64,000 bases of DNA from a virus: the IMG/VR virus record IMGVR_UViG_3300042348_000780; one strand, given 5' to 3'. The notes beneath the pieces were generated by a model, which made no database searches, had not been told where the DNA came from, and was given only the letters and a program-made list of their open reading frames with translations. Shown here in pieces: positions 1 through 64,000 of this stretch (its first letter is position 1; every line of letters starts with the position of its first letter). The position numbers and the translations under genes are program-made.

Positions 1-1407
1 AAAGAGCTTTCTGGATTTTTTACATTTAAAGTACCAAATCATCAGTTTACACCAGCATATAAAAAGAAAAAATGGGATGGTACGATTAAATTATTTAATT
101 TAGCAGCCCAGACGATATATGTTGGATTGTTGGATTATATTGTAAAATTCTGTGAAGAACGTATGTACAAATACGAAATACATGGAATTGAAATTAAAAA
201 AATAACAGAGACTGATATAAGGGAATGGTTGAATAAACAAAAGATTTATTCTGGAGGCAAGGAGATTATTCCACACGCCCACCAAATAGATGCTGTCATT
301 CATGCTCTTACAAAGAATCGAAGTCTCCTGCTGTCTCCTACTGGCTCTGGTAAGTCATTAATCATATATCTCACACTTAAGTATCTTTTAGATCATAATG
401 AAAATAGTAAATATTTGATTATTGTTCCTACCACTGGTCTTGTTACTCAAATGGCTGGTGATTTTTCAGATTATTGTAATCATGATAAGAACATCTTGAG
501 ACAAATACATACAATATTTCAAGGAAAATCAAAAGAAATAAATCGAAGGATTGTGATATCTACATGGCAAAGTATATACAAGGAGCCAGATTCATTTTTC
601 AAGAACTTTTATGGTGTCTTTGGGGATGAAGTTCATCTTTATAAAGCAAAATCTTTATCGACCATGATGAAAAAATGTAAGAATTGTGTTTTCAGAACTG
701 GAACAACTGGTACATTAGATAATACCCAGGCTCATAAATTAATGATTGAGGGATTATTTGGTAGATGTTTTTCTGTAACTACAACTAAAATATTAATGGA
801 TGATAAAATCTTATCAAATTTAACTATCCATTCAATATTATTAAATTATGATACTAAAGAATATCAAGATATTAAGAAGTGCAGCTATCAACATGAAATG
901 GAATGGCTCATTACTAATACGAAAAGAAATAATTTTATCTGTAATTTGGCCAATAATATTCCTGGTAATGTTCTGGTTCTATTTAATTTTGTTGAAAAAC
1001 ATGGTATACCATTGTTCAATCAATTAAATAAGTCTAAAACTAAAGATACATTTATGATATATGGGAAGACTGATATTGAACAACGAGAATTGATTAGAAA
1101 TATCGTTGACAAGCACACAAATAGTATTCTTGTTGCATCTTATGGTACTTGTAGTACTGGTATTAATATTAAAAACATAAATGCAATTATATTTGCATCT
1201 CCATCAAAATCCGTCGTAAGAATATTACAATCTATTGGTAGAGGTCTTCGTAAATCAGACAGAAAAGATAAGGCTACTGTGTTCGATATTGGTGATAATT
1301 TATCATGGAAGTCATACAGAAATCACACCCTCAGACATATGGATGAGAGGCTTGACCTATATACTAAAGAGAAGTTTACGTTCGATATCAAGAACATAAG
1401 ATTATAG
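1..1407 (+). CDS. uvsW: UvsW RNA-DNA/DNA helicase (5'-partial; frame is open from base 1)
   Basis: SF2 motifs SPTGSGKS, DEVH, TGT, QSIGRGLR. The upstream frame reads KELSGFFTFKVP...WDGTIKLF, as in T4-like UvsW. Confidence 0.93.
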   Translation, partial: KELSGFFTFKVPNHQFTPAYKKKKWDGTIKLFNLAAQTIYVGLLDYIVKFCEERMYKYEIHGIEIKKITETDIREWLNKQKIYSGGKEIIPHAHQIDAVIHALTKNRSLLLSPTGSGKSLIIYLTLKYLLDHNENSKYLIIVPTTGLVTQMAGDFSDYCNHDKNILRQIHTIFQGKSKEINRRIVISTWQSIYKEPDSFFKNFYGVFGDEVHLYKAKSLSTMMKKCKNCVFRTGTTGTLDNTQAHKLMIEGLFGRCFSVTTTKILMDDKILSNLTIHSILLNYDTKEYQDIKKCSYQHEMEWLITNTKRNNFICNLANNIPGNVLVLFNFVEKHGIPLFNQLNKSKTKDTFMIYGKTDIEQRELIRNIVDKHTNSILVASYGTCSTGINIKNINAIIFASPSKSVVRILQSIGRGLRKSDRKDKATVFDIGDNLSWKSYRNHTLRHMDERLDLYTKEKFTFDIKNIRL

Positions 1408-1415
1408 GAGGAGCA

Positions 1416-2132
1416 ATGAATTGTAAAATACTCAAATTGAGCAATGGCGAAGAATTAATTGCCGACGTTCAAGAAGACTCCGAAAAATACATAGTAAACA
1501 ATCCGATGGTATTTTTAACAACCACTATGTCCGATGAAAATGGACTTGGTGTAGATGTTACTTTTATGAAGGATTGGTTAAATAATAGTGATATAAAAAC
1601 TATTGAATTAAGTAAAGATAGAGTCGTGGCAATAATTGATGCTAGTAAGAAATGTGTACGTCATTATACTCTTGAAAAAGAGAAAAATGAAAATGAAGAA
1701 AAATTGAAAAATAATCTTTCTGAACAAGAAATAGAACAGTACATGAAAGATGTTGATGCTATTATGGAACAGATATTCAATCCATCATTCTCTGGAGATG
1801 AGATTCCTTTTGAAGATGAAATTCCATATGAAGAAATTGAAAGAGAAGAAAAACGACGCAGAAAGCGTCGTAAGCGTAAGAAGAATATAGAAAATAATAT
1901 TATTCCTAAAGAATTTCAGGATAGACCAATGATTTATTTGAATATGGTAATTCCACCTGAAGCAATTATGAATCTAATTTCTGCTGGTATACTAGATCCA
2001 GAAATGATTCAAACTATGATTGATCAGGTAAAGAAGAAAGCAAAATTTACTGGTGATGAGAAAACTCGTAAAGATTTTGGTAACAAGTTTAGTGATTGGA
2101 ATCCAGATCCCAAGTCAGATGATTATCTCTAA
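1416..2132 (+). CDS. Hypothetical T4-like protein with Sm-like N-terminal domain
   Basis: N-terminus KILKLSNGEELIADV; GGAGG RBS; lies between uvsW and gp55 as in T4-like phages. Confidence 0.6.
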   Translation: MNCKILKLSNGEELIADVQEDSEKYIVNNPMVFLTTTMSDENGLGVDVTFMKDWLNNSDIKTIELSKDRVVAIIDASKKCVRHYTLEKEKNENEEKLKNNLSEQEIEQYMKDVDAIMEQIFNPSFSGDEIPFEDEIPYEEIEREEKRRRKRRKRKKNIENNIIPKEFQDRPMIYLNMVIPPEAIMNLISAGILDPEMIQTMIDQVKKKAKFTGDEKTRKDFGNKFSDWNPDPKSDDYL

Positions 2133-2173
2133 GATCTTGAAGAAACCTAGTCTTCCTTATACCAGACAAAGTA

Positions 2174-2202
2174 ATTATAATTATCTACTGAAAACGTGTC
2201 AA
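2174..2202 (-). promoter_or_regulatory. Leftward sigma70-type promoter TTGACA-17-TATAAT (antisense to the uvsW operon)
   Basis: tgtcaa at 2197-2202 and attata at 2174-2179 on the + strand, 17-nt spacer. Confidence 0.6.
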
Positions 2203-2232
2203 GAGCAATCTTGACATTTTTTTAAATTAATA

Positions 2233-2261
2233 TTGAAAGTATATCGAATATGATGTATAAT
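2233..2261 (+). promoter_or_regulatory. sigma70-type promoter for gp55
   Basis: TTGAAA(2233)-17-TATAAT(2256); ATG at 2268. Confidence 0.65.
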
Positions 2262-2267
2262 GACGAT

Positions 2268-2810
2268 ATGGAAGAAATAAAAAAAGACAAAAAGTTAAAA
2301 CATTATATAAATAACGAAGAATTTCTAACAGAAATGAATTCTTGGAAAAAGGTTGTGAATAAAGCATTAAAGAAGAAACAACCAATACCACCAGTTACAA
2401 ACTATATTGGTGAATGCTTTATGAAGATTGCTGAACATTTATCCCAAAGACCTAATTTTATCAACTACCCATTCAGGGAAGATATGATAAGTGATGGCGT
2501 TGAAAATTGTTTGCAATATGCACATAATTTTGATGATTCCAAATCAAAGAATCCATTCTCATATTTCACACAAATAATTTATTTTGCATTTCTACGAAGA
2601 ATCGAAAAAGAAAAGAAACAAGCATATATTAAATATAAATGTCTAGAAATGCATAATATAGATGCTAAATTTTCTGAATGGTTAAAGGAACACAACGAAT
2701 CTGCTACATTTGCTGAATTTCTACAGAAAAACTTTTATTTATCAGAGAATGATATAGAAAAGATGGAAAAAGAAACTCAACCAAAGAAAAGAAAACGTAA
2801 AAAGTCGTGA
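2268..2810 (+). CDS. gp55: Late-transcription sigma factor gp55
   Basis: HYINN.EF, YIGECFMKIAEHLS.RPNF.NY, NPFSYFTQI..AFLRRI.KEKKQ. Start placed at 2268 from the promoter position (ORF track gives 2250). Confidence 0.95.
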   Translation: MEEIKKDKKLKHYINNEEFLTEMNSWKKVVNKALKKKQPIPPVTNYIGECFMKIAEHLSQRPNFINYPFREDMISDGVENCLQYAHNFDDSKSKNPFSYFTQIIYFAFLRRIEKEKKQAYIKYKCLEMHNIDAKFSEWLKEHNESATFAEFLQKNFYLSENDIEKMEKETQPKKRKRKKS

Positions 2811-3847
2811 AAATTGCAATAATATCAGATACACATTTTGGTCATAAAAACGACTCACTGTTCTTTTTGGAAGAATCACTTAAATTCTTCGAAGAGCAGT
2901 TTTTCCCATATCTACATCAAAATAACATCAAAGATGTGATTCATATGGGTGATTTGATGGATCGCCGTAAGTATGTAAATTTTAATACATTACATCAAGT
3001 AAAAGATAGATTTATTCGATTCTTTGCTGACAATAATATTAATTTACACATTACACTTGGTAATCATGATACATTTTACAAGAATACCAATTTTATAAAT
3101 TCAATAAATGAATTGTTTGGTGATTCTAAGAATATTATTTTATATGATAAACCTACAGAATTACAATTTGATACACTCAAAATTGGCATAGTGCCATGGA
3201 TAACAAATGATAACGAAAATGATTGCTTGGATTTCCTTCAAACTACATCTGCTTCTATACTTGTTGGGCATTTCGAAATCAACGGATTCGAAGTAGTTAC
3301 AAATATCCGTCATTCCTCTGGATCTGATTCAGAGATGTTCAGTAAATTCGACAAAGTATTATCTGGACATTTTCATCTACGTCAATCCAAACAAAATATT
3401 CATTATTTGGGTACTCAATATGAATTGAGTTTTGGTGATGTAAATTCTAAAAAGGGTTTTTCTATTTTAGATACAGATACCAGAGAATTAGAATTCATTG
3501 AGAATACTAGAAAAATATTCAACATTATTAAATATGATGATGTAAATGGATTCGAAAAACCAGATGCAAATAAAATCAAAAATACACATGTAAAGGTTAT
3601 TGTCTTAAATAAGAAAAAACCTAAAATTTTTGATATGCTAATGGATGCATTGGCTACATGTGAATTACAAGAATTGACCGTAGTAGAAGATTTTGAAAAT
3701 AATGATAATGAAGAATCTGAAGTTGATATTACTCAAGATACAATCAGTATCATAGCTTCAGAGATTGATATGAATGAAAATATTATTCATAAAGACAGGA
3801 TCAAGATGATAATTAAAGAATTATACATGGAGAGTATGACATTATGA
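2807..3847 (+). CDS. gp47: Recombination endonuclease subunit gp47 (Mre11/SbcD-like)
   Basis: Metallophosphoesterase motifs SDTHFG, GDLMD, GNHD, SGHFH. Confidence 0.95.
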   Translation: MKIAIISDTHFGHKNDSLFFLEESLKFFEEQFFPYLHQNNIKDVIHMGDLMDRRKYVNFNTLHQVKDRFIRFFADNNINLHITLGNHDTFYKNTNFINSINELFGDSKNIILYDKPTELQFDTLKIGIVPWITNDNENDCLDFLQTTSASILVGHFEINGFEVVTNIRHSSGSDSEMFSKFDKVLSGHFHLRQSKQNIHYLGTQYELSFGDVNSKKGFSILDTDTRELEFIENTRKIFNIIKYDDVNGFEKPDANKIKNTHVKVIVLNKKKPKIFDMLMDALATCELQELTVVEDFENNDNEESEVDITQDTISIIASEIDMNENIIHKDRIKMIIKELYMESMTL

Positions 3848-3940
3848 TTGAAAAATCAGCAGATGAATTTCTATTTGAAAAAGACGAAGAAAAAAAAGTT
3901 GTATTTCGTTCAATGATTGTTCCAGAGAAGGTATTAGATA

Positions 3941-5650
3941 ATGATCATCTTCAAGAAGATAAAGTTTAAAAATTTCGGATCATTCGGTAATAAGTTTACC
4001 GAACTTGATTTGTTAAAATCTCCAACAACTTTGGTGTGTGGAAAAAATGGAAGTGGTAAATCATTTGCATTATTGGATTCGATTACCTTTGCTTTGTTTG
4101 GTAAACCATTTAGAAAAATTAATATTCCACAGCTTCAGAATTCAATCAACACGAAAGAATGTTTAGTTGAATTGTATTTTTCAATTGGATCTGACGAATA
4201 TGTAATTCGTCGTGGTCTTGGTCCAAAATTATTTGAGATAATTAAAAATGGTAAATTAATTAATCAGGATGCAAAAACATCAGATTACCAAGACTTACTT
4301 GAACAGCAAATTATTAAAATGAACTACAAGACATTTACTCAAGTAGTAATTCTTGGTAGTTCATCCTTCATTCCATTCATGCAATTGACAGCGGCTGATC
4401 GTAGATCCGTTATTGAAAATATTTTAGATATTAATGTATTTACAAATATGAATACATTATTGAAGGGTAAGATATTACAAAGTAAAGAAAATCTTAGAGA
4501 ACTAAGTAATAAGATTGAAAATCAAAAACAAAAGATTGATTATCAAAAAATTATTATTAATAAAACAGTAGGATTGTCAGAGGATGAAATCGAAGAATTG
4601 AATAACACCATTCAAAGTAACCAATCCACCATTGATACTCTAAATAGTACTATATCAGAATATCATAATAATAAGATAAAGATTGATGAACAAGATTTAA
4701 TTACTCTAGAAAAAGATTTAGTTAAATTTCAGAGGTTTACTGCTCAGATCTCTCTTAAGATGGCAAATGCCATAGAGGAAAAACAATTTTATGAGAAAGA
4801 AGAAAATTGTTCGAAATGTAAAGGCAAAATTACAGAGGAAACGAAAAAAACTAACCTCGAAGAGATCGAAAAAAATATTAAGCAGTTCGAGGAAGCTAAC
4901 AAGACGTTCGAAAGTCAAATCGAAACGATAACGTCAAGCATCTCTTCCATCAAAGAAAAACTTAAAGCAAATAATAATATTGATGATAAAATCAAAGATT
5001 TAAAGAATCAGATTGCCATAATTAATATGACAATTGAACACGCTAAATCTAAGTTGAAGAAGACAGAAACAAATCAAACCGACATTGTAAAAGAAAAAGA
5101 TAAATTGAATGAGTATAATATTCAATTGAAAATATTTGAAGAAGAAAAGGAATCAAAGAAGGAAGAATATATTCAACTTGAACAAATATCAGATATTCTA
5201 AAGGATAGTGGAGTAAAGGCTAAGATCATCAAGCATTATCTTCCATCAATGAATAAAAATATCAATAAGTATTTAAAATCTATGGATTTCTTTGTTCAAT
5301 TTTATCTAGATGAAAATTTTCAAGAAGTTATCAAAAGTCGAAATCGAGATGAGTTTTCTTACATGAATTTTAGTGAGGGAGAAAAGATGCGTATTGATCT
5401 ATCTCTTCTATTGGCATGGAGGGAAATTGCTAAACTAAAAAATAGTGTTAATTGCAATTTGCTTATCTTGGATGAGGTTTTTGATTCATCACTGGATTCA
5501 GTTGGAACAGATGAAGTAATGAAATTACTAAATACATTAGGTGTAAATTCAAACGTGTTTGTAATCAGTCATAAAGCCGATCAAATAGTGGATAAATTCA
5601 ACCATGTCATTCACTTTGAAAAGAAAAATAATTTCAGTAAGATGATCTGA
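3941..5650 (+). CDS. gp46: Recombination ATPase gp46 (Rad50/SbcC-like)
   Basis: Walker A GKNGSGKS, coiled coil with CSKC hook, FSEGE signature, LILDEVFD. Confidence 0.96.
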   Translation: MIIFKKIKFKNFGSFGNKFTELDLLKSPTTLVCGKNGSGKSFALLDSITFALFGKPFRKINIPQLQNSINTKECLVELYFSIGSDEYVIRRGLGPKLFEIIKNGKLINQDAKTSDYQDLLEQQIIKMNYKTFTQVVILGSSSFIPFMQLTAADRRSVIENILDINVFTNMNTLLKGKILQSKENLRELSNKIENQKQKIDYQKIIINKTVGLSEDEIEELNNTIQSNQSTIDTLNSTISEYHNNKIKIDEQDLITLEKDLVKFQRFTAQISLKMANAIEEKQFYEKEENCSKCKGKITEETKKTNLEEIEKNIKQFEEANKTFESQIETITSSISSIKEKLKANNNIDDKIKDLKNQIAIINMTIEHAKSKLKKTETNQTDIVKEKDKLNEYNIQLKIFEEEKESKKEEYIQLEQISDILKDSGVKAKIIKHYLPSMNKNINKYLKSMDFFVQFYLDENFQEVIKSRNRDEFSYMNFSEGEKMRIDLSLLLAWREIAKLKNSVNCNLLILDEVFDSSLDSVGTDEVMKLLNTLGVNSNVFVISHKADQIVDKFNHVIHFEKKNNFSKMI

Positions 5651-5651
5651 G

Positions 5652-5975
5652 ATGTTTATAGAAGAAACACCACAAGAACTAAATTTTAGAGGAAAATACA
5701 GGAAATATGATCCTGATGGTTATTATAGTGTATATAATACTGGTGATGTTGTAGAATATCTTGGCAAGAAATATGTTGCCGTAAAACCAACTAAAAATAT
5801 AATACCATTAAATAACACTACAAATTGGAAAGAATTAGAAGTAGCATCTAGATTTTTTAGAGCTGAAGTTGAACCATCTGAAACTAACGAAGGAGATAGA
5901 TGGCTTGATCTCGCAACTGGTATCGTATATACTAGAGTCCGCGATATCAATGGACTTCATTGGGTAGAATTTTAG
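5652..5975 (+). CDS. Hypothetical protein (CBM5/12-like N-terminal part plus virion-type GDRW motif)
   Basis: YNTGDVVEY.GKKY...W and EP....GDRWLD..TG....WVE. Confidence 0.5.
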   Translation: MFIEETPQELNFRGKYRKYDPDGYYSVYNTGDVVEYLGKKYVAVKPTKNIIPLNNTTNWKELEVASRFFRAEVEPSETNEGDRWLDLATGIVYTRVRDINGLHWVEF

Positions 5976-5983
5976 GAGAAAAC

Positions 5984-6166
5984 ATGTCGAAAAATACAGA
6001 TCGTAATGGTAAGGGCGTTCACAAGCAAACAATGAAAAATATTGATCGTCGCATCAAAGATAAAGAGCGTTCTTCAGAACGTAATGATTTTAAGAATAAA
6101 CTTCGAAGTTATGTTGACGGTAATTTAGAACATCTTGATGAAGATGACCTTGACGACTTTGAATAA
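5984..6166 (+). CDS. Small hypothetical protein (basic N-terminus, acidic tail)
   Basis: AGGAG RBS before ATG 5984. Confidence 0.55.
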   Translation: MSKNTDRNGKGVHKQTMKNIDRRIKDKERSSERNDFKNKLRSYVDGNLEHLDEDDLDDFE

Positions 6167-6178
6167 ACTAATTATAAT
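6150..6178 (+). promoter_or_regulatory. sigma70-type promoter for gp45
   Basis: TTGACG-17-TATAAT; ATG at 6187. Confidence 0.6.
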
Positions 6179-6186
6179 GAGTACAT

Positions 6187-6873
6187 ATGACATCTACAGC
6201 AATTACAATCAGTAAAACAACACTTTCTATTCTCAAGAACTTTGCAAATATGAATTCAAATATTCTTGTAAAGCCTGGGAATGTAATCAAGACAATCACA
6301 CCATCCAAGAGTGGTATGGGAGAGGCAGTTATCGAAGAGACTTTTGATGTCGAATTTGGTATCTGGGATCTTAACAAATTCCTTGGAGTCGTGAGTCTTT
6401 TCAGCAACCCTCAGTTTGAATTTGGTGAAAAGAGTGTAAAGATCATTGGACCGAATAATTCAGTTGTAAATTATTATTATTCGGAACCTCGACTTCTCAC
6501 ATATCCAACGAAGTCAGTAAATATGCCACCAGTTACGGTAAAGACTCGTATCGAAGAAGGTATGTTCAATGAACTTCAGCGAATTTCATCAGTTCTACAA
6601 CTTCCAGATCTTTCATTCCAGAGTGATGGTAGTATTATCTACGCGATCATCTGTGATCTTAAGGATCCAACAAGTAATAGCTACAAGGTAGAACTTGAAG
6701 GTAATGCTGATGGTGCTGAATTTGAACTTAATTTTAAGATGGAAAATATTCGTCTTTTGGCTGGAGATTATGAGATTTCATTTGCAAAGAACGTAGCAGT
6801 TCAATTTGATAATGAAAATCTGAATCTCTCTTATTGGTTTGCAATGGAACCTAACTCACGGTATACTGCATAA
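6187..6873 (+). CDS. gp45: Sliding clamp gp45
   Basis: TLSILKNFA..N, FGIWDLNKFLGV; synteny with gp44/gp62. Confidence 0.95.
   Translation: MTSTAITISKTTLSILKNFANMNSNILVKPGNVIKTITPSKSGMGEAVIEETFDVEFGIWDLNKFLGVVSLFSNPQFEFGEKSVKIIGPNNSVVNYYYSEPRLLTYPTKSVNMPPVTVKTRIEEGMFNELQRISSVLQLPDLSFQSDGSIIYAIICDLKDPTSNSYKVELEGNADGAEFELNFKMENIRLLAGDYEISFAKNVAVQFDNENLNLSYWFAMEPNSRYTA
6839..6867 (+). promoter_or_regulatory. sigma70-type promoter for gp44, embedded in the gp45 3' end
   Basis: TTGCAA(6839)-17-TATACT(6862); ATG at 6875. Confidence 0.5.
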
Positions 6874-6874
6874 T

Positions 6875-7819
6875 ATGAATAATACTGAATTTCTTTGGGT
6901 CGAAAAATATCGACCACAAACCATTGATCAATGTATTCTCCCATCGTCCTTGAAGAAGACCTTCAAGGACATGGTTGCTAAAGGAGAACCACAAAATCTT
7001 CTATTTTCTGGTACTGCTGGTACAGGAAAAACTACTGTTGCCAAGGCACTTTGTAATGAATTGAATGCAGATTGGATTCTTATTAATTGTTCTGAAGATG
7101 GAAACATCGATACACTTCGAACAAAGATTCGACAATTTGCAAGCACAGTTTCATTTTCTGAAAATTCAAAAAAGGTTGTTATTCTTGATGAGTTTGATTA
7201 TTCAAACGCACAGAGTATTCAACCAGCACTTCGTGGAGCTATTGAAGAATTTTCAAGTAATTGTCGTTTTATTTTGACTTGTAACTACAAGTCACGAATC
7301 ATTGAACCAATTCATTCACGATGTACTTGTATCGATTTTACAATCTCTAACGAGGAACGTCCTTCTATCTGTGCTGGAATTTTGGAACGATGTGAATATA
7401 TTCTTAAAAATGAGAATGTTATTTGTGATAAAAAGGCTTTGGCCAAGCTTATCATGAAGCATTACCCAGATTTTCGTAGAATTCTAAACGAACTTCAGCG
7501 ATATTCTGTCTCTGGTAAGATTGATGAAGGTATTCTTATTAATATTGCTGATAATGAAATCAAGAATCTAATTTCATTTATGAAAAATAAGGACTTCGCA
7601 AATGTTCGAAAGTGGGTTGCAACAAATGTGCATTTGTCAGAAACTGATATTTTTAGAAAGATTTATGATAATCTAAATGCATATCTAGCCCCTATGAGCA
7701 TTCCTGGAGCCATTATTGTTCTTGGGGAGTATCAGTACAAGGCTGCATTTGTGAGCGATCAGGAGATCAATATGGTGGCTTGCTTGGTAGAACTTATGAT
7801 GACATGTGAGTTTATCTAA
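6875..7819 (+). CDS. gp44: Clamp loader large subunit gp44
   Basis: LWVEKYRP, GTAGTGKTT, LDEFD, SRC; start reassigned to ATG 6875. Confidence 0.96.
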   Translation: MNNTEFLWVEKYRPQTIDQCILPSSLKKTFKDMVAKGEPQNLLFSGTAGTGKTTVAKALCNELNADWILINCSEDGNIDTLRTKIRQFASTVSFSENSKKVVILDEFDYSNAQSIQPALRGAIEEFSSNCRFILTCNYKSRIIEPIHSRCTCIDFTISNEERPSICAGILERCEYILKNENVICDKKALAKLIMKHYPDFRRILNELQRYSVSGKIDEGILINIADNEIKNLISFMKNKDFANVRKWVATNVHLSETDIFRKIYDNLNAYLAPMSIPGAIIVLGEYQYKAAFVSDQEINMVACLVELMMTCEFI

Positions 7820-8208
7820 TGGAAATCTTTGATTTTCTCAATAGCATTAATGATAATAAGAAAAATCTAATGAACGTAGATCCTGGTTGCGAGAGGGTTT
7901 ACGTTCCTTATATTATCAATAAATCTTTATCATATTTTCCAGATACTCTTTTTGAGGCAAATATGATGAATTTTTATAATAATATTAGTAAAAAGATGCA
8001 ATATGATTATTATCTTCTGAATATTCGAAAAAAGAAACGATTTAGCAAGTGGCATAAAGAAAAGACCACTGATTCTGATGATATATCAATTATCAAGCAA
8101 TATTACGGATATTCGGATAAAAAGGCAGTAGAAGCCTCCAAAATTCTAACAAAAGAGCAAATAAATCATCTAAAGAAGGCATTAAATACTGGTGGAAATA
8201 TTAAATAA
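7819..8208 (+). CDS. gp62: Clamp loader small subunit gp62
   Basis: FDFLNSIN, YVPYIINKSLSYFPD, KKRFSKW, IKQYYGYS. Confidence 0.93.
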   Translation: MEIFDFLNSINDNKKNLMNVDPGCERVYVPYIINKSLSYFPDTLFEANMMNFYNNISKKMQYDYYLLNIRKKKRFSKWHKEKTTDSDDISIIKQYYGYSDKKAVEASKILTKEQINHLKKALNTGGNIK

Positions 8209-8216
8209 TATAAATA
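8209..8216 (+). promoter_or_regulatory. T4-type late promoter TATAAATA
   Basis: Exact consensus upstream of regA. Confidence 0.6.
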
Positions 8217-8238
8217 TTTAATATTTTTGGAGTATTTA

Positions 8239-8646
8239 ATGGAAGAAAATAATGATGATATTTTTGATGGATTGGGTGTTGAAGTGACCCTAAAATCAAA
8301 AGAAGACTTTTTAAAAATCAAGGAAACCCTCACAAGAATTGGCGTATCCTCAAAAAAGGAAAATAAACTATTTCAATCTTGTCATATTCTGCACAAGCGA
8401 GGTCGTTATGCAATAATGCATTTTAAAGAAATGTTTATACTTGATAATCTAGAGAGTGATATTTCTGATGATGATATTGGTAGAAGAAATACTATTGTAA
8501 AATTATTGATTGAGTGGGGTTTATGTGATGCAGTTGATCCTGAAGAATATAGCACACCACAACTTTCTTTAGCAAGAATTAAAATAGTATCACATAAAGA
8601 CAAAGTTAACTGGCAACTCGTTCCTAAATACCATATAGGAAAGTGA
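8239..8646 (+). CDS. regA: Translational repressor RegA
   Basis: DFLKIKETLTRIGV, LFQSCHILHKRGRYAIMHFKE, WQLVPKYHIG. Confidence 0.96.
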   Translation: MEENNDDIFDGLGVEVTLKSKEDFLKIKETLTRIGVSSKKENKLFQSCHILHKRGRYAIMHFKEMFILDNLESDISDDDIGRRNTIVKLLIEWGLCDAVDPEEYSTPQLSLARIKIVSHKDKVNWQLVPKYHIGK

Positions 8647-8658
8647 GTTGTTTTTAAT

Positions 8659-9501
8659 ATGGATATAATGCAAGCAATTGGAGCACCGTTTAATACAGAT
8701 CAGTCTTCCTGTTCTGACAAGAAACCTAAATTATTTTCATGGACGAAAGAAGATAGCAATATCAAGGTTTTTATAGATGCAGCTATTTCACATGGAATAA
8801 ATTACGTAAAGAAGCCTAACGAAAAAAAGATAGCATGGATTTGTGAATCAAGGGCGATATTTTATGAATTTAATTTTCCTAAAGATTTATTTGAAAAACA
8901 TCTTGAACGGATTTGTGACAGCTATGATGCTGTTTATTTTTCTGATAGGACATTTTGCAGTAAAAATAAAAAATTACATTTCTCGTTTGCTGGAAGTAAC
9001 CTTCCTTGGATAGAAGATCAACAAATATTTGAAAAGAATAAATTAGTATCTCTAATAGCATCACCAAAACAAGCAACAATAGGTCATCAAGTTCGTCATG
9101 CTTTGGCAGACAAATGGAAAGATAAAGTTGATTTATATGGTGGTGTATTAGGATCACAAAGATTTGGATATGAGAAACGACCTTGGGGAGATAAAAGTCG
9201 TGCCTTGAATCCATATATGTTTTCAATTGTTATTGAAAATGATAAGTATCCAACTTACTTTACAGAAAAATTAACAGACTGTTTTGCAACTGGAACAATA
9301 CCTGTATATTGGGGTACACCTGATATTGGTAATTATTTCAATTCAGAAGGAATTATTACACTTGATTCATCATTTGATCCATCACAATTAACAGAAGAAT
9401 TATATTATAGTAAGATGGATGCAATTAAACATAATTTCGAACGTGTGAAAAAATTAGAGAATGCAGATGACATTCTTTATCACATGATAAAACAAATATA
9501 A
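8659..9501 (+). CDS. Glycosyltransferase, GT10 (fucosyltransferase)-like
   Basis: YMFSIVIEN...YFTEKLTDCFATGTIPVYWG motif. Confidence 0.8.
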   Translation: MDIMQAIGAPFNTDQSSCSDKKPKLFSWTKEDSNIKVFIDAAISHGINYVKKPNEKKIAWICESRAIFYEFNFPKDLFEKHLERICDSYDAVYFSDRTFCSKNKKLHFSFAGSNLPWIEDQQIFEKNKLVSLIASPKQATIGHQVRHALADKWKDKVDLYGGVLGSQRFGYEKRPWGDKSRALNPYMFSIVIENDKYPTYFTEKLTDCFATGTIPVYWGTPDIGNYFNSEGIITLDSSFDPSQLTEELYYSKMDAIKHNFERVKKLENADDILYHMIKQI

Positions 9502-9504
9502 ATA
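9497..9504 (+). promoter_or_regulatory. T4-type late promoter TATAAATA
   Basis: Exact consensus just upstream of ATG 9512. Confidence 0.6.
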
Positions 9505-9511
9505 CTAGACC

Positions 9512-10195
9512 ATGAAGACACCTGTGATTTCTTTTTATGCTGACGTAGATGGTCGCACTTATTATAGCGATCATGCCACAAGATTGAAAAAAAATCTTGA
9601 GGAACATTCCGTACCAAACTTTATTAGACATAAACCATCAAAGGGAAATTATCGTTCTAATTGTTTATCAAAACCTAGATTTATTCTTGAGATGATGAAC
9701 GAATTAAGAACACCACTTGTTTGGTTAGATGTAGATTCAATTGTACATAAACCTCTTGAAGTTTTTGATGAGTTTCACGATAAAGTTGATTTAGCTATGG
9801 CATTTCCTAAAGTTCCTACAAAGGAAGATACAACTATTGGTATGCCAAAAGCATCACCAATATACTTAAATCAAACACCAAAATCTTATGAATTTATATA
9901 TGCTTGGATTGAGGCAAGTGAAGAATTAGAACGACAAGCAAATATTGCATTTGATCATGAAGTTTTGTTAAAGATATTCATGAAAATGATAAACGAGAAT
10001 ACTGGTGTTCGTATGGCTTTTTTAGGAAATGCTTATTGTGTTTGGCCTGGTATACCGATTCAAGGTGGAGAACCAGTAATTACAATGGGATTAGCGGATG
10101 GAGAATCAAAAGAACAGGTATTGAGAGATATGGGTTTTGATGAACACAATATTAAATTTCAAAGCCCAGGAAATAAGTTTTTGGTGAATCAATGA
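9512..10195 (+). CDS. Putative nucleotide-diphospho-sugar transferase (GT-A fold)
   Basis: KPRFIL...LVWLDVD DxD motif. Confidence 0.7.
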   Translation: MKTPVISFYADVDGRTYYSDHATRLKKNLEEHSVPNFIRHKPSKGNYRSNCLSKPRFILEMMNELRTPLVWLDVDSIVHKPLEVFDEFHDKVDLAMAFPKVPTKEDTTIGMPKASPIYLNQTPKSYEFIYAWIEASEELERQANIAFDHEVLLKIFMKMINENTGVRMAFLGNAYCVWPGIPIQGGEPVITMGLADGESKEQVLRDMGFDEHNIKFQSPGNKFLVNQ

Positions 10196-11025
10196 AACCT
10201 GTAATATTGAATGCTGATTATATGATATCTTCTGAAGATATTCCAGATATCATGCATCCAACAGAAATATATTTTACAAGATTTGGTACTAATAAATTTC
10301 CAAATGGAGAACCATCGTTTATTGGTGAAAATTCATATAAAATATTTTGTCATGTAAATGAACCAACAACTTCTAGATGGGTTGAACCTGTAGAAAATAT
10401 TATAAAGCATCACAAAAAGTATGATAAAATTGTAACATCAAATCCAGAAGTTTTAGATAAATGTTCAAACGCAAAGTTCATGGTGTACGGAACAACATGG
10501 TTAAATAAGTCAAAACATCATCCAGATTCATTTGGAAAATTTACTAATGATCTAGTAACTCTTCAGAAAGAATTAAGTCTTTCTATGGTATGTGGATCTT
10601 TATATGGAAAACCTGGATATAATCTAAGACATATTATATTTCAAAATCAAGATAAAATTTTAGTATCTAAAAAATTTTATAGTTCAACACGTTTTATGAT
10701 ACCAAATGTTCCAACATTACCCAATGATGATAAAATACATCTATTTAATAGCATGTATTCAGTAGCAATTGAAAGCACACAAGAAGTAAATTATTTTTCT
10801 GAAAAAATAGTAGATTGTCTGATAACTAAAACAATCCCTATATATTGGGGATGTCCAAACATATCAGATTTTTTTGATACATCATATTGGTTAAATATTG
10901 ATGATCTTATAAATTTTAAATTTACTGATGATTATTACTATAGTAATTTAGAAAAAATAAATATTAATTTTGAAAAATCAAAACAATATTGTGATAACAT
11001 TATAGAAAGAATATTAAAATTATGA
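10192..11025 (+). CDS. Glycosyltransferase, GT10-like (paralog of 8659..9501)
   Basis: YSVAIES...YFSEKIVDCL...IPIYWG. Confidence 0.78.
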   Translation: MKPVILNADYMISSEDIPDIMHPTEIYFTRFGTNKFPNGEPSFIGENSYKIFCHVNEPTTSRWVEPVENIIKHHKKYDKIVTSNPEVLDKCSNAKFMVYGTTWLNKSKHHPDSFGKFTNDLVTLQKELSLSMVCGSLYGKPGYNLRHIIFQNQDKILVSKKFYSSTRFMIPNVPTLPNDDKIHLFNSMYSVAIESTQEVNYFSEKIVDCLITKTIPIYWGCPNISDFFDTSYWLNIDDLINFKFTDDYYYSNLEKININFEKSKQYCDNIIERILKL

Positions 11026-11720
11026 ATAAGCGAGTATTATTAGTAACTGGAATAGGGAAATTACAACTAGATGTTTATTCTGCTGGTGGTGATTTGCCTA
11101 TTAAACAAATAGCAGAAATGACATTTCCTTCTAAACAAAGATATGCTTCTAAACATGGTTATGATTTATTAAAAATTGAAGATTTTGGTTCTGATAAAGA
11201 AAAAAATATAGATGAAAGTAATATGGGATTTATGAGAGCGGCTAGAACATCCGATATGTTAAACTATTATGATATAGTAGTGTGGATTGATGCCGATTCC
11301 ATAATAACAAATGATCAAATTAAAATAGAAAATTTTCCAATAGAAGAAGACATAACATTCTATGCATCATATGATTGGAATGGAAAATATAGTATAAGTG
11401 GCGGTAATTTTATGTTTGTTAAAAATAAAAATACTGAACATTTTCTTGAAGTATTTTATAGTCTTGTTGGAAAAGCTAAACATGAACAAGAAGCTATGAA
11501 TTTTTTATATTTTAGAACACCTTATAAAAATATGATGAAAATTCTTGATCATGATTATTTAAATGCAGCTCCAACTAGAGAAATGTATGCTGAACAATGG
11601 GCCACTAGAGGAGATATACCTTATCCATGGAATGAAAAATCTTTTTTATGTCATTTAACTGGAGCCTCTAATAGACATAGAGAAAGAATATTAAAATCTT
11701 ACTTTAATAATTTTTTATAA
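11022..11720 (+). CDS. Glycosyltransferase, GT34 (GMA12/MNN10)-like
   Basis: YASKHGY, VWIDADSIITN, EQEA, FLCHLTG. Confidence 0.72.
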   Translation: MNKRVLLVTGIGKLQLDVYSAGGDLPIKQIAEMTFPSKQRYASKHGYDLLKIEDFGSDKEKNIDESNMGFMRAARTSDMLNYYDIVVWIDADSIITNDQIKIENFPIEEDITFYASYDWNGKYSISGGNFMFVKNKNTEHFLEVFYSLVGKAKHEQEAMNFLYFRTPYKNMMKILDHDYLNAAPTREMYAEQWATRGDIPYPWNEKSFLCHLTGASNRHRERILKSYFNNFL

Positions 11721-11815
11721 GAACATAAATATATGTTATCAATTATTACTTATATTTAAATAAAAATATTTTATATATTGACATCTGTTAATAAAATATG
11801 ATAGAGAATTTTAAA

Positions 11816-12769
11816 ATGAAAAAAATTGTATATGTTACAGGTTGTTTAGGCTTTATTGGTTCATATATAACTCGTTTATGTTTACAGCGAGGATGGTATG
11901 TAAAAGGTGTTGATAAAATAACATATGCTGCAAATAAAGATTTATTAAATGAATTTACAAAATATGAAAACTTTTCATTTGTACATTGTGATATAAATGA
12001 TCTTAAATTTTTATATGACTGTGATTATGTAATTAATACAGCAGCAGAAACACATGTTGGAAATTCTATAGCAAATAGTGATGATTTTATTAAATCAAAT
12101 ATAGACGGTGTACATAATTTATTAGAATTGATAAGAAATTATAGGCAAGAAACTGGAAAAATACCAACCTTGTTTCATTTTAGCACTGATGAAGTTTATG
12201 GAGATATTGAAGAAGGTGCTCACACAGAAACAGATTTACTTAAGCCATCCAATCCATATTCAGCGACTAAAGCAGCAGCAGATATGCTAATATTAGCCTG
12301 GGCTAGAACGTATGGAATCCCATATGTTATTGTTAGACCAACAAATAATTATGGAATAGGTCAATATGTTGAAAAATTAATTCCAAAATCATGTAAATAT
12401 CTTGCTTTGGGGAGAAAAATACCACTTCATAACAATGGAACACCTATAAGAAATTGGTTACATGCTGAAGATACAGCAAGAGCAGTTTTAAATATTATTG
12501 ATAAAGATGTTAAAAATGAAATATACAATATTTGTGGTGGATTTGAACAAAGTAATTTTGAAACAGTAAATCAAATTTTGAAATGTCATAATATTCCAGA
12601 AGAAAAATTACAAAATTATATTGATTTGTCTTTCAATCGAACTGGACAGGATGTAAGATATGCATTGAATGATTCTAAACTAAGATCATTAGGTTGGAAT
12701 CCAATTAAAATTTTTGAAAAAGAATTAAAAGATATAGTAAAACACTATCAGGAAAAATTTATATGGTAA
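11816..12769 (+). CDS. rfbB: dTDP-glucose 4,6-dehydratase-like SDR
   Basis: VTGCLGFIG, AAETHV, STDEVYG, YSATK, RNWLH. Confidence 0.88.
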   Translation: MKKIVYVTGCLGFIGSYITRLCLQRGWYVKGVDKITYAANKDLLNEFTKYENFSFVHCDINDLKFLYDCDYVINTAAETHVGNSIANSDDFIKSNIDGVHNLLELIRNYRQETGKIPTLFHFSTDEVYGDIEEGAHTETDLLKPSNPYSATKAAADMLILAWARTYGIPYVIVRPTNNYGIGQYVEKLIPKSCKYLALGRKIPLHNNGTPIRNWLHAEDTARAVLNIIDKDVKNEIYNICGGFEQSNFETVNQILKCHNIPEEKLQNYIDLSFNRTGQDVRYALNDSKLRSLGWNPIKIFEKELKDIVKHYQEKFIW

Positions 12770-13836
12770 ATAATATATTTGAAAATTTATTTGTTCTTGA
12801 GTTAGCAAATAATCATTGGGGATCATTAAAACGAGGAAAGCAAATTGTAAAACAATTTGCTAAAGTTGTAAAAACAAATAAAGTTAAAGCAGCAATTAAA
12901 TTACAGTTTAGAGATGTAGATACATTTATTCATAAAGATTTTAAAACTGAAGGAAAAGGTGAAGAGTTAACTAATTTACCTAAAAGAAGTAGATATATTC
13001 AAAAAACATGTAAAACAAAATTAACATATGACGAATTTGAAGAACTCATTAATTATATTCGTAAACATGATTGTATTCCAATGGCAACTCCATTTGATGA
13101 GCAATCTGTAGATTGGTGTGTTTCTATGAATTTACCTATCATAAAAATAGCAAGTGCTGATATTAATGATTGGATATTAATTAAAAAAATAGCATCAACA
13201 AAAAAACCTGTAATTATTTCAACGGGTGGAGCAAATGATAAACAGATAGATGATGTTGTTAAGTATTTTACAAATAGAAATATTTTAATATCAGTTAATC
13301 ATTGTGTTTCAAAATATCCAAGCGAAGATAATGAATTAGAATTACATCAGATTGATTATTTAAAACTAAAATATCCAAATATAGTTATAGGATTATCTAC
13401 TCACGAATATCATGATTGGTATTCTTCTGTGTTGATATCATATGGTAAGGGCGTTAGAACATGGGAGAGACACATAGATATTCCATATCCAAAAGATCAC
13501 CAACAAACTGAAATATCTAGTTATTGTTCAACACCAGAACAAATTGATACTTGGTTTAAATCATACAATAAAGCAGTTGAAATGTGTGGTTCTTCATCAT
13601 TAATTAGAAGAATTATTGATGACAAGGAAAAAAAATATTTAGAATCTTTATATCGCGGATTGTATCTAAAAAGAGATATAAATAAAGGAGAAAGTGTGAG
13701 TTTAGATGATTTATATTCTGCTATTCCATATCAGAAAGAAATAAATCAATTAACCTCAAGAGATTTTATTGAAAATGATGCGATTGCTTTGAGAAATTTA
13801 AAAAAGGATTCTCCTTTAATCGTGGATGATATTTAA
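12763..13836 (+). CDS. NeuB-family nonulosonic acid (N-acetylneuraminate-type) synthase with SAF domain
   Basis: ELANNHWG, TPFD, KIAS, STGG, HCVSKYP, ERH. Confidence 0.85.
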   Translation: MVNNIFENLFVLELANNHWGSLKRGKQIVKQFAKVVKTNKVKAAIKLQFRDVDTFIHKDFKTEGKGEELTNLPKRSRYIQKTCKTKLTYDEFEELINYIRKHDCIPMATPFDEQSVDWCVSMNLPIIKIASADINDWILIKKIASTKKPVIISTGGANDKQIDDVVKYFTNRNILISVNHCVSKYPSEDNELELHQIDYLKLKYPNIVIGLSTHEYHDWYSSVLISYGKGVRTWERHIDIPYPKDHQQTEISSYCSTPEQIDTWFKSYNKAVEMCGSSSLIRRIIDDKEKKYLESLYRGLYLKRDINKGESVSLDDLYSAIPYQKEINQLTSRDFIENDAIALRNLKKDSPLIVDDI

Positions 13837-13837
13837 T

Positions 13838-15574
13838 ATGAAAATTTCTGATTTAGTTTTTAAATTTATAAAAGATAAAGGAATAGACACAGTTTTTACT
13901 GTGTCTGGTGGTGGATGTATGCATTTAATTGATTCTTTGGGGAAAAATAAAGAATTAAAATATATCTGCAATCATCATGAACAAGCTTGTTCTATGGCAG
14001 CAGAAGCATATGCAAGAATAAAAAATATACCTGGTTGTGTTTTGGTCACTACTGGTCCTGGTGGAACAAATGCTCTTACAGGAGTTTTATGTGCTTTTCA
14101 GGATTCTATTCCTATGATTGTAATTTCTGGACAAGTTCCATCTGATCAATTGTCAAATGGAACTGGTTGTAGGCAAATAGGACAGCAAGAATATAATATT
14201 GTTGATACAGTAAGACCTATGACGAAATATGCTGTTACTATAACAGATAAAAACAGTATATTGTACCATTTAGAAAAGGCATATCATTTAGCAGTTTCTG
14301 GGCGTCCTGGGCCTGTGTGGTTAGATATACCACTTGACATACAGAGCAGCGAAGTTAATATTTCTAAATTAAAAAAATTTATTTTACCAAAGCAAAAAAA
14401 TAATAAAATAATCAATTCGTTATATTTAAATAAACTTCAAAAATTACTGTTAAAAAGTAAAAGACCAGTTGTTGTTGTTGGTAATGGTGTTCGTGTGTCA
14501 AATAATGTTGATAATTTACTAGAATTTTTAAATAAAACAGGTATTCCAGTCTTAACTGGACCCCATTCAGCGGTTGATGTTGTAAATTCTGATTATGAAT
14601 ATTATGCTGGTAGGTTTGGAATTTTAGGACAACGCACATCAAATCAAATTATACAGGAGTCAGATTTAGTAATATCTCTTGGATCTAGATTAAATCCAAA
14701 AATGATTGGATATGATCAATCAAAATTTGCTCCTGGGGCAACTAAATTTATAATCGATGTTGATAAAAACGAAATTAAAAAATTAAAATTTAAAAATAAA
14801 ATAGGTTGGTGTATTGATCTTCGTTTGTTTTTTAACATGATTAAAAATGTTAAAGTAAATGATATAAGTGAATGGCAAAATAATATTAAAAAATATAGAA
14901 ATAATGAAATATTAGTTTTAGAAAAACATAAGTTTTTAAAAGATTATGTTAGTAGCTATGTTTTTTCTAATAAATTAGAAAAATATTTATCAGAAGATTC
15001 AATTATAGTAACTAGTGATGGAACAGCTCATGTAGTACCTTTAAAAACTATAACCTTAAAAGGCAAACAAAGACTTTTTAGTAATGAAGGAACTGCTCCA
15101 ATGGGTTATGGATTGCCAGCAGCAATTGGAGCACATTATGGAAGTAAAAAAGAGATAATATGCATAGAAGGAGATGGAAGTATTATGATGAATCTACAAG
15201 AATTAGAAACAGTTTGTCATAATAAAGTACCAATAAAAATATTTATTCTAAATAATTGTGGTTACTTATCAATCAAATTAACTCAAAATTCATTTTTTAA
15301 AGGAAATTTAGTTGCTTCTGAAATTTCTTCTGGTGTTTCAATTCCTTCATTTGAAAAAATAGCTAATGCATTTGGTTTGAAGTATATTTCTATTAAAACA
15401 AATGATATGTTAGATCCTAAATTAAATGAAGTATTTTCAAATAAAGAAAGTATTTTAATTGAAATATTCAGTGATCCTAATGAACAACACGAACCAAAAG
15501 TTATTTCTAAAGGAATTGATAAAAATGGAAAAATTATTCCAGGCGAATTGACAGATATGAATGTGAAAACTTAA
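13838..15574 (+). CDS. Thiamine-diphosphate-dependent enzyme (acetolactate synthase/YerE-like)
   Basis: HHEQACSMAAEAY, TTGPGGTN, GRPGPVWLDIP, GDGS...NN ThDP motif; sits in a sugar cluster. Confidence 0.88.
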   Translation: MKISDLVFKFIKDKGIDTVFTVSGGGCMHLIDSLGKNKELKYICNHHEQACSMAAEAYARIKNIPGCVLVTTGPGGTNALTGVLCAFQDSIPMIVISGQVPSDQLSNGTGCRQIGQQEYNIVDTVRPMTKYAVTITDKNSILYHLEKAYHLAVSGRPGPVWLDIPLDIQSSEVNISKLKKFILPKQKNNKIINSLYLNKLQKLLLKSKRPVVVVGNGVRVSNNVDNLLEFLNKTGIPVLTGPHSAVDVVNSDYEYYAGRFGILGQRTSNQIIQESDLVISLGSRLNPKMIGYDQSKFAPGATKFIIDVDKNEIKKLKFKNKIGWCIDLRLFFNMIKNVKVNDISEWQNNIKKYRNNEILVLEKHKFLKDYVSSYVFSNKLEKYLSEDSIIVTSDGTAHVVPLKTITLKGKQRLFSNEGTAPMGYGLPAAIGAHYGSKKEIICIEGDGSIMMNLQELETVCHNKVPIKIFILNNCGYLSIKLTQNSFFKGNLVASEISSGVSIPSFEKIANAFGLKYISIKTNDMLDPKLNEVFSNKESILIEIFSDPNEQHEPKVISKGIDKNGKIIPGELTDMNVKT

Positions 15575-15575
15575 T

Positions 15576-16334
15576 ATGAAACTTTTTAAAAATACAAATT
15601 ATAATCGTTCACTGTATGACAATACTAAATCATTAACAGAAATTGCAAATTTGTTTGAAACAGATAAAGGTAATGCTGATTCAAAATCTTTATCATGGAG
15701 TAAAGATTATCCAGAGCACTTTTCTATGTCATATACTATAACCTATGAAAAGTATATGAATAATTATAGAGAAGATCATGTTAAATTATTTGAAATAGGA
15801 ATTTGTGATAAAAGATTTCCATACGCTTCACAAAAAATGTGGTTAACATTTTTTAAAAATGTAGAATTATATGGGATGGATAATTTTTGGGGTAATTATT
15901 TAGAAGATAAAACTAAAGATATAAATTTTTTAAATGAATTGGGTGTAAATTTTATATATGCTGATCAAGGAAATTTTTGCGATTGGAATGAAATAAAAGA
16001 ACAATGCCCAAATAATTTTGATTTTTTTATTGAAGATGGTAGTCATTGGCCAAATCATATGGCAGTAAGTTTGTGGCAAGCAAAAGATTTAGTAAAACAA
16101 AATGGATATTATTTTATGGAAGATATTCAAAATCCAAAAACTAGTCGTGGGATGTTTAAATATGATAACGCATTATTGTGTGAAGATTTAATCAATACAC
16201 AAAAAACTGGAATTTTTAAAAGCCATTTTTTAAATAATCAACAGAATTTAGATATTAATAAATCTTTTGAATTAGTTGAATTAGTGTTGGATCCAAAATC
16301 AATAAATTATTTAGCAATATTTAGAAAGATATAA
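15576..16334 (+). CDS. Class I SAM-dependent (sugar O-)methyltransferase-like
   Basis: TDKG, FEIG, DQG, IEDGSH, YFMED. Confidence 0.7.
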   Translation: MKLFKNTNYNRSLYDNTKSLTEIANLFETDKGNADSKSLSWSKDYPEHFSMSYTITYEKYMNNYREDHVKLFEIGICDKRFPYASQKMWLTFFKNVELYGMDNFWGNYLEDKTKDINFLNELGVNFIYADQGNFCDWNEIKEQCPNNFDFFIEDGSHWPNHMAVSLWQAKDLVKQNGYYFMEDIQNPKTSRGMFKYDNALLCEDLINTQKTGIFKSHFLNNQQNLDINKSFELVELVLDPKSINYLAIFRKI

Positions 16335-16335
16335 A

Positions 16336-17013
16336 ATGATAAAAATTAAAACATTAGATGAATTAGCAAATTTTTATAAAACCGATAAAGGTACTATGTT
16401 TGAAACTCCATGTAAACATGGTTATGCACCAATATATGATGAATTATTAACGCCATTAAGAGATAAAGATATTTCTTTATTGGAAGTTGGTGTTTGGTTA
16501 GAAACTTCATCCATTGGTGGTGAATCTTTAAATATGTGGAAAGAATATTTTAAAAATGCAAATATATATGCATTTGATATTAGAGATATGAAAAATCATC
16601 CATTTTTTGTAAATAACACTAATGTGTATTTTTACAATGGAGATCAGGGCAACCGAGACGATTTTGTATCTATGCATAATGCATTTAATAATGTATTTTT
16701 TGATTTTATTCTTGAGGATGGATCACATAATGCAAATCATCAAATGATTTCATTTGCTAGTTTATTTAAATATGTTAAACCTGGGGGCATTTATATCTTA
16801 GAAGATATAACATTACCTGGTGTTGCCAACTGTAATGGAATGAATAATAATCCAACATGGTATACTTTGAATGGTTTTATTGAAAATAAACAAATAATAT
16901 CTAATTATTTAACAGATGAAGAAACCTCCTATCTTACTGATAACATAGACAAAATAATAATACATAACGATATTAAGAATCAATGGGCTACGGCTATAAT
17001 TTATAAAAAATGA
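16336..17013 (+). CDS. Class I SAM-dependent (sugar O-)methyltransferase-like, paralog of the upstream gene
   Basis: TDKG, LLEVGV, GDQG, LEDGSH, KPGGIYILED. Confidence 0.75.
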   Translation: MIKIKTLDELANFYKTDKGTMFETPCKHGYAPIYDELLTPLRDKDISLLEVGVWLETSSIGGESLNMWKEYFKNANIYAFDIRDMKNHPFFVNNTNVYFYNGDQGNRDDFVSMHNAFNNVFFDFILEDGSHNANHQMISFASLFKYVKPGGIYILEDITLPGVANCNGMNNNPTWYTLNGFIENKQIISNYLTDEETSYLTDNIDKIIIHNDIKNQWATAIIYKK

Positions 17014-17780
17014 ATATTTTAATAACAGGCGGTAATGGATACATCGCAAAAAAATTAAAGCAAAATTTAAATTATAATATACTCGCAGTCACTCGTCACG
17101 ATTTTGACCTTGAAGATACTACAGCTGTTCATAAGTGGTTTCGTGATAAAACATTTGATGTAGTAATACATACAGCAATATCTGGTGGGAGCAGATTAAA
17201 ATCTGATGATTCTAGCATTATAGAATCAAATTTAAAAATGTATTACAATTTATATAATGAAAGACATCAGTTTGGTAAACTTATATCTTTTGGTTCAGGT
17301 GCAGAAATATTTGCATCAAATACACCATATGGTGAAAGTAAAAAAAGAATTGCAGAATCAATTCAAAATACTAATAATTTTTACAATATTCGCATATTTA
17401 ATGTATTTGATGAGAATGAATTAGAAACTCGATTTGTAAAAGCAAATATCATAAGACATATTCGCAATCAACCAATGATAATATTTAACGATAAAATCAT
17501 GGATTTTTACTACATGAAAGATTTATTATCTTTAGTGGAATATTATCTAGTAAATAGTGATTTGCCAAAAGAATCAAATTGTAGTTACGAGATTAAGTTT
17601 ACATTAAAGCAAATAGCAAATTTTATAAATTCACTAGACAATCACAAAGTTCCTGTTATAATTCAAAGCCAAAAACATTTAGAATTTTATTGTGATTCTG
17701 CACATGATCTAAATATAAATGAAATAGGACTAAAACAGGGTATAATTAATACTTATAATATTCTAAAAAATAGAGGTTAA
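17010..17780 (+). CDS. NAD-dependent epimerase/reductase (SDR)
   Basis: ILITGGNGYIA, YGESK (YxxxK). Confidence 0.82.
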   Translation: MNILITGGNGYIAKKLKQNLNYNILAVTRHDFDLEDTTAVHKWFRDKTFDVVIHTAISGGSRLKSDDSSIIESNLKMYYNLYNERHQFGKLISFGSGAEIFASNTPYGESKKRIAESIQNTNNFYNIRIFNVFDENELETRFVKANIIRHIRNQPMIIFNDKIMDFYYMKDLLSLVEYYLVNSDLPKESNCSYEIKFTLKQIANFINSLDNHKVPVIIQSQKHLEFYCDSAHDLNINEIGLKQGIINTYNILKNRG

Positions 17781-17781
17781 T

Positions 17782-19128
17782 ATGATTGATGTGAATTTAT
17801 CTGGTGATGAAATTGATCGTAAAATAAAAGAACTTGTTCAATTAAAAAGAAAACAAACAAAAAAATGGATTCGAGGAAAAGATACAATTCAATATGCTGG
17901 CAATTACTTTGATGATGAAGAATTTATTGCTGGTATAGATTGTTTTCTTGATGGTTGGTTGGTTCTTGGAGATCATGGTCTTCGTTTCGAAAGACAATTC
18001 AAAGAAAAACTTGGAAAACAACACGGTGCATTAGTAAATAGTGGATCAAGTGCTAATCTTTTAATGATTACTGCATTAAAATCTAAAAGACTTTATAATT
18101 TTGGTCCAGGGACAAAGATAATTACTCCTGCCGCTGGTTTTCCAACAACAATTAATCCAATTATCCAAAATGGTTTTCAACCAGTTTTTGTTGATATTGA
18201 AGTAGATACTTTAAATCTAAATTTAGATCAAGTTGAACAAGCAGCAAAAAATGGTGCTAAAGTTCTTGCATTTGCACATGTACTTGGTAATCCACCTAAT
18301 ATGGATAAGTTAATGGAGATTGTTGATAAGTATAATCTTATTCTTCTTGAAGATTGTTGTGATGCTCTTGGTAGTAAATATGATGGTAAATTACTAGGAT
18401 CTTTCGGTCAATTTGCATCATGTTCGTTTTATCCTGCACATCATATTACAATGGGAGAAGGAGGATTTGTTGCATCTAAAACTGATGAACAAGATACAGT
18501 AATTAAAAGTCTTCGTGAATGGGGAAGAGGTTGTTATTGTTCTGGTAAGGGTGCTTCTTGTCTTCGAAATGGAATGTGTAAGAAGAGATTCAGTGAATGG
18601 TTGCCAAGTTTTCCTGGAGTAATATTTGATCACAAATATGTCTATGAAGAGATTGGTTATAATCTAAAACCAATTGAAATGCAAGCGGCAATAGGATTAG
18701 TTCAACTTAAGAAGTTAGATAAGATTATTGAACTTCGAAAGAAAAATTTTAATCGTCTATACCAAATTTTTTCAAAATATGATAAGATTTTTCATCTACC
18801 AAAAGCAACTGAAAAATCAGATCCTTCTTGGTTTGCTTTCCCATTAACAGTTAAAGATGGAGTATATCTTAAACGAAATGAATTTACTATGTATCTTGAA
18901 GACAATAAGATACAGACTAGAAATTATTTTGGTGGAAATGTTCTTCTTCAACCAGCATATGAAGGAATTTATTCTGGTAATGCAAAGAAAGATTTTCCAG
19001 TCGCAACAAAAGTTACTACTGACACATTTTTTTTAGGGACTAGTCCAGTCATAACAGACGAACAACTAGATTATATTGAAGATGTAGTTACAACTTATTT
19101 TAATAATTCTACAAATTATAGCGTATAA
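17782..19128 (+). CDS. rfbH: NDP-4-keto-6-deoxyglucose 3-dehydratase (RfbH/DdhC, E1)
   Basis: NSGSSANL, EDCCDALG, SFYPAHHITMGEGG (His in place of the PLP-binding Lys), GRGCYC..C...C Fe-S motif. Confidence 0.9.
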   Translation: MIDVNLSGDEIDRKIKELVQLKRKQTKKWIRGKDTIQYAGNYFDDEEFIAGIDCFLDGWLVLGDHGLRFERQFKEKLGKQHGALVNSGSSANLLMITALKSKRLYNFGPGTKIITPAAGFPTTINPIIQNGFQPVFVDIEVDTLNLNLDQVEQAAKNGAKVLAFAHVLGNPPNMDKLMEIVDKYNLILLEDCCDALGSKYDGKLLGSFGQFASCSFYPAHHITMGEGGFVASKTDEQDTVIKSLREWGRGCYCSGKGASCLRNGMCKKRFSEWLPSFPGVIFDHKYVYEEIGYNLKPIEMQAAIGLVQLKKLDKIIELRKKNFNRLYQIFSKYDKIFHLPKATEKSDPSWFAFPLTVKDGVYLKRNEFTMYLEDNKIQTRNYFGGNVLLQPAYEGIYSGNAKKDFPVATKVTTDTFFLGTSPVITDEQLDYIEDVVTTYFNNSTNYSV

Positions 19129-19131
19129 ATA
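19124..19131 (+). promoter_or_regulatory. T4-type late promoter TATAAATA
   Basis: Exact consensus upstream of the GT2-TPR gene. Confidence 0.6.
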
Positions 19132-19149
19132 AGATAAAGGATCTTAATT

Positions 19150-20358
19150 ATGCATCGACTTTCTTTGTCAATGATTGTAAAAAATGAATCACATGTGATT
19201 CTAGAGTGTCTTAATTCAGTATATAAACTTATAGATTATTGGGTAATAGTTGATACAGGATCAACAGATGGAACCCAAGATATTATCAAAAACTTCTTTC
19301 AAGAGAAAGGCATTCCTGGAGAATTACATGAAAAGGAATGGAAAGGTTTTGGTAAATCAAGAACAGAAGCATTAGATCTTTGTAAGGGTAAAGCAGAATA
19401 TGCTTATATGATCGATGCAGATGATTATCTACATGGTGAATTCAAATTACCACCAGGAAATAAAGTTGATTCATATGCTCTTCGTCTAGGAAGAGAAGAA
19501 TTTTCTTGGTGGAGAAATCAAATATTCAAAGTAGATGCTGAATGGGAATACGTTGGTGTTCTTCATGAATACGCTCGTTCTAGAGCAAAAGAACAACCAA
19601 TCATAGCAAAGCTTGAAGGTAATTATAGGGTAGTCGCTCGCACTGTTGGTGCAAGAAATGTTGGCATTACACCTGTTGAAAAATATACAAAAGATGCCGA
19701 GACATTAGAGAAGGCTCTTATAGATGAACCAGATAATATTCGATATATGTTTTATCTGGGTCAATCATATTTTGATTCACAACAGTGGGAAAAAGCAATT
19801 GATGCTTATATGAGAAGAGCCGAAAAGGGTGGATGGGGTGAAGAAGTATATTATTCTTTATATCGAATTGCAGTAGCCAAGGCCATGTTAAATCGTCCAT
19901 GGGGTGAAATCATGGAATCATTTTTGCTTGCCTACAATTCAAGACCAATTCGAGCAGAGCCACTATATCATATTGCTCAAATCTATCGTACAAAGTTTAA
20001 CATGCCTGCAATCGCCTATATGTTCGCAAAGGCAGCATCAGATATTCCATTTCCAGAAGGAGATATCTTATTCGTACCTGATATGATGTACAATTATGCA
20101 ATATTAGATGAATTGGCTGCTACAGCACATGCAGCAGGACAATTTCAATTAGGATATGATGTTTGCCGTAGACTATTACTTGAAAATAAGATTCCAAAAT
20201 CAGAGATTCCACGAATTCAAGGTAATTTGGAACAATATGCACATATATTGGAACAGATGAAGAAACAACAGGCTGCTTTTCAACAACAGATGAAACAAAT
20301 GGAGCCTGATCCAGAACCAGAAAAAAAGAAACAAATAAAATACAAAGAACGTAAATAA
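19150..20358 (+). CDS. GT2 glycosyltransferase with TPR repeats (protein-glycosyltransferase architecture)
   Basis: SMIVKNE, VDTGSTDGT, IDADD, YVGVLHE, then TPR helices (RYMFYLGQSY, EVYYSLY, RAEPLY). Confidence 0.88.
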   Translation: MHRLSLSMIVKNESHVILECLNSVYKLIDYWVIVDTGSTDGTQDIIKNFFQEKGIPGELHEKEWKGFGKSRTEALDLCKGKAEYAYMIDADDYLHGEFKLPPGNKVDSYALRLGREEFSWWRNQIFKVDAEWEYVGVLHEYARSRAKEQPIIAKLEGNYRVVARTVGARNVGITPVEKYTKDAETLEKALIDEPDNIRYMFYLGQSYFDSQQWEKAIDAYMRRAEKGGWGEEVYYSLYRIAVAKAMLNRPWGEIMESFLLAYNSRPIRAEPLYHIAQIYRTKFNMPAIAYMFAKAASDIPFPEGDILFVPDMMYNYAILDELAATAHAAGQFQLGYDVCRRLLLENKIPKSEIPRIQGNLEQYAHILEQMKKQQAAFQQQMKQMEPDPEPEKKKQIKYKERK

Positions 20359-20363
20359 AAGAT

Positions 20364-20388
20364 AAAAACCCGCAAGATGCGGGTTTTT
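20364..20388 (+). terminator. Rho-independent terminator
   Basis: AAAAACCCGCA-AGA-TGCGGGTTTTT. Confidence 0.85.
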
Positions 20389-20395
20389 ATAAATA
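20388..20395 (+). promoter_or_regulatory. T4-type late promoter fused to the terminator U-tract
   Basis: TATAAATA. Confidence 0.7.
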
Positions 20396-20412
20396 GCTGT
20401 ATAGGAGACTCC

Positions 20413-20739
20413 ATGCCAAAGAAATTCGGAATCGCAATCACAAATCCATCGGCAATGTATACTGTAGGACATATTGCAGCAACTGCGGACACCTACACTT
20501 CTGCAAATGCTCATGTTACTGGTACAAGTACTGGTGCTTTAAATGATGGTGTTTTAGTAAAGAATGTTGGTCCTCTTGATATAAAAGTTGCATTTAGCGG
20601 TGCGACTCATGGTTCAGATACAGGATTTATTCTTGGTCAAGCTGAACAGATTTTTGTCGAAACAGCAAGTTTATCATCAGTCATTGTTAAAAATAATACA
20701 GCATCTGAAGGTATTACATTTAGCGTCTACGCAAACTAA
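20413..20739 (+). CDS. Small beta-rich putative virion protein (paralog family A)
   Basis: AGGAG RBS; GVLVKN...G...IFVE...SV.VK pattern. Confidence 0.6.
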   Translation: MPKKFGIAITNPSAMYTVGHIAATADTYTSANAHVTGTSTGALNDGVLVKNVGPLDIKVAFSGATHGSDTGFILGQAEQIFVETASLSSVIVKNNTASEGITFSVYAN

Positions 20740-20747
20740 GGATTCAC

Positions 20748-21080
20748 ATGGGATTTAAAAACGATTTTTTAAATTATCCTGTAAAAGTATTTTTCTCAAA
20801 TACAATACGTAGTGGTGATGCAAATGATTTTGTTGTTATTACAACAGATGTATTAAATGTAAATACATCACTAGCAAATGTCGGTTTCCTAATAAAAAAT
20901 ATAGGAACCGATTCTGATTGTTATTTTTTTGTCAAACACTCTAATAACAATCACGGTAGTAATACTGGATTTAGAGTCAATATTGGAGAAAGTATTTTTG
21001 TAGAGTGTAATAATATATCTGATGTTTATATAAAATCAAATACGGCTCAAGAAATTTCATATCAAGTAATTGGAAATTAA
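20748..21080 (+). CDS. Small beta-rich putative virion protein (paralog family A)
   Basis: GFLIKN...HGSNTGF...GESIFVE. Confidence 0.6.
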   Translation: MGFKNDFLNYPVKVFFSNTIRSGDANDFVVITTDVLNVNTSLANVGFLIKNIGTDSDCYFFVKHSNNNHGSNTGFRVNIGESIFVECNNISDVYIKSNTAQEISYQVIGN

Positions 21081-21089
21081 AGGAAAAAC

Positions 21090-24000
21090 ATGTCAAAAAA
21101 TCCTGGAAGTATTTCAGAGCAAAAAAGTCCACAGACTTATATTCCATCTGCAAATCCATATAATTTAAGTAATGTTGGAGCACCAACACAATATAATAGT
21201 GCTACTGTACCAGTGACTTATAATGGTTTTAAATGGAGTTTTAGTTCTCCTGTGACATGGGGTAGATTTGTTTCTGGAGAACCATATATTATTCTTCCTG
21301 CCGCTGGTGTTATGGTAACTGGTGTATCTTATGAAAATACACCTGGTGTTTATGAAAATTGTCCAATTCTAAAAACTGGTTACACCAGTGAGGCTGGTCA
21401 ATTAAATAATGTTGGTATTACCATGTGGGTAAATGGTTCCATGAAGAATCCAGTTCCGTGGTATCATATTGAATTATTAAATTGGTCATTAGCAACAATT
21501 GGTACTACCATCCAAAAATGGTCATATGATGAAAGATATAGCAATAATATTAATTTAATTAAGGGATGGACAGTAATAAAGGATATAGATGAATCAAAAT
21601 TCCCAATGAGTGAATTTTTACGATTCCCAGTTGGTTTGTCTGCTGGTGATGTTCTTGTTACCACAAAATCAAATTTCAATGCAAATTGGCAACAAAGCAA
21701 TAGGCCACAGGGGGTGGCTAGATTTGTTGCTTTTACTGATCCATGGATGAGTCGTTTAGGTATAGAAAAATATGGAATTTTAACATCCATACCACAAGGT
21801 AAAGGTCCAACCTATGCTGATTGTTATAGACCACCTGTAATGTGGAATGGATCTTCATTCTCTGATAGACCAATATTCTATCGTAGAGATATGGTGAAGA
21901 ATACAGAAGATTACTTGTTGAGTATCCCTGAGAAAAATGTTTATGGCGAAGATATAAATTTGAATAGCACAAGTATTCAACAAGAATTCAATAATTGGAA
22001 TGACAAGATCACCAATTATTGGAAATCTTCAGTTATGCCATATCATTCCCATCACCATCGTCAAGGTGCTGTTGGTGCTTATGATGTTTACAACTCAACA
22101 CCAAATGAAACAAAATATGGTTATCACGGCTATAGCTGTAAAATTATCGATCAGACTGCACAATCAATATTTGTTCCTTGGGTATCAAGGACAAATAGAC
22201 AAAAAGCCTTAGATAAATTTACACAATATGGTATAGATAGCTGGGGGATGATTAATGCTGGTGGTGCTGCTGCTGGTAACGGTGGTCATAATCAAGGTAT
22301 ATTTGTTCCATCATTAGCATTTTTAGGTTGGGTGTATGATAGAAATGATATCAAACAATGGCACAATAATAAACAATTATTAGATAAGTTAAAATCAACA
22401 CAAATTCACCAAACAACTGGTGCTTCTATACCTGGTATTTCTGGTGGAAGATGGGCTATAGGACAAATACAAGTTCCTTCCGACTTTTATGTAAAATCTC
22501 TTGTTTCCCAAGATTACAACCAAAGAGTCAAACTTTTTGGTTCAGCCGTTACAAATAAGCAAGGATTTACTCATGCTACACTAACTAATTCAGATATTGA
22601 TCTATATCATGGTTTAACATATCCAAGTGTAGCATCAGGAGCAACTGGTGAGGGGTGGGGATATAAGCTGACAGGTATAACCTGTGCATTTGCATATAGT
22701 GTTCCATCATTAGAACTAACTGGTCAAATTGTTTCAGGTAATTTCGGTGTTATTGTTGCTCATAGAGACTTTGTTGGTAGACTTAATGGACTTGGACCAA
22801 AATCAAATAAATCTGGTCCAGCAGAATTACCATTGAAGTTGAATTCAAATGGCTACTTGATGAAGAAAGGTTTTCATTCAGAAGATGATGTTACTGATTA
22901 CTGGGGCTTTACATCACAAACATTAGTTGGTTCAAAGATAAAAATAACTTCTGGTCCTGGTGCTGGAAATACAGCATATGAAATTCTAGATGTAAAAAAT
23001 ACTTTCGTAGATAGAGGAAGTCTTCAGGCTGGTGATGAAGAAACAGAACAAACAGTAACAAACACAAACCTACAAAAATTACAATATGCTTCATTTATAT
23101 TGGATCGTGATTTCGATGATAATGTTGTTCCTACAAGTGAATCAACATTTAAGATTTATCCAGCTGAAAATAATTACTCAGGGTGGGGATTCTATGCAAA
23201 TCCATGGTTACAAGGATACACATACAATATGAATCTTACAACCATATACAATCAACATAACTACAATGATATTGCAGATGAAAATATCATGAAGTTTGCA
23301 GCAATGTATAATTGGTTAGGTATCACTCACGAACAATATATGGTTGATTATATCAAGGATCTATATTGGAATACAGCCATTCCATCATATATAAGACGTA
23401 GAAAAATTTTAGGTGGACCATATCTAGGTTCATTATATGATTCTTCAAATATAGTTGGTGGCAACGTAATTGTTCAAATGTTAGGAATTACTGGCGCAAC
23501 ATTCTTACCAAGATCAATAAATTTGAATGATTTGGCTGGAATCAACGACACAGTGCCTGCTTTAGATTTAAATGGAATTACACTTGAATTTATTCCTGAA
23601 CCAATTACAAATTATACAGTAGTAAATGGAAGTGGAATAAGTTATTCTGGCTACGGTAAGATATTCAATACTCCACAGACACCGTTTAAGATTGATGCAA
23701 TTATCGATGATAAGATTTTCATTAATCCATCATTCTCATCATTGTACACTTTAATTAGCAGATTCAAGGCAAAGAATGGTCCTTTCTTGAGTGATGATTT
23801 GATCACCGAAACACAAGAAACAGACAATCAATATAAAGACAGATATGCAATTTATAACTTTTTAAGTAAGAGAGATTTTACTAATGTCAACAATGTAGTA
23901 AGTAGTGCTGAATATTTAAGAAATATTCCATCACTGCAAACTTTAAATCAGACAAATACTAAATTAAATCTTACCTTTATTAGTAATCAATATGGAGTTG

Positions 24001-24926
24001 CTGGTGCAGCTGGCATATTACCAAATAATGGTGAAACTAATCTATTAACTACCTCCTATGGTATGAGAGCGATTACTAGAAATGGCAATTTGCTCATAAT
24101 AGTGATGGATACAGAGACAGTGCGTGGAACTATAGATTTAAATGATATTTGGTACTGTGTTGCAAATCCAACAATTGCTGTTGGAGCCACTGCAATGGCA
24201 GATGAATATATCATTTCAAATTGGAAGAAGGCAGAGAATGTATTTGGTTATTTTGCTGGCACTAATATTGGCTTCTACACAAATGATCTTCCTGCATCTG
24301 GATCATTGATACCAAACTATAATCCAAGTGCAACCGATGATAAATTAATATTCTTCAAATATTTAACAAAATTAAATATTGCAGATACTCAAAATATGAT
24401 TTCTGTTGTACCAGCTCCAACTGGTATTACACAATCACAATGGAGTAATATTAATTCAATAAATTATGCTGGTTGGACATTCTCAGATGCCTATAAGATT
24501 CATAAGATAGATTCAATAATAACAAACAATACCCCAGGAAATGCTGGTTATTTTAGATACAACTTCATTAATTCAACAGCAAATGATTATAGAAGATATG
24601 CATATAATACATTTAGATTGTGGTATAATAACTTTATTGACATGGAAACCATCCGTGGTATTCCAACATTCAGTATAAGACAAGAAGTTGATACTAATGT
24701 CTTTGAACAGATGGATATGTCGGTCGAGAAGTTAACATTGAATGAAACCATATTGAGTAATGAATTCTATAATCCAAAGGGTAGAAATATTTTAAATTCT
24801 GGTGTTATAGGTAGTGATTATGAACATAATGGATTCTATAACACATATATTCATGGACTTACATTCAATTTATTACTTCCACAGACTCCACATACATTGT
24901 TATGGTGTTCAGGGGCTACAATTTAA
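21090..24926 (+). CDS. Large (1278 aa) hypothetical protein, probably virion-associated
   Basis: Long ORF in a late operon, rich in G/T/N/Y; no recognised catalytic motif. Confidence 0.6.
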   Translation: MSKNPGSISEQKSPQTYIPSANPYNLSNVGAPTQYNSATVPVTYNGFKWSFSSPVTWGRFVSGEPYIILPAAGVMVTGVSYENTPGVYENCPILKTGYTSEAGQLNNVGITMWVNGSMKNPVPWYHIELLNWSLATIGTTIQKWSYDERYSNNINLIKGWTVIKDIDESKFPMSEFLRFPVGLSAGDVLVTTKSNFNANWQQSNRPQGVARFVAFTDPWMSRLGIEKYGILTSIPQGKGPTYADCYRPPVMWNGSSFSDRPIFYRRDMVKNTEDYLLSIPEKNVYGEDINLNSTSIQQEFNNWNDKITNYWKSSVMPYHSHHHRQGAVGAYDVYNSTPNETKYGYHGYSCKIIDQTAQSIFVPWVSRTNRQKALDKFTQYGIDSWGMINAGGAAAGNGGHNQGIFVPSLAFLGWVYDRNDIKQWHNNKQLLDKLKSTQIHQTTGASIPGISGGRWAIGQIQVPSDFYVKSLVSQDYNQRVKLFGSAVTNKQGFTHATLTNSDIDLYHGLTYPSVASGATGEGWGYKLTGITCAFAYSVPSLELTGQIVSGNFGVIVAHRDFVGRLNGLGPKSNKSGPAELPLKLNSNGYLMKKGFHSEDDVTDYWGFTSQTLVGSKIKITSGPGAGNTAYEILDVKNTFVDRGSLQAGDEETEQTVTNTNLQKLQYASFILDRDFDDNVVPTSESTFKIYPAENNYSGWGFYANPWLQGYTYNMNLTTIYNQHNYNDIADENIMKFAAMYNWLGITHEQYMVDYIKDLYWNTAIPSYIRRRKILGGPYLGSLYDSSNIVGGNVIVQMLGITGATFLPRSINLNDLAGINDTVPALDLNGITLEFIPEPITNYTVVNGSGISYSGYGKIFNTPQTPFKIDAIIDDKIFINPSFSSLYTLISRFKAKNGPFLSDDLITETQETDNQYKDRYAIYNFLSKRDFTNVNNVVSSAEYLRNIPSLQTLNQTNTKLNLTFISNQYGVAGAAGILPNNGETNLLTTSYGMRAITRNGNLLIIVMDTETVRGTIDLNDIWYCVANPTIAVGATAMADEYIISNWKKAENVFGYFAGTNIGFYTNDLPASGSLIPNYNPSATDDKLIFFKYLTKLNIADTQNMISVVPAPTGITQSQWSNINSINYAGWTFSDAYKIHKIDSIITNNTPGNAGYFRYNFINSTANDYRRYAYNTFRLWYNNFIDMETIRGIPTFSIRQEVDTNVFEQMDMSVEKLTLNETILSNEFYNPKGRNILNSGVIGSDYEHNGFYNTYIHGLTFNLLLPQTPHTLLWCSGATI

Positions 24927-24937
24927 CAGAGGATAAT

Positions 24938-25255
24938 ATGTCAAAAAATATAACACAAGTCATAAATCCACCGAAATTAATGATAACATTGTCTTTATCG
25001 AATGATGATTTTCAATATTTGACAGATTTAGTTTCTGTTGATTTTAGTTCAATAAATAATGGTGTTTTCATCAAAAATAATTCAACTGTTTCTGGTCAAA
25101 ATGTTTCTGTAAAAATTGCCAATGTTACAAACGTAGCAAATACAATTGAATTAATTAATGATGATAATATTTTTATTGAACTTGATACTATATCGAATCT
25201 TCAATTAAAGGGTGATTCGACTACACCAAGATCAGTAAGTATTTTTGTTAATTAA
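24938..25255 (+). CDS. Small beta-rich putative virion protein (paralog family A)
   Basis: GVFIKNN...IFIE...NLQLK; GAGG RBS. Confidence 0.55.
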   Translation: MSKNITQVINPPKLMITLSLSNDDFQYLTDLVSVDFSSINNGVFIKNNSTVSGQNVSVKIANVTNVANTIELINDDNIFIELDTISNLQLKGDSTTPRSVSIFVN

Positions 25256-25268
25256 TTAGCAAATTCAT

Positions 25269-25304
25269 GAAAACACGGAGAAGAAATTCTCCGTGTTTTC
25301 TTTT
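25269..25304 (+). terminator. Rho-independent terminator
   Basis: GAAAACACGGAGAA-GAAA-TTCTCCGTGTTTTC followed by a T-run. Confidence 0.88.
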
Positions 25305-25311
25305 ATAAATA
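25304..25311 (+). promoter_or_regulatory. T4-type late promoter TATAAATA
   Basis: Exact consensus; ATG at 25318. Confidence 0.7.
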
Positions 25312-25317
25312 TTCATA

Positions 25318-26484
25318 ATGCCTTTAAATTTTCCAGCAAATCCTATGACTGGTGCTACATTTTCATTTGAAAATGTGTCATGGACATATAATGGATATGC
25401 TTGGCAGAGATTAGTTGGTCCAACTGGAGCAATAGGTCCAATTGGTCCAACTGGATCTCAAGGTATTCAGGGTCCAACAGGTCCAACAGGATCTCAGGGT
25501 CCAACAGGTCCAACAGGATCTCAGGGTATTCAGGGGCCAACAGGTCCAACAGGATCTCAGGGTATTCAGGGTCCAACAGGATCTCAAGGTGTATCAGGTG
25601 CAATAAGTTTTACTTCATCAACTACAGCACCCGCAGGAGCCACATACGGCGATATGTGGTTCAACACCACAAGCGGAAATATATTTGTTTATATTACAGA
25701 CGGAACATCTTCCTATTGGGTTGAACCATTTGGTCCTCAAGGAGCAACAGGTGCTAATGGAACAAATGGAGTAAGTGGTGCTACTGGTGCTACAGGAGCA
25801 ACAGGTTTTCAAGGTAATACTGGTGCAACAGGTTCTCAAGGTGTTACAGGTGCCACTGGTCCCCAAGGTGCAACAGGTACCGCAGGTTCAGGTGTTGCTG
25901 GTAACAACGATGTCGGTGTGATGTATTTGAAAAATAATGCTGTCGAGACAGTAATTTCCGTAATCAACCAGCGTCAGGTTGTTTCGGGAACTATGCAAAC
26001 GGGAGCCTTATACAATTTTATCAAAGATCCCTCGACTAACTCGTTAAAATATACAGGTAGTGGTGGAAGATTCCATGCTATAGCAACCTTCGACTTTTTT
26101 AGCGAAGTTAGCAACAACACATGTGGATTCTACATCGGAAAGAACACAGATCCTGCTAGTGGTCTGAGTGCGGATGCTGACAGAATCTCGGAATCAGAAA
26201 TTTATGTTGACTGTTCATCATCGTCTAAACCAGTTGCGGGTGCTATTCAGACAATAGTTGATCTTGAGACGGATGATCGTATCTTCTTTATTGTGCAGAA
26301 CAAAAGTGCCGCAAAGAATATTACTGTTGAGTTTATGAAGTTTATAGCAGTTCCCTTGACATCCGAACGCGGAGCAACGGGAGCAACAGGTGCAACTCCA
26401 ACAAATATTGTAAATTCCGTCAACGGTCAAACAGGTGCAGTTCAATATATCGTAGACTTCAAGAGAGGATGGTTCTTCCTATGA
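25318..26484 (+). CDS. Collagen-like fibre protein
   Basis: MPLNFP N-terminus, two Gly-X-Y tracts (GPT/GSQ/GIQ and GAT), [11 protein letters not shown] motif. Confidence 0.8.
25417..25590 (+). repeat. Collagen Gly-X-Y coding tandem repeat (9-nt units)
   Basis: Repeated ggtccaaca / ggatctcag / ggtattcag. Confidence 0.9.
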
Positions 26485-27365
26485 GAAGATGGCGATTAAA
26501 CTCTGGTTACAATGGAACAACAGATCAACGCCGAACTCAGGCGGGAACCATTCCTATGTTGAAGCATTACATGGAGAGAGATGTGGGATTGTTTTTTAAT
26601 ACTGTTGCTGTTGGGTGGACGCCTGCCAATCTTACTTCTATTGCTTGTTGGTTAGACGCAGCAGACATAAACACAATCACCCTTAATGAAACTACTGTTT
26701 CTCAATGGAACGACAAGAGTGGAAACGAAAGACACGCAACACAAGCGAATGCAGCAAATCAACCAACATATATTTCTAATGGAATGAACTCATTAGGACT
26801 CATTGATTGGGATGGTTTAAACGATTCAATGACGATAAGTGGAGGAATAACACCATTACATTCAGAATTATCGGGAGACAATACTTATAGCATGGCATGG
26901 GCAGTAAAGCCAGATACAATCAGCGGTCAAGAAGTTTTGCTTTATGTGCCAGAAGGTAGTTGGAAATTCTTAGTTGAAATCAAAAGTGATGGAGGATTGT
27001 ATTGGGGAGATACTACATCCAACTACAGAACATATAATGGAGGATCATTCTTCGTAATTAATACTGGAACTTTCTTTACGCTAATCAAGACAGGATTGGG
27101 TGCTGGAACTGCCCATGTAGGAGGAACCCTCAACACTAGTTTTACAAATAATGGTGGTCTGGGTGATACTCCTTCATTAGGCGCAGCATTTATTTTGGGT
27201 CAATATCCTGGTCTATTCTACAATGGTAAGATGGCAGAAATCATTATATCAAATTATTCTTGGGATACACCTGAAAGACAACGAGTCGAAGGATATCTTG
27301 CACACAAATGGGGATTACAAGCAAATCTTCCCAATGATCACCCGTACAAATCCTCCGCACCATAA
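26481..27365 (+). CDS. Putative virion lectin/LamG-like fibre-tip protein
   Basis: WLDAAD...[23 protein letters not shown]; ATGA overlap with the upstream gene. Confidence 0.65.
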
Positions 27366-27381
27366 GCGTAAATACTAACAA

Positions 27382-28446
27382 ATGCCAATACAATTTCCAC
27401 CATCTCCATCAGTAAACCAAGAATACACCTACGAAGGAAAGGTGTGGGCATGGGATGGTTCTTCATGGGTTGGTGTGCGTCAAGAAACAGGAGTACAAAA
27501 AAGTAATATCTGGGCAAAGCAGAATCTTCTAATTCCTAAACGAGGATTCGGATTAAACTCTGGTTACAATGGAACAACAGATCAACGCCGTACAAAGGCA
27601 GGAACCATTCCTAGTCTGAAGCATTACATGGAGAGAGATTTAAATGAGTTTATTAATACTGTTGTTATTCCTGGTACTGAATGGACACCCGCAAACATTT
27701 CTACTGTCTTTTGGTTAGATGCAGCAGACTCTAGTACAATCACTATTGCAACAGGTGTTGCAACATGGGCAGATAAAAGTGGAAATTCAGTAAACGCAAC
27801 CCAAGCAACTACAACACTTCAACCATCATACTCTGCAACCGCTTTTCCTGGTTCGTTGCCAGGAGTTTTATTTGATGGTGTAGATGACATAATGGATATT
27901 TCTACTATAGCCATGAGAAACCAAACACACGGCGTGTATTGGGTTTTTTCAAGAAGTGGTGCAGGAAGTGGTGCTGATGGTTATAGAACAATTATTGGTG
28001 GAAGAGCATCTGCGGGAACTGGAACTGACCGAGGTGCATTGCACTATATAAAAATTGCTAATGATTTTGGTGCATCTTATCCTTTCTTCCAAGGACCTAC
28101 AACCGTCAGTTATGATCTGTCAGCAGGAATAGCATATTCAAATAGTACAGGAAATGTAATGTCATTTCAAAGCAATACCACGGGATGGGGCGTATGGAGA
28201 AATGGAACTTTGGAAGGCACAACAAACAATATTGTAACACCCGATGCTACTAATATTGGATATTCTATTGGTGGGCAGTACAACACCTCAAGACGAATGC
28301 ATGGTGTAATGGGGGAATTAATTATGGTGGAAACCACAGATACCACTACAAGACAAAAAATCGAAGGATACCTTGCACACAAATGGGGACTGCAAGCAAA
28401 TCTTCCAGTAGATCACCCGTACAAATCCTCCGCACCAACAGTATAA
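27382..28446 (+). CDS. Putative virion lectin/LamG-like protein, paralog of 26481..27365
   Basis: MPIQFP N-terminus, [22 protein letters not shown]. Confidence 0.65.
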   Translation: MPIQFPPSPSVNQEYTYEGKVWAWDGSSWVGVRQETGVQKSNIWAKQNLLIPKRGFGLNSGYNGTTDQRRTKAGTIPSLKHYMERDLNEFINTVVIPGTEWTPANISTVFWLDAADSSTITIATGVATWADKSGNSVNATQATTTLQPSYSATAFPGSLPGVLFDGVDDIMDISTIAMRNQTHGVYWVFSRSGAGSGADGYRTIIGGRASAGTGTDRGALHYIKIANDFGASYPFFQGPTTVSYDLSAGIAYSNSTGNVMSFQSNTTGWGVWRNGTLEGTTNNIVTPDATNIGYSIGGQYNTSRRMHGVMGELIMVETTDTTTRQKIEGYLAHKWGLQANLPVDHPYKSSAPTV

Positions 28447-28449
28447 ATA
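28442..28449 (+). promoter_or_regulatory. T4-type late promoter TATAAATA
   Basis: Exact consensus. Confidence 0.6.
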
Positions 28450-28464
28450 TAAAGAGATAAATTC

Positions 28465-28785
28465 ATGCCCGACATATACCTCAACTACGCAACATCAATC
28501 GGAACCACTGGTGCAAGCACAATCTATGCTGGCATCACAGGTACTGCCATTATCAATGGCATCCATGTTGCAAACACAAGCACTAGCACAGCAAACTCTG
28601 TTTCCATTCAGTTGTTCAAGGGAGCAACAGGATACTACATTGTTCGTGCAGCAGCAGTTCCGATTCAGTCAACATATCAAGCACTAGACACACCTATTCC
28701 GTTAATAACAGGAGATACACTCAAGGCAACAGCAGGAGCAACTGCTGGTCTTGATATAATTGTATCAGTATTGGAGTCAACCTAA
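28465..28785 (+). CDS. Small putative virion protein
   Basis: Beta-rich, in a late operon. Confidence 0.6.
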   Translation: MPDIYLNYATSIGTTGASTIYAGITGTAIINGIHVANTSTSTANSVSIQLFKGATGYYIVRAAAVPIQSTYQALDTPIPLITGDTLKATAGATAGLDIIVSVLEST

Positions 28786-29093
28786 TGGCATTACAGCAGA
28801 TAATTCAACATGAGACAGGTTCATACTCGCAATATTGGCGAGTTGTTCGTACAAGTTTAAACTATGATATTTTACGAGGAGAAATAGTTCTCTATGGATA
28901 TGTCTCACAACAAGCGCGTGAGTCTGGAAAGACCAAACTAGATTCTCGTACATTTTCAGTGACGACAGAAGATTTCAATACTTATTTTATTCCTTCTGCA
29001 ATCGATCCACAAGATATCAATCAAGTTAAAAATTCTTACTTGTATATTAAAGGTATCAGTGGTGGAGAATTTTCGACAGCAACAGATATTTAA
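28785..29093 (+). CDS. Hypothetical protein (possible fibre assembly chaperone)
   Basis: MAL...YWRV...YLYIK...EF..A.D pattern seen next to fibre genes. Confidence 0.55.
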   Translation: MALQQIIQHETGSYSQYWRVVRTSLNYDILRGEIVLYGYVSQQARESGKTKLDSRTFSVTTEDFNTYFIPSAIDPQDINQVKNSYLYIKGISGGEFSTATDI

Positions 29094-29104
29094 AGGAAAA
29101 TGCT

Positions 29105-29347
29105 ATACCAGCATCAAGATATGACATATACACAGAACAAGGATCTACTTTTAAACTGCATTTACACTACAAATATTCTGGTGGAACTGGATATACTGGT
29201 GGTATTTTTATTCGTGCTGATGCGACAACTATGAAAAATACACCATATGGAAAGCATTTTTATGATCTGGAATTGACAAATAGTCTTGGAGAGGTTCAAA
29301 GACTCATTGAAGGTAGTTTTGAAATATCAAGAGAAATTACGAGATAA
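29105..29347 (+). pseudogene. Degenerate copy of 33085..33516 (ATG changed to ATA, in-frame internal deletion)
   Basis: Reads (I)PASRYDIYTEQGSTFKLHLHYKYSGGTG/YTGGIFIR...RLIEGSFEISREITR*; 63 codons shorter than the intact copy. Confidence 0.8.
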
Positions 29348-29366
29348 TTGACGGCGGACTTTATTG

Positions 29367-30410
29367 ATGTCGGATACATCTATAACCATAACACAACAAG
29401 GTCAAGCAAGAACTATTACAGCAATAGCACCTGGAGTAGCATTATCTGGACCACAAGGAATACAAGGTCCAACTGGTGAACAAGGTTCAAGAGGTGCTAC
29501 TGGTCCAACTGGTGCTTCTAATTTATATGAATTATTAGATGTTTCTATTGATCCAGAAACAGATTATCTTGATGGTAGGATATTAATCTATAGAACATCT
29601 GAAAATAAATGGAAAGTAGAAGATAACACAAATTTCTTTCTTCCTGCAAATAATGGTGCTACTGGTCCAACAGGTCCAACAGGATCTCAAGGTATTCAGG
29701 GTCCAACAGGATCTCAGGGTATTCAGGGTCCAACAGGATCTCAGGGTATTCAGGGTCCAACAGGTCCAACAGGATCTCAGGGTATTCAGGGTCCAACAGG
29801 ATCTCAGGGTATTCAGGGTCCAACAGGTCCAACAGGATCTCAGGGTATTCAGGGTCCAACAGGATCTCAGGGTATTCATGGTCCACCAGGTCCAACAGGA
29901 TCTCAGGGTCCAACAGGTCCAACAGGATCTCAGGGTATTCAGGGTGTCACAGGTGCTACGGGTGCTACAGGATCTCAAGGCATTCAAGGTGTCACGGGTG
30001 CTACAGGATCTCAAGGCATTCAAGGTGTCACAGGTGCTACGGGTGCTACAGGTCCAACCGAAGACAACATAACTCTATTCATTGATGCAACTCCAGATGA
30101 CATCACAACAGGGAACAAAGGTTATAAGCAGATTGCATATAACTGCGAGGCAATTGAATGGTATGTAATTTCAGGACAAACTGGCAGTATTGAGTTTGAT
30201 ATCAAGAAATCATCATTTGCTAACTACCCATCTACAACATCAATAGTCGGTTCAGATTATCCAGGATTCAGTGGAGCAATGAAGGACTCCAATACTGGAA
30301 TCACCGCATGGAGTGGTTTATCGGCAGGAGATATAATTGATTTTGTAATAAATAGTAATACGGGTGTGCAGAGTGTTGGATTGTTTATAAAGATCAGGAG
30401 AACATCGTGA
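29367..30410 (+). CDS. Collagen-like fibre protein
   Basis: Long Gly-X-Y tract and a C-terminal beta domain; start placed at ATG 29367. Confidence 0.8.
29655..30057 (+). repeat. Collagen Gly-X-Y coding tandem repeat
   Basis: Repeated ggtccaacaggatctcagggtattcag. Confidence 0.9.
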
Positions 30411-32860
30411 AAGCAGCAGTAGATCACCATTTCGTAGGACAAACTGTTGGATTTACAGGAGGAATTCCTGCCGTTGGTATAACTGCGGGTGGTTATGATT
30501 CCACCAAGACCATGCTTTCCTCGCTCATTCGCCAAGCCACGGGAGCAAACACAGAAGACAACTATATTTCTTCAAAGCCATCAGCCATTGTGAACATTCC
30601 TGAAGTGTTTTCTTCGGGTTCGCAGTTTATGCCATCTGTATATAAGTGGTCAGATAATATTTATTGGGTATTTACCGCATCAAATGCAACTGCTGCTGCC
30701 ACGAGAACTTTGGCTCTTACCGAGTTTAATTCTAACACTCAAACTTTGACATATAAAGGATTTATTACACTTTCGGGAACAACCGTTTCTGGAGTCAAGA
30801 ATGTCCGTTCTTTACGAGCAGTTGTCTATGAGCACACTACAGGAACAGTATCAACTAGCGGATCTTCCGCCACGATTGGTGGATCAGGCACGGGATTCAC
30901 GGACGAGAGGATTGCTGTTGGCGCAAGGATTGGATTTGGAACAACCGATCCCACGGCAGTCACCACATGGTATGAAATCACAGGAATAACAAACAACACA
31001 ACCCTAACGATCAATGCTCCCGTTACTCTATCTGCTGGAACTTCGTATGTTATTGAAGAAATACGAATTGCAGTTGCCTGTACGCAATCGGGTACTAATT
31101 CTATCGTTGTGAATAGCGGTGTTCATCTCATCAAGGGGTTGAACTACAGCACATTCTCTCAAGGCGGAACCACAATTACAGAAGCAACGACTGTTGATAA
31201 CATTCGTGCTTCATACCTGTTGACCGATGCAAGAATAAACTCTGCACCAATCCAAACCTTCACAGTCACCATTGCTTCACCAGGAGTCTTTACTTGCAAT
31301 AGTCATGGACTGAGGAACGGTGATGTTGTTGTTTTGACAAGTACAGGTGCTTTGCCAACTGGACTTACGACATCTCCGACGACTGCTGCAACGCTGTATT
31401 ATGTCATCAATGCAGAGGCGAATACATTCAACCTGTCAACCACTCTCAACGGAACTGCGATCAATACCTCTGGTTCTCAGAGCGGAACTCATACCATACA
31501 CTCTCATGCAAAGAATGTGTCGGCAACTCTTGCTCTTGACAATGAGGTTAGCAAGACAGACCACAGCATCTACTTGGTGTCAACATATACAACCGCTTGT
31601 TCAATAACCAAGTACAACCTCAGAGCGGCATTGACTGTTGGTGCGATGGGTTCGTTCATTACCGCAGGAACGAGTCCAAGTGCCTATGTGCTATCCACAA
31701 CGACACAAGCGGTCACGGGAACACCATCACAGGTAAATTCTGGAAGAATATTTACAGTAAATCATGGTTCCGCATCTGGAATAAAAAGTCTTTACTTTAC
31801 AACAAACACAAGAATTTACCGTTGTCCATATGCCAATCTTACCAGTGGATCTATAACCTGGTTGGAAGACGCAATGCTTGAAGTCCCACCAGGCGGTAGT
31901 GTCACATATACCGCTACAACAACCATGTCACAGGTTGAATATTCGACATTACTCGACCGATTGTTCGTGACAACCACAAGTGGACGATTTGGAACCTATG
32001 TGACCCCGTATGTCACGGATGGATCGCAGTTTGAAAAGTTGGTCGGTGCTAACTTGAACAGATTGAAGTTGACCACAACCGCTTCGGGCGCAATCGATGG
32101 TCTGTTCCCTCAAGCAACAATGACCATATGGACTGAAGATGGATGGATGTTCGCCATACCCGCAACCACGACATCGGGATCGAATTGGCTGTATGTATTC
32201 CCGTTCGGTGCAGATGCGTACTACGAGTCAACGACCCGTCAGGGGGTCATCACTCCAAAACTTGCAACTACAAATGCCACTAAACTTTATCATGCGTATG
32301 TTGACCATCAAGAATACGCTGGCGACTATGGGTTGGGATTCCCCGTTGAGTCCTACAAGATGTGGTATCGCACAAGTGGCATAGACGATAATAGTGGTGC
32401 ATGGACAGAAACTGCTATAGGAGCGGATTTGGAAGCCGCTGCTGTATCTGATTACATTCAATTCAAGATTGCGTTTGACATCATGGGCGAACTCTGCGTT
32501 CCCACTCGCATATACTCTATTGCTTGTTTGTATGAGGACTCCAATCAGGATTCACATTATCAGCCGTCTCTGTCAAAATCTTCTACGGCAAGCAAGATAT
32601 TCGCATGGAAACAGGTTGCTGCATGGGGATCAAATATCCCAAATATGAGAATTCGTTTGTATGATGCAAGCAACAACAATGAACTACTGAATGATACTGT
32701 CACTCTGTCCTCCTACGGTACATGGCAGTATTCGACAGATGGAACTAATTGGAGTTCTTGGAATGCGGCACAGGATACAGTAGGCAATTATATTCGCTAC
32801 ACAGCAACTAGTTTTGGATATAGTGGAGTAACCGTTCGCGCACTTCTTACACAGGCATAA
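30407..32860 (+). CDS. Large Thr/Ser-rich putative virion/fibre protein
   Basis: 817 aa with a [17 protein letters not shown] module; visibly higher GC than the flanks. Confidence 0.65.
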
Positions 32861-32861
32861 T

Positions 32862-33002
32862 ATGGATGATATAATTTTCTATAGCGCATACTTTTTTCTT
32901 GATATGCCAATACAAGAGATTGGAACTGTATCTAAGTTAGAACCAGACGGGTCTTGGTTTGAGTTGAGATTGGCTTTGCCTGAACGAATCAGCATTGCAT
33001 GA
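32862..33002 (+). CDS. Small hypothetical protein (46 aa)
   Basis: ATG directly after the upstream stop; MDDIIFYSAY...ERISIA*. Confidence 0.4.
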   Translation: MDDIIFYSAYFFLDMPIQEIGTVSKLEPDGSWFELRLALPERISIA

Positions 33003-33084
33003 TGTTTGATACTTAAAGCTTGTATATTAAAGGTATAAGTGGTGGAGAATTTTCGACAGCAACAGATATTTAAAGGAAAATATT

Positions 33085-33516
33085 ATGCCAGCATCAAGAT
33101 ATGACATATACGCAGAACAAGGAACAACATTTAAACTTCATCTTGATTACAAATATCAAGGTGGAACTGGTATTGATTTAGCAAATTTTACTGGTGAATT
33201 GCAAGTAAGACGATCATCAAAAGATTCTAATGTTATTTTATTTTTAAGTAATAGGGGAGTCACTGGTGGTGGAAATACAGGTGAATTCATCGCAGGAACA
33301 AATGGTATTGCTGGTATAGGTGGTATAAGTTTTAATACTTCTATAAGTGGATCTACTGGTTATACTGGTGGTATCTTATTGCGGGTAGATGCAAATACAA
33401 TGAAATTTGTTCCAAATGGAAAACATTTTTATGATTTTGAAATTACAAATACTTTGGGAGAAGTGTCAAGATTAATTGAAGGTAGTTTTGAGGTATCTAG
33501 AGAAATAACGAGATAA
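33085..33516 (+). CDS. Putative virion/baseplate-associated Ig-like protein
   Basis: YDIYAEQGTTF, QVRR, YDFEI, RLIEGSFEV; AAGGA RBS. Confidence 0.65.
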   Translation: MPASRYDIYAEQGTTFKLHLDYKYQGGTGIDLANFTGELQVRRSSKDSNVILFLSNRGVTGGGNTGEFIAGTNGIAGIGGISFNTSISGSTGYTGGILLRVDANTMKFVPNGKHFYDFEITNTLGEVSRLIEGSFEVSREITR

Positions 33517-34580
33517 TGTCTAACATAGGTAATATCGCCACACTAACAATTACCTCATTTCAAAGTGTTGGTGAGTTATCTATTACCTCATTTCCAGTAT
33601 CAAAAAATTTAGTAGTAAATAATAATTCATCCTCAACTATAAATGTTAGTCCAAATATTGTAACTAAATTATTAGTTGAAAAAACATCTACACCTACTAT
33701 TTTATATCCATCTTATCCTGGTGTTGCTTTATCTGGTCCTCAAGGTATTCAAGGTATTCAGGGTCCAACTGGACCAACTGGACCTACTGGTAGTATAGGT
33801 CCAACTGGACCCACTGGATTGGATGGTATTTCTGGTTACGGATATACTGGTGCTGAAGTAATAAATGGATTTCTTTATATTTCACAAGTAAATCCTGTAG
33901 GAATTATAGGTTCTCCATATTCTATTGGATATGTTCGCGGAATCACTGGTCCTACTGGACCAACTGGATCAATAGAAGTTTATGTCAGAACTTTAGAGGG
34001 TCTTTCAGGTAATATAGACTTGTATCCTGGAAGGGCAATGTCGATTGGTGCATGTGGTCCAAATTATATTATTTTCAGTGTAAATAAAGCACAGACTGAT
34101 AAATCATATAGTGATTCTTCTGCTGGTGTTGCTGTATTTGATTCTGATGATTTTAGAATTGCTGGAGATGGAATTGTAAGATTAAATAAAACAACACTTA
34201 AATCACAATCTGGTAACTTTTCGTCTGCAAGTGATTTTTCTGTTACTTTTCGTGGTGGTACAGGTCAGGCAATATCTACACAAATAAATGGCAACGATTT
34301 ATATTTTAATATTGCAAAGGCAAGCACTGGTGTTTGTGGTGTTGCTTATTACGATTCTTCAGATTTCAATGTAGCAACTGATGGTAAAGTCACACTAAAT
34401 GGTGCTGTCAGGTCTTTAAATGGATGTACTGGATTATTGGGTATTTGTGGAACTTCTGGGGAAATAGAAGTAACAAAAAGTTGTCCAAATATTATAATAG
34501 GTCTTCCAGATTCAGTAAATATAAATAATTTAAATATTTCGGGGTCAATAACTGGTCTTATCGACGGCGGTTTATATTAA
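33516..34580 (+). CDS. Fibre-like protein with a short collagen tract
   Basis: GPQGIQG..GPTGPTG, repeated GVA.FDSSDF, C-terminal IDGGLY. Confidence 0.65.
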   Translation: MSNIGNIATLTITSFQSVGELSITSFPVSKNLVVNNNSSSTINVSPNIVTKLLVEKTSTPTILYPSYPGVALSGPQGIQGIQGPTGPTGPTGSIGPTGPTGLDGISGYGYTGAEVINGFLYISQVNPVGIIGSPYSIGYVRGITGPTGPTGSIEVYVRTLEGLSGNIDLYPGRAMSIGACGPNYIIFSVNKAQTDKSYSDSSAGVAVFDSDDFRIAGDGIVRLNKTTLKSQSGNFSSASDFSVTFRGGTGQAISTQINGNDLYFNIAKASTGVCGVAYYDSSDFNVATDGKVTLNGAVRSLNGCTGLLGICGTSGEIEVTKSCPNIIIGLPDSVNINNLNISGSITGLIDGGLY

Positions 34581-34588
34581 TATAAATA
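34581..34588 (+). promoter_or_regulatory. T4-type late promoter TATAAATA
   Basis: Exact consensus. Confidence 0.65.
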
Positions 34589-34607
34589 GAAATAAGGATA
34601 ATTAATC

Positions 34608-36266
34608 ATGTCTACCATTAAGATTAAGAGAACAACGGGATCTAGCGCACCAACTGGACTTACATTTGGTGAACCAGCATATGTACAGGGATTAAAATCT
34701 CTTTATATGGGTCAAACAGCAGGAGATCCTGCAATTCGAATTGGTGCTGAGGTAGACACAAATACTTCTCTTGGTTCGAGTGATAATAAATTACCAACAC
34801 AGAATGCCGTTAAGACATATGTTGATAATGCTGTTGCTGGTGCTGGTACAAATACATTTAATCAGATCGCAGTATCTGGTCAAGATGGATTGACTGCTGA
34901 TGCCGCAAGTGATGTTTTAACATTCGCTGCTGGTACTGGTATAGCATTAACGACTACAGCAGCATCAGATATAGTAACATTTACCAACGTAGGTGTTCAA
35001 TCTCTTGCTGGAACCTCGAATCAAATTACAGTTTCTGGATCTACTGGTGCTGTGACATTATCACTTCCATCAACGGTCACTGTTCCTGGAGCATTGAACG
35101 TAACAACCAATCTAACGGTTACTGGTAATTTAACAGTAAACGGAACTACCACGACTGTAAATAGTGACGTAATTACGGTTGATGATCCTGTTATTATCTT
35201 GGGTACATCTGGTGGCGTTCCAATCGCCGCATCTGATGGTGGTAAAGATCGTGGTATTGCATTCAATTATTTTGATACCGCTGGAAGAACTGGTTTCTTT
35301 GGTTATGATGCGAGTGCAAATGAATTTGTATTCATGAATCGCGCCACAGTAACTAATGATGTTGCTGCTGGTTTATCATTCGGTAATGTTCGCGTTGGTT
35401 CTTCATTAATATTGCAACCAAATGCTGGTTCAACCAATACTATAACTGCACCAGAAAGTGCTGGTAATAGAATATATACATTAAGTGCAGACTACGGTGG
35501 TGAATTGGTTGCATCTGGAACTTATCCAACAAACACTGGATATATTCTCAAATCAAATTACTCTTTAGGTACTCCTACAGCACCAACATGGATAGATCCA
35601 TCGGCAGCAGGATTTACTGCATATGCTTCAACTAGACTTGCTACTGCAAGAACTATAGGTATTACTGGAGACATTGATGGCACTGCTACATCATTCGATG
35701 GTACAGCAAATATTAATATATCAGCACAGATTGCTGCTGGTTCTATTGTTAACGCAGATATCAATGCATCTGCTGCCATAGTAGATACTAAACTTGCAAC
35801 GATTTCAACCGCAGATAAAGTTTCTATCTCAGCACTTAATATTGATGGTGGTACTGATATCGGTGCAGCACTTGCTGACGCTGATCTTATCATTGTCGAT
35901 GATGGTGGTGCTGGTACAAATAGAAAATCAGCAGTAACTAGAATTTATGAATATGTGTTCGGTAAAGTTTCTGGTGATATCACAATCAACTCAACAGGTG
36001 TGGCAGCAATCGGTTCTGGTGTAATCGTTAATGCTGATATCAATGCTTCAGCAGCAATTGCTGATACAAAACTCGATACAATTTCTACAGCAAATAAGGT
36101 ATCGCTTACTGCTCTAGATATAGATGGCGGCACAGAAACCACAACTATCGTTGGGTCAGACCTTCTCATAGTTGATGATGGAGCAAACGGAACAAATAGA
36201 AAAGTAACTGTAAATAATTTGTTTGGAGCAAATAGCACAGCAACAGTTGACGGTGGTTCTTACTAA
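34608..36266 (+). CDS. Tail-fibre-like virion protein
   Basis: IKIKR...P.GL..GE N-terminus, GNLTVNGTTTTVNS, duplicated IVNADINASAAI..., C-terminal DGGSY. Confidence 0.7.
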   Translation: MSTIKIKRTTGSSAPTGLTFGEPAYVQGLKSLYMGQTAGDPAIRIGAEVDTNTSLGSSDNKLPTQNAVKTYVDNAVAGAGTNTFNQIAVSGQDGLTADAASDVLTFAAGTGIALTTTAASDIVTFTNVGVQSLAGTSNQITVSGSTGAVTLSLPSTVTVPGALNVTTNLTVTGNLTVNGTTTTVNSDVITVDDPVIILGTSGGVPIAASDGGKDRGIAFNYFDTAGRTGFFGYDASANEFVFMNRATVTNDVAAGLSFGNVRVGSSLILQPNAGSTNTITAPESAGNRIYTLSADYGGELVASGTYPTNTGYILKSNYSLGTPTAPTWIDPSAAGFTAYASTRLATARTIGITGDIDGTATSFDGTANINISAQIAAGSIVNADINASAAIVDTKLATISTADKVSISALNIDGGTDIGAALADADLIIVDDGGAGTNRKSAVTRIYEYVFGKVSGDITINSTGVAAIGSGVIVNADINASAAIADTKLDTISTANKVSLTALDIDGGTETTTIVGSDLLIVDDGANGTNRKVTVNNLFGANSTATVDGGSY

Positions 36267-36283
36267 TTACATGGAGTTAATTT

Positions 36284-36790
36284 ATGGAAAATGTGAATTA
36301 TAATGAAAAGGTGTTGTTGCCATTTCTTGAAAAGAAATGTAAAGATCTATTGAATTTAAATTTTGTATTAGAAGCAAAACTTCTAGTAGAACAAAACAAA
36401 GTCAAAGATTTTGAAAGTCATATTCAGAACGAGAATGATCAAGTTCAACGACTTTTAAATGATTTGCAACATGCAAATACAACAATAAATCAGATTCAAT
36501 CTGAAAGAAATAGAATTGAGTCTGAGAGAAATGAATTACTTTCAAATGATTTGCAACATGCAAATACAACAATAAATCAGATTCAAAATGAAAGAAATAA
36601 ATTTGAGTCTGAGAGAAATGAATTACTGAATAAGTGTATACGAGAAGAGTCGTTGAAGAACAATGCCATATCAGAATACAACTCATTGAATGCTAAATAC
36701 AATGAGTTGTTGGAAAAAATAAAACTACTCGAAGAAGAGTCAAAGAAGAAGTCTGTTAAGAAAGTTACTCATACAGCAGCAATGATTTGA
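36284..36790 (+). CDS. Coiled-coil protein with an internal 29-aa duplication
   Basis: NDLQHANTTINQIQ.ERN..ESERNELL occurs twice. Confidence 0.65.
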   Translation: MENVNYNEKVLLPFLEKKCKDLLNLNFVLEAKLLVEQNKVKDFESHIQNENDQVQRLLNDLQHANTTINQIQSERNRIESERNELLSNDLQHANTTINQIQNERNKFESERNELLNKCIREESLKNNAISEYNSLNAKYNELLEKIKLLEEESKKKSVKKVTHTAAMI

Positions 36791-36791
36791 T

Positions 36792-38258
36792 ATGGCAAAA
36801 GTAATCACCAAAAATTCATTCACACCTGGTTCTGCTCCATCTGGTTTATCTGCTGGAGAGATCGCAGTCAATGTTGCCGACAAGAAAATATTTGTTGGTA
36901 ATGCTGTTGGTGGTGTTGTAACTTTGCATGATCAAAATGCAGTTGTTACTTCGGTAAATGGTGCTACTGGTGCTGTTACAAATATTAATGCAGCAACTTC
37001 TACGATAACAAATACAAACAGTTCATCAACATTCTATCCTGCATTTGTTGGTGGAACAGGTAATACTGGATTTTTCATAGATGCTGTTTCTACACCATTA
37101 AGTTATGTTCCATCTTCTGGAACCGTTAGTGCAAGAGCATTTGATGCTACTTTTACAACAAATCAAGTTAAATTAGATGCTGCATTGGGTTCTATATTCA
37201 ATACAGATGGAACGAATACAAATACAGTTGTAGCGTATGGTTTTGAATATAGTGGTGCTTCTCCATATTTAATTTCTTCGGGATATCAAAGAATATTTTT
37301 AGTCACACAAGGATTACAAATATCTGATGGTGATTATGATCAGATCTATGGTCCGTCAACTTGGGGTTATACATTCCCTGCTTCAAATGGAACTAGCGGA
37401 CAGGCAATGCTCACAAATGGAAGTGGGCAACTTTATTGGGGTACAGTTTCAAGTAGTTCTTCATCTGGTGTATCGTCATTCAATGGACTAACAGGTGCAG
37501 TTGTCGGTGTCTCATCAGTAAATGGACTAACAGGTGCAGTTACGAATGTTGCCAGAACAAATGAAGGAAATACATTCAGCGTTCTTCAAGTTATGAATGC
37601 TGGTATAACATCCGCTAGTCTTTATGTGACAAGCGGAACAACACTTGGTACTTTATCTGCTACATCAACAAGCAATACTGTGGACATCATTGCCTCTACC
37701 GATGGTGCGGGTCTGCGAATTGCACAGGCAACATCTGGTGCTTCAAGCAGAACTGGTGCTATAAGACTTGGAAGAGCGTCAACATCAACATTCAATACTT
37801 ACCTTGAAAATGTTGCTGGTGTATTCACGATATACAATGGAGTTGGAAATACTGGTACAAATCTATTTAATATTGATACCACCGATGCTCAATTTAATGT
37901 TCCTATTGCTGGAGCAACTTTTAGTGCTGCTGTTGTTTCTGACGGTGGATATAGAATCACTTCAAATGCAATCAATGCCCTGACAGGAACGACATATTCT
38001 TTATTAACTACTGATAATGGTAAAATCATTACATGGAGCAATGCTGGTGGAGTTACCCTCACCGTTCCATCAGGTTTGCCTGTAGGATTCAATACTACTG
38101 TGATTCAGATAGGTGCTGGTGCAGTTGGAATCACTGGATCGGGAACAACACTTAATAGTTTTGAAGGTAAACGTAGGACTGCTGGTCAACACGCTGCGGT
38201 AAGTATTATATCTTACAGTAGCAATGTGTTCAATATTGCAGGAGGGTTGACCGCATGA
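36792..38258 (+). CDS. Tail-fibre-like virion protein
   Basis: P.GLSAGEIAVN, VTSVNGATGAV repeats, C-terminal LTVPSGLPVGF...Q.G.G domain. Confidence 0.7.
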   Translation: MAKVITKNSFTPGSAPSGLSAGEIAVNVADKKIFVGNAVGGVVTLHDQNAVVTSVNGATGAVTNINAATSTITNTNSSSTFYPAFVGGTGNTGFFIDAVSTPLSYVPSSGTVSARAFDATFTTNQVKLDAALGSIFNTDGTNTNTVVAYGFEYSGASPYLISSGYQRIFLVTQGLQISDGDYDQIYGPSTWGYTFPASNGTSGQAMLTNGSGQLYWGTVSSSSSSGVSSFNGLTGAVVGVSSVNGLTGAVTNVARTNEGNTFSVLQVMNAGITSASLYVTSGTTLGTLSATSTSNTVDIIASTDGAGLRIAQATSGASSRTGAIRLGRASTSTFNTYLENVAGVFTIYNGVGNTGTNLFNIDTTDAQFNVPIAGATFSAAVVSDGGYRITSNAINALTGTTYSLLTTDNGKIITWSNAGGVTLTVPSGLPVGFNTTVIQIGAGAVGITGSGTTLNSFEGKRRTAGQHAAVSIISYSSNVFNIAGGLTA

Positions 38259-38725
38259 TTATTCCTAGTTCAACCCACGGTGTCATTGCTTCTAGTAGAC
38301 CAAGAGTGGTCGCTGCTGGTGGTGGGGGTGATGTCACTCCAAACGCTGTGAATTGGGCAGATCTTTCTTATGACAATGATAGCGGTTTATATGGTTATTC
38401 AGAAAAACAAATAACAGGCATAAACGAAACTATAACTTTAAAAGTGGAACTCAATAACAGCTTTGGGTTTACAATATATTATTTTGTTTCGAGTAGTGCT
38501 GGTGCGAAAGTTTCAGGCGATGCGACATCGGCAACAAGTCCATCTGGTTTTGGTATGAACTCGATTGCAAACAATGGAACATTTACAGTCACAAATAATC
38601 AGTATGTAACATTTGGTGCAACGATATCTTGTTTTATAAGCAATCCTGTAGTAACAGTAAAAAACCAATCTGACAGCAATGCAACACTTGACACATTTTT
38701 GCTTACATACGGAGGAGAATGTTAA
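38255..38725 (+). CDS. Small putative fibre-associated protein
   Basis: GVIASS N-terminus; ATGA coupling to the upstream fibre gene. Confidence 0.55.
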   Translation: MIIPSSTHGVIASSRPRVVAAGGGGDVTPNAVNWADLSYDNDSGLYGYSEKQITGINETITLKVELNNSFGFTIYYFVSSSAGAKVSGDATSATSPSGFGMNSIANNGTFTVTNNQYVTFGATISCFISNPVVTVKNQSDSNATLDTFLLTYGGEC

Positions 38726-38731
38726 TAACAT

Positions 38732-38895
38732 ATGCCACTCAATTTTCCAAACTCACCTTCACTAGATCAAATATACACCGTTGGTTCAAACTCATGACAA
38801 TAGTAATGCAACCAAAAGGAATTGATATAATTCATGAGGCATACATGTATTTTAAAGGATATGCACAAGAATTCTATGATGCACAGGATGTTTAA
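38732..38895 (+). pseudogene. Remnants of two fibre-module genes
   Basis: MPLNFPNSPSLDQIYTVGSNS* (38732-38797) resembles the N-termini of 25318 and 27382. MQPKGIDIIHEAYMYFKGYAQEFYDAQDV* (38806-38895) resembles the C-terminus of 28785..29093. Confidence 0.6.
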
Positions 38896-38898
38896 TAT

Positions 38899-38926
38899 TT
38901 GACAAGTTAATTATTTGTGATATAAT
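38899..38926 (+). promoter_or_regulatory. sigma70-type promoter
   Basis: TTGACA-16-TATAAT with a TG extension; ATG at 38933. Confidence 0.7.
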
Positions 38927-38932
38927 TTTATT

Positions 38933-39463
38933 ATGAACACTCTAAAAGTCTACAAAAAATATCCAGATGTAAAAAATATTGAATTTGCTACAAAAAATTC
39001 AGCATGTTTTGATATCTGTGCATACATTCCATATCAACAATCTGTAAAAGCATTTACAACGACAAACGATGATGTAGAAAAACTAGCAGTTCAGGAAGTA
39101 GGATCTGAATGTTTTATTGAACTTCCTCCTCAATGGAGAGCATTGATTCCTACAGGTCTTGTGCTCGATATTCCAAATTTTCACTGCGTTAAAATTTATG
39201 CAAGGTCTGGTCTTTCTACTAAAAAGGGATTGAATCTTATCAATTCTACTGGTATAATTGACCCTGATTATGTTCAAGAACTTTTTATTCCTATCTTTAA
39301 TAACTCTCAGCAGAAGTTGAGAATTTCAAATGGAGATAGGATTGCACAAGGTAAACTTGAACTCTTGACACTACATGGCATAGAATACATAAATGAACGA
39401 CCAGAACGAAAAAGTGATCGTGATGGTGGATTTGGATCTACTGGAGTAAATTATGCGAAGTGA
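38933..39463 (+). CDS. dut: dUTPase (trimeric)
   Basis: SACFD, ARSGLS, GIIDPDY, GDRIAQ, RDGGFGSTG. Confidence 0.95.
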   Translation: MNTLKVYKKYPDVKNIEFATKNSACFDICAYIPYQQSVKAFTTTNDDVEKLAVQEVGSECFIELPPQWRALIPTGLVLDIPNFHCVKIYARSGLSTKKGLNLINSTGIIDPDYVQELFIPIFNNSQQKLRISNGDRIAQGKLELLTLHGIEYINERPERKSDRDGGFGSTGVNYAK

Positions 39464-39860
39464 AGAACTATTTAAAATCCATGAACAAATATGCAATGAA
39501 GCATTAGAACTCATGAAAAAGAAAAACCATGACTATGCTGGTAAATCTGGAAATGATCCATTTGCCAACTTTACTAGAGCAGAAGCCATGGGAATCACAA
39601 CGACTGAAAAGGGAATGCTTGTCCGAATGCTCGACAAGATGAGTCGTTTATCTTCTTTTATGGATGCAAAAGAATTCAAAGTTGAAAATGAAAAATTAGA
39701 AGATACGATTAAGGATATGATAAATTACTCTATTCTTTTATATGCATACATGCAAGATAAGAATGAGTCACCACCATATACTGACATTGATTATATTGAT
39801 ATAGAGTGGAATAATAAGGGTGGAATTGTTCCTGATTCAGAAGATCCGAAGGTAGTATGA
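39453..39860 (+). CDS. Nucleotide-modification-associated / all-alpha NTP pyrophosphohydrolase-like protein (DUF1599-like)
   Basis: KKNHDY...DPFANF, RM.DK..R, EDT..DM.NY. Confidence 0.65.
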   Translation: MRSEELFKIHEQICNEALELMKKKNHDYAGKSGNDPFANFTRAEAMGITTTEKGMLVRMLDKMSRLSSFMDAKEFKVENEKLEDTIKDMINYSILLYAYMQDKNESPPYTDIDYIDIEWNNKGGIVPDSEDPKVV

Positions 39861-41341
39861 GCTTTTATACAAATGTTTATTATACAGGATCTTCGATTCT
39901 GTTACGTCAAATCACAGATAAAAAAACAGAAAAGGCGAGAGTAAACTTCTCGCCATCTCTATTTTTGATTTCATCAAAAAATAGTAATTTTAAGACTGTA
40001 GACGGAAGATATGCAGATGAAATTACTTTTACAAATGTTCATGAAATGAACGATTTTAAGAAAACATATGAAAATGTTGATAATTTTGAAATTCATGGAG
40101 ATATTGACGCAAAGTATCAATATATTTCAAAGGAATTTGGAACTGAGTGTGATTATAATTTCAATGATATCGGTGTGATGTATATCGATATGGAAACGAC
40201 ATGTGAAAATGGATTTCCATCTATTGAAAATCCAGAAGAAAAAATTATAGCAATCACGTGTAGTTTTAAGGGAAAGACATATGTTTATTGTCTTGGTGAT
40301 TTTACTAGAGATGATGCAAATATTATCATCAATGAATATCACGATGAACAACAACTGTTGAGAGAATTTATTCATTTCATGCAAGATAAGCAACCAGAAA
40401 TCATAACTGGATGGAATGTTAGATTTTTCGATATTCCATATCTTGTAAATAGATGCAAAAAAATTCTTGATGAAAAAGAAGTCAAGAATCTTTCTCCATG
40501 GGGAATAATTAAAGATAGCATAGTCAACAGTCGTGGCGAAGATAAGGTCGTCTATGATATTGTTGGAATTTCTATTCTGGATTACTATGAACTTTATCGA
40601 ACATTCACTTATGTAAATCAAGAATCATATAAACTTGATCATATTGCTTATGTTGAATTGGGTGAACGAAAGATTTCATATTCTGAATATGAAAATATGA
40701 GTGACTTTTATAAGAAGAATTTTCAGAAGTTTATTGAGTATAATATCAAAGACGTTGAACTTGTTGAACGTCTTGAAGAAAAGCTTCGTCTTATTGAACT
40801 AGCTGTTGCATTGGCATATTCTGCTGGTGTAAATTATAATGATGTATTTTCTCAAGTCAGAACATGGGATGTTATCATTTATAATTATCTCAAGAAGAAC
40901 GGCATCATTATTCCACCAAAAAAGAATAATGTAAAAGATGAACAATATGCAGGAGCATATGTAAAAGAGCCATTGGTAGGAATGCACGATTGGGTAGTCT
41001 CATATGACGTTAATTCCCTATATCCTTCTCTAATAATTCATTTTAATATTTCTCCAGAAACTTTACAAAACAAGAATTTCAAAGGAAAAATTAATATTCA
41101 AGATATCTTGAATAAGAACAAAAATTCAGAAACATTCAAATGCTTTGATGAGGCAAAGAAAGTAAATTGTTCTATTGCGGCAAATGGAACACTTTATACA
41201 AATAAAAAACGTGGGTTTCTTCCAGAACTCATGGATAAGATGTATAAAGAACGCAAACAATTCAAAGATAAGATGATTGAAGCCAAGAAAGATCTAGAAG
41301 CAATTAATAACGAATTGAAGAAAAGGGGCTTGCAAGTCTAA
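39857..41341 (+). CDS. gp43: DNA polymerase gp43, N-terminal subunit (exonuclease, motif A, first finger helix)
   Basis: IDMET, GWNVRFFDIPY, YNIKDV, SYDVNSLYPS; ends before motif B. Confidence 0.93.
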   Translation: MSFYTNVYYTGSSILLRQITDKKTEKARVNFSPSLFLISSKNSNFKTVDGRYADEITFTNVHEMNDFKKTYENVDNFEIHGDIDAKYQYISKEFGTECDYNFNDIGVMYIDMETTCENGFPSIENPEEKIIAITCSFKGKTYVYCLGDFTRDDANIIINEYHDEQQLLREFIHFMQDKQPEIITGWNVRFFDIPYLVNRCKKILDEKEVKNLSPWGIIKDSIVNSRGEDKVVYDIVGISILDYYELYRTFTYVNQESYKLDHIAYVELGERKISYSEYENMSDFYKKNFQKFIEYNIKDVELVERLEEKLRLIELAVALAYSAGVNYNDVFSQVRTWDVIIYNYLKKNGIIIPPKKNNVKDEQYAGAYVKEPLVGMHDWVVSYDVNSLYPSLIIHFNISPETLQNKNFKGKINIQDILNKNKNSETFKCFDEAKKVNCSIAANGTLYTNKKRGFLPELMDKMYKERKQFKDKMIEAKKDLEAINNELKKRGLQV

Positions 41342-41357
41342 ATAATCAGGATATAAT
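41330..41357 (+). promoter_or_regulatory. sigma70-type promoter overlapping the gp43A stop
   Basis: TTGCAA-16-TATAAT; ATG at 41364. Confidence 0.6.
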
Positions 41358-41363
41358 ACTCAC

Positions 41364-41900
41364 ATGAACGTGATTGATTACTATAAGAATTGGGAAGTAA
41401 ACGCGATCATTGGTGATCTTGATACAAAGCGAAAGAACTTTACTGTACTTTGCAGCAATGTTGAGAATGATTTTAATATTGCAACAGCGATTCGTAATTC
41501 AAATGCATTTTTGGCAAATGAGGTATGGATCTATGGAAAGAAGCAATATGATCGTCGTGGTACTGTAGGTACTCATAACTATACTCACTTCAAGCATGTT
41601 AAGACTATTTGTGATGTAATTGAAGAAGTTAAGGCTCTTGAGAAGCGAGTAGGAAGTGTTAGGATTATTGGTATCGATAATGTTCAGAATGCCATGCCAA
41701 TCAATCATTATGCATGGCCAAAGCATGAACACATTCTCATGATTTTTGGCCAGGAAAAGGATGGAATTCCAAAACTTCTGCTTGACATGTGTGACGATAT
41801 CCTGTATATTAAGCAGTATGGAAGTGTGAGAAGTTTGAATGTAGGAACAGCAAGTGGTATTGCAATGTATTCTTATTGTGAATACCTTGAGCGAGATTGA
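41364..41900 (+). CDS. SPOUT (SpoU/TrmH/TrmL family) RNA 2'-O-methyltransferase
   Basis: NDFNIATAIR..NAF, FGQEKDG, YGSVRSLNVGTASGIAMY. Confidence 0.88.
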   Translation: MNVIDYYKNWEVNAIIGDLDTKRKNFTVLCSNVENDFNIATAIRNSNAFLANEVWIYGKKQYDRRGTVGTHNYTHFKHVKTICDVIEEVKALEKRVGSVRIIGIDNVQNAMPINHYAWPKHEHILMIFGQEKDGIPKLLLDMCDDILYIKQYGSVRSLNVGTASGIAMYSYCEYLERD

Positions 41901-41908
41901 GATAATTG

Positions 41909-41992
41909 GGGATTGTGGCGGAATTGGTATACGCAACAGACTTAAAATCTGTCGGTCAATAGACCTTGTGGGTTCGAGTCCCACTAATCCCA
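41909..41992 (+). tRNA. tRNA-Leu (anticodon TAA)
   Basis: Acceptor GGGATTG/TAATCCC, ACAGA-CTTAAAA-TCTGT, long variable arm, GTGGG-TTCGAGT-CCCAC; CCA not encoded. Confidence 0.93.
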
Positions 41993-42006
41993 TTAGAAAG
42001 TGAAAA

Positions 42007-42759
42007 ATGAAGCAAACACTTTTTATATCAGACCTTCACATAGCATCTAACAAATGTAAAGCAAAACTCTTATCTGAATTTATTAAAAAGGATGAGAGTT
42101 CTTGTCTTTATTTGGTGGGTGATATCATTGATATTTGGCGTTTCAATCAGGCATTCAAGATGGATATTGAAACTCAGACCCATCATGTAGATTGTATTCG
42201 TCGCTTACTCAAGAAATCAAAACACGGAGAAGTCCATTATATTTGGGGAAACCACGATGAGTTTATGCATCGTTTTTCTGAGTCAAAATCTTTCGGTGGA
42301 GTTCATCTGCACGAAAGATGTGACTATACAGCATCTGATGGAAGAAGATACCTAGTTCTTCACGGTCATCAGTTTGACTTGGTATGTAAATACAAAATCG
42401 GAACATTCTTATCTAAGATCGGTGATTTTGGATATGAATGGTTAATTGACATCAATGAATGGTATAACTGGGTACGTAAAAAGATGGGTCTTCAATATTC
42501 TTCACTTTCCAAGTATGTGAAGGTGAAGTTTAAGAAGGCAACAATGTTCATTGGAAACTTTGAAAAGCATCTTTCAGAATACGCAGAGAAGCATGGATAT
42601 GATGGAGTAATTTGCGGTCATATTCACGAACCAGCCGATAAGATGATCGGTAAGATTCATTATCTCAACTGCGGTTGTTGGACTGATGAAGCAAATCTCA
42701 ACTATCTGATTGACAAAGGTGATGGAAGTGGTATAATTCTATGCAGACACGAAAAATGA
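42007..42759 (+). CDS. Metallophosphoesterase, LpxH (UDP-2,3-diacylglucosamine diphosphatase)-like
   Basis: ISDLH, VGDIID, GNHD, HGHQFD, CGHIH, NCG.W. Confidence 0.85.
   Translation: MKQTLFISDLHIASNKCKAKLLSEFIKKDESSCLYLVGDIIDIWRFNQAFKMDIETQTHHVDCIRRLLKKSKHGEVHYIWGNHDEFMHRFSESKSFGGVHLHERCDYTASDGRRYLVLHGHQFDLVCKYKIGTFLSKIGDFGYEWLIDINEWYNWVRKKMGLQYSSLSKYVKVKFKKATMFIGNFEKHLSEYAEKHGYDGVICGHIHEPADKMIGKIHYLNCGCWTDEANLNYLIDKGDGSGIILCRHEK
42710..42737 (+). promoter_or_regulatory. sigma70-type promoter inside the 3' end of the phosphoesterase gene
   Basis: TTGACA-16-TATAAT with TG. Confidence 0.6.
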
Positions 42760-42893
42760 AATACTTTTTTGAAGACTATGTTCTTTATCCTCTAGTATAC
42801 ATTGGATTGTGTATTGGAGCATTAGCAGCAAGTTTATGTTTTTTACTGTGGGATACTTTAGTTTTTGTATTTAGTCTTGGAAAAAAGAAATGA
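42756..42893 (+). CDS. Small membrane protein (45 aa)
   Basis: Hydrophobic ORF with ATGA overlaps at both ends; absent from the ORF track. Confidence 0.55.
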   Translation: MKYFFEDYVLYPLVYIGLCIGALAASLCFLLWDTLVFVFSLGKKK

Positions 42894-43069
42894 AAAAAGA
42901 AGAACTCATTGAAAACATTGAAATCCTCGCAGATAAATGTGAGGAGTTGATTAAGGAACGTGATCAAGCAAGACGACTTGTTTGTAAATATACAAAGAAA
43001 ACTTATCACACGCTCAAGGAAACCGCAGAACTACGAGGATGGGACTGCTACAAGGAGAACACACAATGA
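42890..43069 (+). CDS. Small hypothetical protein (59 aa; ERDQARR...RGWDCY)
   Basis: ATGA-coupled to both neighbours. Confidence 0.6.
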   Translation: MKKEELIENIEILADKCEELIKERDQARRLVCKYTKKTYHTLKETAELRGWDCYKENTQ

Positions 43070-43692
43070 AGACACTAATCGCAACAGCATTTATCGCAAC
43101 GGCAGCACACGGAACTGGGACTCTCTGCACCTTTGAGAATCTTCCTGCTCCAACAACTCCTAGTATGAGTTCCGCTACCACGGGATTCTATTGGGATTAC
43201 CTCTCCTCATACGAGGGATTCCACTTCACAAGTTCATCTTCCCAAGGCAACTTCCAATGGGCATACTACGATCTCGTTGGTGGTGGGGGATACGCAGGAT
43301 ACGATGAGGGAATCATCGGGGATCGTGCTTTGTTCACCCCGTGGGGTTCTGAGCAGAACAAGAACTACCGCATTCGTCGTGATGATCTTTGGATTCTCAA
43401 CAGCATTGAAGTCACATCGGTTTGGAATTCGACCGCAGTAGTTATAGAGGGATACCGATACGGGGAGGGTGTGTTTACCTATACTACACAACTCACAGCA
43501 GCACAGCGGGTAAAACTAAACATCTCCTCTGGATATCCTGGTCCGCTTAACAACATCACAGAGATCAAAATCTACACCAACACATTTAGTTCCCATCTCG
43601 CTATCGATAATCTCAACTACACGGTGGTTCCTGCACCATCGGCACTTGCCCTGCTTGCGATTGCTGGTGCGGTTGGAAGGCGGCGACGATGA
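43066..43692 (+). CDS. Secreted protein with a PEP-CTERM-like (VPAP) sorting signal
   Basis: Signal peptide MKTLIATAFIATAAHG; C-terminus VVPAPSALALLAIAGAVGRRRR. Confidence 0.85.
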   Translation: MKTLIATAFIATAAHGTGTLCTFENLPAPTTPSMSSATTGFYWDYLSSYEGFHFTSSSSQGNFQWAYYDLVGGGGYAGYDEGIIGDRALFTPWGSEQNKNYRIRRDDLWILNSIEVTSVWNSTAVVIEGYRYGEGVFTYTTQLTAAQRVKLNISSGYPGPLNNITEIKIYTNTFSSHLAIDNLNYTVVPAPSALALLAIAGAVGRRRR

Positions 43693-43862
43693 AAGATATT
43701 GCCTATGAACTTCGCGTTCTGACCAAAAGGCAAGATCTTCCACCCGATGTAATTCGTACAATTTCAGAGGCATATGCTGAGATTGTGGAACTTCGTAGTC
43801 AAGTAAGCAAATACGCTCTGGAAGCGATCACTCGCTTCGATGAAGAGAATGGACTATTATAA
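43689..43862 (+). CDS. Small hypothetical protein (57 aa)
   Basis: ATGA overlap; MKDIAYELR...FDEENGLL*. Confidence 0.55.
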   Translation: MKDIAYELRVLTKRQDLPPDVIRTISEAYAEIVELRSQVSKYALEAITRFDEENGLL

Positions 43863-43865
43863 ATA
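43858..43865 (+). promoter_or_regulatory. T4-type late promoter TATAAATA
   Basis: Exact consensus. Confidence 0.5.
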
Positions 43866-43883
43866 ATCATAGATGTTTAATCT

Positions 43884-44129
43884 ATGAAAAAAGATCTAAA
43901 GCAAGCAAAAAAGAATTGCGAATATATTGCAAAGATCAAAACAGAACGAGGCTGTTCTAAATGTGGTTATAATTTACACCCAGCCGCGTTAGAATTCCAT
44001 CATCTACAAGACAAAAAGCATAATATCTCCCGTATAGCACGTTCAGGAGTACCAGCAAATATTCTTGAAGAAGAAATTAAAAAATGCGTGGTTGTCTGTG
44101 CTAATTGTCATAGAATAGAACATTCATGA
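43884..44129 (+). CDS. Small HNH-type zinc-binding nuclease-domain protein
   Basis: CSKCG...LEFHH...KC.VVCANCHRIEH. Confidence 0.75.
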   Translation: MKKDLKQAKKNCEYIAKIKTERGCSKCGYNLHPAALEFHHLQDKKHNISRIARSGVPANILEEEIKKCVVVCANCHRIEHS

Positions 44130-44137
44130 GGTATCAT

Positions 44138-44410
44138 ATGGCAGACATTACAGATTACGAAAATACAAATCCTGAAAATATAAATGAGGCTTTTGAAAAT
44201 CTTTCTGGTGATGTAAATTATATGCTGCATAAAATGAAAGAATTCAATAAAGAAGTTGTTGAATTGCTTGGTGACATGAAAGAATTAAAAGATTTTGTAG
44301 ATGTTGACATGAAGAATATTGATAAGTATAATATTGCTCGTAAGGCTTACATTGATCTTTATTATAAGTTTGATGATCTTCGTAACTATTACGACAATAG
44401 TAGAAATTAA
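44138..44410 (+). CDS. Hypothetical protein
   Basis: GAGG RBS; helical acidic ORF. Confidence 0.5.
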   Translation: MADITDYENTNPENINEAFENLSGDVNYMLHKMKEFNKEVVELLGDMKELKDFVDVDMKNIDKYNIARKAYIDLYYKFDDLRNYYDNSRN

Positions 44411-44411
44411 G

Positions 44412-44493
44412 GGATGATTACCCAAGCAGCAACGGGGGGAGACTGTAAATCTCCTGTCTTTAGACTTCGTAGGTGCAAGTCCTTCATCATCCA
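44412..44493 (+). tRNA. tRNA-Tyr (anticodon GTA) with non-canonical D and T loops
   Basis: Acceptor GGATGAT/ATCATCC, GGAGA-CTGTAAA-TCTCC, long variable arm, T-loop TGCAAGT. Confidence 0.85.
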
Positions 44494-44508
44494 CTGATAT
44501 TAGAATCG

Positions 44509-44572
44509 TACTCTATGATATAATGGGATTATCTCCGATTGGAGTATGTGGGTTCGAATCCCACTAGAGTAT
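44509..44572 (+). ncRNA. tRNA-like RNA with a truncated anticodon arm
   Basis: Perfect acceptor TACTCTA/TAGAGTA, D arm GATA..TATC and T arm GTGGG-TTCGAAT-CCCAC, but only CTCC-GATT-GGAG where the anticodon arm should be. Confidence 0.7.
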
Positions 44573-44576
44573 TTAA

Positions 44577-44789
44577 ATGAAGAGAACTAAATCAACTACA
44601 TTGAAGATCGGTGATCAGGTTTATCTCAATGATGAAGATGATTCTGGTCTATACGAGATCACACGAATAAATATTGAGCATGATGATTGCTGGTTGTTTG
44701 GTAGAGATATCGGTGAAGATAAACGTGATATCGAACAACAATTACCATTATCGTGGGTAGAAAGAATGTATAAAGATCAAAATCCATGA
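44577..44789 (+). CDS. Small SH3/KOW-like hypothetical protein
   Basis: LKIGDQVYL motif. Confidence 0.5.
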   Translation: MKRTKSTTLKIGDQVYLNDEDDSGLYEITRINIEHDDCWLFGRDIGEDKRDIEQQLPLSWVERMYKDQNP

Positions 44790-44965
44790 AAGATTCAAGA
44801 ATTCATTCGGCGGGAAAAGGCGATTCACGAAGACCAGTAGATTATAAAAAATGGTCAGAGAACTGGGATCGTATATTTGGGAAAAAGAAAAAGAAAAAGG
44901 TAAAGAAAAATGATGAGACTAAACACTCTATTGATTGGGATTCCGTAACAAATGGAGCCGATTGA
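44786..44965 (+). CDS. Small basic phage protein (GKGD.RRPVD...NWDRIF)
   Basis: ATGA overlap; 59 aa; absent from the ORF track. Confidence 0.6.
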   Translation: MKDSRIHSAGKGDSRRPVDYKKWSENWDRIFGKKKKKKVKKNDETKHSIDWDSVTNGAD

Positions 44966-45377
44966 TTTTGATGATGCCAAGAATAGAGTTTTTGACAAAT
45001 ATGGAAAATGTATGGAACTATTAGCACAACAAGAGCGTCTTGAGAAGCAATATAAGAATATTAAAATTCCATATCTTGAATTAAATGGAATTGGTTGGAT
45101 TCCTATTATTGAAACTCTTCTACATGAAGCAGACGTATGGAATGAGAAGTGCAATATTGAAGATAAAATCGTGATTGACCAGATCAAAGAAAAATATGGA
45201 TCACTCAGATTCTATTTTCATGGTGGCAGTACAATGTTTCGTGGAATGGTAAGATTTGCGGAACAGATCAGTAAAAATACTTGTGAAGCTTGTGGATGTG
45301 TCAGTAAAAATCAATTTGATTGTACACGATGTAATATTAATTCTGTGAATGGTTGGGGTAAGGGAAAAGATGAATAA
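44952..45377 (+). CDS. Conserved phage hypothetical protein (QIKEKYGSLRFY family)
   Basis: GW..II, QIKEKYG.LRFY, TCE.CG. Confidence 0.7.
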   Translation: MEPIDFDDAKNRVFDKYGKCMELLAQQERLEKQYKNIKIPYLELNGIGWIPIIETLLHEADVWNEKCNIEDKIVIDQIKEKYGSLRFYFHGGSTMFRGMVRFAEQISKNTCEACGCVSKNQFDCTRCNINSVNGWGKGKDE

Positions 45378-45428
45378 ATAAGAATGTTAATTTTGATCTA
45401 ATGACGACCTACCAGCAATGGTGGGTGG

Positions 45429-45839
45429 TTAGTATATTTGTGATCTGATTATATTATTTCTTTCATTTGCTTTTCTTATAATAGGATGGTTGGGATCTAC
45501 TCTTCCTGTAAGATGATTTAAATGATTATCAATTATTTTTGTAGACATATCATGTAATGATCTTTTTAATTCCTCATCTGAAGAATTTATAGATGCATCG
45601 TGAAGAAGATATGCTGCTTTAGCTAAATGTGTATCAGTATTACGAAGTTTATTTTTATGTGTATCCCAAAATAACATACTAGATTCTGATTCTGGATCAC
45701 CATCACCATGGGGTCCAATTGCCATAGAATTCAACCTTATACCATGAGATTTAATCATATTATGAATATTTTCTACTTCATTTTCTTCATATAATGATCT
45801 GTATATTTGTTTTTTCAAACGATTTTTAAATGATTCCAT
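45429..45839 (-). CDS. Hypothetical protein, possible internal head protein
   Basis: N-terminal MESFKNRLKKQIYRSLYEE propeptide-like segment. Confidence 0.55.
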   Translation of the reverse strand: MESFKNRLKKQIYRSLYEENEVENIHNMIKSHGIRLNSMAIGPHGDGDPESESSMLFWDTHKNKLRNTDTHLAKAAYLLHDASINSSDEELKRSLHDMSTKIIDNHLNHLTGRVDPNHPIIRKANERNNIIRSQIY

Positions 45840-45851
45840 ATTATTATATAT

Positions 45852-45859
45852 TATAAATA
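45852..45859 (+). promoter_or_regulatory. T4-type late promoter TATAAATA
   Basis: Exact consensus; ATG at 45865. Confidence 0.65.
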
Positions 45860-45864
45860 TTAGT

Positions 45865-46884
45865 ATGAATTGGATTCACTCTGTATCAAAATCGTATTTA
45901 ACAGAAGTCTTAAATATTAAGAAACCCAAAGTTTTATTTATTGGTAAGACCAGTATGATAAACGATATCTGGAAAATTAAACCAAACGATTTAGCACAAT
46001 TGAAACAACTTTCTGATATTGATGTCATAACATTAGATTCAATGACAGAGGAGAAATTGGCAGAGAAGTGTGAAGGATATGATTATTTGATGTTAAATAT
46101 GGATTTTCTTCCATTTCCCGATCCAAATAAGATGGATAAATTGACAGAGAAGTTCTACAACCATCCTGGTATCAAAAATCTCAAAGGTATCAATGTTGAT
46201 ATGACCGATGGTGATTTTTTTAGTCCACACTTAGCAAGACAAAAAGGAATATTTCTCCAGACTAGTCCAAATGCGGTGACACGAAGTGTTGCTGAATCTG
46301 CTTTGTGTGAAATTATGCTTCATGCCAAGCAAAGACATAATTCTTATGCGAATGATGAAAATTGCAATAAAACCCTGAATCTGCATGGAAAGATCGCAGG
46401 GATCATAGGCCAGGGTCATATAGGTTCGGCACTTGGAGAGATGTTGTCTGGAATAGGAATGAAAGTATTGTTCAATGATATAAAATCATCTCAGTCAGAG
46501 AATACTTCACTTGAAAAAATATTCAGTCAGGCTGATGTCATTAGCATTCATATTCCTGCTCTTTTACCAAGAACCACCAATAACAATATAGGATTTATTG
46601 ATTCTAAATTATTAAACCTATGTAAAGGTACAATATTAGTCAATCTTGCAACTGATATTATTGTGGATTCTGATTCAATAATATCGGCACTAAATACTGG
46701 AAAGATCGTTGGTTATTCGGTAGAACCTGGAAGAAAAGTTACAGAAAAACTAAGAAAATACAAGCAAGTTCATATTTCTCCATGCTCCTTTGATTCTGAT
46801 GAGTCTAGAGCAAATGTAAAGAGAATATGGATTCAAAATATGATAACAGCAATTCAAGGATATCCACAAAACATATGGAACTGA
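45865..46884 (+). CDS. D-2-hydroxyacid dehydrogenase-fold NAD-binding protein (catalytic residues apparently altered)
   Basis: SVAE, GKIAGIIGQGHIG, DVISIHIP, ILVN. Confidence 0.8.
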   Translation: MNWIHSVSKSYLTEVLNIKKPKVLFIGKTSMINDIWKIKPNDLAQLKQLSDIDVITLDSMTEEKLAEKCEGYDYLMLNMDFLPFPDPNKMDKLTEKFYNHPGIKNLKGINVDMTDGDFFSPHLARQKGIFLQTSPNAVTRSVAESALCEIMLHAKQRHNSYANDENCNKTLNLHGKIAGIIGQGHIGSALGEMLSGIGMKVLFNDIKSSQSENTSLEKIFSQADVISIHIPALLPRTTNNNIGFIDSKLLNLCKGTILVNLATDIIVDSDSIISALNTGKIVGYSVEPGRKVTEKLRKYKQVHISPCSFDSDESRANVKRIWIQNMITAIQGYPQNIWN

Positions 46885-46976
46885 TAATATTCACATTATT
46901 CTTTTTACCACTTGCTCTTAGTTTCTGGGTTGGAACTTTAGTTGGACGAATACTTGAATTAAAGAAAAAGATATGA
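46875..46976 (+). CDS. Tiny membrane protein (33 aa)
   Basis: MELIIFTLFFLPLALSFWVGTLVGRILELKKKI*; overlaps both neighbours. Confidence 0.45.
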   Translation: MELIIFTLFFLPLALSFWVGTLVGRILELKKKI

Positions 46977-47464
46977 AAACATTTAAGCAATTTATCAAAG
47001 AGCAAGAAGAACTGGAAGAAAATAAACTTGCAAAAACAATGCTAGGATTAGCAATAATCGGTGGGCTTCAAGCAGGAGCCATGAGACACGATCCTGTGCC
47101 AAATAGTTCACAAACATCAAAGACCGTTGAAAAATCTGGTGACGAAACAAGAACATCGGAACTGATAAGAACTGGTGCGATGAAAGCAGGAGAAAATGCA
47201 AGACACATACACCGCGGATTCTTCGATACAAAGGACAGAGAAGTGGTCGATACTCTTGTGCGTGATGTTCCCAGCACATCTAAGTTTAAAGTAACAAAAA
47301 CAGGACCAGATGGGACAGCAGTTGCTTCTAGAACAATGATCGGAAATAGAACAGTCAATAGAACTGGAAGTATTGACAATACGAATTTAAAGATTCCAAC
47401 CGATGATGTGACTGTTTCTGGCAAAAAGGATAGTTTCAAAAACATCGTTTGGAAAAAGAAATAA
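46973..47464 (+). CDS. Putative internal head protein with capsid-targeting sequence
   Basis: MKTFKQFIKE resembles the T4 internal-protein leader MKTYQEFIAE. Confidence 0.65.
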   Translation: MKTFKQFIKEQEELEENKLAKTMLGLAIIGGLQAGAMRHDPVPNSSQTSKTVEKSGDETRTSELIRTGAMKAGENARHIHRGFFDTKDREVVDTLVRDVPSTSKFKVTKTGPDGTAVASRTMIGNRTVNRTGSIDNTNLKIPTDDVTVSGKKDSFKNIVWKKK

Positions 47465-47602
47465 ATGAAATCACCCGATAGGTCTTGGGATTTAGATGAA
47501 TTCATAGGTCTTGTGGTCTTAGGGGGACCAACCGCAGTATATTGTTATTGGATTGGTCATGCAATATTTCAAATTATAAATATATTAGTAAACCTTATAT
47601 AA
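47465..47602 (+). CDS. Small membrane protein (45 aa)
   Basis: ATG directly after the upstream stop; hydrophobic. Confidence 0.4.
   Translation: MKSPDRSWDLDEFIGLVVLGGPTAVYCYWIGHAIFQIINILVNLI
47575..47582 (+). promoter_or_regulatory. T4-type late promoter TATAAATA
   Basis: Exact consensus upstream of the holin-like gene. Confidence 0.5.
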
Positions 47603-47638
47603 GATGTGTTAAGTATAACTGAATATAAGGAACCATAA

Positions 47639-47980
47639 ATGCAGGGACAAAGCAATAATACTGATAATTTTTTAGGAATTGGTATAGATCTTGGTCTTAT
47701 GATGGCAGGATTTTTTGGTGCGTTAATTTTAGCATTAACAGCAAAAAATCAGACTCCTGGAAGGGCAATAACTTCTATATTTGCTGGAGCATTATGCGCC
47801 AACTATTTGACACCAATTGCTCTTCATTTCATGCCAGAATCCATACAGAATAATGGTAAATACGGTGCTGCATTTATAATGGGATTTATTGGGTTGAAAA
47901 CATTAGAATTAGTCTATGATTTTGTATCCAAGAAATTAAAGACAAAAAATGGTAAGATAAATATTGACATTAGTATGTAA
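47639..47980 (+). CDS. Holin-like membrane protein (3 TM)
   Basis: AGFFGA, GALCANYLTP, AAFIMGFIG; basic C-terminal tail. Confidence 0.6.
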   Translation: MQGQSNNTDNFLGIGIDLGLMMAGFFGALILALTAKNQTPGRAITSIFAGALCANYLTPIALHFMPESIQNNGKYGAAFIMGFIGLKTLELVYDFVSKKLKTKNGKINIDISM

Positions 47981-48015
47981 TAATACTAAAATTTAAATTA
48001 TAAGGAATATTTAAT

Positions 48016-49059
48016 ATGAGTAAAGTGGCACTGATTACTGGAATTTGTGGACAGGATGGATCATATCTAAGTCAATTATTGATATCCAAGGGATATGAGG
48101 TTCATGGTATTATTCGAAGATCTTCTTCTTTTAATACTGGAAGAATCGATCATCTTATAAATGATCCAGAAATTTATAATAAAAAATTATTTTTACATTT
48201 TGGTGATTTGACAGACTTCAATAGTCTTCAAAAAATTATAACAAAATATTCTCCAGATGAAATTTATAATCTTGGTGCTCAAAGCCATGTTAAAGTTTCA
48301 TTCGATATGCCAGTATTTACTGGAGAGACAACTGGAATCGGAACATTAAATCTTTTAGAAGCCATACGAACATTTGAAGAACAAACTGGTAAAAAGATTC
48401 GATATTATCAGGCCAGCAGTTCGGAGATGTATGGTAAGGTTCAAGAAGTTCCTCAAAAAGAAACAACACCGTTTTATCCTCGTTCACCGTATGGATGTGC
48501 AAAAGCTTATGCACATTATCTCACTGTGAATTATCGTGAAAGTTATGATCTACATGCTTCATGTGGAATTTTGTTTAACCACGAAAGTCCGCGTAGAGGA
48601 GAAACATTCGTAACAAGAAAAATCACAAGAGCAGTTGGTAGAATTTATCAAGGATTACAAAAGAAACTATATCTTGGTAATTTAGATGCATATCGTGATT
48701 GGGGATTTGCTGGAGATTATGTTGAAGCCATGTGGCTGATGCTACAGCAAGATAAACCAGATGATTATGTTGTTGCAACTGGTAAGATGATTACCGTAAG
48801 AGAATTCTGTCAAAAAGCTTTTGCAAGATATAGTATGAATTATTTGGATTATGTTGAAGTTGATGAAAAATATTATCGTCCAGCAGAAGTAGATCAATTA
48901 TTGGGAGATTCAACTAAAGCTAAAAGTAAATTAGCTTGGACACCAAAGGTTAATATCAATGAATTGATTGACATGATGACAGATCATGATTTTGAACTTG
49001 CCAGAAAAGAACGAATCATAGAAATATATGATAAAAAATTAAATCCAACTGGCCCATGA
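48016..49059 (+). CDS. gmd: GDP-mannose 4,6-dehydratase
   Basis: [50 protein letters not shown]. Confidence 0.96.
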
Positions 49060-49073
49060 TTTTAATAAAATAA

Positions 49074-49101
49074 TTGACACCACAATTAATTCTGATATAA
49101 T
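49074..49101 (+). promoter_or_regulatory. sigma70-type promoter driving the gp43B-uvsX-gp41 operon
   Basis: TTGACA-16-TATAAT with TG; ATG at 49108. Confidence 0.7.
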
Positions 49102-49107
49102 GCAGAC

Positions 49108-49335
49108 ATGAAATATGGTCTGCATTTTACCAATACCTCGAAAGAAGAAGATTGGCTCAGGGAATCAGATAAGTCTATATGTATTTGGAATAGTGCTGAT
49201 GAAGCAGATGATTGGCGTAAGAAACATACAGTAAATCCTAAGATTTATGATGTTAAAAAAGTAACGCCAAAAATAATTAAAGAAGATCAAGAAAAATATG
49301 GAAGTAACAATGAACGATCTTTCAAAATTGAGTGA
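49108..49335 (+). CDS. Small hypothetical protein
   Basis: First ORF after the promoter. Confidence 0.55.
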   Translation: MKYGLHFTNTSKEEDWLRESDKSICIWNSADEADDWRKKHTVNPKIYDVKKVTPKIIKEDQEKYGSNNERSFKIE

Positions 49336-50425
49336 TAATGAATTGTTATCATTGAAGCATAAAACAGAATTAGATATTTCAAAGTATCATAATTTTCAGT
49401 TAGTCCGTAAAATTCAATTGAATTCAGCTTACGGTGCTATTGGTAATGCGTATTTTAGATTCTATAATACTGATTTGGCCGAGGCAATCACATTGTCAGG
49501 CCAATTGTCTATTCAATGGATTGGAAATAGATTAAATGAATTAATTAATAAAGTAACTAATTCAGATAATAAGGATTTTATCATTGCATCAGACACAGAT
49601 TCAATTTATCTTAAAATTGATGATGTCGTAAATCAATATGCATCTAATAAATCAATTATAGAAAAAATTGATTATATTGATTCATCATCTAAAAATATCA
49701 TTTTGCCATATATTGAAAAGCAGTTCGACAGTCTAGCAAATATGATGAATGCATTTGAAAATAGAATTGTTATGGCAAGAGAAGTTATTGCAGACAAGGG
49801 TGTATGGACTGCAAAAAAGAGATATATGTTAAATGTCTGGGATTCAGAAGGCGTTCGTTATAGTCAACCTAAACAAAAAATCATGGGAATTGAAACTTCA
49901 CGATCATCTACTCCAGAGGTTGTTCGTAAAGAATTAAAGAATGCCATCAGCATTATTCTCAACAAAGATGAAAATGAATTGATTGACTTTGTTGCAAAAT
50001 TCAAATCTAAATTCATGAAAATGAGTGTAGAGGAAATTTCTTTTCCACGTAGTGTAAATGGACTTGATAAGTATAGAGATTCTTCTCAAATTTATAAATT
50101 GAAGACTCCTATTCAGGTAAAGGCTGCTTTGTTGTATAATCATTACATCAAGGAAATGAAATTGAGTATGAAATATACTAAAATTTCAGAAGGTGAAAAG
50201 ATTAAATTTGTATATCTTAAAAAGCCCAATCCATTGGCAGGAACACAGGGAGAAGATTGTGTAATTGGATTCCCGAATAAAATGCCAAAAGAGTTTGATC
50301 TTGACAAATTTATTGATCGTGAAAAACAATTTGAAAAAGCATTTCTTGATCCACTGATAAAGATTCTAGATATCATTGGATGGAAGGCAGAAAAAACAAA
50401 CACTCTAGAATCACTTTTTATATGA
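49298..50425 (+). CDS. gp43: DNA polymerase gp43, C-terminal subunit (second finger helix, palm, thumb)
   Basis: Motif B KIQLNSAYG, motif C ASDTDS, KKRY, C-terminal clamp-binding TLESLF; start may be 49310. Confidence 0.93.
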   Translation: MEVTMNDLSKLSDNELLSLKHKTELDISKYHNFQLVRKIQLNSAYGAIGNAYFRFYNTDLAEAITLSGQLSIQWIGNRLNELINKVTNSDNKDFIIASDTDSIYLKIDDVVNQYASNKSIIEKIDYIDSSSKNIILPYIEKQFDSLANMMNAFENRIVMAREVIADKGVWTAKKRYMLNVWDSEGVRYSQPKQKIMGIETSRSSTPEVVRKELKNAISIILNKDENELIDFVAKFKSKFMKMSVEEISFPRSVNGLDKYRDSSQIYKLKTPIQVKAALLYNHYIKEMKLSMKYTKISEGEKIKFVYLKKPNPLAGTQGEDCVIGFPNKMPKEFDLDKFIDREKQFEKAFLDPLIKILDIIGWKAEKTNTLESLFI

Positions 50426-50433
50426 GGTAAAAC

Positions 50434-51462
50434 ATGTCTGATTTTTTAAGCAAAATGATTAAATCTTCTGGTAATAAATTCGCATCTATCGTTGATGATG
50501 GTCTTGATGGAAGCGATGTTACTGGTTTCACTGATACTGGTAGTATGATGCTAAATGCACTTCTGTCAGGATCACTTTATGGTGGTATGGCAAACAACAA
50601 AATCGTAGCATTGGCAGGAGAAGCCGCCACTGGTAAAACTTATTTTACCATCGGTATTCTTTCAAAGTTCCTTCAAGATAATCCTGAAGGCGTTGTAGTA
50701 TACTTTGATACAGAACAAGCAGTGACATCTGATATGTTCAAGAGTCGTGGTGTTGATCCTAAACGTGTTGCTGTATTTCCTGTAGCAACAATCGAAGAAT
50801 TTAGATTCCAATCAATTAAAATCGTAGATGATTATTTGAATGAAGAAGAATCTAATAGGAAGCCTATGATGATTGTTCTTGATTCTCTTGGTATGTTGTC
50901 AACCTCTAAAGAAATCAATGATACAACAGAAGGTAAAGAAGTTCGTGATATGACACGTGCTCAAGTTATCAAGTCTACTTTCCGAGTCTTGACTCTAAAA
51001 CTTGGAAAGGCAAAGATTCCAATGATTATGACTAATCATACGTACTCCATCGTGGGTGCTTATGTTCCTACCTCTGAAATGGGTGGTGGTACAGGTCTTA
51101 AGTATGCTGCATCAACAATTGTATATTTGAGTAAGAAGAAGGATAAGGATAGTGAAGGTGATATTGTTGGTAATATCATTAATTGTAAGTTGTATAAATC
51201 ACGCTTCACTAAAGAAAATAAAACTGTTTCGGTTAAACTGAATTACGAAACTGGTCTTGATCGTTATTATGGATTAGTTGACCTTGCTCTTGAATCTGGT
51301 GTCTTTACAAAGACAAGTACTCGTATTACACTACCAGATGGAAGCACTGCATTTGAAAAGAACATCTACGAAAATCCAGAAAAGTATTTCACAAAAGAAG
51401 TTCTAGAAAAATTGGAAAAAGCAGCAAGTAAAGAATTTAAATATGGCTCAAGTGAACTTTGA
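50434..51462 (+). CDS. uvsX: RecA-like recombinase UvsX
   Basis: [35 protein letters not shown]. Confidence 0.95.
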
Positions 51463-52840
51463 AAAAATCATCTTACATAATCTAATTAAAAATGAAGTAT
51501 ATTCACGAAAGATTACTCCATTTTTATCTAAAGATTATTTTCACAATCGTATAGATAAAATTCTATTTGGAATCATTACAGAATTCATTCTGCAATATAA
51601 TAATTTGCCATCAAAGGATGCTTTGTTGGTTATTGTAGATAAGAATAAGTCATTGAATGAAGATGATCATGATAAGATTCTTGAATTGATATATGAAATT
51701 GATCAAACAAGAGAAGAGTCTGATTTAACATGGTTGTATGAAGAGACAGAAAACTTCTGTAAAGAGAAGGCAGTCTATAATGCGATCATGGAATCTATCC
51801 ATATCATCGATGGGAAAAAGGAAACACCTAAAACGGCTATCCCAGATATTCTCTCGAAAGCACTGGCAGTATCTTTTGATTCTCATATTGGTCATGATTA
51901 TTATGAGGATTATGGAAAGCGATTTGATTTTTATCACACAGAAGAAAAACGAATTGCATTTGATCTAGAATATTTTAATATGATCACACGGGGTGGTATG
52001 CCTTCAAAAACACTATCTGTCGTCATGGCAGGAACTGGTGTGGGTAAATCATTGTTCTTGTGTCACCATGCTGCTAATTGTCTGAAGAATCATCAAAATG
52101 TGTTGTATATCACATGTGAAATGTCAGAAGAAAAGATTGCAGAACGAATTGACGCAAATATTCTTGATATTACTATGGACGAATTAAAAACCCTACCATT
52201 ACAACTTTATGAGAAGAAAATTCAGAATGCTTGTTCTGGGTTTAAGGGTAAATTAATTATTAAAGAATATCCAACAGCAACCGCAAGTGCAAATCATTTT
52301 AGATTTCTATTGGATGAACTTTGGTTAAAGAAAAAATTTAAACCAGATGTTATATTTATTGATTACTTAAATATTTGTGCGTCATCACGAATCAAGGGTG
52401 GTTCTAATGTAAATTCTTATACTTATGTAAAAGCAATTGCTGAAGAATTACGTGGTATTGCAGTTGAGTATAATGTACCGTTATTTACGGCTACACAGAC
52501 AAATCGTGATGGTTATTCTAACAGTGATCCTGATCTTACAAATACTTCTGAATCTTTTGGTCTTCCAGCAACAGCAGATTTTATGTTTGCTTTAATTAGC
52601 ACAGAAGAACTAGAAGAAATGAATCAAGTAATGGTAAAACAATTAAAGAACCGTTATAATGATACTTATCAGAATCGTAAATTTATCATTGGAATCAATC
52701 GACCAAAGATGAAATTGTTTGATGTTGAAAAATCAACAGCTGTTGTAATGAAGAAAAAAGAAACTCCTGATACTTTCTTTATAGAAAAACCAAAAAAGCC
52801 ATCATTGAATAAAACAAATGTTTCTGAATGGAATTTCTGA
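51443..52840 (+). CDS. gp41: Replicative helicase gp41
   Basis: [37 protein letters not shown]. Confidence 0.96.
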
Positions 52841-53838
52841 TGTCAATATTTGTTGATAAAAAATATATTAATTTAATATCTGGTCACTTTGAAAAATTTA
52901 AATGGAAAAGTGATAAGTTAGCAAATTGTAGATGTAAATTTTGTGGTGATTCAACCACAAACAAAAATAAGGCACGTGGTTATTTTTATGTAAAAAATAA
53001 TAGTTTTTTCTACAAGTGTCATAATTGTAATATTGGTTATAGTCTTTATAGCATAATCAATGAAGTCTCACCTTCATTGAGTAAAGAATATAACGCAGAA
53101 AACTTTCTTGAAAGAAATAATTTTAAGAAAGATACTGTTCGTGTAGAAATTCCAGCCCCCATTGAGATTAAACATCATTTAAATATTATTCCAATCACAG
53201 AACTGGAAGAATCCCATAAGGCAAGGAAATTTATTCAGGACAGAAAGATTCCAGTAGAACATTGGAAAAATATCGGATTTGCAAAGAATTTTGCAAAAAT
53301 TGCAGAAGAATTCGATTCGTCATATAAAAATAGATTTGCTGATGAAGAAAGAATCATAATTCTTATTCGTAGTCAGATGGGTATCTGTGGAATACAAGGA
53401 CGTTCATTTTCGAATAACCGAATGAAGTATATAACCTTAAAGAAAGAAAATAGATCATGTTTTTACAACTACGATATGGTTGATAAATCAAAAAAATTTT
53501 ATGTTCTTGAAGGTCCAATTGATTCTATGTTTATTGATAATTCTATAGCAACACTTGGAATGAGCGGATTTAAGACATTGAATGAAAAGATAGACGATAC
53601 AAATGCGGTGTATGTTGTAGATAATCAGCCTTATAACAAAGAGGTTGTTGATACAATTGAATATTTAATTGAAAATGGCAAAAAGGTTTGCATATTTCCA
53701 GAAAATATCAAGGAAAAAGATATTAATGATATGGTTCTTGCAAATTTGAAACCAAACGATATAATAGACGAACATACTTATAGTGGATTGGAAGCTAGAT
53801 TAGTATTTAATAACTGGAAAAAATATGCAAAACGATGA
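52840..53838 (+). CDS. gp61: DNA primase gp61
   Basis: Zn finger CKFCGDS...CHNC; TOPRIM EGPIDS and KDINDM. Confidence 0.95.
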   Translation: MSIFVDKKYINLISGHFEKFKWKSDKLANCRCKFCGDSTTNKNKARGYFYVKNNSFFYKCHNCNIGYSLYSIINEVSPSLSKEYNAENFLERNNFKKDTVRVEIPAPIEIKHHLNIIPITELEESHKARKFIQDRKIPVEHWKNIGFAKNFAKIAEEFDSSYKNRFADEERIIILIRSQMGICGIQGRSFSNNRMKYITLKKENRSCFYNYDMVDKSKKFYVLEGPIDSMFIDNSIATLGMSGFKTLNEKIDDTNAVYVVDNQPYNKEVVDTIEYLIENGKKVCIFPENIKEKDINDMVLANLKPNDIIDEHTYSGLEARLVFNNWKKYAKR

Positions 53839-54022
53839 TAATAATGAAGATGAAAAGATGATGGAAGCGTTTATGTCATTCACATCTCTCTTTTCAAAAT
53901 ATGTAAAGGAAAACGATATTGATCTTTTCAAAAGGGCTGTTGATTATGCAAAGACCTATACTGAAGAAGATGTAAGTGGTATTGTTTTCAACTATGTTGA
54001 TGAGGAGCCAAATGAACAATAA
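53825..54022 (+). CDS. Small acidic hypothetical protein
   Basis: ORF overlapping both neighbours. Confidence 0.55.
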   Translation: MQNDDNNEDEKMMEAFMSFTSLFSKYVKENDIDLFKRAVDYAKTYTEEDVSGIVFNYVDEEPNEQ

Positions 54023-54710
54023 GATTGATGTTTTAGATTATGGGCATGTTGAGTTGATTTCCCATATGGGAGATGATCTTACTGTTGTAAATTCAGCACG
54101 TGTTTCTTTCAACAAGGAAAGTGAATGGGATCACCCAGATAGTCATGTCCCTTGCAATATCCTGTCAGAAAAGGACAAGAAACTTATCAATTATCTGGCA
54201 AAACATCAACATTGGACTCCATTTGCACATCCACAGATTACGCTTCGAATCAAGGCTCCTATTTTTGTTCGTGCTCAACTAGGAAAACACCAAGTTGGTC
54301 TTGTAATGAATGAGGTTTCCCGTAGATATGTTACGGATGAACCACAATTCTATATTCCATTATGGAGAAATGCACCAACCAATGGTGCAAAACAGGGTAG
54401 TTCTGGTGTCATGAAATACCCAGGAGATCTTACCCAGAAATTTGAAAATTTCTGTGATGATGCCTTGGATCTATACAAGGAACTTTTACACGCAGGAGTA
54501 GCCCCAGAACAGGCCCGTGCAGCCCTTCCACAGTCCATGTACACCGAATGGTGGTGGACAGGCTCCCTATCGGCCTACAGCCGCGTATACGCCCAAAGAA
54601 TTGATTCCCATGCTCAATGGGAGGTACAGCAGTATGCTAAGGCCATGGGAGAACTAATTGGGCCACTATTTCCAGTGTCATGGAAAACATTAACAGAAAC
54701 AACTAAATAA
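54012..54710 (+). CDS. thyX: Flavin-dependent thymidylate synthase
   Basis: VNSARVSF, HWTPF.H, PIFVRAQL.KH, NEVSRRY, APEQAR. Confidence 0.95.
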   Translation: MNNKIDVLDYGHVELISHMGDDLTVVNSARVSFNKESEWDHPDSHVPCNILSEKDKKLINYLAKHQHWTPFAHPQITLRIKAPIFVRAQLGKHQVGLVMNEVSRRYVTDEPQFYIPLWRNAPTNGAKQGSSGVMKYPGDLTQKFENFCDDALDLYKELLHAGVAPEQARAALPQSMYTEWWWTGSLSAYSRVYAQRIDSHAQWEVQQYAKAMGELIGPLFPVSWKTLTETTK

Positions 54711-54730
54711 GAAGCATTTAAGGAGCATGA

Positions 54731-56656
54731 ATGAATAATTTACCAAGTCAGTATCAGGAATTTATTTACAAGTCACGTTATTCTCGCTGGATAGAATCAG
54801 AAAATAGACGAGAAGAGTGGCCAGAGACAGTAAAGCGTTATTTTGATTTTTTTGAGTCACATCTTAAGGAAAATCAAAGTTATATCTTATCAGCAGAACT
54901 TCGTTCTGAACTCGAATCAGCGGTTCTAAATTTAGAGGTAATGCCATCCATGCGGGCTTTAATGACCGCAGGAGAGGCTTTGAAACGAGATAACGTAGCA
55001 GGATATAATTGCTCTTATGTGGCCGTAAATAATATTCGTGCCTTTGATGAAATTCTATACGTCCTCATGTGTGGTACTGGCGTTGGATTTAGTGTGGAGA
55101 GACAATATGTTGAGAAACTTCCTACAATCGCTGAACACTTTACTAATTCAGATACCACTATTATCGTTCAGGACAGCAAAGTTGGTTGGGCTAAAGCATA
55201 TCGGGAACTCGTATCCCTACTTATTGGAGGTCAAATTCCAAAATGGGATGTGTCTAAAGTACGTCCTGCTGGTGCAAGACTCAAAACATTTGGTGGTCGA
55301 GCTTCGGGGCCAAGACCCCTCGTTGATCTCTTTCAATTCACCGTTGATACTTTTAAGAGAGCGGCAGGAAGAAAGCTTACTTCCATCGAATGTCACGATA
55401 TTGTTTGCAAGATCGCAGAGATTGTCGTTGTCGGAGGCGTTAGACGCTCTGCGCTTATTTCTTTGTCCAATCTCACGGACGAACGAATGCGAGATGCTAA
55501 AAGCGGTGCTTGGTGGGAACAAAACCCTCAACGAGCCTTGGCAAATAATTCAGTTGCCTATAAAGAGAAGCCAGAAATTGGAATTTTCATGGAAGAATGG
55601 ATCTCTCTCTATAAGTCCAAAAGTGGTGAAAGAGGCATCTTCAATAGAGAAGCGGCAAAGAAAACTGTTGCAAAACTAGGTGATCGTCGTGATTCTTCCT
55701 ATGACTTCGGAACGAATCCATGTTCAGAAATTATTCTTCGTGATCGTGAATTCTGTAATCTTACAGAAGTTGTAATTCGTGCGGATGATACACAAGATAG
55801 TGTTGCTCGCAAGATACGAATTGCAAGTATTCTTGGTACTTGGCAAGCATCACTTACCCACTTCCCGTATCTCTCTTCTACATGGAAGAAGAATTGTGAA
55901 GAAGAAGCACTCCTTGGTGTTTCTCTTACAGGTATTTTAGATAATCCATTAATGGGTAGTAAGGATCACCGTCTATTATCTGGAGTTCTAGAAGATCTTA
56001 AGAAAGTAGCAATTGATGCAAACAAGGAATGGTCTGATAAACTTGGTATAAATCCTGCTGCTGCAATTACTTGTGTAAAGCCTTCGGGAACAGTTAGTCA
56101 ATTGACCGATGCTGCGTCTGGTATTCATGCTCGTCACAGCGAATATTACATTCGTACAGTTCGTGCGGATCGTAAGGATCCATTGTGTCAGATGATGATT
56201 GATCTTGGATTCCCCGCAGAACCATGCGTAATGAAACCAGATCATACAATGGTATTCTCATTCCCAATGAAGGCAGTTGGTTCAATTACTCGTAATGATT
56301 TGACTGCAATTGAACATCTTGAATTGTGGTTGACATATCAACGTCATTGGTGTGAACATAAACCATCCATTACCATAACTGTTCGTGAACATGAATGGAT
56401 GGAGGTTGGTGCTTGGGTATATAAGCACTTCGATGAGATTAGCGGTATTTCTTTCTTACCACACTCCGATCACTCATATCGTCAAGCACCATATCAGGAA
56501 TGCACTGAGATCGCATATACTACATTATCTGTGGAAATGCCTAAGAATGTAGATTGGTCGCTTCTCAAGAATTATGAAAAAGAAGATAAGACTGTAGGTA
56601 CACAGACATATGCGTGTAGTGGTGATAAATGTGAACTTGTTGATCTTACTACATAA
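54731..56656 (+). CDS. nrdJ: Class II (B12-dependent) ribonucleotide reductase
   Basis: PSMR, YNC, GTGVGFS, GGVRRSA, TNPCSEI, CNL, KPSGT, C-terminal C....C; no beta subunit nearby. Confidence 0.9.
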   Translation: MNNLPSQYQEFIYKSRYSRWIESENRREEWPETVKRYFDFFESHLKENQSYILSAELRSELESAVLNLEVMPSMRALMTAGEALKRDNVAGYNCSYVAVNNIRAFDEILYVLMCGTGVGFSVERQYVEKLPTIAEHFTNSDTTIIVQDSKVGWAKAYRELVSLLIGGQIPKWDVSKVRPAGARLKTFGGRASGPRPLVDLFQFTVDTFKRAAGRKLTSIECHDIVCKIAEIVVVGGVRRSALISLSNLTDERMRDAKSGAWWEQNPQRALANNSVAYKEKPEIGIFMEEWISLYKSKSGERGIFNREAAKKTVAKLGDRRDSSYDFGTNPCSEIILRDREFCNLTEVVIRADDTQDSVARKIRIASILGTWQASLTHFPYLSSTWKKNCEEEALLGVSLTGILDNPLMGSKDHRLLSGVLEDLKKVAIDANKEWSDKLGINPAAAITCVKPSGTVSQLTDAASGIHARHSEYYIRTVRADRKDPLCQMMIDLGFPAEPCVMKPDHTMVFSFPMKAVGSITRNDLTAIEHLELWLTYQRHWCEHKPSITITVREHEWMEVGAWVYKHFDEISGISFLPHSDHSYRQAPYQECTEIAYTTLSVEMPKNVDWSLLKNYEKEDKTVGTQTYACSGDKCELVDLTT

Positions 56657-56690
56657 CAATAACCCCACTTGAGATAGCATCTCAGGTCCG

Positions 56691-56720
56691 ACAACCCCCT
56701 ACTAGTGGGGGTTGTTTCTT
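56691..56720 (+). terminator. Rho-independent terminator (preceded by a second hairpin at 56668-56686)
   Basis: ACAACCCCC-TACTAGT-GGGGGTTGT followed by TTCTT. Confidence 0.8.
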
Positions 56721-56728
56721 TATAAATA
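56721..56728 (+). promoter_or_regulatory. T4-type late promoter TATAAATA
   Basis: Exact consensus right after the terminator. Confidence 0.7.
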
Positions 56729-56757
56729 TTTTAACAAATTATCAAAAGGAAAATCTC

Positions 56758-57801
56758 ATGGCACTACTAAAATACTACAACTCAAAAATACATGATCTTT
56801 ATCTTTATGATCGTTTAGCAACCACAACTCAGTCATCTATTCCTGTTGGATATAATCCAGATTGCCAATCATATGGAATTGCTGATTTTTCTGGTTGTTG
56901 TGCCAGAAATCGACATTTTTGTACTTTAATTGGAATTACATATGGTGTTCAATTTGATCGTGAAAATGTTAATTTTTGGAATTGTTGTGCATACAGAGGA
57001 GTTCTTATCTCTCCAAAACATATGATTATTTGTGAACATTTCCGTGGACCAAGACCAGATCCAAATGATAATACATCTGGAATTGTTCTTCTTGGTAAAT
57101 CTGGTATTCGTCATACTGTTAAAGTTGTTGCTGTAACTTTAAGTATAGGTTCCGACCAAACACTACTTGAGTTTGATCAACCAGTTCCAGAAGGAGAATT
57201 TTATATTTACAATAAGATCGCTGATCCTGCTTATGTTCCTAATGGAACACATATATGGGTTCAAGATTCTAATGGAAAAATTTATAAAAGAATTTTCAAA
57301 AAGGCAATATTTGTTGATGGAAAATTAACAGCGTGGCAAAGTGATCCATGTATTGATGGTATAAATGATGGTCCTCATACAAGTGGAGATCCTGCAATAT
57401 TCGTCGGTGATTCTGGTTCTCCCGCATTTGTTGTTAATTCAGAAGGAGAAACACTTCTATTAGGTTTAATGTATGGTGGACCTAATTTCCCACAAAAGAC
57501 AATTGATAATATTAATGCAAAACTAAATCCACACGGATATAGTGTCAGTTTAGAAAAAATGACAGCACTTCCACAGGATTTAAATCAAGATGGAAAAATA
57601 GACAGTGTAGATTTGAGTATCTTTATGTCTAATTGGGAAGTAAATGGTGAAATCGCTGATTTTAACAAAGATGGAAAAGTTGATGCTGAAGATATGTCAG
57701 AACTTCTTTCTAAGTGGGGTAGTTATGATTTATCTTCTAGTGCAGTTCATTATACTACTACGGTTACTCCAATAGATCCAAATAATACTAAAAGAATCTG
57801 A
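56758..57801 (+). CDS. Trypsin-like serine protease with C-terminal dockerin/EF-hand-like repeats
   Basis: GVLISPKHMIICEH (His), DQTLLEF (Asp), GDSGSP (Ser); DLNQDGKIDSVDL..W and DFNKDGKVDAEDM..WG. Confidence 0.78.
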   Translation: MALLKYYNSKIHDLYLYDRLATTTQSSIPVGYNPDCQSYGIADFSGCCARNRHFCTLIGITYGVQFDRENVNFWNCCAYRGVLISPKHMIICEHFRGPRPDPNDNTSGIVLLGKSGIRHTVKVVAVTLSIGSDQTLLEFDQPVPEGEFYIYNKIADPAYVPNGTHIWVQDSNGKIYKRIFKKAIFVDGKLTAWQSDPCIDGINDGPHTSGDPAIFVGDSGSPAFVVNSEGETLLLGLMYGGPNFPQKTIDNINAKLNPHGYSVSLEKMTALPQDLNQDGKIDSVDLSIFMSNWEVNGEIADFNKDGKVDAEDMSELLSKWGSYDLSSSAVHYTTTVTPIDPNNTKRI

Positions 57802-57824
57802 GATCTTATAAAATAGTTTTTTGC

Positions 57825-57832
57825 TATAAATA
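57825..57832 (+). promoter_or_regulatory. T4-type late promoter TATAAATA
   Basis: Exact consensus followed by AAGGAGG. Confidence 0.65.
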
Positions 57833-57849
57833 CTATAAAGGAGGTTCCT

Positions 57850-57975
57850 ATGGAACTTTTAATGTCAAGCACTTTAGGTACTGTTTTTTATACTGTTGTC
57901 GTCTTTGTAGCAGGAGCACTCATCGGTGGTCCACTTTGGAAATGGATTGATTCCAAACTACCTTGGAATAAGTAA
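57850..57975 (+). CDS. Small single-TM protein (41 aa)
   Basis: Own late promoter, AAGGAGG RBS and terminator; MELLMSSTLGTVFYTVVVFVAGALIGGPLWKWIDSKLPWNK*. Confidence 0.7.
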   Translation: MELLMSSTLGTVFYTVVVFVAGALIGGPLWKWIDSKLPWNK

Positions 57976-57980
57976 AAAAG

Positions 57981-58005
57981 AAACCCCCCAGAAATGGGGG
58001 GTTTT
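57981..58005. terminator. Bidirectional rho-independent terminator
   Basis: AAACCCCCCA-GAAA-TGGGGGGTTTT between convergent genes. Confidence 0.85.
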
Positions 58006-58020
58006 CATTTATCTTGATCT

Positions 58021-58734
58021 TTAACCTCTTTTGCGTCTTGGTCCTGTGTAAGCGTCTGGTCCACGCAATTTAAGAATAGCATCTATTTGTGTGGCCACTT
58101 GTGGTGGTTGATTTGGTATTCTTACTTCTCCACGTGATCCACCCAAAGCTGATTTTAAATCTCCAGCTAATGTTTTATCGGTTGGATTTGATCCAAAAGG
58201 AACTCCTCTTACTACTGATGATACCTTAGTTCCTGTTATTTTTGTTGTAGGAACATTTAGAAATAATTCTCCAGTTTCTGGATTTGTATTAATATTCATT
58301 CCTCTAGATCTTGCTAATAATGCAGCTTTTTCTCGATCTGAAGATTTTCCTAAAATGTTAAAAAGCTTTTTGTGGTGTCTAGCCAACATAGCTCTACCTT
58401 CTTTAGTGTCTGGATAGTCTGCTCCTATCATTTCAGATAATATTGATTTATAATGATTTTTTAAATCTTGAGCAGTATAATTACTTTCACCCATTATTAT
58501 ATTATCTGCTCTATTCATTCCAGTTATCCACCTAGTCAATCTTGCAATATTTCTTCGAGCTAGTTCTCTTGCATTATTTCTTCTGTTAGGATCATCAGTT
58601 TTTTCGCTACTATCTAGAATTCCTCTAGTTTTACGATTTAAATCTTTAGCTTGTGACATCCGTTTGTCAATATATCTATTTAATATTCCTCGTCCTCTTG
58701 GGGTGTCTCCGATTTCATTTATTTGCTCTTTCAT
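58021..58734 (-). CDS. Basic putative internal head protein
   Basis: Repeated INE-IGDT..GR / LSE...DT.EGR modules; late promoter upstream. Confidence 0.6.
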   Translation of the reverse strand: MKEQINEIGDTPRGRGILNRYIDKRMSQAKDLNRKTRGILDSSEKTDDPNRRNNARELARRNIARLTRWITGMNRADNIIMGESNYTAQDLKNHYKSILSEMIGADYPDTKEGRAMLARHHKKLFNILGKSSDREKAALLARSRGMNINTNPETGELFLNVPTTKITGTKVSSVVRGVPFGSNPTDKTLAGDLKSALGGSRGEVRIPNQPPQVATQIDAILKLRGPDAYTGPRRKRG

Positions 58735-58749
58735 ATATTTCTCCAGACA

Positions 58750-58761
58750 TATTTATAAATA
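58750..58761. promoter_or_regulatory. Palindromic back-to-back late promoter TATTTATAAATA
   Basis: TATAAATA on + (58754-58761) and on - (58750-58757), between divergent genes. Confidence 0.7.
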
Positions 58762-58766
58762 TTGAT

Positions 58767-59321
58767 ATGTTAATAGCAGGAATTGATTATTCTTTAAATG
58801 GTCCAGCAATCTGTGTATTCGAAGGAAAAGAATATTTTACATTTGAAAAATGTCAATTTTATTTTTTAACCGATGTAAAAAAGAATGCTACTATATTTTT
58901 AAAAAATATTCATGGTAAACTATTTGACGATTATGAAGAAGAGTGTGAAAGATATGACACAATATCAGATTGGGTGATGAATAAAATAATAGGCTGTGAA
59001 CAGGTAGCATTAGAGGATTATGCATTTAATGCTCAAGGAAGAGTATTTCATATAGCAGAAAATACTGGAATATTAAAATATAAATGTTATCAGAATTCTA
59101 TACCACTTGAGGTTGTTTCACCTTCGCATGTGAAGAAAATAGCCACGGGTAAAGGCAATGCTGATAAACTTCAAATGTATCAGGCTTTTTTGAAAGAAAC
59201 TTCTGTCCCATTGAAAGATATAATATCCCCAAATAAAAAAGATATCGGAAATCCAGTTTCCGATATCATTGATTCTTATTATATTTGTAAAAATCTTTTT
59301 TTACAGCTTAAGATTTCTTAG
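58767..59321 (+). CDS. RuvC/RNase H-fold nuclease (resolvase-like)
   Basis: IAGIDYS...PA, LEDY, IAENTG.LK, KK.ATGKGNADK, DIIDS; start reassigned to ATG 58767. Confidence 0.78.
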   Translation: MLIAGIDYSLNGPAICVFEGKEYFTFEKCQFYFLTDVKKNATIFLKNIHGKLFDDYEEECERYDTISDWVMNKIIGCEQVALEDYAFNAQGRVFHIAENTGILKYKCYQNSIPLEVVSPSHVKKIATGKGNADKLQMYQAFLKETSVPLKDIISPNKKDIGNPVSDIIDSYYICKNLFLQLKIS

Positions 59322-59835
59322 TCTTTTTTTCATCTACAAAACCATCACCATTTTTATCTTCACCTTTGCCTTGAAGGTAATACCACGCTAATCCAAAGAC
59401 AAGTGTTAAGTAAAATAATAAAGCATACCAATTCACTCTGCTCATCTTTACTTCTGTGCCTACAGGTAATTTAACTTCGGTCTGTGCTTCAATATTAATC
59501 TTTGTTGTATCAACAGTTTGAATACTAGTATTTTCTGGTAGAATTACAGTAGTATTTTTAGGAATAATAACTTCTTGTGGTTTTTCAATAATTGGTTCTT
59601 CAGATGGTTCTGGTTTTATTATAACCACAGTATCATGCTCTAGAGTTACTTCGGTCTTTTTCTCTGAATCTGTTTTAATATGAGATCCTTTTGGAAGATC
59701 AGCAGTAGTATCTTTTGCTATAACTGTGTCAGTTGTTTTATTAAGAACATCTGGAGTCGTTTCCACACCATTTGTTTTACATACAGACTTACAAGATGCT
59801 AATACACATAGTATTAAAATTAATAGTTTTTTCAT
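59308..59835 (-). CDS. Lipoprotein with C-terminal TM helix (candidate unimolecular spanin)
   Basis: MKKLLILILCVLAS-C lipobox; beta-rich middle; TM WYALLFYLTLVFGLAWYYL; charged tail. Confidence 0.6.
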   Translation of the reverse strand: MKKLLILILCVLASCKSVCKTNGVETTPDVLNKTTDTVIAKDTTADLPKGSHIKTDSEKKTEVTLEHDTVVIIKPEPSEEPIIEKPQEVIIPKNTTVILPENTSIQTVDTTKINIEAQTEVKLPVGTEVKMSRVNWYALLFYLTLVFGLAWYYLQGKGEDKNGDGFVDEKKTKKS

Positions 59836-60266
59836 GATTTATTTCCTGCTGTAGCACTACCAAAATAGAACCCAACAATCGCTAATAAAATCTGGCGATT
59901 CTCTTGGGTAAACAAATATCCATTCACCGTTTGAAAAATAGTTTCTGATGTTTGTGGAATCAAACCAAATAAAATTTCTGGATGTGTTTGATTGATTTCA
60001 ACAACTGTTGGTATTCCAAAGAATGGAAGAACGAATGGTGCTGCTATTGTACCAAACAAAACTGCCAAGACAATGATTTGTCGTACTGCTTTACCAGCAT
60101 CAATCGGTACTCTTTTAGCAGCGGTTTCTCTTGTCTTTTCGTTAAAGTTATTAATATCTAATAGTCTTTTAAAGTTTTCTTGTTCTGATTGGCGTTTTTC
60201 TGCCATATAGCGAAACAAGAATCCAGTAGCAGATCCACCGATAAGTGTTAGAAGTTCTATTGGCAT
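59832..60266 (-). CDS. Holin-like membrane protein
   Basis: Hydrophobic segments; C-terminal AIVGFYFGS. Confidence 0.55.
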   Translation of the reverse strand: MPIELLTLIGGSATGFLFRYMAEKRQSEQENFKRLLDINNFNEKTRETAAKRVPIDAGKAVRQIIVLAVLFGTIAAPFVLPFFGIPTVVEINQTHPEILFGLIPQTSETIFQTVNGYLFTQENRQILLAIVGFYFGSATAGNKS

Positions 60267-60457
60267 TTCTTTTTGACTCCCTGTAAGACAATATAATTTT
60301 GAGGAATATCTTCTGGATTCATTTCTGCTCTTTTGACGGCTGCTTCAAATTCTCTTTTAGTCAAAAGCAATTCATATTGAAAACCATCAGAACTGACATG
60401 TGTACAAAAGACATATTCAAGTGCTTCATTACCTTTTTTTATTTTATTTTTTTTCAT
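60257..60457 (-). CDS. Small hypothetical protein
   Basis: LLLT.REF..A..RA..NPED. Confidence 0.55.
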   Translation of the reverse strand: MKKNKIKKGNEALEYVFCTHVSSDGFQYELLLTKREFEAAVKRAEMNPEDIPQNYIVLQGVKKKCQ

Positions 60458-60493
60458 ATTAGACCTATGAAAGTGTAAAATACAATATAAATC

Positions 60494-60973
60494 TTAATTA
60501 ACACGTTTTCTCCTCAATATTTTTTGTGCTCTGGTATATTTTTTCTGTGCTGATTTGCTCAGAAAAGTATCTGGTAAATCATTAACATTTTCTGGATTTG
60601 GTGATACTCCAGATATTCCACCACCACCAACAGACAATTCTTCATTTAAATAATTCATTATATTTTCAAAAACAATATCTTTATCACCACCAAGTTTTTC
60701 AACATCCTCAGAAAATAAGGAAATAGCCGTGGTTAAATTTTTAAGTTTTGCTTTTGTATTTGGATTTGGAATCTGAGCAAGAAGTTTTTTGATGTTTAAT
60801 ATCAATTGATCATATGGATTTATTTTAGTGTCAATTAATATTTCACCGCTTTCATCTATAATACCATCCATGAATAATTTTGTTTTATTGTATGGTGTGG
60901 TAATATCTTTAATAAATTTAAAAAGAGTAAATGAATTTATTAGTTGATTTATATTTGTTGATTCATTTAACAT
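60494..60973 (-). CDS. Conserved T4-like hypothetical protein
   Basis: FKFIK.ITTP...T..F..GIIDE.G. Confidence 0.65.
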   Translation of the reverse strand: MLNESTNINQLINSFTLFKFIKDITTPYNKTKLFMDGIIDESGEILIDTKINPYDQLILNIKKLLAQIPNPNTKAKLKNLTTAISLFSEDVEKLGGDKDIVFENIMNYLNEELSVGGGGISGVSPNPENVNDLPDTFLSKSAQKKYTRAQKILRRKRVN

Positions 60974-61343
60974 CTTTTAATATCTCTAATATATTTTTAT
61001 CAATTGGTATAGTTTCTATATTTACTTCTGGAATATATGATGGAAGATAGTTTAAATGATATAAAAAAGATTTTAAATATGAATGAAGATTAGATGGTAT
61101 TTTAAAAAATAGTATTCTTGATATATTGTAAGCACCAAACATATTTTGAAGAGTTATGATATGATTTAATAATAATCTTTCTTTTAATATTTGATCTTTT
61201 TTATATTTTAATAACAATCTTTTAATATATTTGATTCTATTTAAATCTTCTTTAAATTCATGAAAACCCACACAACTCGGGTTTTCATATGCCTTCATTG
61301 TAAACATTATAAAAGTATCTGATGTTAACTTTTCACCAAACAT
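60963..61343 (-). CDS. Conserved T4-like hypothetical protein
   Basis: YENP.C...EF.EDL.RIKYIKRLL.KY, LKERL.LNHII.L.N.FG. Confidence 0.7.
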   Translation of the reverse strand: MFGEKLTSDTFIMFTMKAYENPSCVGFHEFKEDLNRIKYIKRLLLKYKKDQILKERLLLNHIITLQNMFGAYNISRILFFKIPSNLHSYLKSFLYHLNYLPSYIPEVNIETIPIDKNILEILKDVK

Positions 61344-61348
61344 TCAAA

Positions 61349-62182
61349 TTATTCGCCACTCAGTGTTTTCATTCCTTTAAACTTCTTCATCAGATGATTA
61401 GAAACACGCTTGATGAGTGCGTCATCTACCTTATTCTTATTTATTTTACCCATACCAGCCAATTTACGAACAGCTGATTTTGCTGCAAAGGTTAATCTTG
61501 TTGTTGCTTCCTCATGAGTAAGTTTTTTCTTACCCTTCATTACAACCAAACTTCTGAATACTGGCTCTATGACCTTTGTCTTGATTTTTGGATTTTTCAT
61601 GATCATGTTCATCACGGAAAGACCCATGTCCTTTGATTCCATAAGCATTTCACCAGATTCATCATATTGTTCTTCAACTTGTGGTGTTGGAGTGTTATTT
61701 TCTGCCTGATCAATTAAACCAGACTTAGTGATCTGTATATCTGTGAAGTACATCTTTCCAGTTGGTGTACCTGTCAAAGTAAAGGAAAGATTTAGAGGAA
61801 CATATTCTTTACCTTTGTCAAATCCATTCTTCAATAAATCATGGGTAGGTGTAGTTCCGAAGATTTCTCCATAACGATTGAGTTGAAAGGAATGACTTCC
61901 TGTTGATAATTTAGTTTTGGAATTAAAATCAAAATCAAGTCCAGCATGGTTAAGTTTAGATCTAAGTAGATTTATTGCGGCTTCTGGTTCAATATAAGAA
62001 CCTCCGAGATAAGCATTGACGAATGCCTGCATTCTCTTTAGTTGGTCTGGATCGTCACGGAAAAGGCCAAAATCACTATGTGCTGATCTTGGTGTCTGAG
62101 TAAGATATTTATCGAATCCAGAACCGTCAACGGTTTGTTCATTTTCAACTAATCTTGATAATAGTTTTTTGAAAAGACTCAT
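61349..62182 (-). CDS. Hypothetical protein, possible internal head protein
   Basis: MSLFKKLLSRLVE N-terminus; internal LME site. Confidence 0.55.
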   Translation of the reverse strand: MSLFKKLLSRLVENEQTVDGSGFDKYLTQTPRSAHSDFGLFRDDPDQLKRMQAFVNAYLGGSYIEPEAAINLLRSKLNHAGLDFDFNSKTKLSTGSHSFQLNRYGEIFGTTPTHDLLKNGFDKGKEYVPLNLSFTLTGTPTGKMYFTDIQITKSGLIDQAENNTPTPQVEEQYDESGEMLMESKDMGLSVMNMIMKNPKIKTKVIEPVFRSLVVMKGKKKLTHEEATTRLTFAAKSAVRKLAGMGKINKNKVDDALIKRVSNHLMKKFKGMKTLSGE

Positions 62183-63099
62183 TATGCTCTCCCTTTAGAT
62201 TTTCTTGATTTTGTTATTTTTTTTGCAGCAGCTTCTGCTTTTCTAGCTTTCTTTTTTGCTTCATCTCTGCCTCTATCTAAGGATCTGATCAATTTCTTTT
62301 GATCCTTGAGTTTTTGTTCTGCTGTTTTTTCTTTTTTCTTTGGTGCAGCTTTTGCTTTCTTTGACTTCTTGGTTCTGCGCTTTTCACCTGGCTGTGCAGC
62401 ACCCTTCTTACCACCACGCATCATCATGGTTATAAATGTGGCATATCGATAGCGAGCATTTTCATCAGTATCATTGCCCTTGGTTGCTCTTATTTTTGCT
62501 TTTACTTTTCTGCTGCGAGCAATTCTATCTCTTTTAATAATCTCAGCCTTTGTCATAGTGCCACGATTATCTGGATTTACGATTTCTTCAGAGACTATTC
62601 CAGAATTCAATAATGCTTTCTCAACAATACCTTTTTTTGGTAATTTTCGTTTTGAATTATTTTTTCTCAATGATTTAATCTGTTGATAAATATAACCTCT
62701 AACAAGACTAGCATCTCGGTTTCTTTGTTTAATCTCTTTTGGTGTTAAAACCTTAGGATCTACAGGTGGTTTATTTACGATTTCTTCAGAGACTATTCCA
62801 GAATTATTTGATTCTGTCCGATATTTTTTCCGAAAAATTAATTGCCTATCACGAATAATCTTATGTGCATTTTTAGGTAGAACTCCTCTAGCAATTAATT
62901 GGTTTACATAATTCCTTTTTGCTGGTGAATTTCCTCTACCAAATAATCTATTAACGTGTATAAGCATTTCCCTATGTTTATCATCTGCATATTCGATTTC
63001 TTCAGAGACTATTCCAGAATTCAATAGTGCTTGCTCAACACGCTCATAGACATTAGCGTTTTCTCTTGCTTTTGATTTTAGTTCTTTTTTTGATTTCAT
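62182..63099 (-). CDS. Very basic modular putative internal head (poly)protein
   Basis: NSGIVSEEI occurs three times, separating Lys/Arg-rich modules. Confidence 0.65.
   Translation of the reverse strand: MKSKKELKSKARENANVYERVEQALLNSGIVSEEIEYADDKHREMLIHVNRLFGRGNSPAKRNYVNQLIARGVLPKNAHKIIRDRQLIFRKKYRTESNNSGIVSEEIVNKPPVDPKVLTPKEIKQRNRDASLVRGYIYQQIKSLRKNNSKRKLPKKGIVEKALLNSGIVSEEIVNPDNRGTMTKAEIIKRDRIARSRKVKAKIRATKGNDTDENARYRYATFITMMMRGGKKGAAQPGEKRRTKKSKKAKAAPKKKEKTAEQKLKDQKKLIRSLDRGRDEAKKKARKAEAAAKKITKSRKSKGRA
62580..63021. repeat. Three identical 28-nt direct repeats CGATTTCTTCAGAGACTATTCCAGAATT
   Basis: Copies at 62580, 62778 and 62994; periods of 198 and 216 nt keep the frame. Confidence 0.9.
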
Positions 63100-63118
63100 T
63101 GTTTTCCTCTATATTTAT

Positions 63119-63778
63119 TTAATATTTACATTGTCTTCCAGCAGGGCATGATGCCTTCGATCCTTTTGGGCCAGCCCATAGTTTTTTACATGCCCAATAC
63201 TGAGCAGATAATTTTGATTTCTTTTCATCACATTTATGTCTGGCTCTAAATGATTTTCTAGCAGCAGACGAGTAATTGTGACCATAACCTTTAGCACCAA
63301 AATGTACGATTTGTTCCTTGCCACCTTCACATGCCTTTACCATCATCTTTTTTCCAGGACTTGTGGATGGAACAGGTTTATTACATTTCATTGAATCTTT
63401 TGATTCATTTACTGATTTCCATTTTCCACCCTTACTATTATAAATTCCAACCAATCTTCCCATTTTTAATGCGCCATGTTTTTGATGTGCATTTTGTGCT
63501 TTTATTCTTGCCCATAGAGATGGATTGGTTGGGACGTTTTCTTCACTTAAATGAGAACTTACACGTTCTCTGCTTTTTTGTTTTCTGCGTATGGCTTTTA
63601 TTTTTTGAGATTTAGTCATTTGTCCCCAGGTTTCTGGTGTCTTTCTAGATATTTTTCTTGATGGTCTACACTTTGGATATTTACCTCTTTTATAAGATTC
63701 ACCAGATCCACATTCTTTACCATATTGGTCTTTCCATTTTTCTTTAAACCATCTACGAAGATCTTCTTTAATGTCCAT
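63119..63778 (-). CDS. Basic multi-module phage protein (putative internal head protein)
   Basis: Modules IKE-DLRRWFKEKW..KYPKCRP, LSE-ENVPTNPSLW and VNE-...VHFG...SFRARHKC...YWAC. Confidence 0.65.
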   Translation of the reverse strand: MDIKEDLRRWFKEKWKDQYGKECGSGESYKRGKYPKCRPSRKISRKTPETWGQMTKSQKIKAIRRKQKSRERVSSHLSEENVPTNPSLWARIKAQNAHQKHGALKMGRLVGIYNSKGGKWKSVNESKDSMKCNKPVPSTSPGKKMMVKACEGGKEQIVHFGAKGYGHNYSSAARKSFRARHKCDEKKSKLSAQYWACKKLWAGPKGSKASCPAGRQCKY

Positions 63779-64000
63779 TATCAGCTCTATTCTCAGATTT
63801 ATCTCTGACTCTCAAGTTTTTAACAGAATTATTTTGTGGGTTTCCATCTTTATGATCCACGTCCTTGCCATCACCTTTACGAACTCTTCCCATCTTCATT
63901 AATTTTCTTCTGGCAAGAACACGCTTGACTCTATTTGCTCTTTGTTTTGCTTTTGAATGATAATTATCATATTCTCTTCTGTAGTTTCTTGCTTTTTTCT
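63768..64000 (-). CDS. HNH-domain protein (5'-partial)
   Basis: Minus strand reads RNYRREYDNYH...GDGKDVDHKDGNPQNNSVKNLRV...NRADNGH*. Confidence 0.75.
   Translation of the reverse strand, partial: KKARNYRREYDNYHSKAKQRANRVKRVLARRKLMKMGRVRKGDGKDVDHKDGNPQNNSVKNLRVRDKSENRADNGH

Follow-up and report, generated by a model that had tools for sequence, protein, structure and literature searches.

The ip loci of T-even phages are reportedly polymorphic, in work attributed to Mullaney and Black in 1996 and to Repoila et al. in 1994. In T4, the internal proteins IPI, IPII and IPIII share a conserved peptide terminating in a gp21 site, their cargos are otherwise unrelated, and the leader DNA is the sole homology between cassettes (PMC9026906, PMC3012670, PMC12373910). 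The locus described here, from the window (the whole 64,000-nucleotide stretch of DNA analysed), resembles these proteins and the T-even ip loci in that it likewise encodes a small basic protein of a T4-type phage at a variable locus. However, each T4 cargo is its own gene with a 10-residue N-terminal targeting leader, whereas here a single reading frame joins the units and contains the conserved peptide internally. The 305-aa protein also begins with residues unlike the phage's own leader.

Other head precursors, namely T4 gp22, gp67 and gp68 and the inner-body or ejection proteins of phiKZ, 201phi2-1 and SPN3US, are single precursors in which the prohead protease cleaves several short motifs after Glu, and redundant adjacent sites are common among them, like the V-Y-E/V-S-E and I-V-E/V-S-E pairs found here (PMC5694885, PMC9026906). 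Unlike the 305-aa putative polyprotein, these precursors are acidic scaffolds or large proteins of fixed architecture, and neither cassette-number polymorphism nor nucleotide-identical site repeats have been described for them. Moreover, the prohead site of the giant phages is S/A-X-E, in contrast to hydrophobic-x-E here. In polyvalent proteins (Iyer et al. 2017, PMC5512222), small mobile domains are likewise strung together in a late-gene polypeptide, and proteolytic release has been proposed. The present protein is multi-domain in the same sense, and the DUF modules around it recombine in many orders. While polyvalent proteins carry an embedded zincin-like MPTase and enzymatic effectors, no peptidase domain was matched by Pfam or PHROG in the 305-aa protein, its neighbours or ten long relatives; cleavage at hydrophobic-x-E would fall to the prohead protease, acting in trans. 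The same DUF5872-type modules occur in T4-GC119, a hypothetical protein from the gp16-gp17 variable region of T4-like cyanophages (Sullivan et al. 2010, PMC3037559; S-BM3 L012), which has the junctions VMKE/DLR and YIEE/KNVPTNP (the slash marking the junction) and lies in a proposed mobile cassette adjoining an endonuclease (PMC3037559). T4-GC119 lacks both the C domain and exact repeats, PMC3037559 assigns it no function, and no virion proteomics for it was found in the text or supplements of that paper.

Repeats and modules of the 305-aa protein

The gene belongs to an uncultured freshwater phage of probable T4-like affiliation and overlaps, at its stop, with the start of the gene that follows. 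Its features are as follows.

62182..63099, minus strand: basic, putative polyprotein gene, 305 aa, pI 10.6, K+R 86 versus D+E 34
63001..63099, minus strand: N-terminal segment, residues 1-33, holding V-Y-E19 and V-S-E33 as candidate sites
62994..63021, minus strand: repeat copy 1, residues 27-35, NSGIVSEEI, with V-S-E at 31-33
62785..63000, minus strand: module A, residues 34-105, 72 aa, pI 10.3, an orphan
62778..62805, minus strand: repeat copy 2, residues 99-107, NSGIVSEEI
62587..62784, minus strand: module B, residues 106-171, 66 aa, pI 10.3, with I-V-E160 and V-S-E171
62580..62607, minus strand: repeat copy 3, residues 165-173, NSGIVSEEI
62404..62586, minus strand: conserved C domain, residues 172-232, beginning with E-I-V-N after the candidate cut
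62185..62403, minus strand: Lys-rich tail, residues 233-305, predicted to be mostly one long helix

The 28-nt core AATTCTGGAATAGTCTCTGAAGAAATCG, read on the minus (coding) strand, occurs in three exact copies and nowhere else in the 64-kb window. The copies are spaced by 216 and 198 nt, corresponding to 72 and 66 codons, and each begins on a codon boundary, so that the three exact in-frame repeats encoding NSGIVSEEI reported by the initial annotation are confirmed. Beyond the core, copies 1 and 3 match at ~94% across ~48 nt, and copies 2 and 3 match exactly across 33 nt. Copy 3, directly N-terminal to the C domain, is the one kept in all orthologues. Since the orthologues in L004-L006 encode nearly the same repeat peptide with other synonymous codons, codon constraint does not explain the identity of the repeats within the gene. 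A DNA-level regulatory element was also considered for the repeat and rejected, as other lineages keep the peptide with different codons. A RiPP-like multi-core precursor was rejected as well, the units being helical basic modules of 66-72 aa within an operon of virion genes.

The N-terminal segment lacks 20 codons that are found in 1-copy alleles, and the C-terminal part following module B comprises 134 aa with a pI of 11.0. Module A is present only in the 305-aa (3-copy) allele and the 4-copy allele, while module B is a member of a small paralogue set (B, B' and B'') with 71-91% identity. The modules had been described as dissimilar, but not all of them are. Module A is unrelated in sequence to the C domain beyond the first residues. 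The B-type modules are paralogues of one another; the starts of A and B resemble the C domain start, with a likeness of ~25-38% for B. The motif T-x-x-E-I-x-x-R-x-R is common to modules B and C, as had been claimed.

No Pfam or PHROG family matched the 305-aa protein, and tblastn found nothing similar to it among 50,697 phage records. For the C domain and modules A and B, a PDB profile search and two Atlas look-ups returned no usable match, and Foldseek against the PDB found none at E<=0.001. The C domain is absent from the cultured phages searched, and no homologues of modules A and B were found elsewhere. The C-terminal domain of ~60 aa is conserved and previously undescribed. An EF-hand at its start was considered and rejected. 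Such a loop has acidic ligands at positions 1, 3, 5 and 12, whereas here an invariant N occupies position 1, residues vary at positions 3 (D/E/K/Q) and 5 (R/A/K), and only G6 and E12 fit. AlphaFold models the helical core of the C domain (residues 181-230) with a pLDDT of 85-97 and the repeats as coil between helices with a pLDDT below 50-60, thus placing the repeats in predicted linkers of low confidence.

Module number among closely related alleles

Alleles with 1, 2, 3 and 4 repeat copies encode proteins of 180-187, 268, 305 and 381 aa, respectively, within flanks that are 97.7-99% identical, which means that near-identical strains carry 0-3 inner modules. The expected variation in module number among orthologues at conserved repeats was thus observed. 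Shuffling had been anticipated as well; module order was never seen to change, copy number alone being variable. The window differs from the 1-copy allele by exactly the 414 nt that separate repeat copies 1 and 3. When the 3- and 4-copy alleles are compared, the N segment and the C domain with its tail are identical, and a divergence of 9-11% is confined to A and B (Fisher P=1e-5). In the distant lineage P0010, a module that also heads the separate protein P0025 is inserted at the same junction, as an independent insertion.

It is barely conceivable that the repeats arose from misassembly, because reads are longer than the 28-nt repeat and each of the four architectures lies on independent contigs: 25 carry the exact 305-aa protein (one of them 144 kb long), 3 the 4-copy allele and 6 a 1-copy allele. 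The other architectures come from other samples, every copy is in frame, and nothing was found in favour of an artefact.

Copy number could instead be the near-neutral outcome of slippage or unequal crossing-over in a loosely structured basic protein that evolves fast, with no functional meaning and with repeat identity due to recent duplication. This would be consistent with the paralogy of the B-type modules, the lack of homologues of A and B elsewhere, the 1-copy state of most alleles and the restriction of multi-copy alleles to one narrow lineage and P0010. However, the repeats are nucleotide-identical, while between them A is unrelated to the C start and B is ~25-38% like it. As identical repeats flank dissimilar sequence, a single recent duplication is insufficient, and the repeat must have undergone homogenisation or exchange. 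Furthermore, all indels are in frame and module-sized, and the inner modules retain open frames, basic charge and helical predictions. We therefore consider the near-neutral explanation quite unlikely.

Operon and junction motif

The gene lies in an operon with the following members in the window.

63768..64000, minus strand: C-terminal end of the first operon gene, with an HNH_3 domain
63119..63778, minus strand: upstream module string, 219 aa, composed of the leader MDIKE, DUF5872 C-half, HLSE/E, PTNPSLW module (DUF5872 N-half), SVNE/S and DUF5754-like Cys module
61349..62182, minus strand: downstream gene, 277 aa, with the capsid-targeting-like leader MSLFKKLLSRLVE
60494..61343, minus strand: conserved downstream partners, a DUF7207 gene (60963..61343) and a gene starting MLNE (60494..60973)

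In relative L001, whose flanks are 98-99% identical, the first operon gene encodes 849 aa and TATAAATA, taken here as the T4 late promoter sequence, is situated 9 nt before its start. No exact TATAAATA was found on the minus strand between 58800 and 64000, and the position equivalent to that in L001 falls beyond base 64000. Synteny is kept with genes carrying leaders similar to the N-terminal T4 capsid targeting sequence, MKTYQEFIAE. Relatives of the 61349..62182 product begin with MKRFKELRNE, MKRFKELRTE or MKRFKELRSE; further such leaders among neighbours and relatives are MKTFKQFIKE at 46973 in the window, and MKSFKRYILE, MKRFKELRSE and MISFTKFIKE in the loci. The 305-aa protein starts MKSKKELKSKARE and does not carry the capsid-targeting leader of the clade, MK[ST]FK..[IL].E. 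For the DNA polymerase, cyanophage gp43 is the nearest relative, and this similarity together with the T4-like leader in the window suggests that the phage is T4-like.

The cleavage motif of T4 gp21 is L/I-X-E, and in T4 an Asp at P1 prevents processing (PMC9026906). Among 66 distant relatives, each representing a 50%-identity cluster, the C domain is preceded by [ILVM]-x-E and then E-[IV]-V-N. P3 is hydrophobic in 63 of the 66 (I in 34, L in 15, V in 11, M in 3) and P1 is Glu in 65, whereas P2 is free and P4-P10 are unconserved. The junction of the C-domain family thus matches the gp21 motif in its residue pattern, and the fit to a putative T4-type prohead-protease site, first noted for the repeat, extends across this large family. 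At all three window repeats the motif reads V-S-E, with V at P3 as a conservative departure from the canonical L/I. All [ILVM]-x-E sites of the 305-aa protein fall in junction segments and none in its 242 interior residues (3.4 expected, P=0.02). Their total number shows no enrichment, 5 being observed against 4.3 expected, and a motif as short as hydrophobic-x-E often arises by chance. A search for the gp21-type protease (PF03420) gave no match in five related IMG/VR records; these are 14-17% fragments in which the control gave no signal either, which makes the result uninformative.

The neighbouring 63119..63778 product had been read as a string of modules, and it is indeed composed of portable modules joined at hydrophobic-x-E. 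In T4-like relatives, the DLRxWF, PTNPxLW and CxC modules, i.e., both DUF5872 halves and a Cys-rich module, always follow a hydrophobic-x-E site, located either inside a polyprotein or in a mini-leader of 4-7 residues such as MINE, MLNE or MKQINE. The same kind of site stands before DUF5754 in T4-like phages, and in T4-like S-BM3 and HTVC008M the DUF5872/DUF5754 modules carry the preceding site. As a control, in four proteins from four non-T4 phages (a T7-like cyanopodovirus, two pelagiphages and phage DSL-LC04), covering both DUF5872 halves and DUF5754 and none with a C domain, the modules stand alone without such a leader. In proteins ranging from 77 to 758 aa, the C domain is found behind the DUF5872 halves, the CxC module, DUF5661 and DUF6321, and distant relatives fuse a string of the 63119..63778 type with the C domain in one protein of 355-376 aa. 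The ORF at 58021..58734, which had likewise been proposed to be modular, is nearly an orphan, with two relatives only.

The junction motif is open to another reading, in which the protein is an unprocessed multi-module DNA-binding or DNA-condensing protein, histone-H1-like by its Lys-rich tail, and the motif is the C-domain start or a binding motif copied by tandem duplication. E-E-[IV]-V-N is invariant in all 66 relatives, which exceeds the needs of a gp21 site; because of this, the motif may have a part in folding or binding, whether in addition to cleavage or in place of it. Module B and the first residues of A look like the C domain start, the protein has no capsid-targeting leader, and N-x-x-N-x-G-T-M-T-K-x-E-I is EF-hand-loop-like, having pulled the EF-hand repeat protein P0060 as a marginal match. 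On the other hand, the acidic positions 3 and 5 of an EF-hand loop are not conserved, AlphaFold leaves the motif outside the well-predicted core, and module A follows the motif without a C-like fold. Fixed P3 and P1 with a free P2 are the pattern of a protease site, and hydrophobic-x-E also stands before unrelated modules while it is missing from the homologues of three module types in non-T4 phages. We consider an unprocessed protein rather unlikely.

Proposed processing and its meaning

We consider it probable, if only by a little, that the gene encodes a late, head-internal basic polyprotein that is cut at the repeats, and that the repeat DNA drives in-frame gain and loss of modules. The strongly basic late precursor would consist of helical modules (N segment, A, B, and the C domain with the Lys-rich tail) separated by unstructured linkers whose hydrophobic-x-Glu core would act as a T4-type prohead protease site. 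It would enter the prohead alongside the other internal proteins encoded nearby and be cut there after Glu at each linker, yielding basic pieces of roughly 3-15 kDa. These pieces may remain with the packed DNA as counter-ions or leave with it as cargo. In T4, lysines of the internal proteins contact DNA phosphates (PMC3012670). The initial annotation had favoured effector peptides; nothing points to them, and neutralisation of DNA charge has at least equal likelihood. In the DNA, the identical linker-coding stretch of 28-48 nt may provide homology for the phage recombination system, and unequal exchange there would add or remove whole modules, producing the 0-3 inner modules. Because the copies lie a whole number of codons apart, such exchange would stay in frame.

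More broadly, aquatic T4-like phages may assemble head-internal cargo polyproteins from portable modules with their own protease sites, with the site DNA as an in-frame recombination handle through which strains would gain and lose injected peptides as single-exon cassettes. The released peptides would act on the host, for example in anti-defence, beyond a mere neutralising of DNA charge; we regard this version as unlikely and propose it tentatively. The module pool would then include the EEIVN domain, the DUF5872 halves, DUF5754, DUF5661, DUF6321 and orphans such as A and B.

If the processing proposed here is correct, the T4 principle of "one gene, one leader, one cargo" would be extended to an in-frame cassette array processed in trans. 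Hydrophobic-x-E before a module, internally or in a 4-7-residue leader, would provide a sequence rule for processed head cargo in uncultured T4-like phages, and DUF5872, DUF5754, DUF5661 and DUF6321, together with the new conserved domain, would gain a first functional context. The locus would also represent a clear natural case in which the repeat encoding a protease site also fixes the breakpoints at which strains gain and lose modules.

Repeats and modules of the 305-aa protein

The 305-aa protein is encoded by the ORF at 62182..63099 on the minus strand. Three copies of a 28-nt core, AATTCTGGAATAGTCTCTGAAGAAATCG, are present in the 64-kb window, all inside this ORF; each encodes NSGIVSEEI, and they are spaced 216 and 198 nt apart. 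Copies 2 and 3 match exactly over 33 nt, while copies 1 and 3 share ~94% identity over ~48 nt. The chain was divided into pieces after V-S-E, and the motif T-x-x-E-I-x-x-R-x-R is common to B and C. The initial annotation had reported three in-frame copies with this peptide and these spacings, modules of 66-72 aa and a motif shared by two modules, and this description was right throughout.

Repeat copies and pieces of the 305-aa protein
62994-63021, minus strand: repeat copy 1, starting at residue 27 on a codon boundary
62778-62805, minus strand: repeat copy 2, starting at residue 99 on a codon boundary
62580-62607, minus strand: repeat copy 3, starting at residue 165 on a codon boundary
Residues 1-33: N segment, 33 aa, pI 9.3
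Residues 34-105: module A, 72 aa, pI 10.3
Residues 106-171: module B, 66 aa, pI 10.3
Residues 172-305: C domain and tail, 134 aa, pI 11.0

The five [ILVM]-x-E sites of the protein (V-Y-E19, V-S-E33, V-S-E105, I-V-E160 and V-S-E171) all lie in junction segments. The 242 interior residues contain none, where shuffled sequences predict 3.4 (P = 0.02); overall, the protein has no excess of such sites (5 observed versus 4.3 expected). AlphaFold2, run with a 33-sequence alignment, gave helices with coil between them at residues 28-39, 100-119 and 166-175. The pLDDT is below 50 in stretches including 30-38 and 100-110, averages 56-60 over residues 161-180 and reaches 85-97 in the C core (residues 181-230). 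Given the coil and low pLDDT at the repeats, the conserved junction motif is predicted to be an exposed linker outside the fold. The model had no counterpart among solved or predicted structures, and no PDB sequence matched the profile.

Allelic variation at the repeats

Alleles were gathered from 5.8 billion proteins by a word-indexed search. As the initial annotation had anticipated, orthologues differ in module number at the repeats.

Alleles of the 305-aa protein
381 aa: four repeat copies, N-A-B'-B-C
305 aa (window): three repeat copies, N-A-B-C
268 aa: two repeat copies, longer N-B''-C
180-187 aa: one repeat copy, longer N-C

The 381-, 268- and 180-187-aa alleles are 78-93% identical to the 305-aa protein, and another one-copy form of 176 aa is 59% identical. 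Modules had been proposed to be gained, lost and shuffled; copy number does change, but the order is constantly A, B-type, C, with no shuffling observed. B, B' and B'' form a paralogue set with 71-91% identity. A is unrelated to them, and in the four-copy allele its start, E-I-V-Y-P-D-D, resembles the C start, E-I-V-N-P-D-N. The degenerate second repeat of this allele, IVSGENVNE, keeps V-N-E five residues further on.

The related locus L001 carries the 187-aa one-copy form, yet its flanks are 97.7-99.0% identical to the window. The two differ by exactly the 414 nt from copy 1 to copy 3 and by 60 nt cleanly deleted, in frame, from the N segment of the window. This deletion (window 63040-63060, minus strand, versus L001:10041-10100) removes a YSKSRAYAIAN-type segment resembling the YPSAYAN motif of the PTNPxLW module; its breakpoints have no obvious direct repeat, and the adjoining 78 nt are 93.6% identical to L001 versus 99% elsewhere. 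Set beside alleles of one to four copies, an assembly artefact is extremely improbable.

The three- and four-copy alleles have the same N segment (33 aa) and the same C plus tail (134 aa), whereas their A modules vary at 8 of 72 positions and their B modules at 6 of 65 plus a 7-aa indel, an uneven divergence (Fisher P = 1e-5). The orthologues in L004-L006 encode the junction peptide with other synonymous codons. The three copies are therefore not kept identical at the nucleotide level by codon constraint; their identity appears to reflect homogenisation or recent exchange. The repeat DNA would then supply the homology for in-frame module gain and loss. In P0010, a protein of a lineage only ~35% identical, an unrelated module occupies the same junction, between LLVKEE and QVNEE, and this module also begins a separate 120-aa protein, P0025. 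The copy-number differences could also be read as a near-neutral duplication polymorphism, with the B-type modules being paralogues; we regard this as distinctly unlikely.

The junction motif in related proteins

Residues 1-240 were searched exhaustively with phmmer against 1.84 billion representatives, and 66 clusters matched. Besides the query's own cluster, all matches fell at residues ~166-232, and module A had no match beyond that cluster. The C domain represents a previously undescribed family. It forms the C-terminal region of proteins 77-758 aa long, with a Lys-rich tail after it. In the 66 sequences aligned on the motif, P4-P10 are unconserved, P3 is I (34), L (15), V (11) or M (3), P2 is any residue, P1 is E in 65/66, P1' is E in 66/66 and P2'-P4' are [IV]-V-N. 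The T4 prohead protease gp21 cuts after Glu at L/I-X-E (PMC9026906; PMC5694885), and, judged by sequence, the junction profile of the family corresponds to this motif. The match to P0060, a 1450-aa eukaryote-like EF-hand repeat protein, was spurious; its EF-hand loops align with the C-domain start N-P-D-N-R-G-T-M-T-K-A-E-I. An EF-hand reading of this start was rejected, as the Ca-ligand positions are unconserved in the phage family; the likeness is probably a convergent helix-loop-helix.

In the more distant L008, L009, L011, L014 and L015, the modules of the upstream neighbour are fused with the C domain in one 355-376-aa protein, with the junctions KINE/E, SLNE/E, SVNE/Q, AMNE/E, QLSE/E and VVSE/E. 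A hydrophobic-x-E site always stands in front of both DUF5872 halves (C-half, DLRxWF; N-half, PTNPxLW) and of a CxC module, either internally or at the protein start, where it forms a 4-7-residue leader (MINE, MITE, MDIKE, MLNE, MIME or MKQINE). DUF5661 and DUF6321 are added in longer relatives. T4-GC119 of cyanophage S-BM3 strings the same modules together, with the junctions VMKE/DLR and YIEE/KNVPTNP. The DUF5872 halves lack such a leader in P-SCSP2 (a T7-like cyanopodovirus), pelagiphage HTVC027P and phage DSL-LC04, where they stand alone as small proteins. DUF5754 is bare in podovirus HTVC106P, while an acidic propeptide rich in hydrophobic-x-E sites precedes it in the T4-like pelagiphage HTVC008M. 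A Flavobacterium podovirus copy starting MAE fits the pattern solely through its initiator Met and was counted neither way. Since the modules are bare in non-T4 phages and site-preceded in T4-like ones, the site appears to travel with phage type and not with module fold, the clean non-T4 controls being four proteins from four phages, of three module types and none with a C domain.

Pfam DUF5872 comprises two separable modules, PTNPxLW...GGGW and DLRxWF...CRP...TP, which occur apart, reversed or with others between them (window 63119-63778, minus strand; L008; L009:5143-6261; L011; L014:5215-6282); the Pfam model apparently joins two units. The free-standing C-half gene of P-SCSP2 (L023:595-855) is flanked by the scaffold gene and the major capsid gene, a placing that hints at a head-related role outside T4-like phages.

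Genomic context and proposed processing

The split DNA polymerase of the window is closest to gp43 of T4-like cyanophages (~47% identity), and DnaB-type helicase, ribonucleotide reductase, SbcC-like and RuvC-like genes are also present. One window protein begins MKTFKQFIKE, which closely resembles the capsid targeting sequence of T4. Completeness ratings of 14-17% for related IMG/VR fragments of 20-30 kb point to genomes of ~175 kb. Six genes keep their order throughout the clade.

Conserved gene order
Gene 1: protein of ~840-1,130 aa; the 839-849-aa forms end in an HNH_3 domain
Gene 2: variable module protein; in the more distant relatives whose gene 3 includes the fused modules, a ~205-aa protein instead
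Gene 3: ORF 62182..63099 and orthologues
Gene 4: capsid-targeting-like leader, MSLFKKLLSRLVE in the window; MKRFKELRSE, MKRFKELRTE or MKRFKELRNE, in some loci also MISFTKFIKE, in relatives
Gene 5: DUF7207
Gene 6: start MLNE in the window, L001 and L004

The operon genes are tightly packed, and the stop of ORF 62182..63099 overlaps the start of the next gene. In L001, TATAAATA lies 9 nt ahead of the first operon gene; the equivalent point in the window is past base 64000. This first gene (window 63768-64000, minus strand; L001:6783-9332, 849 aa) has a strongly basic start and an HNH_3 nuclease domain at its end; its product may be a nuclease that is packaged, or it may drive recombination at the variable locus. 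An endonuclease adjoining the cyanophage T4-GC119 cassette was noted by Sullivan et al. 2010. L001:12911-14355 holds two genes more than the window at 59830-59835, one of 386 aa (leader MKSFKRYILE) and one of 95 aa; in their place the window has the near-orphan ORF 58021..58734, with its own TATAAATA before it at 58750-58757. Strains that are 98-99% identical gain and lose genes in this whole region, which is a hot spot for such changes. At 56758-57801 (plus strand), a late gene has a dockerin/EF-hand-like tail (Pfam Dockerin_1, E=7.5e-8).

On balance, we lean towards the 305-aa protein being a late, basic, head-internal polyprotein, which the prohead protease would cut at the linkers. T4 gp22, gp67 and gp68 are cleaved to short fragments, and redundant sites are usual. 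T4 internal proteins have nothing in common but their leader and are located in a variable hotspot, and their lysines contact DNA. Unlike in T4, the cargo units of the 305-aa protein are joined in one frame with the conserved peptide internal, and copy number varies between near-identical strains of its lineage. Two findings count against processing: the protein lacks the targeting leader of the clade, and E-E-[IV]-V-N is conserved beyond what a cleavage site needs. An unprocessed modular DNA-binding protein, with the motif as a structural or binding site, would accommodate both; set against the gp21-like junction profile, it seems unlikely. For the processed polyprotein, no support was found for the earlier suggestion that its pieces are effector peptides; given the Lys-rich tail, a DNA-charge role is at least as likely.

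The searched literature contained no description of the module-plus-site rule or the cassette polymorphism. S-BM3 T4-GC119 (L012:2066-3079) is annotated as a hypothetical protein, and its cluster is present in the gp16-gp17 variable region of several T4-like cyanophages. Through this protein, the predicted processing of module strings would be testable in a cultured phage. The case belongs with the T4-type internal and processed head proteins and the polyvalent proteins, as a variant.
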